Shown here: one piece after another, positions 1-5,312 of the stretch
How the letters are laid out: each line of letters starts with the position of its first letter
Position numbering within the stretch: position 1 is the first letter of the stretch
From: a virus
Lineage: Duplodnaviria > Heunggongvirae > Uroviricota > Caudoviricetes
IMG/VR virus record: IMGVR_UViG_2547132415_000018
Reading direction: 5' to 3' (one strand)
DNA length: 5,312 nt
Notes under the pieces: generated by a model
Databases searched by the model: none
What the model was told of the DNA's origin: nothing
The model's input: only the letters and a program-made list of their open reading frames with translations
Translations under genes and position numbers: made by a program

Positions 1-95
1 AAATCCCAGACTAAATCATCACATAACCATGACATTTTTCTGATATTCCCCGGTAACGCCAGATGTCGACTCGCTTATCTCATCCGCCCGACATG

Positions 96-124
96 TTGTA
101 CATGCAATATGTGCGGATTATTAT
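96..124 (+). promoter_or_regulatory. Candidate sigma70 promoter upstream of vgrG (-35 TTGTAC at 96-101, 17-bp spacer, -10 TATTAT at 119-124)
   Basis: Hexamers read directly from the sequence; spacing is canonical and they sit about 20 nt upstream of a GGAGG Shine-Dalgarno (135-139) and the vgrG ATG at 145. This is a pattern match only, with no transcript evidence. Confidence 0.25.
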
Positions 125-144
125 TCATTTTCACGGAGGTTGCT

Positions 145-2286
145 ATGTCAACCGGATTACGTTTCACACTTGAAGTGGACGGCCTGCCACCGGACGCGTT
201 TGCGGTGGTTTCCTTTCATCTCACCCAGTCACTCTCTTCGCTCTTTTCCCTCGATCTCTCTCTGGTCAGCCAGCAGTTTCTCTCCCTTGAATTTGCGCAG
301 GTGCTGGACAAAATGGCCTACCTGACGGTATGGCAGGGCGATGAAGTACAGCGCCGGGTGAAAGGCGTGGTGACCTGGTTTGAACTCGGGGAGAACGACA
401 AAAACCAGATGCTGTACAGCATGAAGGTGCACCCGCCGCTGTGGCGTGCCGGTCTGCGCCAGAACTTCCGTATCTTCCAGAACGAGGACATCAAAAGCAT
501 CCTCGGCACGATGTTGCAGGAAAACGGGGTGACCGAATGGAGTCCGCTGTTCAGCGAGCCGCATCCTTCCCGTGAGTTTTGTGTCCAGTACGGTGAGACT
601 GATTACGATTTCCTGTGCCGGATGGCGGCGGAGGAAGGCATCTTCTTTTATGAGGAGCATGCTTACAAAAGTACCGACCAGAGCCTGGTGCTGTGCGACA
701 CAGTCCGCCATCTGCCCGAATCTTTTGAAATCCCATGGAACCCGAACACCCGTACCGAGGTGAGCACCCTCTGCATCAGCCAGTTCCGCTACAGCGCACA
801 AATCCGCCCTTCTTCCGTGGTGACCAAAGACTACACCTTTAAACGCCCCGGCTGGGCCGGACGTTTTGAACAGGAAGGCCAGCACCAGGACTACCAGCGC
901 ACGCAGTATGAAGTGTATGACTACCCCGGACGTTTCAAGGGTGCCCACGGGCAGAACTTTGCCCGCTGGCAGATGGACGGCTGGCGAAACAATGCAGAAA
1001 CCGCGCGGGGAATGAGCCGCTCGCCGGAGATATGGCCGGGACGGCGAATTGTGCTGACGGGGCATCCGCAGGCGAACCTGAACCGGGAATGGCAGGTGGT
1101 GGCAAGTGAACTGCACGGCGAGCAGCCGCAGGCGGTGCCGGGACGCAGGGGTTCAGGAACCACGCTGGATAACCATTTTGCGGTAATACCGGCAGACAGA
1201 ACATGGCGACCACAGCCGTTGCTGAAACCGCTGGTGGACGGCCCGCAGAGCGCCGTCGTGACGGGACCGGCAGGCGAGGAAATCTTCTGTGATGAACATG
1301 GCCGCGTGCGGGTGAAATTTAACTGGGACCGTTATAACCCGTCAAACCAGGACAGTTCATGCTGGATCCGTGTGGCACAGGCGTGGGCAGGCACCGGCTT
1401 TGGTAACCTGGCGATACCGCGTGTGGGTCAGGAGGTGATTGTGGACTTCCTCAACGGCGACCCGGACCAGCCGATCATTATGGGGCGTACCTACCACCAG
1501 GAAAACCGCACCCCCGGCAGCCTGCCGGGGACGAAGACGCAGATGACGATCCGCTCGAAAACCTATAAGGGCAGCGGGTTTAATGAACTGAAGTTTGACG
1601 ATGCGACAGGGAAAGAACAGGTCTACATCCACGCGCAGAAGAACATGAACACCGAGGTGCTGAATAACCGCACCACTGATGTGATAAACAACCATGCCGA
1701 AAAAATAGGTAACAACCAGGCGATCACCGTTACCAATAACCAGATCCAGAACATTGGCGTTAATCAGATACAGACGGTTGGTGTCAACCAGGTGGAAACG
1801 GTGGGCAGTAACCAGATTATCAAAGTGGGATCAAACCAGGTTGAAAAGGTGGGGATCATTCGTGCGCTGACGGTGGGTGTGGCTTACCAGACGACGGTAG
1901 GCGGCATTATGAATACCTCGGTGGCGTTGTTGCAGTCCTCACAGGTAGGGCTGCATAAATCACTGATGGTGGGAATGGGCTACAGCGTCAATGTGGGGAA
2001 TAACGTCACCTTCTCGGTGGGCAAGACAATGAAGGAAAACACCGGACAAACAGCAGTTTATTCTGCCGGTGAGCATCTTGAACTCTGCTGTGGTAAGGCA
2101 AGGCTGGTGCTGACGAAGGACGGAAGCATATTTCTCAATGGTACGCACATTCATCTGGAAGGGGAGTCGGATGTGAACGGTGATGCGCCAGTGATTAACT
2201 GGAACTGTGGTGCCACACAACCTGTACCGGATGCGCCTGTGCCGAAAGATTTACCCCCCGGAATGCCGGATATGCGGCAATTTTGA
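145..2286 (+). CDS. vgrG: Type VI secretion system spike/tip protein VgrG (713 aa)
   Basis: ORF 109..2286 from the supplied track. I prefer the internal ATG at 145 (MSTGLRFTLEVDGL...) because GGAGG lies 5 nt upstream, whereas the 109 start adds 12 hydrophobic residues with no ribosome-binding site. The translation has the typical VgrG layout: a gp27-like N-terminal region, a central region (VKFNWDRY...GQEVIVDFLNGDPDQPIIMGRTYH), and a gp5-like beta-helix made of VxxNQ octapeptide repeats. Confidence 0.92.
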   Translation: MSTGLRFTLEVDGLPPDAFAVVSFHLTQSLSSLFSLDLSLVSQQFLSLEFAQVLDKMAYLTVWQGDEVQRRVKGVVTWFELGENDKNQMLYSMKVHPPLWRAGLRQNFRIFQNEDIKSILGTMLQENGVTEWSPLFSEPHPSREFCVQYGETDYDFLCRMAAEEGIFFYEEHAYKSTDQSLVLCDTVRHLPESFEIPWNPNTRTEVSTLCISQFRYSAQIRPSSVVTKDYTFKRPGWAGRFEQEGQHQDYQRTQYEVYDYPGRFKGAHGQNFARWQMDGWRNNAETARGMSRSPEIWPGRRIVLTGHPQANLNREWQVVASELHGEQPQAVPGRRGSGTTLDNHFAVIPADRTWRPQPLLKPLVDGPQSAVVTGPAGEEIFCDEHGRVRVKFNWDRYNPSNQDSSCWIRVAQAWAGTGFGNLAIPRVGQEVIVDFLNGDPDQPIIMGRTYHQENRTPGSLPGTKTQMTIRSKTYKGSGFNELKFDDATGKEQVYIHAQKNMNTEVLNNRTTDVINNHAEKIGNNQAITVTNNQIQNIGVNQIQTVGVNQVETVGSNQIIKVGSNQVEKVGIIRALTVGVAYQTTVGGIMNTSVALLQSSQVGLHKSLMVGMGYSVNVGNNVTFSVGKTMKENTGQTAVYSAGEHLELCCGKARLVLTKDGSIFLNGTHIHLEGESDVNGDAPVINWNCGATQPVPDAPVPKDLPPGMPDMRQF
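1708..1851 (+). repeat. Six tandem 24-bp units encoding the VgrG beta-helix octapeptide repeats (GNNQAITV, TNNQIQNI, GVNQIQTV, GVNQVETV, GSNQIIKV, GSNQVEKV)
   Basis: The 8-codon periodicity with a conserved N-Q at positions 3-4 and V/I at position 8 is visible in the translation and as a recurring AAYCAG in the DNA. This is a coding-sequence repeat inside vgrG, not an independent element. Confidence 0.7.
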
Positions 2287-2361
2287 GTCAGGTGCAAAAA
2301 ATTAAAACGGAACTGGTGCAGTGACCAGATAAACCATATTAAAAGCAGAAGGAATTGATTC

Positions 2362-2640
2362 ATGGGCGGAAAACCGGCGGCGCGGCAGGGTGATATGACC
2401 CGCAAGGGACTGGATATTGTGCAGGGTTCAGCGGGGGTGCTGATAGGTGCGCCGACGGGAGTGGCCTGTTCGGTATGTCCGGGAGGGATTACCTATGCTA
2501 ACCCGGTGAACCCGCTGCTGGGTGCGAAGGTGCTACCGGGCGAGACGGACCTTGCGCTGCCCGGCCCGCTGCCGTTTATTCTTTCCCGCGCCTACAGCAG
2601 CTACCGGACCAGAACACCCGCGCCGGTGGGGGTGTTTGGT
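2362..2640 (+). other. PAAR domain coding region at the N-terminus of the Rhs protein (approximate extent)
   Basis: A PAAR motif at residues 5-8 (KPAARQGD) followed by a Gly/Cys-rich stretch ([14 protein letters not shown]). The domain boundary is estimated by eye, not computed. Confidence 0.5.
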
Positions 2641-4542
2641 CCCGGCTGGAAAGCGCCCTTCGATATCCGCTTACAGATACGCGATGAAGGCCTGATACTC
2701 AACGACAACGGCGGCAGGAGCATTCACTTTGAGCCGCTGTTTCCCGGCGAGATAAGCTACAGCCGCAGCGAGTCACTCTGGCTGGCGCGGGGCGGGGTGG
2801 CGGAGCAGCACAGTTCGCAGCCGCTAAGCGCACTCTGGCAGGTGCTGCCGGAAGATGTTCGCCTGAGTCCGCATGTGTACCTGGCGACAAACAGCCTTAA
2901 GAGGCCGTGGTGGATACTCAGCTGGCCGGAGCGGGTGCCGGGGGCGGACGAGGTGCTGCCGCCGGAGCCGCCCGCATACCGGGTGCTGACGGGCGTGGTG
3001 GACGGCTTCGGGCGGACGCTGACTTTCCACCGGGCGGCGGAGGGTGACGTGGCGGGCGCGGTGACGGGGGTGACGGACGGCGCGGGCCGCTGTTTTCACC
3101 TGGTGCTGACCACACAGGCGCAGCGGGCGGAAGCCTTCCGTAAACAGCGCGCCACGTCTTTATCTTCCCCTGCCGGTCCCCGTTCTGCTTCCTCTTCTTC
3201 TGCTTTCCCCGACACGCTGCCCGCCGGTACAGAATACGGTGCCGATAACGGTATCCGGCTGGAGGCGGTGTGGCTGACACACGACCCGGCATACCCGGAT
3301 GAACAGCCGACTGCGCCGCTGGCGCGCTACCTCTATGACCCGCTGGGCCGCCGGACGGGAAAACGGGTATGGCGGCGGGAGCGTGACCTGACGGGGTGGA
3401 TGTCGCTGTCGCGTAAACCGGAGGAGACCTGGTACGGGTGGGACGGTGACAGGCTGACCACTGTACAGACCCAACAGACAAGAATCCAGACGGTATACCA
3501 GCCGGGAAGCTTCACGCCGCTCCTGAGAATCGAAACAGAGAATGGCGAACAGGCGAAGGCGCGGCACCGGAGCCTAGCGGAGGTGTTGCAGGAGGACACG
3601 GGGGTGACGCTTCCGGCGGAGCTGGCGGTGATGCTGGGGAGGCTGGAGCGGGAACTGCGTGCGGGAGCGGTGAGTGCGGAGAGTGAGGCATGGCTTGCGC
3701 AGTGCGGGCTGACGGTGGAGCAGATGGAAAGCCAGATGGAGGCGGAATACATCCCGGAGCGGAGGCTGCATCTTTACCACTGTGACCACCGGGGACTGCC
3801 GCAGGCGCTCATCAGCCCGGAAGGGGAAACGGCGTGGTGCGGGGAGTATGACGAGTGGGGGAACCAGCTTAATGAGGAGAACCCGCATCACCTGTACCAG
3901 CCGTACCGTTTGCCGGGGCAGCAGTATGATGAGGAGTCGGGACTGTATTACAACCGTCACCGGTACTACGATCCGTTGCAGGGGCGGTATATCACCCAGG
4001 ATCCGATAGGGTTGAAGGGGGGAATAAATCTATACACGTATCCACTGGCACCAATACGTTACACTGATCCACTGGGGTTAGAACGAGTTATAAGTGTATA
4101 TGGGCCTCCCGCTCCAGACCGGGCAGGTGCTGAAACTCCTCTTGTTCTTACTGATATGACTGGAGGAGTGACTATTTATTATGATCCTGAAACAGGTGAT
4201 TCAATGACTTTTGATAGTAGCAATAGAATTGATCGTCGTTCTCAACGTGGTGCTGGTGATCCATATACAGGTGAAGTCGTTGGTTGTGAGACAAATGAAT
4301 CAGGAATATCGGCAGCATATGGCACAACGAAGATCTATACTACAGATACTAGAGCAAGATGGCTACATGGTGGGGGATCATCGTTGCGCGATCCTTATGC
4401 TCCTCGACAAGGCTGGAAACCAACTATGGGATGTACCCGTGCACAGAATGAAGATGTAGATGAGTTGTGTAAGAAAGTGACAAGTTGGATGTATTCGCAT
4501 CCTGGAGAGAGAATTAGATATGAACGTTTTAAGACACGTTAA
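2362..4542 (+). CDS. PAAR-domain Rhs-family polymorphic toxin, 726 aa, apparently lacking most of the YD-repeat shell through an in-frame internal deletion; carries a C-terminal toxin domain
   Basis: The ATG at 2362 is preceded by GAAGGAA (2348-2354). The N-terminus ([12 protein letters not shown]...[14 protein letters not shown]...[20 protein letters not shown]) is the PAAR-containing N-terminal region typical of E. coli RhsA-like proteins. The C-terminal part (YLYDPLGRR...[14 protein letters not shown]...[45 protein letters not shown]) is the conserved end of the Rhs core. Canonical Rhs proteins are about 1400 aa, so a 726-aa protein with both ends must be missing the shell. Confidence 0.88.
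3331..4080 (+). other. Retained C-terminal part of the Rhs core (Rhs repeat-associated core region) ending in PxxxxDPxGL
   Basis: The segment begins right after the inferred deletion junction ([14 protein letters not shown]). DPIGL is encoded at 4000-4014 and the terminal [10 protein letters not shown] ends at 4080, which is where Rhs C-terminal toxin domains normally begin. Confidence 0.6.
4081..4539 (+). other. C-terminal toxin domain of the Rhs protein (residues 574-726), candidate YkuD-like L,D-transpeptidase-fold peptidoglycan-targeting toxin
   Basis: The sequence becomes AT-rich immediately after the DPLGL demarcation. Residues 667-702 read WLHGGG-x18[14 protein letters not shown], which resembles the H-G...(S/T)-x-G-C-x-R-x-x-N-x-D catalytic signature of YkuD-type L,D-transpeptidases. 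The family assignment is by eye only. Confidence 0.45.
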
Positions 4543-4738
4543 TGCGATTAACATGGGAGTGTGCATTCTAATTTTGGTTATTGGATGTGCAAATGCTAAA
4601 GTTCTTAAACGATGTATATTACCCGCTCCTGATGGTGGCGTAGAAAAACTATCAAAACCCAACTTACATGGAGTAATTAAAAAAGTTGATTTGAACACAA
4701 ATGAAGCGGAAATTAAAATAAAAGAGGGGGGGCAGTGA
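4520..4738 (+). CDS. Small predicted lipoprotein (72 aa), candidate cognate immunity protein
   Basis: The ATG at 4520 overlaps the last 23 nt of the rhs gene and is preceded by GGAGAGAG (4504-4511). The N-terminus [23 protein letters not shown] has a charged n-region, a hydrophobic core and a lipobox-like VIGC. Its position directly downstream of an Rhs toxin domain is the classic immunity-gene position. The alternative start at ATG 4553 lacks a good ribosome-binding site. Confidence 0.5.
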
Positions 4739-4911
4739 GTTTTATTTTTAATGAGGAAACATTGTATTTTACTGTTTTTGGTGGGGATTTTATTATGGAT
4801 GATTTAAAAAAAGTAAAAAATACGGAAGCATGGGTATGGTATAAAAATTGCGATAGTAAAAATAAAAATGTGGCAGTTGAACTTCTTCAAATCTACGAAT
4901 TGCATCAATGA
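4735..4911 (+). CDS. Hypothetical small protein (58 aa from GTG 4735; 38 aa if started at ATG 4795)
   Basis: The ORF is not in the supplied track because it starts with GTG. That GTG overlaps the stop of the upstream ORF (GTGA) and is preceded by the strong purine-rich AGAGGGGGGG (4722-4732). The AT-rich composition and small size make this a weak call. Confidence 0.25.
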   Translation: MSFIFNEETLYFTVFGGDFIMDDLKKVKNTEAWVWYKNCDSKNKNVAVELLQIYELHQ

Positions 4912-4951
4912 AAAATATAGTTAAATAGAGAAGGTTATTAATAGCAGGAAA

Positions 4952-4976
4952 AGCATCACGTGATGCTGATTTTTTG
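4952..4976 (+). terminator. Candidate rho-independent terminator (palindrome AGCATCAC/GTGATGCT followed by a T6 run)
   Basis: A perfect 8+8 inverted repeat at 4952-4967 is followed by GA then TTTTTT (4970-4975), downstream of the toxin, immunity and small-ORF cluster. The very short loop is a caveat; it could instead be a protein-binding palindrome. Confidence 0.4.
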
Positions 4977-5312
4977 CACTAAATAATTCGCATTTTATGT
5001 TTAAAAATTGAGATATTCCTTATTACCTAAAGCTGTTTTTTATTGCTTATACATGATCAAATACTCCTTACATAATTAAGGAGAACAAAATGGAACTTAA
5101 AAAATTGATGGAGCATATTTCTATTATCCCCGATTACAGACAAGCCTGGAAAGTGGAACATAAATTATCGGATATTCTACTGTTGACTATTTGTGCCGTT
5201 ATTTCTGGTGCAGAAGGTTGGGAAGATATAGAGGATTTTGGGGAAACACATCTCGATTTTTTGAAGCAATATGGTGATTTTGAAAATGGCATTCCTGTTC
5301 ACGATACCATTG
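4977..5312 (+). mobile_element. Probable left part of an H-repeat (ISAs1-family) insertion element; left boundary not determined
   Basis: Inferred only from the transposase gene at 5090 onward. I could not identify the terminal inverted repeat, so the start coordinate is a placeholder somewhere between 4912 and 5089. Confidence 0.3.
5090..5312 (+). CDS. ISAs1-family transposase (H-repeat-associated protein), N-terminal 74 codons only; the gene continues past the window end
   Basis: The ATG at 5090 is preceded by AAGGAG (5078-5083). The translation [74 protein letters not shown] matches, from memory, the N-terminus of E. coli H-repeat-associated proteins (YhhI/YdcC-type). There is no stop before the window edge. 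Confidence 0.85.

Follow-up and report, generated by a model that had tools for sequence, protein, structure and literature searches.

The 5312-bp stretch of DNA analysed here (the window), which is one entire contig of a draft assembly, is identified from its sequence as the effector end of an E. coli Rhs-bearing T6SS of the T6SS2 or rhsG type, and the module that it carries is probably a recently inactivated remnant that has lost delivery. By the same comparisons, its contents are recognised as the gene for a VgrG spike, a Tse5-class Rhs cargo, an immunity gene, and a flanking ISAs1 ‘H-repeat’ (Table 1). We take the module for a dead remnant and not for a weapon of unusual compactness because more than half of the Rhs cage is lost and the immunity gene is frameshifted; the intact vgrG, toxin, and autoprotease frame would reflect only how recent the decay is. 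Most likely, the window holds a decaying allele of a known system, with a predicted cell wall-attacking toxin as payload.

Table 1. Features of the window, with positions counted from its first nucleotide.
Feature	Position	Strand	Basis
Upstream intergenic DNA, rhsE-locus type (yncH–vgrG spacer)	1..144	+	Comparison with ML775 and KE58
vgrG Shine-Dalgarno sequence, GGAGG	134–138	+	
vgrG (TssI spike), 713 aa, intact, hybrid	145..2286	+	TIGR03361, Pfam
vgrG–rhs spacer, 75 bp, gene-free	2287..2361	.	ORF list
rhs ribosome-binding site, GAAGGA	within 2287..2361 (spacer)		
rhs, shortened by an in-frame internal deletion (726 aa; 1411 without it)	2362..4542	+	DUF6531, RHS, Rhs_assc_core
PAAR-like N-terminal fragment, aa 1–47, KPAAR at aa 4–8	2362..2502	+	PAAR_motif, sub-threshold
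DUF6531, N-terminal plug of the Rhs cocoon, aa 47–123	2500..2730	+	Pfam PF20148, E 1.3e-18
Deletion junction, TAC microhomology (3 bp), Tyr codon of two YD-repeat motifs, giving a hybrid repeat	3328..3330	+	
Rhs-associated core/C-terminal plug	3847..4080	+	TIGR03696, E 3.3e-23; PF03527, E 2.6e-14
Predicted toxin domain, aa 574–726, YkuD/L,D-peptidase fold, His669 and Cys691 (WLHGGG...TMGCTR)	4081..4539	+	
Immunity gene, frameshifted; ancestral 130-aa lipoprotein, lipobox VIGC, Cys23	4520..4911	+	Intact ORF in ML775
Immunity ORF piece, 72 aa	4520–4738	+	
Immunity ORF piece, 58 aa	4735–4911	+	
Poly-G tract G7, source of the frameshift; G8 restores the frame	4726..4732	+	
Terminator-like hairpin AGCATCACGTGATGCT then T run, past the immunity stop codon	4952..4977	+	Consensus scan only
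Left end of ISAs1-family element (ISEc1, classical Rhs ‘H-repeat’)	4971..5312	+	Related-genome annotation

The spike gene and its junction with rhs

The VgrG protein scores 624.6 bits against TIGR03361 (cut-off 186) and 442 bits against TIGR01646, and the Pfam models Phage_GPD, Phage_base_V, and Gp5_trimer_C all exceed their cut-offs, which identifies it as a spike. The ORFs, together with RefSeq annotation of near-identical genomes in which the starts and stops of vgrG and rhs are identical, bear out the original prediction of a vgrG gene at 145–2286 and an rhs gene from 2362, 75 bp apart. The further description of the locus as a vgrG–rhs–immunity T6SS effector cassette without a chaperone gene between spike and cargo also stands: the spacer (2287–2361) holds no ORF of its own and is overlapped by one spurious antisense ORF.

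The adaptor-less arrangement is real and not due to chance, but it is very common. The same run of vgrG stop codon, spacer, and rhs start is found uninterrupted in 2059 of 5426 complete E. coli genomes (38%), EDL933 among them, and the compactness that had been singled out as noteworthy is not so at that frequency. Pairing of vgrG and rhs without an adaptor is how a well-known E. coli system is usually laid out, and reporting one more such pair changes nothing. The E. coli literature already distinguishes EagR-chaperoned Rhs proteins from chaperone-less ones of the T6SS2 type, and the ligands of Eag chaperones are hydrophobic transmembrane segments at Rhs N-termini. Since the Rhs protein of the window contains no hydrophobic or transmembrane helix (the highest Kyte-Doolittle mean over 19 aa is 1.44), no adaptor is to be expected. 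Dependence on a prePAAR motif and an Eag chaperone was considered and rejected, the AARxxDxxxH motif being partial (K for H) and a hydrophobic helix, a full PAAR domain, and an intervening ORF all being absent.

The best model is that the Rhs N-terminus would dock directly on the VgrG tip. This model is favoured because Tse5, the closest relative with a solved structure, has a 5-kDa N-terminal fragment (termed ‘PAAR-like’ by its authors) that has been described as necessary for secretion and associates with VgrG1c. The original prediction of a PAAR domain loading the toxin directly onto VgrG is thereby upheld as far as direct docking goes, but ‘PAAR domain’ overstates what is a sub-threshold stub of 47 aa. 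With PAAR_motif (PF05488), the score of 17.2 bits falls short of the cut-off (27), and only aa 2–29 align, to profile positions 21–51 of 70; a full PAAR domain was rejected on this score and because only 47 aa precede the plug, compared with the approximately 70–95 aa of a cone with three PAAR-type repeats. The fragment ends between N47 and P48, the aligned position at which Tse5 is cleaved (K47|P48), and the Tse5 chain beginning PVNPML aligns to Rhs aa 48.

The vgrG gene is a hybrid. Its 5′ part (about 145–1461) is an allele of the rhsE locus, whereas its 3′ part (1462–2286), coding for the gp5 needle and tail, shows complete identity to the allele of the aspV locus. Upstream, positions 1–200 differ at 2 sites from the yncH–vgrG region of strain ML775 and positions 1–1000 at 8 sites from KE58; positions 1–133 are unrelated to the hcp–vgrG spacer at the aspV T6SS locus. 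We consider it a real possibility, if not the favoured one, that this hybrid is a chimera of the draft assembly, in which the rhsE-locus flank and the vgrG 5′ part were joined to an aspV-locus module via sequence shared by the paralogues. The contig consists of nothing beyond the window, and the switch at 1461 is sharp: relative to the aspV-locus deletion allele, 79 mismatches lie upstream of it and none across 1462–4930 (none to loci L005 and L011; AR_0061 is 1 site off). Also in line with a chimera, no complete genome exceeds 98.6% identity over positions 1–1500, and the exact VgrG protein was found within the collection solely on this contig. On the other side, real exchange between the loci does occur, the same toxin/immunity cassette occupying the rhsE locus of O103 and O121 strains and the aspV locus of others; the hybrid vgrG has full length and an unbroken frame; and the contig is reported in 2 samples. 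A chimera would concern positions 1 to about 1461, would make the real module an aspV-locus remnant, and is compatible with the explanation of the module as a remnant.

The shortened cage, the frameshifted immunity gene, and the secretion system in other carriers

Relative to the 1411-aa allele, rhs lacks 2055 bp (685 aa), or about 57% of the β-cocoon, and alignment to WP_021570009.1 covers residues 1–329 and 1006/1015–1411. NF041261 (RHS_core) is matched at 1135 bits (cut-off 2000) in two separated stretches; the Pfam YD-shell models PF05593 and PF25023, present in full-length relatives, have no match in the 726-aa protein. The complete YD-repeat β-cocoon of an Rhs protein (~1260 model positions) is thus missing. 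‘Truncated’, the term first applied to this Rhs, is apt in that the protein is shortened, but no end is cut off, and 685 aa have instead been removed from within the cage by an in-frame deletion. Other marks of an Rhs protein are present, namely the plug, two catalytic aspartates, and the PxxxxDPxGL motif. Both autoprotease aspartates, D547 (QDPIGL) and D569 (TDPLGL), are kept and align to D1141 and D1164 of Tse5, the cleavage motif DPLGL directly precedes E574, and the DUF6531 region corresponds to the N-terminal plug of Tse5. As an observation counter to the remnant view, the in-frame deletion spares the PAAR-like end, the plug, both of these aspartates, and the whole toxin, and vgrG is intact.

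The exact deletion junction is found in 2 of 5426 complete genomes and in at least 24 draft contigs, and the deletion is therefore not an assembly error. The shell of Tse5 serves as a chaperone, encapsulating the C-terminal toxin (CT) and anchoring the N-terminal fragment. Donato et al. (2020) reportedly found that the Rhs cage is required for secretion. An AlphaFold2 model of the whole 726-aa deleted Rhs, built from a 30-sequence alignment, reached a pLDDT of 32.7 and a pTM of 0.22 and has no bearing on whether the smaller cage closes.

The immunity gene begins within rhs, overlapping its 3′ end by 23 nt. The segment 4520–4738, originally designated the immunity gene, does belong to the immunity locus, but the frameshifted gene measures 393 bp and reaches 4911, the segment being just its 5′ half. 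The intact 130-aa ORF is present in ML775, and its protein cluster has 1292 member sequences, with relatives confined to E. coli-like sequences. A hydrophobic core plus Cys at the N-terminus makes the protein lipoprotein-like, and the 130-aa reconstruction weakly matches DUF4367 (21.7 bits; cut-off 22.1). Identity with Imm16 (DUF2750) or Imm57 was rejected, since the reconstruction matches neither in Pfam. The frameshifting tract is G7 in 184 complete genomes and in nearly all assemblies of the lineage, and G7, G8, and G9 variants coexist in the population; one contig (L010) has the identical Rhs deletion but G8 and an intact immunity gene. Homopolymer errors in sequencing could account for some of the G7 entries in databases.

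Downstream, the ISAs1 transposase (Pfam DDE_Tnp_1_assoc) begins at 5090 and is cut short by the contig end. H-repeat copies align from 4971 and plasmid copies from about 4941. A promoter and terminator scan of the window gave consensus-level sites only, and no RNA families were found in it with Rfam.

The window being an isolated contig, its genomic setting was judged from other carriers of the exact Rhs allele and by comparison with the intact cluster of STEC276. Where the context of this allele is visible (AR_0061; loci L005–L010), the T6SS cluster is without tssM, tssA, vasI, tssH, tssL, tssK, tssJ, and tagH, and there is a stop codon in hcp. The doubt raised in the original prediction as to whether the module is still deliverable was justified. 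Absence of T6SS structural genes, named there as evidence against a working module, is largely what we found, in that the cognate cluster is minus essential genes in the exact-allele genomes, which are other genomes than that of the window. Loss of T6SS by recombination has precedents in E. coli. Counter to the remnant view, it may also be noted that the left flank of the window is of the rhsE-locus type and that the gutted clusters are those of other carriers.

An alternative reading, which we consider quite unlikely, is that the shortened protein is a working ‘mini-Rhs’: without a cage, it would dock via its PAAR-like end and be fired as a tethered toxin, and either the 72-aa lipoprotein fragment or slippage over the G tract would provide immunity. 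Encapsulation might be unneeded in such a protein because a peptidoglycan-targeting toxin would be harmless in the cytoplasm of its producer. The intact vgrG and the retention, in frame, of all terminal functional modules speak for this reading, as do the G-tract variants and at least 12 other, different in-frame internal deletions among the Rhs proteins of E. coli, of which seven accompany the same toxin. In-frame outcomes are, however, mechanistically expected of recombination in register between repeat motifs, and the survey of deletions was protein-based and would have missed out-of-frame events. The deletion flanks are 99.7–100% identical to full-length alleles, leaving no time for selection to show. 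Also against a working mini-Rhs are the gutting of the cognate T6SS cluster wherever the context of the allele is visible, the anchoring of the Tse5 N-terminal fragment inside the shell, and the lack of a signal peptide in the 58-aa downstream ORF. The broader claim, that cage-less mini-Rhs proteins are generally functional and tolerated for periplasm-acting toxins, with the poly-G tract as a self-protection switch, appears very improbable to us; if true, repeated YD-repeat deletions would yield short fusions of PAAR-like end, plug, autoprotease, and toxin that are still mounted on VgrG and fired.

That the deletion or the frameshift is a sequencing or assembly error and the real genes are intact is scarcely credible, for although repeats and homopolymers are error-prone and L010 reads G8, the identical 2055-bp junction recurs in two finished genomes and many independent assemblies, and G7 is the reading of 184 complete genomes and of nearly all assemblies of the lineage.

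The predicted toxin and a model of the intact ancestor

The CT (44% GC) and the immunity gene (32%) are poorer in GC than the Rhs core (64%), giving the lower-GC variable toxin followed by a cognate immunity gene (here frameshifted) of an Rhs locus. Word-indexed searches returned mostly fragments as CT homologues, and an exhaustive HMMER search was used in their place. The toxin domain is C-terminal in 84 of 94 family representatives, 21 of these being longer than 600 aa. The isolated CT matches YkuD (PF03734) at 25.1 bits (cut-off 23.4; E 3e-5); within the whole Rhs the score is 21.8 bits, slightly under the cut-off. Matches to this model occur in 23 of 34 CT family members (best E 8.9e-8). 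The His and Cys of the predicted catalytic motif, H669...T688-M-G-C691-T-R, are invariant in 34 aligned sequences, and the profile alignment sets TxGCTRxQNxD against SKGCIRMHNKD of Bacillus subtilis YkuD. The two residues are 21 residues apart, slightly more than the published spacing of 14–17 plus 3. The CT sequence alone found nothing meaningful in the PDB (E ≥ 0.79), and the CT family profile gave only a marginal YkuD match (E 0.02); fold comparison was needed. The predicted fold is the YkuD β-sandwich, and in structure it comes closest to Pgp2 and Csd6, both L,D-carboxypeptidases, which is no more than a hint at its activity.

Judged by fold and motif, the toxin is most likely an L,D-peptidase acting on peptidoglycan stem peptides, of the carboxypeptidase or exchange type. 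The lipoprotein nature of the immunity protein fits a target in the periplasm, as does the lack of a translocation or transmembrane region at the N-terminus. Membership of the Tlde1/DUF2778 family (PF10908) was considered and rejected, the domain not showing a match to that model with the shorter His–Cys spacing by which the family is marked. The toxin family (YkuD-fold, 245 cluster representatives) is distinct from the characterised Tlde1/DUF2778 effectors; none of its members has a solved structure or a biochemical test behind it, and its immunity partner is an unclassified lipoprotein.

We propose that, in the intact ancestor, the 47-aa PAAR-like N-terminus of Rhs would dock on the tip of the C-terminal β-helix of the VgrG trimer, and that, for want of a transmembrane segment in need of shielding, it would do so without an Eag chaperone. 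Two plugs (DUF6531 and the C-terminal aspartyl protease) would close the YD-repeat cocoon around the toxin, which a cut after DPLGL would release. Firing would bring the toxin into the periplasm of a rival, where a YkuD-fold Cys/His L,D-peptidase would damage the stem peptides of peptidoglycan, most likely through carboxypeptidase or exchange activity like that of Tlde1, Csd6, and Pgp2; sibling cells would be protected by the 130-aa outer-membrane lipoprotein. In the present copy, microhomology-mediated, in-register recombination between two YD repeats took away 685 aa, and a slip from G8 to G7 broke the immunity gene. The module offers a clean example of the decay of an Rhs weapon, combining in-register collapse of the YD-repeat cocoon, a homopolymer slip in the immunity gene, and deletion of the T6SS core.

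Relation to known systems

The closest known system is the E. coli T6SS2-type ‘rhsG’ cassette, found in the aspV cluster and as a copy at rhsE, with which the window shares the order vgrG, 75-bp spacer, rhs, overlapping immunity gene, and ISAs1 H-repeat. The window allele differs in lacking 685 core aa, in its G7-frameshifted immunity gene, and in the rhsE type of its vgrG 5′ part and flank. Occurrence of the same cassette at two chromosomal loci shows that the VgrG tip, Rhs, and the immunity gene are exchanged as a unit.

The best match among solved structures is Tse5 (RhsP1; PDB 8cp6; E 9.6e-44) of the chaperone-free Pseudomonas aeruginosa VgrG1c–Tse5 pair. The Rhs of the window resembles it in the 47-aa PAAR-like fragment, the place of cleavage ahead of PVNP, the DUF6531 plug, the aspartyl-protease plug with DPxGL, the lack of a transmembrane segment, the adjacent vgrG, and, as predicted here, non-cytoplasmic action. 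Tse5 differs in that its toxin is a pore-former rather than a YkuD enzyme and its cocoon is complete.

In its predicted activity, the toxin recalls the Tlde1/DUF2778 effectors of Salmonella, which have L,D-carboxypeptidase and exchange activity on peptidoglycan. A toxin tip named Tox-LD-peptidase (H, S, C) was predicted on RHS-repeat and T6SS-linked proteins (Zhang et al. 2012); a predicted L,D-peptidase tip is shared with the window, a likeness drawn from the description. The immunity proteins listed for Tox-LD-peptidase are Imm16 and Imm57, whereas that of the window has only its weak DUF4367 match.

Finally, the EagR-chaperoned prePAAR Rhs proteins (Photorhabdus Rhs1, P. protegens RhsA, Serratia Rhs, and those of the E. 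coli vgrGO1–eagR–rhs islands) follow the same logic of a VgrG-tip-mounted Rhs cocoon, a polymorphic toxin, and a downstream immunity gene. They have in addition a prePAAR motif, at least one transmembrane segment, a full PAAR domain, and a DUF1795 chaperone gene between vgrG and rhs, a set of features that separates them from the Rhs of the window, which has none of the four.

Setting and composition of the cassette

The window is E. coli DNA, the entire 5312-bp contig AQEI01000213.1 of draft assembly GCA_000354915.1. It carries a vgrG-rhs-immunity cassette that is real, correctly placed, and ordinary for E. coli, and that is now degraded. In finished genomes, the vgrG-rhs gene order ends the Rhs-bearing T6SS cluster beside tRNA-Asp (the aspV locus), with tssB-C-E-F-G ... 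tssM on one strand and hcp-vgrG-rhs-immunity-ISAs1-yafV on the opposite strand. The same order has a second setting, as an orphan island flanked by yncH and pptA (the rhsE locus). The location of the L,D-peptidase toxin and immunity cassette varies by strain: O103 and O121 strains have it at the rhsE locus, some others at the aspV T6SS locus; the loci compared for its position were those of ML775 (L004, 10145-16966), STEC276 (L002/L003), and AR_0061 (L001). The ML775 rhs at yncH-pptA is annotated as frameshifted.

Gene content was taken from a six-frame ORF listing and family scans, which agree with the vgrG and rhs coordinates of the original prediction. An in-frame ATG at 109 (12 additional codons) was rejected as the vgrG start in favour of ATG 145, which has a GGAGG Shine-Dalgarno motif 7 nt upstream and is the RefSeq start. 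The six-frame listing holds no ORF in the 75-bp vgrG-rhs spacer. A 301-bp probe spanning the vgrG stop, spacer, and rhs start matched without interruption in 2059 of the 5426 complete genomes of E. coli, O157:H7 EDL933 among them; rhs genes of this class normally follow vgrG with no adaptor. GC content drops along the cassette: it is 64% for the Rhs core, 44% over the final 153 codons, and 32% for the small ORFs, a core/extension pattern that is classical for Rhs elements.

Features of the window and of the compared T6SS loci
Feature	Position	Strand	Details
vgrG	145-2286	+	713 aa; TIGR03361 624.6 bits; Pfam Phage_GPD, Phage_base_V, Gp5_trimer_C
rhs	2362-4542	+	726 aa; DUF6531 aa 47-123, RHS 470-505, Rhs_assc_core 496-573
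Two small overlapping ORFs	4520-4738 and 4735-4911	+	ORF listing
ISAs1 (ISEc1, H-repeat) left-end region	4941-5312		ML775 carries two tandem ISAs1 copies there
Terminator-like hairpin and T run	4952-4977		between immunity stop codon and ISAs1 left end
ISAs1-family transposase	start 5090	+	ORF listing / family scans
T6SS lesions (vasL-tssG fusion, hcp)	L001 (AR_0061) 4611-6066 and 11284-11802; L005-L010		
Proteins with recurrent cocoon deletions			P0193, P0194, P0196, P0197, P0208, P0214, P0215, P0236, P0269, P0278, P0290

The contig divides into 1-1461 (rhsE-locus flank and 5' part of vgrG) and 1462-5312 (aspV-locus 3' part of vgrG, rhs, and immunity region). Positions 1-133 match the yncH-vgrG spacer at rhsE and show no relation to the aspV spacer between hcp and vgrG; at the rhsE locus, 1-1000 are 99.2% identical to strain KE58. 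All 79 mismatches to the aspV deletion allele lie in 168-1461, and 1462-4930 has none against the compared contigs L005 and L011 and one against AR_0061. Since different strains carry the same toxin cassette at one locus or the other, a true recombinant (or gene conversion) is plausible; the hybrid may also have arisen when paralogous sequence was joined in the draft assembly, and the exact hybrid VgrG protein has no second occurrence in the collection. The crossover keeps the VgrG needle and tail with the co-inherited Rhs. Between cassette types, the 3' third of VgrG and the 5' part of Rhs diverge jointly, by ~25%, which fits tip-cargo specificity.

Lesions in the cocoon, the immunity gene, and the T6SS cluster

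Aligned with the full-length 1411-aa allele of STEC276, the window forms two blocks, 134-3330 and 3328-5312, with 2055 bp absent in between. The breakpoints lie between ...GCGCGCTAC and ACGTAC... and between ...GCCGGTAC and CTCTATGAC..., and the TAC microhomology at the junction is the Tyr codon of two YD-repeat motifs, so that exactly 685 codons are gone and a hybrid YD repeat of 11 residues results. The deletion takes away ~57% of the shell, which spans aa 48-1258 (1211 aa); the 726-aa Rhs keeps none of the Pfam YD-shell matches, and NCBIfam RHS_core is down to 1135 (cut-off 2000). Kept are the PAAR-like end and DUF6531 plug, ~200 aa of shell, the C-terminal plug with autoprotease aspartates D547 and D569 and cleavage motif DPLGL/E574, and the complete toxin. 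The exact junction recurs in only two of 5426 complete genomes (AR_0061 and MDK9L1) but on at least 24 independent contigs; the deletion is real and lineage-specific.

At least 12 distinct in-frame internal deletions are seen in E. coli among the closest Rhs proteins, seven or more with the same toxin (726, 736, 761, 768, 871, 536, and 719 aa) and five or more with other tips. Their junctions lie at short motifs common to YD repeats (e.g. RY, GRL, EYDE, DN, and TG). This shows that cocoon collapse is recurrent in E. coli Rhs. The in-frame bias may reflect selection or, just as well, mechanism and ascertainment alone.

In ML775, region 4520-4911 is one 130-aa ORF with a G8 tract, and this form is the dominant cluster of the immunity protein (1292 member sequences). 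A G7 tract at 4726-4732 of the window breaks this ORF into 72 and 58 aa; the immunity gene of the original prediction, 4520-4738, is therefore half of a broken gene. The G7 query is matched exactly by 184 of the 1004 complete genomes having the immunity region, ~800 carry one inserted base (G8, intact 130-aa lipoprotein), and a few carry two (G9). The product begins with a hydrophobic core and VIGC lipobox, a sequence feature that fits a putative periplasm-facing lipoprotein paired with a periplasm-acting toxin; no signal sequence is present in the 58-aa ORF. STEC276 has a full-length Rhs and a T6SS cluster that appears complete, together with the G7 frameshift, and its avoidance of self-intoxication is a puzzle.

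The intact cluster comprises vasL, tssM, tssA, vasI, tssH, tssL(icmH), tssK, tssJ, tagH, and tssG. In AR_0061, a deletion joins partial vasL to partial tssG with everything between gone, and hcp, upstream of vgrG, has an internal stop. The gap is shared by contigs L005-L010, which encode the exact 726-aa protein; tssM, tssA, vasI, tssH, tssL, tssK, tssJ, and tagH are thus lost in the lineage of this allele. In the wider context of this exact Rhs allele, T6SS core genes are therefore gone in AR_0061 and L005-L010; the intact cluster used for comparison is that of STEC276. Similar losses of T6SS clusters by recombination are on record for E. coli.

These three independent lesions—of cage, immunity gene, and machine—point to a module in decay, as does the role of the Tse5-type cage, which anchors the N-terminal fragment and encloses the toxin; the claim made in the title of Donato et al. 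(2020) agrees with cage loss as decay.

Toxin and loading in relation to known systems

The isolated C-terminal 153 aa of Rhs (window 4081-4539) score above the Pfam YkuD threshold (25.1 vs 23.4 bits), and an exhaustive HMMER search gathered 245 cluster representatives of the domain family. In 84 of the 94 well-covered matches the domain lies at the C-terminal end, 21 of them in proteins >600 aa, a placement typical of polymorphic toxin tips. Domain His96 and Cys118 (protein His669 and Cys691) are invariant, in HGGG...TxGCTRxxNxD. The AlphaFold model is confident (pLDDT 91.6, pTM 0.85); its top 15 Foldseek matches are YkuD-fold enzymes throughout, best the L,D-carboxypeptidases Pgp2 and Csd6, and no solved member of the toxin's own family was found. 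A 2012 prediction had already placed L,D-peptidase tips on RHS proteins, and L,D-peptidase-type enzymes of the Tlde1/DUF2778 family act as T6SS periplasmic toxins. The present family is set apart from Tlde1/DUF2778, with YkuD matched by 23 of 34 members and DUF2778 by none of the 34. By analogy, the toxin would act on peptidoglycan through L,D-carboxypeptidase or exchange activity.

The closest solved structure to the window Rhs is P. aeruginosa Tse5 (E 9.6e-44), an effector associated with VgrG1c and processed between K47 and P48; its deposited shell chain starts PVNPML and aligns with residue 48 (PVNPLLG) of the window Rhs. Eag (DUF1795) chaperones bind the N-termini of prePAAR Rhs proteins at their hydrophobic transmembrane segments, with the gp5 needle of VgrG as the site of docking. 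The 47-aa N-terminus here has no hydrophobic helix (best 19-aa Kyte-Doolittle mean 1.44), and the E. coli literature already distinguishes chaperone-less T6SS2-type Rhs from vgrGO1-eagR-rhs islands. Given these points, direct loading of the Rhs N-terminus on VgrG, with no adaptor expected, is the best model. The term PAAR domain in the original prediction says more than the data allow, since Pfam PAAR_motif reaches 17.2 bits (cut-off 27) over aa 2-29 only. The minor value of the cassette lies in its uncharacterised YkuD-type toxin/lipoprotein pair and in the recurring in-frame cage deletions; as a vgrG-rhs-immunity cassette, it is an already known system.

Follow-up and report, generated by a model that had tools for sequence, protein, structure and literature searches.

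An internally deleted rhs gene at a decaying T6SS locus of Escherichia coli

The rhs gene analysed here encodes a 726-residue protein that lacks, in frame, the middle 685 residues of a full-length Rhs effector of 1,411 residues. It is very probably a non-functional remnant, a decaying allele that arose by a single microhomology-type deletion and happens to be in frame. We favor this reading because carriers of the allele have no firing apparatus at the locus and a broken immunity gene. We class the gene as a degenerate rhs allele, derived by deletion from the standard E. coli 'RHS element core protein'. It belongs to a known kind and is not a new type of effector, because the protein falls below the family cut-off and has no full barrel, intact immunity gene or linked working T6SS.

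The window, meaning the whole stretch of DNA that was analysed, coincides with one contig, 5,312 bp long, from a draft assembly of E. coli (GCA_000354915.1, AQEI01000213.1; locus L014, identical sequence). Its features all lie on the + strand and comprise vgrG, rhs, two short ORFs and the start of an ISEc1 transposase gene. Slashes mark the deletion junction and the predicted cleavage point.

145-2286, +: vgrG (T6SS spike), 713 aa; Pfam Phage_GPD, Phage_base_V and Gp5_trimer_C; annotated VgrG in AR_0061
2362-4542, +: internally deleted rhs, 726 aa plus stop, 685 codons fewer than the 1,411-aa allele
2362-2502, +: N-terminal PAAR-like segment, aa 1-47; weak Pfam PAAR_motif match; first residue of chain 8cp6_B (Tse5 shell) opposite residue 48 in the alignment; Tse5 domain map (PMC10684867)
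2500-2730, +: N-terminal plug DUF6531, aa 47-123; Pfam PF20148, E 1.3e-18; N-plug in the Tse5 shell
2731-3330, +: remaining N-terminal barrel-region segment, aa 124-323; RHS_core profile up to position 322; 99.3% identical to L004, the EC21Z-014 locus
3325-3333, +: deletion junction CGC TAC / CTC (R322 Y323 / L324); microhomology TAC, or CGCTAC depending on the parent allele
3331-3846, +: remaining C-terminal barrel-region segment including a helical insertion, aa 324-495 (reference aa 1009-1180), from alignments
3847-4080, +: C-terminal plug, Rhs-associated core domain with the predicted aspartyl autoprotease motif DPIGL-x18-DPLGL/E, aa 496-573; TIGR03696 E 3.3e-23; Pfam RHS E 2.6e-14; motif in the sequence
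4081-4539, +: C-terminal toxin domain, aa 574-726, predicted L,D-transpeptidase (YkuD) fold, TxGCTR; Pfam YkuD below cut-off, family alignment, AF2 and Foldseek
4520-4911, +: cognate immunity gene, split into ORFs of 72 aa (4520-4738) and 58 aa (4735-4911); an intact 393-bp gene in L004, L002 and L017
4726-4732, +: G7 homopolymer (G8 in intact alleles), a 1-bp loss that frameshifts the immunity gene
5090-5312, +: start of the ISEc1 (ISAs1-family, 'H-repeat') transposase gene, cut off by the contig end

A 2,055-bp in-frame deletion in one rhs gene

Our reference was the full-length rhs gene at the same locus of EC21Z-014 (L004 11229-15464; 4,236 bp; 1,411 aa; WP_254815517.1), which carries the same toxin. 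Window positions 134-3330 align to L004 9001-12197 and positions 3325-5312 to L004 14247-16235, with 99.3% (left) and 99.5% (right) DNA identity for the rhs flanks. Missing from the window gene are exactly 2,055 bp, or 685 codons, which encode reference residues 324-1008. In the 726-aa ORF, R322 is encoded by nt 3325-3327, Y323 by 3328-3330 and L324 by 3331-3333. A preliminary description of the window had already read the ORF as an in-frame internal deletion that joins an N-terminal region, near codons 322-326, to the end of the core with its DPxGL motif and to the toxin. Alignment to the EC21Z-014 allele and profile matches bear this out, placing the join at R322-Y323/L324 (nt 3325-3333) and 685 residues between the counterparts of residues 1-323 and 324-573. 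The lost segment, put at ~2.7 kb in that description, measures 2.06 kb against L004.

The loss is equally visible in family profiles. The full-length protein covers the whole NCBIfam RHS_core equivalog (NF041261, 1,261 positions) at 2,617 bits, whereas the window protein is matched in two separate stretches with 1,135 bits, below the curated cut-off of 2,000. YD_repeat_2x/TIGR01643 yields seven matches in the full-length protein and none in the window protein, and eight of ten strict Y[DN]xxG[RQN] motifs fall within the deleted part. In all, 685 of about 1,057 barrel-region residues are missing (~65%). The ~370 that survive, ~200 on the N-terminal side (aa 124-323) and ~170 on the C-terminal side (aa 324-495), contradict the earlier claim that the entire YD-repeat shell is gone.

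The same deletion recurs in other assemblies. Among 5,426 complete genomes of E. coli, only AR_0061 (NZ_CP020058.1) and MDK9L1 (NZ_CP081333.1) match a 121-nt probe over the junction without a break, and the exact 726-aa protein (WP_063096364.1) is recorded on about 24 contigs. The carrier loci fetched number 11: the window, these two complete genomes and eight further loci from draft or metagenome contigs. All 11 contain a junction-spanning 20-mer that other alleles lack. Junction and flanking sequences are identical among the fetched carriers, and between the two complete genomes rhs hardly differs. Direct observation covers the deletion with its size, junction and single origin, as well as the other lesions in the carriers. 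About 24 assemblies share the open 726-codon frame unchanged and free of secondary stops; this intactness may reflect nothing more than recent common ancestry.

How the segment was lost is suggested by the break points, both of which lie at Arg-Tyr codons (on the left, PLARY/TYTASGEL). Against the closest parent the junction overlap is CGCTAC versus CGGTAC, a match at five of six bases that is perfect only at TAC; against a more distant core type it is six of six. An overlap of at least 6 nt would arise by chance with P ~0.003, and a 3-nt overlap is unremarkable. In the 30 nt to either side of the break points, matches are scattered and likeness is no greater than between unrelated sequences. 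The preliminary description had proposed recombination between YD repeats. Because the shared DNA is minimal (only CG[C/G]TAC) and the flanks are dissimilar, the sequences point instead to an illegitimate, microhomology-type deletion.

Two other accounts of the short gene have to be set against this deletion. One is that the gene is an artefact, produced when some 2 kb of repetitive YD-repeat DNA was collapsed during assembly, a concern raised in the preliminary description. The window is an entire draft contig bounded by repeats, and the 5' end of its vgrG looks chimeric: the 5' and 3' parts of this gene differ in origin, with window positions 1 to ~1460 best matching the yncH-linked vgrG of the rhsE locus and the sequence from ~1462 onward identical to the T6SS-locus vgrG. 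The rhs junction, however, is contiguous and identical in the AR_0061 and MDK9L1 chromosomes and in eight further fetched loci, and a match of 3-6 bases between the two sides falls well short of what a k-mer collapse needs. With the same junction in two complete genomes and about 24 draft contigs, a collapse is hardly conceivable. The other account holds that the gene belongs to a natural class of short Rhs, or that it recombined with a downstream orphan rhs fragment and did not undergo a simple deletion. Rhs loci do have orphan core fragments, which are known to recombine, and EC21Z-014 has a second rhs downstream of ISEc1. Yet a single uninterrupted full-length gene, which has the same toxin and immunity gene, matches both flanks at 99.3-99.5% identity. 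The orphan core downstream reaches no more than about 79% against the right flank, and the RHS_core profile is matched in two separated pieces. The chance that either version of this account is right is very slight indeed.

Domains kept by the shortened protein

Much of the parent's domain plan survives the deletion. The DUF6531 N-plug is present (PF20148, aa 47-123), as is the Rhs-associated core domain (TIGR03696, aa 496-573), which by its motif is a predicted autoprotease. The N-terminal 'PAAR loading domain' of the preliminary description fares less evenly. A literal P-A-A-R motif stands at aa 5-8 and the segment corresponds in position to Tse5-NT, whereas the Pfam PAAR_motif match is weak, at 14.8 bits against a cut-off of 27 and over profile positions 21-51 of 70. 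As a counterpoint to reading the gene as a remnant, the protein retains its two plugs, the DPxGL protease motif and an N-terminal segment of VgrG-binding type.

With ~65% of the beta-barrel gone, the window protein, if made, would be unable to enclose its toxin, and we infer a loss of function. An AF2 model of the whole 726 aa, built on a 39-sequence alignment from E. coli only, reaches a mean pLDDT of 32.9 and a pTM of 0.21. Even the toxin domain stays below pLDDT 50 in this model, as against 80.8 with its own alignment, and the model is uninformative on any mini-barrel. Helices are predicted at aa 405-458 in this low-confidence run.

The toxin comprises the last 153 residues and belongs to a small family with a TxGCTR motif. 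Modelled with its own alignment (pLDDT 80.8, pTM 0.77), it is predicted to adopt the YkuD (L,D-transpeptidase) fold. All of the top six Foldseek matches have this fold (5bmq, Csd6, two Bd1075 chains, YcbB and A. baumannii Ldt), and 5bmq and 4xzz are matched with probability 1.00 and a TM of about 0.5. Tlde1a (PDB 7uma) ranks tenth, at E 0.57. The Pfam YkuD profile falls just under its cut-off (E 3e-4; 21.8 bits versus 23.4). A sequence search of the toxin part against the PDB, by single sequence and by profile, gave no match; the profile reached only the homologue-derived DPxGL region.

Conservation across 17 homologues picks out a motif, H96-x18-T115-M116-G117-C118-T119, in which His96, Gly117 and Cys118 are invariant or nearly so. 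The Tlde1-type catalytic motif is HXX14-17-(S/T)HGCh (PMC9638812). The position of its second His is occupied by Met in the window toxin and is variable across the family.

Where it is intact, the immunity gene specifies a protein of 130 aa that begins with a signal of lipoprotein type (...LVIGC...). Such a signal agrees with a toxin that probably acts in the periplasm. Ten of the 11 carriers have the gene frameshifted by the change from G8 to G7. The remaining carrier, L012, retains G8, which suggests that the rhs deletion probably preceded the immunity frameshift.

The T6SS locus and the reading frame

The rhs locus is part of a T6SS cluster between ykfM/aspV and yafV of E. coli, with the order hcp-vgrG-rhs-immunity-ISEc1-yafV. 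In EC21Z-014 the cluster is intact and consists of hcp, vasL, tssM, tssA, vasI, tssH, tssL, tssK, tssJ, tagH, tssG, tssF, tssE, tssC and tssB, followed by hcp, vgrG, rhs, the immunity gene and ISEc1, with the second rhs downstream of ISEc1. In AR_0061 and MDK9L1, vasL and tssG are fused remnants. Alignment places a 13,384-bp deletion from vasL to tssG, in which tssM, tssA, vasI, tssH (clpV), tssL, tssK, tssJ and tagH are gone. The junction of this deletion occurs in all eight carriers with sufficient flank; the same eight have the nonsense codon Q62* in hcp, and three have a further hcp frameshift. A working T6SS linked to rhs at the locus is present in EC21Z-014 and absent in these eight carriers. 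The window, as a 5.3-kb contig, shares the rhs junction and the immunity frameshift with other carriers, and the region of the T6SS core lies beyond it. The T6SS locus of the carriers is decaying, with a core deletion, an hcp nonsense codon and, in most, an immunity frameshift.

Seven shortened alleles at this locus, all in complete genomes, had their frame over the junction read by tblastn. The frame is kept in two, the window allele and an 897-aa O157:H16 allele. It is changed in the other five: MIN11, 99COLEC, O157:H7, 2014C-4135 (with some 19 similar alleles) and APEC E19025, perhaps a derivative of the 2014C-4135 type. Two of seven is close to the one third given by chance, as expected without selection on the frame. 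The in-frame O157:H16 allele adjoins a tssG split by an IS66 element, and the out-of-frame MIN11 allele adjoins a truncated tssF. Shell deletions mapped at the locus in complete genomes measure 0.6 to 2.1 kb and are both in and out of frame.

Protein relatives add many further cases. Internal in-frame deletions occur in 59 of the best 120 relatives, at roughly 35-40 distinct junctions, though paralogues of differing length may account for some of the smaller 'deletions'. In these in-frame variants of related Rhs proteins the deletions span 72-875 aa (roughly 0.2-2.6 kb). Because protein databases record open frames only, the figure of 59 in 120 is biased towards in-frame events; it speaks for the frequency of such deletions and not for selection on them. 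On the evidence of these junctions, E. coli Rhs effectors have repeatedly become shorter by losing barrel turns in frame. A literature search turned up no specific account of internal core deletions that keep the frame in E. coli Rhs. The locus offers a well-defined natural set of shell deletions within a single Rhs gene, and it shows that the 'rearrangement hot spot' gene is itself prone to internal deletions, probably of the microhomology type.

Function and likeness to known systems

A single event very probably accounts for the allele. One illegitimate deletion of 2,055 bp took out codons 324-1008 of a full-length PAAR-like Rhs effector gene; its size is by chance a multiple of three, leaving the 726-codon frame open. 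It took place once, in a lineage whose T6SS locus is decaying. The product, if made, would retain the PAAR-like segment, the N-plug, the C-terminal autoprotease plug and the L,D-transpeptidase-fold toxin, with nothing to enclose the toxin. By analogy with the Rhs of Enterobacter cloacae, it would not support secretion even given a firing apparatus. The toxin would be tolerated, its periplasmic target presumably out of reach for a cytoplasmic protein without a working secretion system.

The role of the cage comes from work on other Rhs proteins. The PAAR part and the beta-cage of Rhs are needed for efficient T6SS assembly in E. cloacae, according to the summary in PMC10763514 of Donato et al. 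2020 (PNAS 117:33540). The Rhs cage is regarded as protecting the producer cell, and in Tse5 the toxin is held within the shell (PMC10684867). The cage requirement is known from another species and from a different (prePAAR/TMD) class of Rhs. Of the two options in the preliminary description, the 'inactive remnant' agrees with the state of the carriers, in which the T6SS core is deleted, hcp is truncated and the immunity gene is frameshifted; the 'unusual shell-less effector' has gained no positive support.

Such an effector nevertheless has to be considered in its strongest form. The in-frame product might work as a shell-less or 'mini-shell' effector or as a spike cap, with the PAAR-like end loading VgrG, the C-plug protease freeing the toxin and the frame under selection. 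Its frame is open and holds a PAAR-like segment, a DUF6531 plug, a TIGR03696 protease domain and a toxin, in-frame shell deletions are common in relatives (59 of the best 120, about 35-40 junctions), and a periplasm-acting toxin would need no cage for the sake of the producer's cytoplasm. But the carriers lack tssM, tssA, tssH, tssL, tssK and tssJ and have a truncated hcp, and their broken immunity gene would be dangerous if sister cells delivered the toxin. Moreover, in-frame alleles are not enriched (two of seven), the 59 in 120 are skewed to in-frame events by databases that hold open frames only, and the cage is described in the summary of the E. cloacae work as required for secretion. We regard a working effector under selection as highly unlikely.

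A broader version of the idea has a slim chance at most: that some mini-Rhs, maybe the window protein too if given another T6SS, mount VgrG and either deliver an unencapsulated periplasm-acting toxin or cap the spike. If any in-frame mini-Rhs were secreted, this would bear directly on why the cage is needed; no data here suggest so. Read as a decayed allele, the gene has little biological weight. The practical consequence lies in annotation: RefSeq names the product an ordinary 'RHS repeat-associated core domain-containing protein', and catalogues of effectors in which ORFs of this kind are counted will credit strains with a dead T6SS with too many toxins.

A laboratory cage-defective Rhs of E. 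cloacae, of the prePAAR/TMD class, reportedly does not support secretion even with a working T6SS. Like the window protein with its putative VgrG-binding segment, it keeps the N-terminal VgrG-binding part while its beta-cage is not intact. The window protein differs in being a natural allele in a dead locus.

The full-length Rhs of EC21Z-014 (WP_254815517.1) has the same position, N-terminus, C-plug, toxin and immunity gene as the window allele. In contrast to it, the window allele is without aa 324-1008, scores under the family cut-off, yields no YD-repeat match and is followed by a frameshifted immunity gene. The closest solved structure to this full-length parent is P. aeruginosa Tse5 (RhsP1, PDB 8cp6; E 2.9e-122), which consists of a PAAR-like fragment (1-47), a DUF6531 N-plug (48-124), a barrel of 40 YD hairpins and a C-plug aspartyl protease (1092-1168), with the toxin inside (PMC10684867). 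The window protein is of this Tse5-like architecture class, with the N-plug from residue 48 and the protease motif DPIGL-x18-DPLGL where Tse5 has DPXGX19DPXG. Tse5, however, has an intact barrel and a pore-forming toxin, whereas the window protein has lost ~65% of its barrel and carries a toxin of predicted L,D-transpeptidase fold.

With the Tlde1 family (Salmonella Tlde1a, 7uma) the toxin shares a predicted YkuD-type fold and conservation of a His and a Cys; in addition, a gene just downstream encodes an immunity protein predicted to be a periplasmic lipoprotein. Unlike Tlde1, it is fused to Rhs and not free-standing; the match to Tlde1a is weak, and the residue before G-C is Met (TMGC), not the motif His.

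The degenerate rhs genes of MIN11, 99COLEC, O157:H7 and 2014C-4135 likewise have large core deletions at the same locus, often beside damaged T6SS genes. These are pseudogenes with a changed frame, whereas the window allele is in frame and annotated as an ordinary protein (WP_063096364.1).

Toxin, immunity gene and ISEc1

The 3' end of rhs and the sequence that follows it in the window carry three features:

Window 4081-4539: Rhs toxin domain, from a small family that lacks an above-threshold Pfam match
Window 4520-4911: immunity gene directly after rhs, split into ORFs of 72 and 58 aa
Window 5090-5312: ISEc1 transposase gene (ISAs1 family, the classical Rhs "H-repeat"), within which the contig stops

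The toxin family comprises about 15 homologues at 44–56% identity, mainly from metagenomes. The window domain is predicted with confidence to adopt an L,D-transpeptidase (YkuD) fold. A His and a Cys are invariant across the family; compared with the published catalytic motif of the T6SS effectors Tlde1, however, the window toxin domain lacks the second His. The window Rhs toxin is a candidate for peptidoglycan targeting.

The unbroken immunity gene encodes a 130-aa product with a lipoprotein-type signal (LVIGC). Loss of 1 bp in a G8 homopolymer (window 4726-4732) splits it, and the resulting G7 occurs in 10 of the 11 loci that share the rhs deletion junction (hereafter carriers), the intact G8 being found in one (L012). 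In complete genomes, ISEc1 lies between the rhs cassette and yafV.

Lesions of the secretion cluster in carriers

The T6SS cluster itself is damaged in carriers, as represented by strain AR_0061 (locus L001):

L001 2383-3838: 13,384-bp deletion producing a vasL-tssG fusion, also present in L005 and L007-L012

This deletion removes tssM, tssA, vasI, tssH, tssL, tssK, tssJ and tagH. Upstream of vgrG, hcp in carriers has the nonsense change Q62*, with an additional frameshift in three of them. Together, the vasL-tssG deletion and the hcp lesions are common to all carriers that could be checked.

The 5' end of the window has a different affinity. Over positions 1-1460, which take in the vgrG upstream region plus roughly 1.3 kb at the start of the gene, the best counterpart is the rhsE-locus vgrG linked to yncH (strain KE58, 98.6%) rather than the T6SS-locus copy, to which the window is identical from about nt 1462 onward. 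This yncH-type start is absent from all nine of the other carrier loci whose sequence extends into that stretch of vgrG. Either two vgrG genes have genuinely recombined here, or the draft contig is chimeric.

Internal deletions in other Rhs proteins

Among the 120 closest relatives of the window Rhs, a list in which open frames are over-represented and which draws partly on draft assemblies, 59 have in-frame internal deletions of 72–875 residues. These comprise roughly 35–40 distinct junctions, several of which lie at YD-type motifs (e.g., YDEAGRL|AEKTD and ADN|RIAED). At the chromosomal locus of the window rhs, the other shortened allele that stays in frame is that of E. coli O157:H16 Res13-Lact-PEA12-26 (locus L021):

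L021 8048-11837: in-frame shortened rhs allele (897 aa) and the adjoining tssG

This allele is present on ~20 contigs, and the tssG adjoining it in L021 is split by an IS66-family element (ISCro1).

One relative from another E. coli strain, P0017 (654 aa), begins with the VgrG start (residues 1-22, MSTGLRFTLEVDGLPPDAFAVV), joined to Rhs at residue ~47, which implies a deletion joining vgrG to rhs in that strain. P0017 also has a second shell deletion.

Follow-up and report, generated by a model that had tools for sequence, protein, structure and literature searches.

Carboxypeptidases, transpeptidases that form cross-links and DpaA, an amidase of the Lpp-peptidoglycan bond, all have the YkuD fold. 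[quoted passage not shown] 2020 is said to be the source. Tlde1a is toxic in the periplasm and is neutralised by a periplasmic immunity protein. The enzyme (PDB 7UMA) combines L,D-carboxypeptidase activity with D-amino-acid exchange and has the residues H121, S128 and C131 and a capping subdomain (PMC9638812). The Tlde1 family is diverse in sequence and comprises the subfamilies a, b and c, the capping insert being restricted to Tlde1a (PMC9638812).

A second group with this fold was defined by comparative genomics. Excerpts of the article by Zhang, de Souza, Anantharaman, Iyer and Aravind (2012, Biol Direct 7:18; PMC3482391) describe a Tox-LD-peptidase domain with conserved H, S and C residues and the fold of PDB 1ZAT, found in RHS-repeat polymorphic toxins linked to T2SS, T6SS and TcdB/TcaC. 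According to the same excerpts the domain was proposed to hydrolyse peptidoglycan cross-links, and its immunity proteins are Imm16 and Imm57, the latter 'mostly alpha'; no individual E. coli genes are named in these parts of the text (PMC3482391). In a literature search no experiments on L,D-peptidase toxins borne by Rhs proteins came to light, and a preprint on a Stenotrophomonas Rhs protein (Tse6) describes no L,D-peptidase.

Here we analyse a stretch of 5,312 nucleotides from the IMG/VR virus record IMGVR_UViG_2547132415_000018 (the window), which carries an Rhs gene with a tail of this kind. A preliminary description of the stretch had read the tail as an L,D-transpeptidase-fold toxin and had suggested that, with its neighbour, it would be a distinct toxin-immunity module. 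The first reading was borne out, but the class is not new: it had already been catalogued as Tox-LD-peptidase in RHS polymorphic toxins, as the excerpts of Zhang et al. 2012 make clear (PMC3482391).

Organization of the locus

The window covers the effector end of a type VI secretion locus from E. coli (all features described below are on the + strand). The gene of the spike protein VgrG (145-2286) was identified by matches to Pfam Phage_GPD (1.9e-74), Gp5_trimer_C and Phage_base_V. Its longest open reading frame (ORF) starts at 109, the PGAP start corresponds to 145, and in strain AR_0061 the same gene is annotated as T6SS tip protein VgrG. Directly downstream of it lies the Rhs gene (2362-4542), coding for an internally deleted PAAR-like/DUF6531-Rhs protein of 726 amino acids with a toxin tail (DUF6531, 1.3e-18; RHS, 2.6e-14). 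The Rhs-associated core domain (TIGR03696, E=3.3e-23) comprises residues 496-573 (3847-4080) and ends with the sequence DPLGL (4066-4080). The two ends of a functional Rhs effector, the N-terminal PAAR-like/DUF6531 region and the C-terminal DPxGL core end, were thus both present.

The Rhs tip is flanked by the beginning of an ISAs1/ISEc1 (H-repeat) transposase gene (5090-5312), which has its ATG at 5090 and continues beyond the window. This assignment comes from the annotation of AR_0061, in which positions 7191-8327 of the locus (L002) correspond to the window from 5090 onward. The Rhs gene of AR_0061 is 100% identical to 2362-4542, and the segment 3900-5312 is 99.8% identical. In related genomes the locus is flanked by T6SS structural genes (tssB, tssC, hcp and tssM) and by yafV-ivy-fadE. 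The Rhs core has a G+C content of 0.62-0.71, the tail one of about 0.45 and the downstream gene one of 0.30; such a drop is the classic discontinuity between Rhs core and tip.

The C-terminal domain

Translation of 4081-4539 reproduced the tail of 153 amino acids (residues 574-726; stop codon 4540-4542) that had been noticed after DPLGL at 569-573. The toxin boundary at residue 574 is sensible because residue 573 is the last one of the NCBIfam Rhs_assc_core domain. DPLGL is the presumed autoproteolytic release site, cleavage there being expected from what is known of the Rhs family. The tail is well preserved, with zero to one amino-acid difference among the four strains compared. The His/Cys signature reported for it was also confirmed: WLH669GGG is followed by MGC691TRAQNEDV, with the putative catalytic histidine (His669, CAT codon at 4366-4368) and the putative catalytic cysteine (Cys691, TGT codon at 4432-4434) lying 22 positions apart. 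When compared with the L,D-transpeptidase motif, a catalytic His followed by [S/T]-H-G-C-x-R, the tail was found to contain H669 and T688-M-G-C691-T-R693; the second His, that of S-H-G-C, shows no conservation.

The proposed L,D-transpeptidase fold was supported by a profile search, by structure prediction combined with a fold search, and by conservation in the family. Pfam YkuD (PF03734) matched the tail alone above the curated cut-off (E=3e-5, 25.1 bits against 23.4), whereas with the whole 726-residue protein the score was marginally under it (21.8 bits). The same profile matched 23 of 35 diverse family members, the best with E=8.5e-8. An AlphaFold2 model of the tail, built from an alignment with 17 homologues, had a mean pLDDT of 80.8 and a pTM of 0.77. 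Used as a Foldseek query, it retrieved the YkuD fold as the top six matches, led by an actinobacterial Ldt and by the carboxypeptidases Csd6 and Bd1075, with modest E-values. In the model Cys691 is followed by a long helix that begins at the N-E-D-V segment, and a cysteine preceding a helix is likewise seen in YkuD enzymes. A profile of 35 trimmed family members aligned the Cys691 motif to SKGCIRMHNKDV of B. subtilis YkuD in a marginal match (E=0.28), placing Cys691 on Cys139, presumably the catalytic residue (Bielnicki et al. 2006). A phmmer search with the tail gave no significant match among PDB sequences. The possibility that the motif occurs by chance was rejected on the Pfam YkuD score, the invariance of His and Cys, and the retention of the signature by 141 of 172 relatives. 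Taken from profile and model evidence, residues 574-726 are supported as a cysteine/histidine enzyme with the YkuD fold, for which an activity on peptidoglycan is predicted.

The best structural matches were the housekeeping YkuD-fold enzymes (B. subtilis YkuD, E. faecium Ldtfm, LdtMt2, E. coli YcbB, Csd6/Pgp2 and DpaA). The toxin shares with them the G-C-x-R-x-x-N-x-D-[VI] motif at the start of the helix but differs in several respects: it has no signal peptide, LysM or peptidoglycan-binding domain of its own, it contains T-x-G-C in place of S-H-G-C, it has the toxin-specific invariants D-x-R-x-R-W-x-H-G-G-G and R-Q-G-W, and it is delivered by Rhs and T6SS and paired with a putative inhibitor gene. 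An L,D-peptidase domain at the C-terminus of an RHS-repeat carrier, as found here, is what characterizes the Tox-LD-peptidase class. As far as the class is described in the excerpts, the likeness extends to the L,D-peptidase fold, the conserved H, S/T and C, the position at the RHS C-terminus, the T6SS link and the adjacent immunity gene. The toxin domain is therefore a member of a class known from comparative genomics since 2012. In PGAP annotation, pieces of this protein from E. coli already go under the name 'L,D-transpeptidase family protein'.

Distribution and conservation of the toxin family

At E<=1e-30 a search of representative sequences (1.84 billion proteins) yielded 81 clusters (50% identity); with the threshold relaxed to E<=1e-10 the number was 238. 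In the first family profile about 60 columns came from the end of the Rhs core, so the total of 37,901 matches reflects Rhs cores, not the toxin. For the same reason its PDB matches, which were Rhs and Tc proteins found through the Rhs-core columns, were rejected as toxin relatives. Family size was judged instead by the count at E<=1e-30, a motif check and a trimmed alignment.

The signature H-[GA]-G-G-x(10-34)-G-C-[TS]-R was kept by 141 of the 172 retrieved relatives, with a His-to-Cys spacing of 19-33. His and Cys were invariant or almost so in two family alignments; for His669 invariance was seen in both, for Cys691 in the trimmed one. The invariants of the trimmed alignment were D-x-R-x-R-(W)-x-H-G-G-G, Q, T-x-G-C-T-R and N, which indicates that in this family T-x-G-C stands for the canonical S-H-G-C of L,D-transpeptidases.

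Relatives were placed at the ends of Rhs/YD proteins of 1000-2100 amino acids. The carriers ahead of the domain were of the DUF6531-Rhs, PASTA-Rhs and peptidase-C39-Rhs types, teneurin-like YD shells or Ig-repeat proteins, and in three relatives (P0093, P0097 and P0099) the domain followed LysM domains. A genome scan detected 38 loci across Proteobacteria, Acidobacteriota, Verrucomicrobiota, Desulfobacterota and Cloacimonadota, in hosts including Variovorax, Acidovorax, Curvibacter, Stenotrophomonas, Nitrosomonas and Desulfovibrionaceae. The domain is thus part of a widespread family of C-terminal toxins carried by Rhs and other polymorphic toxins.

The partner gene and the site of action

According to the preliminary description the toxin is accompanied by a small lipoprotein encoded by the ORF at 4520-4738. 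An adjacent exported partner does exist, but this ORF is not the whole gene: it is the frameshifted front half of a gene for 130 amino acids, which is intact in the strains ST540, B18271 and NCTC86. In the window a homopolymer tract has seven G residues (4726-4732) where the aligned intact alleles have eight, and this loss of a single base splits the gene into ORFs of 72 and 58 amino acids. The 5' fragment (4520-4738) overlaps the 3' end of the toxin gene by 23 nt and codes for a signal peptide with a lipobox-like LVIGC. The 3' fragment (4735-4911) carries the conserved FGG...WxW...C half of the protein, as identified by conservation among its relatives; the frameshift falls within the conserved domain. 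The partner gene was present in 1015 of 5426 complete E. coli genomes (about one in five), and most of the segment comprising toxin, partner and ISAs1 in 898. Among the 1015 genomes with the partner gene, an exact 82-mer with G8 occurred in 718 and an exact 81-mer with G7 in 184. In some assemblies the G7 tract may be a homopolymer sequencing error.

A word-indexed protein search with the partner found close E. coli relatives and none that were distant; distant relatives were taken from the genomic neighbourhoods of the toxin loci. Nearly all loci had an adjacent partner gene. By all-against-all BLASTP the downstream genes fell into two families, separated from the toxin gene by -14 to +31 nt in most loci. 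Family A (27 loci) consists of proteins of about 170-220 amino acids (one of 142) with a C-x-G-x-x-C-L motif. Family B has 10 members of about 126-176 amino acids, the E. coli protein among them, and its conserved features are two cysteines, C-x-L-P-x-P-D, F-G-G and W-x-W. No Pfam immunity family matched any of the 11 partner proteins scanned, and neither Imm16 nor Imm57 was found among these as the linked immunity gene; the lone Pfam match of the E. coli partner was a sub-threshold one to DUF4367. An AlphaFold2 model of the E. coli partner, of low confidence (pLDDT 54.8, shallow alignment), was tentatively all-beta. Unlike the Imm16 and Imm57 mentioned in the excerpts of Zhang et al. 2012, the E. 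coli partner would thus belong to an exported family that is apparently undescribed, as both partner families appear to be.

The signal of the E. coli partner contains a PROSITE-like lipobox (LVIGC, Cys23) and also an A-N-A|K site resembling that of signal peptidase I. The lipobox is absent from six of the 10 family-B members. That the E. coli partner is a lipoprotein is plausible from its sequence but unproven. Export itself is a more general property: a strongly hydrophobic N-terminal segment was present in 36 of the 37 adjacent downstream proteins, compared with 29% of the other 200-900-aa ORFs of the same loci (binomial p ~1e-18, with this crude control; signal peptides were called by a hydropathy heuristic). 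Since the partners are exported and some relatives of the toxin are fused to LysM or PASTA domains, the target is probably located in the cell envelope and is most plausibly peptidoglycan. The earlier suggestion of a periplasmic peptidoglycan target thus gained indirect support from the signal-like segments of the partners and the LysM and PASTA domains of the relatives.

Deletion in the Rhs carrier and decay of the window copy

Comparison with NCTC86 by blastn revealed an in-frame deletion of about 2.05 kb in the YD-repeat shell of the window Rhs gene. Positions 134-3330 of the window matched 1758-4966 of the NCTC86 locus (L004) and positions 3325-5023 matched 7001-8699, placing the junction at 3325-3330. 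Protein alignment confirmed the deletion: the window protein lacks residues ~326-1005 (about 680 amino acids) of the NCTC86 allele of 1410 amino acids. The deletion is shared by only four of 5426 genomes, the number in which at least 80% of the window Rhs gene was covered in one place. With the NCBIfam equivalog profile RHS_core the NCTC86 protein scored 2488 bits in one stretch, whereas the window protein reached 1135 bits in two stretches, under the cut-off of 2000, and thus does not have a complete YD-repeat shell.

Other parts of the locus were also found to be damaged. The annotation of AR_0061 lists hcp as a pseudogene, and the locus of other strains has received an IS3 insertion or undergone a tssM-rhs deletion. 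Given the loss of about 680 residues from the shell, the frameshift in the partner gene and the pseudogene hcp of a genome with the identical Rhs gene, the window copy is probably a relic in decay that most likely no longer works as a weapon. A toxin that acts in the periplasm and has no signal peptide would be harmless to its producer when secretion is off, so the immunity gene could decay.

Discussion

We consider it likely that the tail is a YkuD enzyme tip of the Tox-LD-peptidase type, which in intact loci acts as a periplasmic peptidoglycan toxin, and that the window copy is a relic of such a locus. The analysis showed the YkuD fold and the conserved motif, placed the domain in an Rhs/T6SS context, and found exported partners in 36 of 37 loci as well as LysM and PASTA fusions among relatives; the substrate, the exact reaction, the cleavage at DPLGL and the neutralisation by the partner are predicted. 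In an intact locus such as that of E. coli NCTC86 the toxin domain would be enclosed in the Rhs shell and sit on VgrG through the N-terminal PAAR-like region. It would be fired by the type VI system into the periplasm of a neighbouring cell and be freed by cleavage after DPLGL. Cys691, activated by His669, may then attack an L,D peptide bond of the stem peptides, the candidate substrate being the mDAP3-D-Ala4 bond. The most likely effect would be that the terminal D-Ala is trimmed or swapped in a Tlde1-like manner, so that normal cross-linking is starved and the wall weakened. The adjacent exported protein of 130 amino acids would bind the toxin in the periplasm and in this way protect sibling cells.

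A broader proposal, which we hold to be rather unlikely, is that in the HGGG...GCTR family the YkuD fold was recruited into polymorphic toxins independently of Tlde1, with a chemistry of its own and two undescribed families of exported inhibitors, and that the G8 tract is a possible on/off switch. Such a chemistry could consist, for example, in cutting 3-3 or Lpp links or in attaching a foreign nucleophile. If this proposal were true, the exported partner families could be natural inhibitors of L,D-transpeptidases, and the G8 tract of the E. coli immunity gene could switch it on and off, the variation in the tract then being neither decay nor sequencing error.

The same fold could also act in the periplasm through another reaction, cutting 3-3 cross-links or, like DpaA/LdtF, the bond between Lpp and peptidoglycan, and so detaching the outer membrane. 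This seems improbable: no DpaA-specific feature was found, and hhalign of the family against E. coli DpaA gave a weak match (E=0.13), though with the GC motif aligned, whereas the best Foldseek matches of the model were carboxypeptidases.

Descent from Tlde1 would make the tail a true effector of that family fused to an Rhs carrier, with the dual L,D-carboxypeptidase and D-amino-acid exchange activity inherited. The toxin shares with Tlde1a/Tldi1 the L,D-transpeptidase-type fold, the Cys/His active site and the role of an antibacterial T6SS effector; the combination of a T6SS association and an exported adjacent partner, known from the Tlde1 family, is found here too, and the diversity of Tlde1 sequences in subfamilies a, b and c (PMC9638812) also speaks for it. 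At E<=10, however, the toxin family profile matched no Tlde1a sequence in the PDB, the family and Tlde1a differ in His-Cys spacing, and Tlde1a was not the closest structural relative. Judged by its sequence, the domain is not a Tlde1 relative in the strict sense, and we regard this descent as improbable. That the domain is a thiol peptidase with a repurposed YkuD fold and a cytoplasmic target is hardly credible, even though Rhs repeats are usually joined to cytoplasm-acting toxins (recent survey, PMC12994826), in view of the export-like N-terminal segments on the partners of 36 of 37 loci, the two conserved cysteines of family B, which suggest a disulfide, and the fusion of relatives to the peptidoglycan-binding LysM and PASTA domains.

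The main message for the window itself is that its locus is a degraded copy. An intact allele such as that of NCTC86 would tell whether Rhs cages deliver wall enzymes that act in the periplasm, and it would define the reaction of a second lineage of toxins with the L,D-transpeptidase fold beside Tlde1. The intact module would also yield small protein inhibitors of the YkuD fold, which are relevant to beta-lactam-insensitive cross-linking.

Disruption of the Rhs locus

The Rhs gene of the window has lost about 2.05 kb of the YD-repeat shell by an in-frame deletion (junction at window 3325-3330), which reduces the product from 1410 to 726 amino acids. This deletion was present in only four of 5426 complete E. 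coli genomes. In the same locus of two other strains (L001, 4618-5780 and L003, 1162-6643) different lesions were observed: an IS3 insertion interrupts the same Rhs gene in one strain, and in the other a truncated tssM is joined to rhs by a deletion. Because the disruptions differ between strains, the Rhs locus appears to have been knocked out more than once, by different events.

In AR_0061, a strain whose Rhs gene is identical to that of the window, the annotation marks the hcp gene located upstream of vgrG and outside the window (L002, 1518-2036) as a pseudogene interrupted by a stop codon. This annotation suggests that the entire secretion locus is inactive in AR_0061.

The putative immunity (partner) gene contains a tract of seven G residues (window 4726-4732), where the intact gene has eight. 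The exact G8 version was found in 718 genomes and the exact G7 version in 184. The difference could reflect inherited decay, slippage-based switching or a homopolymer sequencing error.

Composition and flank of the Rhs tip

Between window positions 3950 and 5000 the G+C content falls stepwise, from about 0.65 in the Rhs core to 0.45 in the toxin and 0.30 in the partner gene, as is typical for a horizontally exchanged Rhs tip. Directly after the toxin-partner pair starts an ISAs1/ISEc1 (H-repeat) transposase gene (window 5090-5312), the same arrangement as in classical Rhs elements.

Exported partners and stand-alone relatives of the toxin

Two families of exported partners, apparently not described previously, are encoded downstream of the toxin genes in the 38 loci of the genome scan (L011-L048). 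Neither had a Pfam match among the 11 partner proteins scanned. Family A proteins are mostly about 170-220 amino acids long and carry the motif C-x-G-x-x-C-L, family B proteins (about 126-176 amino acids) the motif C-x-L-P-x-P-D ... F-G-G ... W-x-W ... C.

Four retrieved relatives of the toxin domain (P0016, P0022, P0025 and P0028) are stand-alone proteins of about 190 amino acids, in which a Sec-type signal peptide is joined directly to the last approximately 40 residues of an Rhs core, followed by the toxin domain. In three metagenome contigs (L005-L007; L005, 2940-5674) the P0028 gene lies downstream of a transglutaminase-like gene, with a 4-nt overlap, and genes for a family A exported partner and a small membrane protein come after it. 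Such an arrangement resembles a secreted or endogenous periplasmic form of the toxin-partner module.

Follow-up and report, generated by a model that had tools for sequence, protein, structure and literature searches.

A single-nucleotide frameshift in a G tract splits a candidate immunity gene downstream of an Rhs toxin of Escherichia coli

In the 5,312-nt stretch of DNA analysed here (the window), the end of an rhs gene overlaps a small open reading frame (ORF) that was originally predicted to encode a lipoprotein, with a mature part of only about 50 aa, acting as a periplasmic immunity protein against the toxin domain of Rhs. Does so short an ORF represent a complete gene, and would its product plausibly protect against the toxin encoded immediately upstream?

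The ORF (4520..4738, plus strand) opens with an ATG at 4520, closes with a TGA at 4736-4738 and shares 23 nt with the end of rhs, whose TAA stop codon is located at 4540-4542. A Shine-Dalgarno-like sequence, GGAGAGAG, was read at 4504..4511 (plus strand), 8 nt before the ATG. The 72-aa translation product contains Arg5 in its n-region and Cys23 in a V-I-G-C lipobox (residues 20-23; 4577..4588, plus strand), with Ala at position +2 and, directly thereafter, a possible signal peptidase I site (A-N-A/K). The overlap, the upstream ribosome-binding sequence and the lipobox followed by Ala, all of which were part of the original prediction, were thus found as described. An identical protein is recorded on at least 1,000 contigs, and distant homologues exist, so that the ORF was judged to be a genuine coding sequence and not one that arose by chance. 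In UniProt, the 72-aa form carries the automatic name 'Lipoprotein'.

The start codon, which had been considered ambiguous between 4520 and 4553, was re-evaluated with a PROSITE PS51257-type lipoprotein rule ([LVI][ASTVI][GAS]C after an uncharged h-region, Cys at positions 15-35 and K or R within the first seven residues). Only translation from 4520 fitted this pattern; from 4553, the Cys would be at position 12 and the preceding segment would lack a charge. A start at 4520 is therefore favoured on sequence grounds by the Shine-Dalgarno sequence, the charged n-region, an N-terminal length equal to that of a 50%-identical homologue (P0058) and the choice made by PGAP. When the same pattern was applied to 35 family members, a strict lipobox was found in two, while most carried A-x-A-type sites. 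Conservation of the lipobox Cys was sought among these 35 homologues and was absent as a family feature. Judged from its sequence, lipidation of the E. coli protein is plausible, but the rarity of the lipobox Cys, together with the A-N-A/K site that follows it in the E. coli protein, argues against lipidation as a trait of the family.

A search for an intact reading frame in the window showed that the frame is broken. Sequence and allele comparison located the break at a homopolymer of seven G residues (G7; 4726..4732, plus strand), where the in-frame allele has eight (G8). A second ORF, listed as a 58-aa ORF with a GTG start (4735..4911, plus strand), lies in the -1 frame relative to the ORF at 4520 and lacks a separate signal sequence. 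Insertion of one G joins both ORFs into a single 130-aa protein. In RefSeq, G8 strains carry a single 393-nt coding sequence (WP_001101835.1, annotated by PGAP), and in G7 strains the gene is divided into 72 + 58 just as in the window. These observations established that 4520..4911 is one gene of 130 codons, interrupted because a G8 tract has lost one residue.

Sequence, alignment and structural model agreed on how the gene is divided over the two fragments. The 5' fragment (72 codons) encodes the signal sequence, beta-strands 1 and 2 and a conserved C-I-L-P-A-P-D-G-G segment; its final codon (CAG, Gln72) is no longer in the reading frame of the intact protein. The 3' fragment encodes strands 3-6, a helix, an invariant FGGD motif, W107 and Cys111. 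A terminator-like hairpin, AGCATCACGTGATGCT, followed by a T-run (4952..4976, plus strand; two such sites found, against 0.4 expected from shuffles) is situated 41 nt past the end of the 130-codon frame and thus follows that frame rather than the 72-codon ORF. The original view of the 72-aa ORF as the gene could consequently not be maintained, and the unusually small mature part of about 50 aa was an artefact of the frameshift at the G7 run. Since four of the six predicted strands, the FGGD motif, W107 and Cys111 are missing from it, the 72-aa fragment in the window is most likely non-functional. The end of the Rhs element is marked further downstream by the start of an ISAs1-family (H-repeat) transposase gene (5090..5312, plus strand), which was identified by a match to Pfam DDE_Tnp_1_assoc (E = 7e-26) and by the RefSeq annotations of related strains and does not belong to the toxin-immunity pair.

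Homologues of the 130-aa protein were sought by several routes. A word-index search retrieved close E. coli relatives only, and a five-sequence profile search of species-representative genomes yielded two loci, a decayed copy in Shigella flexneri and an orphan in Azoarcus. A full HMMER scan gave 64 matches, which included about 40 distant proteins of 117-151 aa with 27-50% identity. These distant relatives aligned over residues 17-127, that is, across the frameshift junction. In the family alignment (A1), P35, D38, G51, G88 and G89 were invariant and C32, W107 and C111 were at least 90% conserved, and nearly all of the 35 family members had N-terminal hydrophobic signal sequences. An AlphaFold2 (AF2) model of the intact protein (pLDDT 87.6), in which two of the six strands precede the break, confidently predicted an OB-type fold; its structural neighbours included the periplasmic metallochaperones CusF and SilF, and also YobA.

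None of the catalogued families accommodated the protein. When DUF2195 was sought, the 130-aa protein had no Pfam match at E <= 1 and none of the 35 members had one at E <= 0.01; neither Imm57 nor Imm16 was matched, and an NCBIfam search gave no matches. DUF4367, a name used by some databases, was rejected: the score of 21.8 bits remained below the cut-off of 22.1 and was reached by just 1 of 35 members, the E. coli protein. A search of the immunity-family profile against the PDB returned spurious designed 'Pizza' propellers and weak matches to YobA, which were likewise discarded. Single-sequence PDB searches gave no match for either the 130-aa protein or the toxin. The secreted protein with its predicted OB-fold is thus covered by no Pfam or NCBIfam model and has no PDB relative by sequence.

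The upstream gene, rhs (2362..4542, plus strand), identified from the ORF list and by Pfam matches to DUF6531 and RHS, encodes a 726-aa Rhs protein. According to sequence and Pfam, its N-terminus is DUF6531/PAAR-like and a DPIGL...DPLGL boundary precedes the C-terminal toxin. Relative to the 1,411-aa Rhs protein of strain J2, the core is shortened by an in-frame deletion of 2,055 nt. From the Rhs core into the C-terminal toxin and immunity cassette, GC content falls from 64% to 44%, and then to 36% and 28%.

Pfam, alignment and modelling were combined to characterize the toxin domain (Rhs residues 574-726; 4081..4542, plus strand), which was assigned a YkuD-type L,D-transpeptidase/carboxypeptidase fold. 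Its match to Pfam YkuD (PF03734) scored 25.1 bits, above the gathering threshold of 23.4, and 14 of 16 toxin homologues matched the same family. In the toxin alignment (A2; numbering within the toxin domain), His96 was invariant and Cys118, part of a G-C-T-R motif, was at least 90% conserved. An AF2 model reached a pLDDT of 77, and its best 16 Foldseek matches in the PDB were all YkuD-fold enzymes, with TM scores of about 0.5; a PDB profile search with the toxin alignment matched the Rhs core boundary and nothing else. Profile match and model together identify the C-terminal domain as a predicted L,D-transpeptidase fold of the YkuD type, which would imply a periplasmic target.

Linkage of the two families was then evaluated. 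The arrangement of the window, with an immunity gene that overlaps the toxin stop codon on the same strand, was shared by 1,015 E. coli genomes. Outside this locus, diverged toxin copies or remnants were found directly upstream of diverged family members on three unrelated contigs. A 46%-identical toxin ends 3 nt before one homologue (P0072, locus L016), a 3' remnant of the toxin lies just upstream of another (P0078, L017) in an Rhs array, and a C-terminal toxin remnant overlaps the start of P0058 (L011-13) within a poly-immunity island of Imm57, Rap1a and MafI2 genes. Across these linked loci, toxin identity was 44-68% and partner identity 35-50%. Upstream of three distant members (P0063, P0079 and P0093), no toxin was found. 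Other toxin homologues were followed by an unrelated secreted protein of about 200 aa. These proteins were examined as possible Imm57 members or remote relatives of the 130-aa protein and were neither; the toxin family also employs a second, unrelated partner family.

Consistent with a periplasmic site of action of both proteins, signal sequences occur in almost every one of the 35 members and the toxin has the predicted fold of a peptidoglycan enzyme, a test of protein location that relied on sequence. Taken together with the linkage, these data indicate that the intact 130-aa protein is most likely the cognate immunity protein of the upstream Rhs toxin. The proposal of a periplasmic immunity protein thus has support as far as the intact gene is concerned, but in the window that gene is disrupted.

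To place the G7 allele in context, tract length was compared across the 1,015 complete E. coli genomes that contain the locus. With 1,018 occurrences in these genomes, the locus is single-copy. An intact gene with exactly G8 was found in 718 of the 1,015 and a split gene with exactly G7 in 184; some of these G-run calls in long-read assemblies may be homopolymer errors, but each of the exact protein forms is documented by at least 1,000 contigs. In other strains, G6 and G9 alleles were also present, with out-of-frame tails. Both G7 and G8 occurred on two distinct flanking haplotypes, with G8 in the majority on each. Strains STEC276 (G7) and J2 (G8) were identical at 7,434 of 7,435 bp, the single difference being one G of the tract, and the Rhs protein of STEC276 is apparently intact. 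The locus thus displays a trait of phase variation, namely an intragenic homopolymer with recurrent on/off length alleles, from G6 to G9.

The explanation that best accounts for these data, to which we assign a probability of roughly 0.8, combines a split gene, an exported OB-fold immunity protein and an unstable G tract. According to this model, the intact product would be exported via its N-terminal signal sequence and, in E. coli, would probably acquire a lipid anchor at Cys23 and be directed to the outer membrane. It is predicted to fold as a small OB-type beta-barrel, to which, as conservation suggests, the N-terminal C32-I-L-P-x-P-D-G-G segment would probably be pinned by a Cys32-Cys111 disulfide. 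The protein would then bind and block the toxin in the periplasm. Slipped-strand mispairing would make the G tract unstable, so that off-frame alleles arise repeatedly. In the window strain, the gene would be off and its 72-aa remnant most likely inactive. Such a loss of immunity may be tolerable because the toxin would find no substrate in the cytoplasm of its producer, and attack by sister cells is probably absent owing to the large internal deletion in the Rhs protein of this strain. In STEC276, a G7 allele is combined with an intact Rhs protein, and a dead immunity gene should carry a cost if the T6SS is active; this case leaves room for residual function or read-through.

In a rival reading, the 72-aa ORF would itself be a complete mini-lipoprotein whose conserved segment sufficed to block the toxin. 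Conservation in the family is indeed strongest in a stretch (C32, L34, P35, D38, G51 and I53) encoded by the first ORF, and G7 is a common allele that in STEC276 lies beside an apparently intact Rhs. This interpretation is nevertheless highly improbable: all distant homologues span the break in the alignment and are about 117-151 aa long, FGGD, W107 and Cys111 are missing, the two strands that remain of six could not form an OB-barrel, and on either haplotype most alleles are G8. Moreover, G6 and G9 give other out-of-frame tails, as would be expected from random slippage and not from selection of a short form. Just as improbable is a periplasmic OB-fold protein with another role, such as metal or ligand binding as in CusF and SilF, that merely hitch-hikes beside the toxin; its structural neighbours CusF, SilF and YobA and the three distant members that have no toxin neighbour are compatible with such a role.

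In another reading, the G tract would act as a phase-variation switch or G7 would be partly rescued by a -1 ribosomal or transcriptional slip, either of which would make immunity tunable instead of lost. The range of tract lengths from G6 to G9, the presence of G7 and G8 on two haplotypes and the strain pair that differs by one G are in line with this idea. In addition, GAG GGG GGG CAG formally fits the X XXY YYZ pattern, the -1 frame continues with the native GCA GTG AGT, and a -1 slip on G GGG GGG would restore the wild-type sequence (...E-G-G-A-V-S-F...) exactly. However, downstream RNA folding was no better than chance (z = 0.01), the in-frame G8 majority implies that frameshifting is not the designed mode of expression, and homologues such as P0058 (...TDEIVYF) have no G-run at this position. 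All-G slippery sequences are not known to rank among the -1 frameshift sites that work efficiently in E. coli. A programmed -1 frameshift site was rejected, as the heptamer is formal only, with no structure, a G8 majority and no G-run in homologues, and the switch or slip reading as a whole is unlikely. A bolder extension, in which the G8 tract is an on/off immunity switch, set to off in roughly one strain in five and at times beside an intact toxin gene, with a leaky off state or a partly inhibitory remnant, and in which the protein founds a family of OB-fold immunity proteins against YkuD-type Rhs toxins, is unlikely.

The locus fits the known architecture of Rhs elements. Orphan modules of Rhs and CDI systems typically consist of a GC-poor cassette after a GC-rich core, with an immunity gene that overlaps the toxin stop codon and an ISAs1/H-repeat element further downstream, and orphan immunity genes are found behind 3' remnants of toxins. 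Relative to E. coli Rhs elements, the locus shows all typical features, and the homopolymer frameshift in the immunity gene is its sole oddity. Phase variation through homopolymeric tracts is well known from the contingency loci of Neisseria, Haemophilus and Campylobacter. The intragenic poly-G tract studied here resembles these loci in that natural alleles that differ by one or two G switch the reading frame on or off. In contrast to them, G8 is short for a dedicated tract and the tract is missing from homologues; passive mutational decay fits the data equally well.

Two described systems come closest to the toxin-immunity pair. Tlde1/Tldi1, encoded on SPI-6 of Salmonella Typhimurium, comprises a T6SS L,D-transpeptidase-like effector with catalytic His and Cys residues that is toxic in the periplasm only, and a periplasmic immunity protein of 138 aa with a Sec signal that is encoded adjacent to it (J Biol Chem 2022, PMC9638812; 10.1101/2020.02.18.954545). 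Rare Rhs-fused versions of Tlde1 have been reported in Shigella and Escherichia (10.1101/2020.02.18.954545). The pair described here shares with Tlde1/Tldi1 an L,D-transpeptidase-type fold with His and Cys and a small secreted immunity protein encoded adjacent to the toxin. The toxins differ in that the present one belongs to YkuD rather than DUF2778 and has T-x-G-C-T-R in place of (S/T)-H-G-C, with no second His; none of the 16 toxin members matched DUF2778, and Tlde1a was not among the PDB matches by sequence or fold. Unlike Tldi1, the 130-aa protein is predicted to have an OB-fold, does not match DUF2195 and is encoded downstream of the toxin, whereas the Tldi1 gene lies upstream of the effector gene according to the preprint (10.1101/2020.02.18.954545). 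The second system is Tox-LD-peptidase, found at the C-terminus of T6SS-secreted Rhs-repeat proteins with an adjacent Imm16 or Imm57 gene (Zhang et al. 2012, Biol Direct 7:18, PMC3482391). Both systems combine an L,D-peptidase toxin at the Rhs C-terminus with an adjacent immunity gene, and the island around P0058 carries Imm57. The partner identified here, however, matches neither Imm16 nor Imm57 (DUF2750, PF15596), and its predicted all-beta OB-fold differs from the mostly alpha structure of Imm57 (PMC3482391).

The toxin-immunity module is therefore ordinary in itself, while its immunity family is uncatalogued. The 'tiny lipoprotein' does not represent a new class of mini-immunity protein; instead, about 18% of locus-bearing E. 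coli genomes list 72- and 58-aa 'hypothetical proteins' that together make up a single gene, and annotation of the pair as one frameshifted pseudogene is called for. The YkuD-type Rhs toxin and its OB-fold partner add an uncatalogued candidate immunity family to the L,D-peptidase toxin systems. While slippage of the G tract would be of real interest in its own right only if switching were fast or adaptive, its recurrence among E. coli strains provides a simple natural experiment on the circumstances in which a T6SS immunity gene may be lost.

The window holds four features: vgrG (109..2286), a PAAR-like/DUF6531-Rhs gene (2362..4542), two small ORFs (4520..4738 and 4735..4911) and the start of an ISAs1 transposase gene (from 5090). 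The small ORFs together cover a 130-codon frame, 3' of which lies a terminator-like hairpin with a T-run (4952-4976). Across 4080..4911, GC content declines in steps: the Rhs core has 64%, the toxin domain 44%, and the two parts of the immunity gene 36 and 28%, a pattern typical of horizontally exchanged CT/immunity cassettes. Bases 1..133 did not align to the haplotype-A strains that otherwise matched best (AR_0061, J2) and aligned with O121/O103-type loci, so that the window is a mosaic of both upstream arrangements; none of the genomes in the collection was fully identical to it.

In the original prediction, 4520..4738 was read as a gene for a small lipoprotein and candidate immunity protein. 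The ATG at 4520, its 23-nt overlap with the rhs stop, the GGAGAGAG at 4504-4511, 8 nt upstream of this ATG, and a V-I-G-C lipobox with Cys23 and Ala at +2 were all found in the sequence. The functional guess was good, whereas the gene model was wrong, as this ORF is part of a 130-aa gene. It ends with a TGA (4736-4738) immediately 3' of a run of seven Gs (4726-4732), while the second ORF (4735 to 4911) is in the -1 frame relative to it; insertion of one G fuses both into a single 130-aa protein. At loci with eight Gs (G8), in strain 120899 and others, PGAP calls a single 393-nt CDS (WP_001101835.1), while strains with seven Gs (G7) carry the split pair seen in the window (WP_001101836.1 and WP_000008098.1). 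Representative proteins numbering 1.84 billion were scanned in full with HMMER, which gave 64 matches; about 40 of these are distant relatives (27-50% identity, 117-151 aa), whose alignment covers residues 17-127 and spans the frameshift break. In a 35-sequence alignment, P35, D38, G51, G88, and G89 were invariant and C32, L34, I53, W107, and C111 were conserved in at least 90% of sequences; of these, W107 and C111 are encoded by the second ORF, as is the FGGD motif. The 72-aa and 58-aa ORFs are one protein, not two, and a frameshift in a homopolymer has most likely put the immunity gene out of action in this strain.

Translation had been proposed to start at either 4520 or 4553. The former is favored by its Shine-Dalgarno sequence, a charged n-region with Cys at position 23, an N-terminal length equal to that of homolog P0058, and the choice made by PGAP. 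The 4553 start has no Shine-Dalgarno sequence and fails the lipoprotein rule, because it places the Cys at residue 12 with no charge ahead of it. Of 35 family members, only 2 have a strict lipobox; A-x-A sites a few residues ahead of the conserved Cys are found in most, and the E. coli protein itself has A-N-A|K directly past Cys23. Lipid anchoring and, given Ala at +2, outer-membrane sorting of the E. coli protein are plausible and somewhat favored, but lipid anchoring is not a trait of the family.

Short exact-match searches located 1,018 places in 1,015 complete E. coli genomes, indicating a single-copy locus; G8 was present in 718 genomes and G7 in 184, making the intact single-gene form the majority state. 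A G9 allele (AR202.2) and G6 alleles also occurred. The exact 72-, 58-, and 130-aa proteins were each recorded on at least 1,000 contigs, and the split allele is thus not a one-off assembly error. Strains STEC276 (G7) and J2 (G8) encode identical 1,411-aa Rhs proteins and are identical over 7,434 of 7,435 bp, the sole difference being this one G of the tract. Both alleles were present on each of two flanking haplotypes, one window-like and the other common to O121, O103, and NCTC9064, suggesting two or more independent events or a recombination event. Formally, the native protein would be regained by slipping back one base (-1) on G GGG GGG. Programmed recoding was disfavored: RNA 3' of the tract was no more stably folded than its shuffled versions (z = 0.01), and no G-run occurred at this position in homologs in the 35-sequence alignment. 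These two results argue for passive slipped-strand mutation at a tract that is unstable in length.

The toxin domain (Rhs residues 574-726) begins after DPIGL...DPLGL and, scanned alone, matched Pfam YkuD (25.1 bits, threshold 23.4). YkuD was matched by 14 of 16 toxin homologs and DUF2778 by none of the 16. Within the family, His96 is invariant and G-C118-T-R120 nearly so. The best 16 PDB structural matches to the toxin model (pLDDT 77) were all YkuD-fold L,D-transpeptidases or L,D-carboxypeptidases (Csd6, Pgp2, Ldtfm, Bd1075, the Mycobacterium Ldts, and DpaA). Such enzymes act on the peptidoglycan stem peptide, which makes the periplasm the expected site of toxin action.

We put the probability that the 130-aa protein is the immunity protein of the Rhs toxin, which it would bind and neutralize, at about 0.8. 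This role is favored by the position of the gene and its overlap with the toxin gene, by signal sequences across the family, and by linkage to toxins recurring in diverged contexts: a 46%-identical toxin stops 3 nt upstream of homolog P0072 (L016), an uncalled toxin 3' remnant (1146-1520 of L017) precedes P0078 in an Rhs array, and the 50%-identical P0058 overlaps at its start with what remains of a toxin C-terminus (L011-13). On a Logan contig (SRR31736489; L011, 1376-7213), P0058 stands in a same-strand array of small genes matching Imm57 (two copies), Rap1a-like, DUF7668, and MafI2, an apparent poly-immunity island. Against the role, no toxin was found upstream of P0063, P0079, and P0093, and three other toxin homologs are followed by an unrelated secreted family of about 200 aa (L003, 3597-4190; L006, 3645-4253; L008, 2204-2821), for which hhalign gave a 0.1% probability of relationship to the 130-aa family. 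One toxin family thus has two non-homologous candidate immunity families. The three toxins concerned share about 45-50% identity with that of the window, and their partners are mutually related, with several conserved Cys and an R-I-D-D-A-V-A-R-E motif. In an Azoarcus MAG (L028, 3737-4396), some 300 nt separate the orphan P0063 from a downstream ORF whose product closely resembles the N-terminus of the window's Rhs, indicating that the 130-aa family travels with Rhs loci outside Enterobacteriaceae.

Loss of immunity may be tolerated because the toxin would find nothing to act on in the cytoplasm of the producing cell, so that immunity would matter only against attack by sister cells. In addition, 2,055 nt are deleted in frame from the interior of the window's Rhs gene (726 aa versus the usual 1,411), which probably disables delivery. 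The junction, at about 3325-3330, has a 6-nt overlap, and the unequal identity of its flanks to J2 (left 97.4%, right 99.65%) is suggestive of recombination between copies of the rhs core. The same deletion is present in AR_0061 and MDK9L1. Among O121 and O103 strains, annotation marks rhs as frameshifted. In STEC276, if its G7 call is correct, the G7 gene lies beside an apparently intact 1,411-aa Rhs, with no second copy of the locus. In Shigella flexneri SFBU0723 (L027, 1300-3400), an interruption breaks the toxin domain and several lesions affect the immunity gene despite G8, which looks like decay of the whole module.

The module works like the Salmonella Tlde1/Tldi1 pair, in which an L,D-transpeptidase-like effector of the T6SS is matched by a small immunity protein in the periplasm (PMC9638812; preprint 10.1101/2020.02.18.954545), and is likewise consistent with the Rhs toxins of the Tox-LD-peptidase class (Zhang et al., 2012; PMC3482391). 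Membership of the toxin in Tlde1 was ruled out, as its domain is YkuD rather than DUF2778 and the histidine of (S/T)-H-G-C is missing; the immunity protein matched no DUF2195, Imm16, or Imm57 profile, which excluded these families. Within the literature library searched, these protein accessions are named in no paper. The module is an ordinary Rhs toxin-immunity cassette, whose modest novelty lies in an uncatalogued OB-fold candidate immunity family against YkuD-type Rhs toxins, together with a length-unstable G tract.

Follow-up and report, generated by a model that had tools for sequence, protein, structure and literature searches.

The window, by which we mean the whole 5,312-nt stretch of DNA analysed here, carries on its plus strand a vgrG gene, an rhs gene ending in a variable toxin tip, a disrupted immunity gene, an AT-rich spacer and the beginning of a transposase gene (Table 1). 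The longest open reading frame of vgrG begins at 109, and the RefSeq-annotated start equals 145. The ISAs1 gene contributes its first 74 codons, which include the N-terminal DDE_Tnp_1-associated domain, and the spacer in front of it contains a terminator-like hairpin at 4952-4967. No RNA elements or tRNAs were found anywhere in the window. Among complete E. coli genomes none corresponds to the window throughout, the best full-length match being 97% identical; AR_0061 has only 4 mismatches from ~1500 onward but diverges by ~6% in the 5' half of vgrG.

Table 1. Features of the window, with GC content by segment and the basis of each assignment.
Feature	Position	Strand	GC	Basis and remarks
vgrG, T6SS spike protein	145..2286	+		Pfam Phage_GPD 1.9e-74, Gp5_trimer_C, Phage_base_V; VgrG annotation in L001 and L016
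Rhs N-terminal region and core, internally deleted	2362..4023	+	0.647	GC3 0.756; Pfam DUF6531 1.3e-18, RHS 2.6e-14
In-frame 2055-bp (685-codon) deletion junction	3325..3330	+		blastn against full-length alleles L016 and L002 (1411 aa)
First DPxGL motif, DPIGL, aa 547-551	4000..4014	+		Core-like composition; high nucleotide identity with other alleles
Compositional switch point	4017..4023	+		Change-point in GC3, 0.756 to 0.231; high nucleotide identity with other rhs alleles also ends here
Inter-motif stretch and second DPxGL (DPLGL 4066-4080, aa 569-573)	4024..4080	+	0.421	Protein-level conservation; tip-like composition
Rhs C-terminal toxin, E574-R726, 153 aa	4081..4542	+	0.437	YkuD-fold L,D-transpeptidase/carboxypeptidase-like domain; candidate catalytic H669 and C691
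Immunity gene, disrupted	4520..4911	+	0.324	Comparison with L002 12574-12966
Homopolymeric G7 tract in immunity gene	4726..4732	+		G8 gives an intact ORF; G7 (window) gives a -1 frameshift
Right conserved cassette flank, AT-rich spacer before ISAs1	4945..5089	+	0.283	Common to loci with other tips; blastn against L032 and L033 resumes at 4944/4945
ISAs1-family (H-repeat) transposase gene, 5' end, running off the window	5090..5312	+		Pfam DDE_Tnp_1_assoc (PF13808) 7e-26, on 5090-5311; ISAs1/ISEc1 annotation in L001 and L016

The rhs gene has the hallmarks of a T6SS-associated Rhs locus: vgrG lies directly upstream, the N-terminal region is of the enterobacterial Rhs kind, the DPxGL motif is doubled, the C-terminus is variable and followed by a small immunity ORF, and a GC-rich core is joined to an AT-rich tip. 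A literal P-A-A-R stands at residues 5-8, and the Pfam PAAR model did not match the Rhs N-terminus at E<=0.1. The NCBIfam RHS_core profile aligned residues 1-323 to its positions 1-322, with an equivalog score of 1135 bits that falls under the 2000-bit cut-off, and the complete YD-repeat shell (a core of ~1260 aa) is not present; the gene product is a truncated derivative of an Rhs family member. The deletion takes out most of the shell, its ends being two RY-x-Y coding motifs with TAC microhomology, and its exact single-piece junction occurs in only 2 of 5426 genomes.

By sequence family and structural model, the tip encodes a YkuD-fold toxin. The isolated C-terminal region matched Pfam YkuD (PF03734) at 25.1 bits against a cut-off of 23.4 (E = 3e-5), and the His and Cys of the candidate active site were invariant in 18 homologues, as were the surrounding G-C-x-R-x-x-N residues at the Cys. 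The motif reads T-M-G-C-T, with Met in place of the His of canonical (S/T)HGC, and 18 residues separate His from Thr, as against 14-17. An AlphaFold2 model of moderate confidence (mean pLDDT 76.6, pTM 0.76) was compared with PDB structures by Foldseek; the best eight matches were all YkuD-fold proteins (Csd6, Pgp2, Bd1075, DpaA and LDTs; probability 0.93-1.00, TMq 0.44-0.58), and those below them had probabilities of <=0.08. The fold assignment draws on Pfam and the predicted structure because sequence searches against PDB chains gave no toxin match: the single sequence returned chance-level matches only, and the family profile matched only the DPxGL part of Rhs structures. The domain accounts for 245 cluster representatives among 1.84 billion and, in nearly all of the matches listed, sits at the extreme C-terminus of proteins of up to ~2100 aa. 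L,D-peptidase toxin domains have previously been predicted on Rhs proteins (PMC3482391).

The immunity gene, 130 aa in its intact form, is split in the window into ORFs 4520..4738 (72 aa, with a signal peptide/lipobox LVIGC) and 4735..4911 (58 aa). A probe for the G7 tract matched at >=99% in 184 of 1015 genomes, so that ~18% of carriers are frameshifted, and the one-difference band comprised 829. In six distant loci, including those of Acidovorax, Curvibacter, Gallionellaceae and a gammaproteobacterial MAG, a toxin homologue is directly followed by an immunity homologue, which carries a signal peptide. No named family in Pfam or NCBIfam matched the protein above cut-off; the sole Pfam match of the intact form was a sub-threshold DUF4367 (19.8 bits). 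Nor did we find significant signs of an internal promoter for this gene in the AT-rich toxin region, with 8 promoter-like sites in 3700-5312 against 4.8 +/- 2.2 expected. With 685 codons of the shell lost through an in-frame deletion and a frameshift in the immunity gene at the G7 tract, the toxin/immunity system of this copy is probably dead.

An earlier note, made from the sequence alone, had described a sharp switch from GC-rich to AT-rich DNA at about 4020. In the rhs ORF (2362..4542), maximum likelihood puts the GC3 change-point right behind codon 553 (nt 4020); its 2-lnL support interval spans seven nucleotides (4017-4023), and the gain in lnL is 77.2, compared to a maximum of 9.55 among 1000 shuffles; all-position GC places the change at 3987-4022 (gain 36.7, shuffle maximum 7.7). 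A profile without a step at this position, one of two contrary outcomes named in the note, is thus not what we observe. The coordinates that the note gives for DPIGL and DPLGL are also exact. The switch lies between both motifs, directly after DPIGLKGG and not 3' of both, so that the second DPLGL is encoded in tip-like composition. A second, softer fall follows around 4540-4640, from ~44% in the toxin to ~30% in the immunity gene and spacer, and the beginning of the ISAs1 gene has 37% GC. The AT-rich stretch drawn in the note from 4020 to 5090 therefore begins where it was placed, but low GC continues past 5090.

The two motifs are 17 residues apart, and the Rhs_assc_core model (NCBIfam TIGR03696) matched residues 496-573 at 82 bits, against a cut-off of 32.5. 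In Photorhabdus Rhs1, cleavage occurs after two DPLGL motifs with the same 17-residue distance, the catalytic Asp lying in the second (PMC8636562), and PxxxxDPxGL demarcates Rhs-CT regions (PMC3150448). By analogy, an aspartyl autoproteolysis site is predicted here after L573. Across six unrelated E. coli tips, the GC step was found at or between both motifs, +7 to +22 codons from the first Asp. The same step was seen outside E. coli, the clearest examples among the loci scanned in other taxa being those of Acidovorax and Curvibacter. The second contrary outcome named in the note, a homologous toxin domain in a uniformly GC-rich gene, did not appear by GC3, which is lower in the toxin than in the core at every locus. 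The nearest approach was locus L024, in which core and toxin have the same total GC (0.58) and the drop is confined to GC3, from 0.668 to 0.537.

We then turn to rhs alleles that share the core, in which homology is kept up to 4023-4083 and is lost beyond. A junction probe (3800-4300) matched in 3811 E. coli genomes and was full-length in only 916; the alleles lacking a full-length match all end at window position 4023, 4043, 4047 or 4083, and megablast end points against other alleles lie at 4023 and 4026. Aligned without gaps, rhsA, rhsC, rhsD and an O157 allele agree with the window at ~80-95% of positions up to ~4024, at ~55-60% over 4025-4084 and at random thereafter. Of 5426 E. coli genomes, 1026 carry the tip and immunity segment (4084-4911); in 1021 of them its identity is >=99%, while the cores differ by 3-20%. 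This segment occurs at two loci, T6SS/yafV (L001, L016) and yncH-rhsE-pptA (L002), both of which house unrelated tips in other strains: in L032 the yafV locus has one of ydcD type, and in L033 the rhsE locus has dsORF-h1. In 10 other taxa, toxin homologues are each preceded by an Rhs DPxGL motif. The end of homology at 4023-4083, the presence of one tip at two loci and the variety of tips per locus support the proposal of the note that an exchanged C-terminal toxin/immunity cassette has been grafted onto a conserved core. Since no source of the cassette came to light and the closest toxin homologues from outside the enterobacteria are only 40-53% identical, the word horizontal in that proposal draws on distribution and composition.

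Two pairwise comparisons were used to map crossover positions. In the comparison of two loci, near-identity sets in >=650 nt upstream of DPxGL and is lost again near 4945. In the comparison inside the yafV locus, identity is 98% in the left flank, which extends to ~1.5 kb upstream of DPxGL, and 96.7% in the right flank; on the tip side of the left flank, the final ~0.9 kb of the core aligns at only 80%, and the tip is without homology. From these two comparisons only, recent crossovers appear to lie 0.65-1.5 kb upstream of DPxGL, in the core, and downstream near 4945. The note had taken the DPxGL region as both recombination and demarcation point; homology does end there, but the mapped recent crossovers lie upstream in the core. 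A search for repeats around the junction suggestive of site-specific recombination returned only short, chance-level matches. These observations agree with published descriptions of Rhs genes, in which core G+C exceeds tip G+C, tips are common to several loci and recombination in the core moves core fragments of variable length (PMC2935791), and in which a GC-rich core is joined to an AT-rich extension (PMC11083783). The GC step is the seam of a conserved core and a swappable cassette, an ordinary and already known feature of Rhs.

We also considered whether the contrast is a systematic property of Rhs genes and not mainly the footprint of a low-GC donor, an account we regard as rather unlikely and one in which exchange still happens. 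Frequent gene conversion among paralogous cores or coding constraint on the YD repeats, for example, would keep the core rich in GC, while tips and immunity genes would drift or be selected towards AT, through causes such as AT-biased mutation in accessory DNA that rarely recombines, silencing by H-NS or low expression; the contrast would then arise without recent horizontal transfer. GC3 is 0.18-0.29 in all six unrelated E. coli tips, whatever the toxin type, and in each of the other taxa examined (locus GC 0.43 to 0.65) the toxin has a lower GC3 than the core. In low-GC hosts the core stands above its local background (0.482 against a locus value of 0.432 in L022; 0.562 against 0.458 in L028), and the same toxin family ranges in GC3 from 0.30 to 0.68 by host, so that composition partly tracks the host. 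The AT-richness of all tips in all hosts may reflect a general process rather than donor composition. However, such a property is compatible with cassette exchange, which is itself shown directly; the step is abrupt within ~7 nt, a better fit to a junction of two histories than to a selective gradient; and the excess of promoter-like sites noted above is not significant.

A different question is whether the toxin belongs to the Tlde1 family (DUF2778; Tae5-7 in a preprint) of T6SS L,D-carboxypeptidase/transpeptidase effectors, which we judge highly improbable. Members of this family occur fused to Rhs in Shigella and Escherichia, Rhs-DUF2778 of Shigella sonnei being one example (bioRxiv 10.1101/2020.02.18.954545), and the existence of such fusions speaks for membership. 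So does the common fold class: Csd6, the best structural neighbour of the window toxin, has also been reported as the nearest structural homologue of Tlde1a (PMC9638812). Against this, the toxin matches Pfam YkuD above cut-off and shows no DUF2778 (PF10908) match even at E<=10; its H669 and C691 are 22 residues apart, compared to 10 in Tlde1a (H121, C131); neither the single sequence nor the family profile matches Tlde1a chains in the PDB sequence set; and DUF2195, the Tldi1 family, is absent from the Pfam matches of the immunity protein. On the absence of DUF2778 and DUF2195 and on the His-Cys spacing, we reject this identity.

Weakest of all is the idea that the GC difference reflects amino-acid composition only, with Gly/Arg/Ala/Asp-rich YD repeats set against a small enzyme domain and no separate history, which we consider next to impossible and which is ruled out as the cause of the step by GC at codon positions 1, 2 and 3 (0.676, 0.508 and 0.756 in the core; 0.543, 0.543 and 0.231 in the tip): position 1 does differ somewhat, but position 2 is if anything higher in the tip and position 3 collapses, so that the change is almost wholly at synonymous sites. 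In addition, the motif at 4024-4080 is conserved in all alleles at the protein level yet has tip-like codons, and homologous toxin domains elsewhere reach the GC3 of 0.68 already mentioned.

Collectively, we are confident that the window represents a T6SS effector locus of the E. coli type, made up of vgrG, rhs, the immunity gene and ISAs1, that the step at 4020 is a seam between two histories, that cassettes are swapped by recombination and that this copy is probably dead. The left part is the conserved GC-rich Rhs delivery core, 80-97% identical across the ~7-11 rhs copies of most E. coli genomes, and the right part an AT-rich cassette (~4024-4944) with its own second DPxGL, the 153-aa toxin and the immunity gene. 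On this reading, homologous recombination swaps such cassettes among rhs loci and strains. One crossover would fall somewhere in the conserved core, so that a variable length of the core 3' end moves with the tip, and the other in common downstream sequence, here the ISAs1-proximal flank from 4945. With crossovers so placed, DPxGL would be the limit of homology and a functional boundary, not the usual crossover site.

Known systems suggest how an intact copy may work. In a full-length Rhs protein, the N-terminus would dock on VgrG and the YD-repeat shell would enclose the toxin, which self-cleavage after DPLGL, at L573|E574, may set free. With H669 and C691 as catalytic residues, the freed YkuD-fold enzyme would work as an L,D-carboxypeptidase or transpeptidase on the stem peptides of peptidoglycan in the periplasm of the target cell, and sister cells would be protected from it by the exported immunity protein. 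Each of these steps, from autoproteolysis and enzyme activity to the periplasmic site of action and neutralisation, is inferred by analogy.

E. coli RhsA-E provide a close parallel with identical architecture: the GC-rich core, closed by DPxGL-17 aa-DPxGL, passes into a variable extension rich in AT, behind which come a small ORF and, as is often the case in Rhs elements, ISAs1 (H-repeat); rhsA, rhsC and rhsD drop in GC at the same place as the rhs gene of the window. In contrast to these, window-type rhs genes follow vgrG in a T6SS cluster or occupy the rhsE position, the tip is unlike those of the K-12 alleles, and the window copy has its in-frame core deletion and a frameshifted downstream ORF. 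The arrangement likewise matches the C-terminal displacement model (Jackson et al. 2009, PMC2935791) in the decoupling of core from tip, with one tip at several loci and several tips at one locus, and in recombination inside the core, by which an incoming tip brings along a piece of core whose length varies. It departs from that model in that the window has no downstream array of displaced 'orphan' tips and the right crossover appears to use the ISAs1-proximal flank; the model also proposes a circular intermediate. In CdiA-CT/CdiI systems, too, a conserved peptide motif (VENN) separates a delivery protein from exchangeable toxin/immunity cassettes, with abrupt loss of homology after the motif (PMC3150448), but CDI uses two-partner secretion, whereas Rhs proteins use the T6SS/Rhs route and their motif region is also an autoprotease site.

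With Tlde1/DUF2778 and Tldi1, the predicted toxin/immunity pair has in common T6SS delivery, a YkuD-related cysteine peptidase fold, an exported immunity protein and a probable target in periplasmic peptidoglycan stem peptides. Beyond the Pfam assignment and residue spacing discussed above, it differs in its TMGC motif, in an immunity protein of another, unnamed family and in its architecture, the window toxin being an Rhs C-terminal domain and Tlde1 a stand-alone cargo effector. We tentatively raise the possibility that the tip represents an uncharacterised YkuD-type T6SS/Rhs peptidoglycan effector family, distinct from Tlde1/DUF2778 and marked by the TMGC motif and an unnamed exported immunity family, in which the G7/G8 tract could be a slippage-prone on/off site and not a sign of simple decay.

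Together, these results rediscover a textbook trait, namely that Rhs genes combine a conserved GC-rich core with exchangeable AT-rich toxin/immunity tips. The GC3 step inside DPxGL-17 aa-DPxGL offers an aid to annotation, locating the toxin boundary to within a few codons, and a seam between both motifs implies that each cassette carries its own autoprotease and cleavage motif. The small, experimentally uncharacterised family of YkuD-type Rhs toxins, with an immunity family of its own, is a potential new peptidoglycan-targeting T6SS effector.

E. coli chromosomes match the entire window at 97-98% identity, and the colinear region of AR_0061 closes a T6SS cluster in the order tssB/C/E/F, hcp, vgrG, rhs, two small ORFs, ISEc1 and yafV. 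An O103 strain carries the same rhs tip, the AT-rich part that follows the Rhs core, at the yncH-vgrG-rhsE-ISAs1-pptA locus.

Coding features of the window and the evidence for each
Feature	Position (nt)	Annotation	Source
vgrG	109/145-2286	Phage_GPD, gp5 C-terminal and OB domains	ORF listing, domain scans
rhs	2362-4542 (726 aa)	DUF6531, RHS core domain, weak C-terminal YkuD match	domain scans
Two small overlapping ORFs	4520-4738 and 4735-4911		ORF listing
ISAs1-family transposase gene, 5′ end only	from 5090		domain scan

Of the 83 mismatches to AR_0061, 79 fall in the 5′ half of vgrG (134-1500) and almost none beyond, and so the N-terminal half of vgrG is a different allele from the remaining locus, which is a mosaic. 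No match above 98.6% to this 5′ half was found among complete E. coli genomes; positions 1-133 match the upstream region of the rhsE locus and not that of the yafV locus.

As the earlier note proposed, GC content switches sharply at about 4020, far beyond chance: the maximum-likelihood change-point in third-position GC (GC3) lies after codon 553, at nt 4020 (2-lnL interval 4017-4023), with a gain of 77.2 lnL units against a maximum of 9.55 in 1000 shuffles. GC falls from 0.647 over the core (2362-4023) to 0.421 over 4024-4080 and 0.437 over 4081-4542, and a second, gentler drop to ~30% follows at the toxin/immunity boundary (0.324 in the immunity ORFs, 0.283 over 4945-5089). The contrast between core and tip is synonymous, with GC at codon positions 1/2/3 of 0.676/0.508/0.756 in the core and 0.543/0.543/0.231 in the tip. 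The two DPxGL motifs, whose coordinates the note had placed exactly (DPIGL, 4000-4014; DPLGL, 4066-4080), are separated by 17 residues, and the switch falls between them, directly 3′ of DPIGLKGG, so that the second motif already shows the codon usage of the tip. Several long minus-strand ORFs over the GC-rich core (2824-3960), among them 2918-3481 (187 aa), 3333-3752 (139 aa) and 3574-3960 (128 aa), cease once the sequence becomes AT-rich, which is what shadow ORFs of high GC, and not real genes, would be expected to do.

Alleles sharing the core but differing after DPxGL, the comparison the note had called for, were found, with homology ending between 4023 and 4083. A 501-nt probe spanning the junction matched 3811 of 5426 E. 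coli genomes, 916 of them at full length, and every shorter match ended at 4023, 4043, 4047 or 4083. Against rhsA, rhsC, rhsD and an O157 allele, ungapped identity is 80-95% to ~4024, ~55-60% over 4025-4084 and random beyond, with protein conservation ending past DPLGL. In all of these alleles GC drops in the same way, with GC3 change-points 7 to 22 codons past the first Asp, between the two motifs. The tip and immunity segment (4084-4911) occurs in 1026 E. coli genomes and is at least 99% identical in 1021 of these, against 3-20% divergence among the cores.

A uniformly GC-rich gene bearing the same toxin, which would speak against this reading, was sought in other taxa and not found: at every locus with an Rhs core ahead of the toxin, GC3 is lower in the toxin (0.30-0.68) than in the core (0.54-0.82). 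The nearest to a uniform gene, in a Gemmatimonadaceae MAG, has a total GC of 0.58 in both parts and a GC3 that declines from 0.67 to 0.54. Given this range of toxin GC3, the domain is not intrinsically AT-rich. Each tip in each examined host is GC-poorer than its own core, and in low-GC hosts the core exceeds the local background, leaving room, alongside donor composition, for a general process such as AT drift or silencing of accessory cassettes, or gene conversion in cores.

The reading of the junction as an exchangeable toxin/immunity cassette on a conserved core proved correct, since the same tip is found at two loci and different tips at one locus. When two full-length alleles with the same tip are compared, one from the T6SS/yafV locus (L016) and one from the rhsE locus (L002), most of the core is a mosaic of 82-97% identity, rising to at least 97.5% from ~1.3 kb and at least 99.5% from ~650 nt upstream of DPxGL; the near-identical block continues through the tip and immunity gene to ~4945. 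The yafV locus of strain JNE131328 (L032) has an unrelated tip, whose immunity gene is of the ydcD type; relative to L016, identity is 98% in the left flank as far as ~1.5 kb upstream of DPxGL, only 80% across the final ~0.9 kb of core and 96.7% in the right flank (ISAs1, yafV), and tip homology is absent over 4083-4944. The rhsE locus of another isolate (L033) has a dsORF-h1 tip. Of the two roles the note had assigned to DPxGL, demarcation thus stands and recombination point does not: crossovers map to the core and the ISAs1-proximal flank, the moved unit including a piece of the core 3′ end, and the motif is better described as the limit of homology. This pattern agrees with the C-terminal displacement model (PMC2935791).

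Displaced tips were also seen elsewhere. A Curvibacter microcysteis locus (L020, ~3494-9600) has four successive DPxGL-17 aa-DPxGL junctions with a different tip behind each, as is typical of arrays of displaced (orphan) Rhs tips, and two copies of the immunity homologue; in three further loci (L007-L009) the toxin homologue is an orphan downstream of a full-length Rhs-TseH gene. At the downstream edge of the cassette, just inside the right-hand conserved flank starting at 4944/4945, stands a terminator-like hairpin, AGCATCACGTGATGCT, followed by a T-run (4952-4977). Some strains have two tandem ISAs1 copies behind the rhs cassette (L032, 8299-10664; L002, 13323-15735), and L002 differs from the window by a 157-nt insertion flanked by a 21-nt overlap (window 4971-4991), which together suggest that rearrangements occur in the ISAs1-proximal region as well.

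The toxin domain (E574-R726, 153 aa) matches Pfam YkuD at 25.1 bits (gathering score 23.4). Across 18 homologues, His, Gly-Gly-Gly, Cys, Arg and Asn are invariant in a pattern that starts R-x-R-x-x-H-G-G-G (His and Cys being H669 and C691 of the Rhs protein). The motif (4363-4440) departs from the canonical L,D-transpeptidase (S/T)-H-G-C, and its His-to-Thr spacing is 18 residues versus 14-17. An AlphaFold2 model (pLDDT 76.6, pTM 0.76) retrieved only YkuD-fold enzymes as its top eight PDB matches, namely L,D-transpeptidases, the amidase DpaA and the L,D-carboxypeptidases Bd1075, Pgp2 and Csd6, the last of which is also nearest in structure to the characterised T6SS effector Tlde1a (PMC9638812). 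We nevertheless rejected membership of Tlde1/DUF2778: the domain lacks a DUF2778 match even at E≤10, a PDB chain search gave neither a sequence nor a profile match to Tlde1a, and the His-Cys distance is 22 versus 10 in Tlde1a. A comparative-genomics study of 2012 had predicted Rhs-borne toxin domains of the L,D-peptidase type (PMC3482391). With 245 representatives at E≤1e-3 among 1.84 billion, the present family is small; its proteins reach ~2100 aa, and the domain is at the extreme C-terminus in nearly all listed matches.

In most E. coli carriers the immunity gene is a single ORF of 130 aa that begins with a signal peptide and may include a lipobox (LVIGC). Homologues lie directly 3′ of toxin homologues in three Acidovorax genomes, Curvibacter, a Gallionellaceae MAG and a gammaproteobacterial MAG, and have a signal peptide and a common C-(I/V)-L-P-x-P-D-G-G motif; this synteny supports a toxin-immunity pair, which would act in the periplasm. 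Other toxin subgroups have different small exported proteins downstream. In the window, a G7 tract (4726-4732) shifts the frame and splits the gene into 72 and 58 aa; G8 gives the intact ORF. The G7 state occurs in ~184 of 1015 carrier genomes (~18%), and the tract could be a slippage hot spot. The run stands in a gene of ~32% GC and is also G7 in the full-length allele of L016; oddly, some strains have a frameshifted immunity gene although their toxin gene is full-length. In E. coli B (yafT-yafV region; L034, 4288-5358) the immunity gene alone is kept, 5′-truncated beside IS1 and followed by ISAs1 and yafV, an orphan remnant in derivatives that have lost the T6SS cluster, vgrG and rhs.

The window rhs is 2055 bp (685 codons) shorter than the 1411-aa alleles, an in-frame loss that takes out most of the YD-repeat shell, with the junction (3325-3330) between two R-Y-x-Y coding sites at a TAC microhomology; its NCBIfam RHS_core score is 1135 (cut-off 2000). 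Because the shell is missing, and going by Rhs structures (PMC8636562), this protein is unlikely to encapsulate or deliver its toxin. Just 2 of 5426 complete E. coli genomes have this exact junction; in several others the gene shows different internal deletions, and in AR_0369 a separate deletion has joined the 3′ part of rhs to a truncated icmF-like gene.

The junction of GC-rich core and AT-rich tip is a known property of Rhs genes. Core G+C above that of the tip, tips common to several loci and different tips at one position have been described (PMC2935791), DPxGL is the demarcation of Rhs-CT (PMC3150448), and it has been known for a long time that these genes combine a GC-rich core with an AT-rich extension (quoted in PMC11083783). 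Our analysis supports the cassette interpretation with the one refinement on DPxGL, and only the uncharacterised YkuD-type toxin/immunity family and its polymorphic G tract are mildly new.

Follow-up and report, generated by a model that had tools for sequence, protein, structure and literature searches.

Organisation of the Rhs module

The stretch of DNA analysed here (5,312 nt, hereafter the window) carries an E. coli-type Rhs module, in which vgrG and rhs are followed by two small open reading frames (ORFs), a terminator-like hairpin and an ISAs1/H-repeat transposase gene. Its features are, in their order along the window:

145–2286, + strand: vgrG, T6SS spike protein of 713 aa (Pfam Phage_GPD, 1.8e-74; Gp5_trimer_C; Phage_base_V)
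2362–4542, + strand: Rhs toxin gene, internally deleted, 726 aa (Pfam DUF6531, RHS)
4081–4542, + strand: Rhs C-terminal toxin domain, after the DPLGL motif (4066–4080); Pfam PF03734, YkuD
4520–4738, + strand: ORF1, 5′ part of the putative immunity gene, 72 aa; putative signal peptide, lipobox VIGC, motif C-x-LPxPDGG
4726–4732, + strand: G7 homopolymer, −1 allele of a G8 tract that codes for Gly-Gly at a predicted turn between beta strands 2 and 3
4732–4911, + strand: 3′ part of the putative immunity gene, in the −1 frame; conserved FGGD, W107 and C111
4952–4977, + strand: terminator-like hairpin (AGCATCACGTGATGCT) followed by a T-run, 3′ of the whole 130-aa gene (from a consensus scan only)
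5090–5312, + strand: start of an ISAs1-family (H-repeat) transposase gene, which runs off the window end (Pfam DDE_Tnp_1_assoc, 7e-26)

In homologous loci, the first gene is likewise annotated as VgrG and an ISAs1 transposase is annotated at the same place downstream. The hairpin portion of the terminator-like element spans 4952–4967; a search against Rfam gave no match within the window. For the N-terminal region of the Rhs protein, which an earlier note had read as PAAR from the sequence alone, no PAAR family was returned by Pfam. The Rhs core has a GC content of 65%, the last 520 nt of rhs 44% and the small ORFs 28–36%; swapped-in toxin/immunity cassettes are usually recognised by a drop of this kind. 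With vgrG upstream, the first small ORF starts at 4520, still within the variable C-terminal toxin end of rhs, and the two share 23 nt; this is the placement of an Rhs/T6SS toxin-immunity pair, and overlaps are frequent in such pairs. In the spacer after the small ORFs, position 4931 carries a private substitution (A in the window versus G in 9/9 compared loci).

The sequence-only reading had pointed to a run of seven G at 4726–4732, followed by the TGA stop of the first ORF at 4736–4738 and an overlapping GTG at 4735. All of these coordinates agree with the window, in which positions 4722–4740 read AAGAGGGGGGGCAGTGAGT. ORF1, with its lipobox VIGC encoded at nt 4577–4588 (Cys23), ends prematurely at this TGA because of a frameshift, while the 3′ part is mechanically listed as ORF2, starting with the GTG at 4735–4737 and spanning 4735–4911 (58 aa). 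When the tract was edited in silico, insertion of one G yielded a single ORF of 130 aa and removal of two G yielded one of 129 aa. The G7 tract is the longest G or C run of the window; the runner-up is a G6 run (GGGGGG) at 4017–4022, located in the region of the GC drop just upstream of the switch from the conserved Rhs core to the variable toxin domain. Shuffling gave a run of at least seven G in 0.6% of cases for the AT-rich 392-nt gene and in about 55% for the entire G-rich window; the tract is therefore locally unusual, without any surprise at the level of the window. Tracts of at least seven G or C were confined to this one and a single other in 258 kb of E. coli chromosome.

The two small ORFs are parts of one gene

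The translation obtained after addition of one G is identical to RefSeq WP_001101835.1, a protein of 130 aa that is annotated as a single CDS beside a 1410-aa Rhs protein in strains with eight G in the tract. The earlier expectation of a fused lipoprotein of about 130 aa upon addition of one G is thus borne out, and the product corresponds to an annotated gene. An exhaustive HMMER search gave 64 matches to the 130-aa protein, among them single proteins of 117–151 aa; the short matches turned out to be fragments from E. coli frameshift alleles. Distant homologues, 23–45% identical to the 130-aa protein (alignment A1, P0025–P0080), align in one stretch over residues ~17–127 and thereby cross the junction at residue 72. 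Conserved positions lie before the break (C32, L34, P35, D38, G51) as well as after it (G88, G89, W107, C111), while the Gly-Gly encoded by the tract sits in a variable loop.

Structure prediction led to the same picture. With the alignment as input, AlphaFold returned a model with a pLDDT of 89 and a pTM of 0.76, consisting of a signal helix and one small beta-barrel, in which the junction falls into a hairpin turn between strands 62–67 and 72–76 (beta2–beta3). The prediction for the 130-aa protein from a single sequence was unusable (pLDDT 32). In a Foldseek comparison with the PDB, the nearest folds were small OB-like barrels, all of them weak matches that gave no functional lead. Since the homologues are single proteins across the junction and the model is one beta-barrel, the two ORFs do not represent two genes. 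Judged from alignment and model, both are halves of one 130-residue gene, a putative immunity gene, that carries a −1 frameshift.

It had also been considered that the tract might simply be a strong Shine-Dalgarno sequence that couples the translation of two genuine small genes. Indeed, a GAGG within the G-rich run is located 7 nt upstream of the GTG, the stop and start codons overlap (GTGA), and RefSeq lists two hypothetical proteins in strains with seven G. Such a pair of genes should have counterparts elsewhere, yet among the HMMER matches and in alignment A1 we found no separate ORF1-like and ORF2-like genes in relatives, and all distant homologues are single proteins. In addition, ORF2 lacks a signal peptide of its own, the conserved residues and the single barrel extend over both ORFs, and the gene is a single ORF in about 71–76% of E. 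coli copies. We thus reject translational coupling of two genes, to which we give next to no credence.

A putative exported immunity protein for a YkuD-like toxin

The last 153 residues of the Rhs protein, located after a PxxxxDPxGL-type motif that ends at nt 4080, matched PF03734 (YkuD) with 25.1 bits, slightly above the cut-off of 23.4. The domain contains the sequence WLHGGG...TMGCTRAQN, a motif of the His ... (S/T)xGC type. These features suggest a YkuD/L,D-transpeptidase-like fold, and a toxin with this fold would presumably have periplasmic peptidoglycan as its target. NCBIfam holds no family for the toxin domain, and a phmmer search against all PDB sequences gave no meaningful hit and no YkuD-type chain at E ≤ 1, in a set that possibly does not include the chain of Tlde1a, whose crystal structure is published (PMC9638812). 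As no such chain was found, the domain may represent an uncharacterised branch of peptidoglycan-targeting T6SS toxins.

A toxin directed against peptidoglycan fits an exported immunity protein, as suggested by the lipobox of the 130-aa protein. The gene is thus probably the cognate immunity gene of the adjacent YkuD-like Rhs toxin tip and would encode a periplasmic protein or lipoprotein. Putative signal peptides were also recognised in the sequences of its homologues. One homologue (P0025, 50% identical) is encoded in an orphan immunity-gene island together with Imm57, Rap1a and MafI2 (locus L010), and another adjoins an Rhs fragment. Neither Pfam nor NCBIfam holds a family for the immunity protein; a Pfam hit to DUF4367 was below threshold and concerned the E. 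coli member only, and was not used. The proteins of this putative family comprise about 120–150 aa, appear to be exported and share the pattern C-x-LPxPDGG ... FGGD ... W ... C, whose two conserved cysteines possibly form a disulfide.

Tract length in the E. coli population

We searched complete E. coli genomes with exact 80–83-mers, one for each tract length, and found the segment in about 1012–1015 of them; each raw k-mer count is inflated by two partial matches. The distribution was as follows:

G8 (exact 82-mer): 718/1015 raw, ~716/~1012 corrected
G7 (exact 81-mer): 184/1015 raw, ~182/~1012 corrected
G9: ~50 complete genomes
G6: ~12 complete genomes
G10: at least 5 complete genomes

Calls of G6 and G10 cluster in few assembly series, so these counts are less secure than those of G7 and G8, and some of the G6, G9 and G10 calls stem from assembly series possibly affected by long-read homopolymer errors. 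Among 41 metagenome contigs, 28 carry G8, ten carry G7 and three carry GGGGGGAG (G6AG). The last of these is a synonymous change of GGG to GGA, which breaks up the G run without shifting the frame; three metagenome loci (L037, L041, L050) have it, on both the L19 and the W19 haplotype, and it may be a 'stabilised' version of the gene. G8 and G6AG are the only states in frame, and about 25% of all copies are out of frame. A comparison of tract length across strains, as proposed in the sequence-only reading, thus gives a range from 6 to 10 with G8 as the commonest state, and the homologous loci are not uniformly G7. Among GTDB species representatives, a pattern scan detected no copy beyond the sampled E. 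coli genomes. The broken G7 allele is real and present in ~18–24%, roughly a fifth to a quarter, of the sampled gene-bearing sequences.

The G7 allele is heritable and recurrent

Homopolymers are classic sites of indel errors, and the scattered G6, G9 and G10 calls in some RefSeq assembly series are a reminder that a G7 in the window could in principle be a sequencing or assembly error of a true G8. The closest relatives of the window speak against this. AR_0061 and MDK9L1 share the internal deletion of the Rhs gene with the window, have two small ORFs annotated and match its 601 bases around the tract without gaps. AR_0061 has 4 mismatches to the window over nt 1500–5312, and its tract is G7. 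Given the G7 of AR_0061 and the gap-free match of both relatives, a sequencing error in the window is unlikely. Moreover, G7 was present in ~182 complete genomes from many laboratories, in nine assemblies of O121:H19 and in 10/41 metagenome contigs, many of which have SPAdes-style names that suggest short-read assembly. We consequently regard the indel error, one of the options raised earlier, as quite improbable.

In total, 79 of the 83 mismatches between AR_0061 and the window were located in the first 1.4 kb of vgrG (134–1400), the other 3.8 kb being nearly identical. This suggests a mosaic or recombinant 5′ region of vgrG in the window.

Within clones, the tract is inherited. All nine O121:H19 assemblies, which are independent, show the split two-ORF annotation; G7 was read directly in one of them (L004), while match spans of 81 nt point to G7 in five others. 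Five passage derivatives of Ec-050 are all G9, as are six isolates of Z1323CEC, and the sampled BL21 derivatives, BL21(RP) and T7Express_LysY, have G8. Across clones, alleles were mapped by haplotype SNPs inside the cassette. We set aside a phylogeny based on fadE because the cassette is found at two different chromosomal loci, one being the T6SS-1 locus at aspV and the other the rhsE locus, with yncH and pptA on either side. Both sites include copies with G7, which was seen on three haplotypes of the cassette; at least two of these haplotypes also occur with G8. In the metagenomes, each of the tract states G7, G8 and G6AG was seen on both the L19 and the W19 background. The G7 allele is thus heritable and recurrent in E. 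coli.

Some further observations concern the location of the cassette. In O121:H19 (L004) and CV839-06 (L009), the toxin/immunity cassette with G7 resides at the rhsE locus between yncH and pptA, and in O121:H19 the Rhs gene at this locus is itself frameshifted. In BL21(RP) (L005, 19852–20223), the immunity gene is present as an orphan with G8, in frame but with its 5′ end replaced. This copy is common to the BL21 lineage, has no Rhs gene beside it and came to lie next to mltA through a rearrangement.

According to PMC8510543, the indel rate in E. coli rises exponentially with run length, and a G:C run of 8 bp is an outlier in this genome. The tract lengths from 6 to 10, together with their recurrence on several haplotypes, support repeated slippage at a mutational hotspot.

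Switching or recoding at the tract

Following the sequence-only reading, the tract could also be a slipped-strand switch for phase variation. One part of this proposal stands, as the spread of lengths from 6 to 10 over several haplotypes points to an origin by slippage. The other part, a fast and regulated switching, is made less likely by the stability of the alleles in clones. In its strong form, the proposal would make the G8 tract a contingency locus kept by selection, a reversible ON/OFF switch of immunity with G7 as the OFF state. Strain-variable tract states that toggle the frame (G6, G7, G8, G9 and G10) were indeed seen, about 25% of the population is out of frame, and the same states recur on different haplotypes. 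It is also in line with such a locus that Gly-Gly is encoded as GGG GGG plus G in a gene of 33% GC, in a non-conserved loop without protein constraint. A counter-example to the stability in clones is provided by the strains E8, E1433 and E1535 (L060, L061, L062), which are near-identical, originate from three continents and have tracts of G7, G9 and G6, respectively; over 20 kb, they differ by 5 SNPs, one T7/T8 run and the G tract. This case may, however, reflect long-read homopolymer errors, as the T7/T8 run differs too. In these three loci, the T7/T8 run (locus position ~1660) leads to a frameshift in another hypothetical gene.

Further points weigh against selection for a switch. The alleles are stable within clones: the split annotation is found in 9/9 assemblies of O121:H19 with G7 confirmed in six, and the G9 of Ec-050 and Z1323CEC is constant. 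Eight G are short for fast switching in a species proficient in mismatch repair, and the synonymous interrupted allele G6AG exists. To our knowledge, no benefit of switching immunity off has been described, which we count against a selected switch as well. Literature searches yielded no description of this tract, nor of phase-variable T6SS immunity. Taken together, we consider a contingency locus unlikely, although it is the alternative to which we give the greatest weight.

Could the split gene instead be rescued by recoding? A −1 ribosomal slip or transcriptional slippage would then produce a low level of the 130-aa protein of the G8 allele, sufficient for immunity. The sequence offers some grounds for this idea. 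The codons in the frame of ORF1, GA(G GGG GGG) CAG TGA, contain a heptamer of the X_XXY_YYZ type, and a tandem −1 slip on G_GGG_GGG would give ...E G G A V S F..., identical to the product of G8. Rescue of this kind would also explain that strains with G7 keep an intact toxin gene. Nevertheless, a downstream stimulatory RNA structure is absent (fold z = 0.22), most homologous loci are plainly in frame, so that the two-frame layout is not conserved, and G9 and G6 persist although they are beyond rescue by a −1 slip. We know of no precedent for efficient slippage on G7 in E. coli. Recoding hence appears very unlikely, even less probable than an error in the sequence.

Taking both ideas together, there is a slim chance that E. 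coli lineages use the G8 tract, as a genuine contingency switch or through recoding, to turn off or attenuate reversibly the immunity to their own Rhs peptidoglycan toxin. If so, T6SS immunity would be phase-variable at this gene, with possible effects on kin discrimination or on what it costs to carry the immunity protein.

A frameshift allele in a decaying module

We are left with the reading that we favour with a probability of roughly 0.85: G7 is a −1 frameshift allele of the G8 tract in a single gene for an exported immunity protein against the YkuD-like Rhs toxin. In the chain of events that we propose, replication slippage on a rare 8-bp G:C run would remove one G. Translation of the G7 allele would end after residue 72, leaving the C-terminal 58 residues in another frame and without a signal peptide. 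In strains with an intact gene, the YkuD-like tip of Rhs would attack peptidoglycan in the periplasm and would be neutralised there by the 130-aa barrel, exported by way of a lipoprotein signal with Cys23. As the stop follows residue 72 and the rest is out of frame, the G7 allele most likely yields no functional immunity protein.

But, why should strains keep a toxin without its immunity protein? An intact-looking Rhs protein of 1410 aa and T6SS genes are present in several G7 strains, such as O22:H8 RM10809-3 and NCTC9967. Loss of immunity does not sit easily with this combination, except where the system is silent or the split gene leaky. Tolerance of G7 may thus relate to a silent system, a leaky allele or an active N-terminal fragment.

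For the window itself, the situation differs. Its Rhs protein has 726 aa versus 1410 aa, with residues 1 to ~330 joined in frame to 1005–1410. The deletion of ~680 aa, with a breakpoint near nt 3325–3330 as located by blastp and blastn against the Rhs gene of a homologous locus (L001), takes out most of the YD-repeat shell, and the same deleted form is found in AR_0061 and MDK9L1. The T6SS cluster of AR_0061 is degraded too, with partial tssG and vasL and an internal stop in hcp. Given the deleted Rhs shell, the module in the window is decaying, and the frameshift is one of several lesions.

Relation to known systems and implications

The allele resembles known frameshift alleles caused by homopolymer slippage in that an intragenic run of 8 G:C varies in length from 6 to 10 and the same change recurs on several haplotypes. 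It differs from them in affecting a T6SS/Rhs immunity gene, in its frequency of ~18–24% and in its frequent location beside an intact toxin gene. With the poly-G contingency loci of Campylobacter, Neisseria and Haemophilus, it shares an intragenic poly-G length polymorphism that toggles the frame; unlike in those loci, the tract is short, mismatch repair is present and the alleles are stable in clones.

A functional analogy can be drawn to Tlde1/Tldi1 of Salmonella, in which an L,D-transpeptidase-like effector of the T6SS is paired with an immunity protein of the periplasm (PMC9638812). Both pairs have a YkuD-type H...GC(x)R motif, an expected target in periplasmic peptidoglycan and a putative exported immunity protein encoded immediately downstream. 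In the module analysed here, in contrast, the toxin is the C-terminal tip of an Rhs protein and not a stand-alone effector, and we do not file the domain as a member of the Tlde1 family. The order of genes (vgrG-rhs-immunity-ISAs1/H-repeat), the GC drop at the cassette, the overlap of immunity gene and rhs and the ISAs1 element downstream are identical to those of E. coli Rhs elements, which contain orphan toxin/immunity cassettes, except that the copy in the window lacks ~680 residues of the shell and carries a frameshifted immunity allele.

The mutation is of an ordinary kind, and neither a new mechanism nor a new kind of system is involved. Its value lies in annotation, with a mild interest for the population biology of the T6SS. 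The RefSeq 'hypothetical proteins' WP_001101836 and WP_000008098, together with their variants in strains with G7, G9 and G6, can be annotated as one frameshifted gene, in all probability an immunity gene. The intact 130-aa protein would represent an uncharacterised exported immunity family that is absent from Pfam and acts as partner of a YkuD-like Rhs toxin. Judged from the tract, about a quarter of the E. coli strains that bear the cassette appear to carry an immunity gene that is broken, often next to a toxin gene that is intact. The locus may thus serve as a natural experiment on the extent to which T6SS immunity is required, and as a case in which a rare 8-bp G:C run would drive recurrent gene loss.
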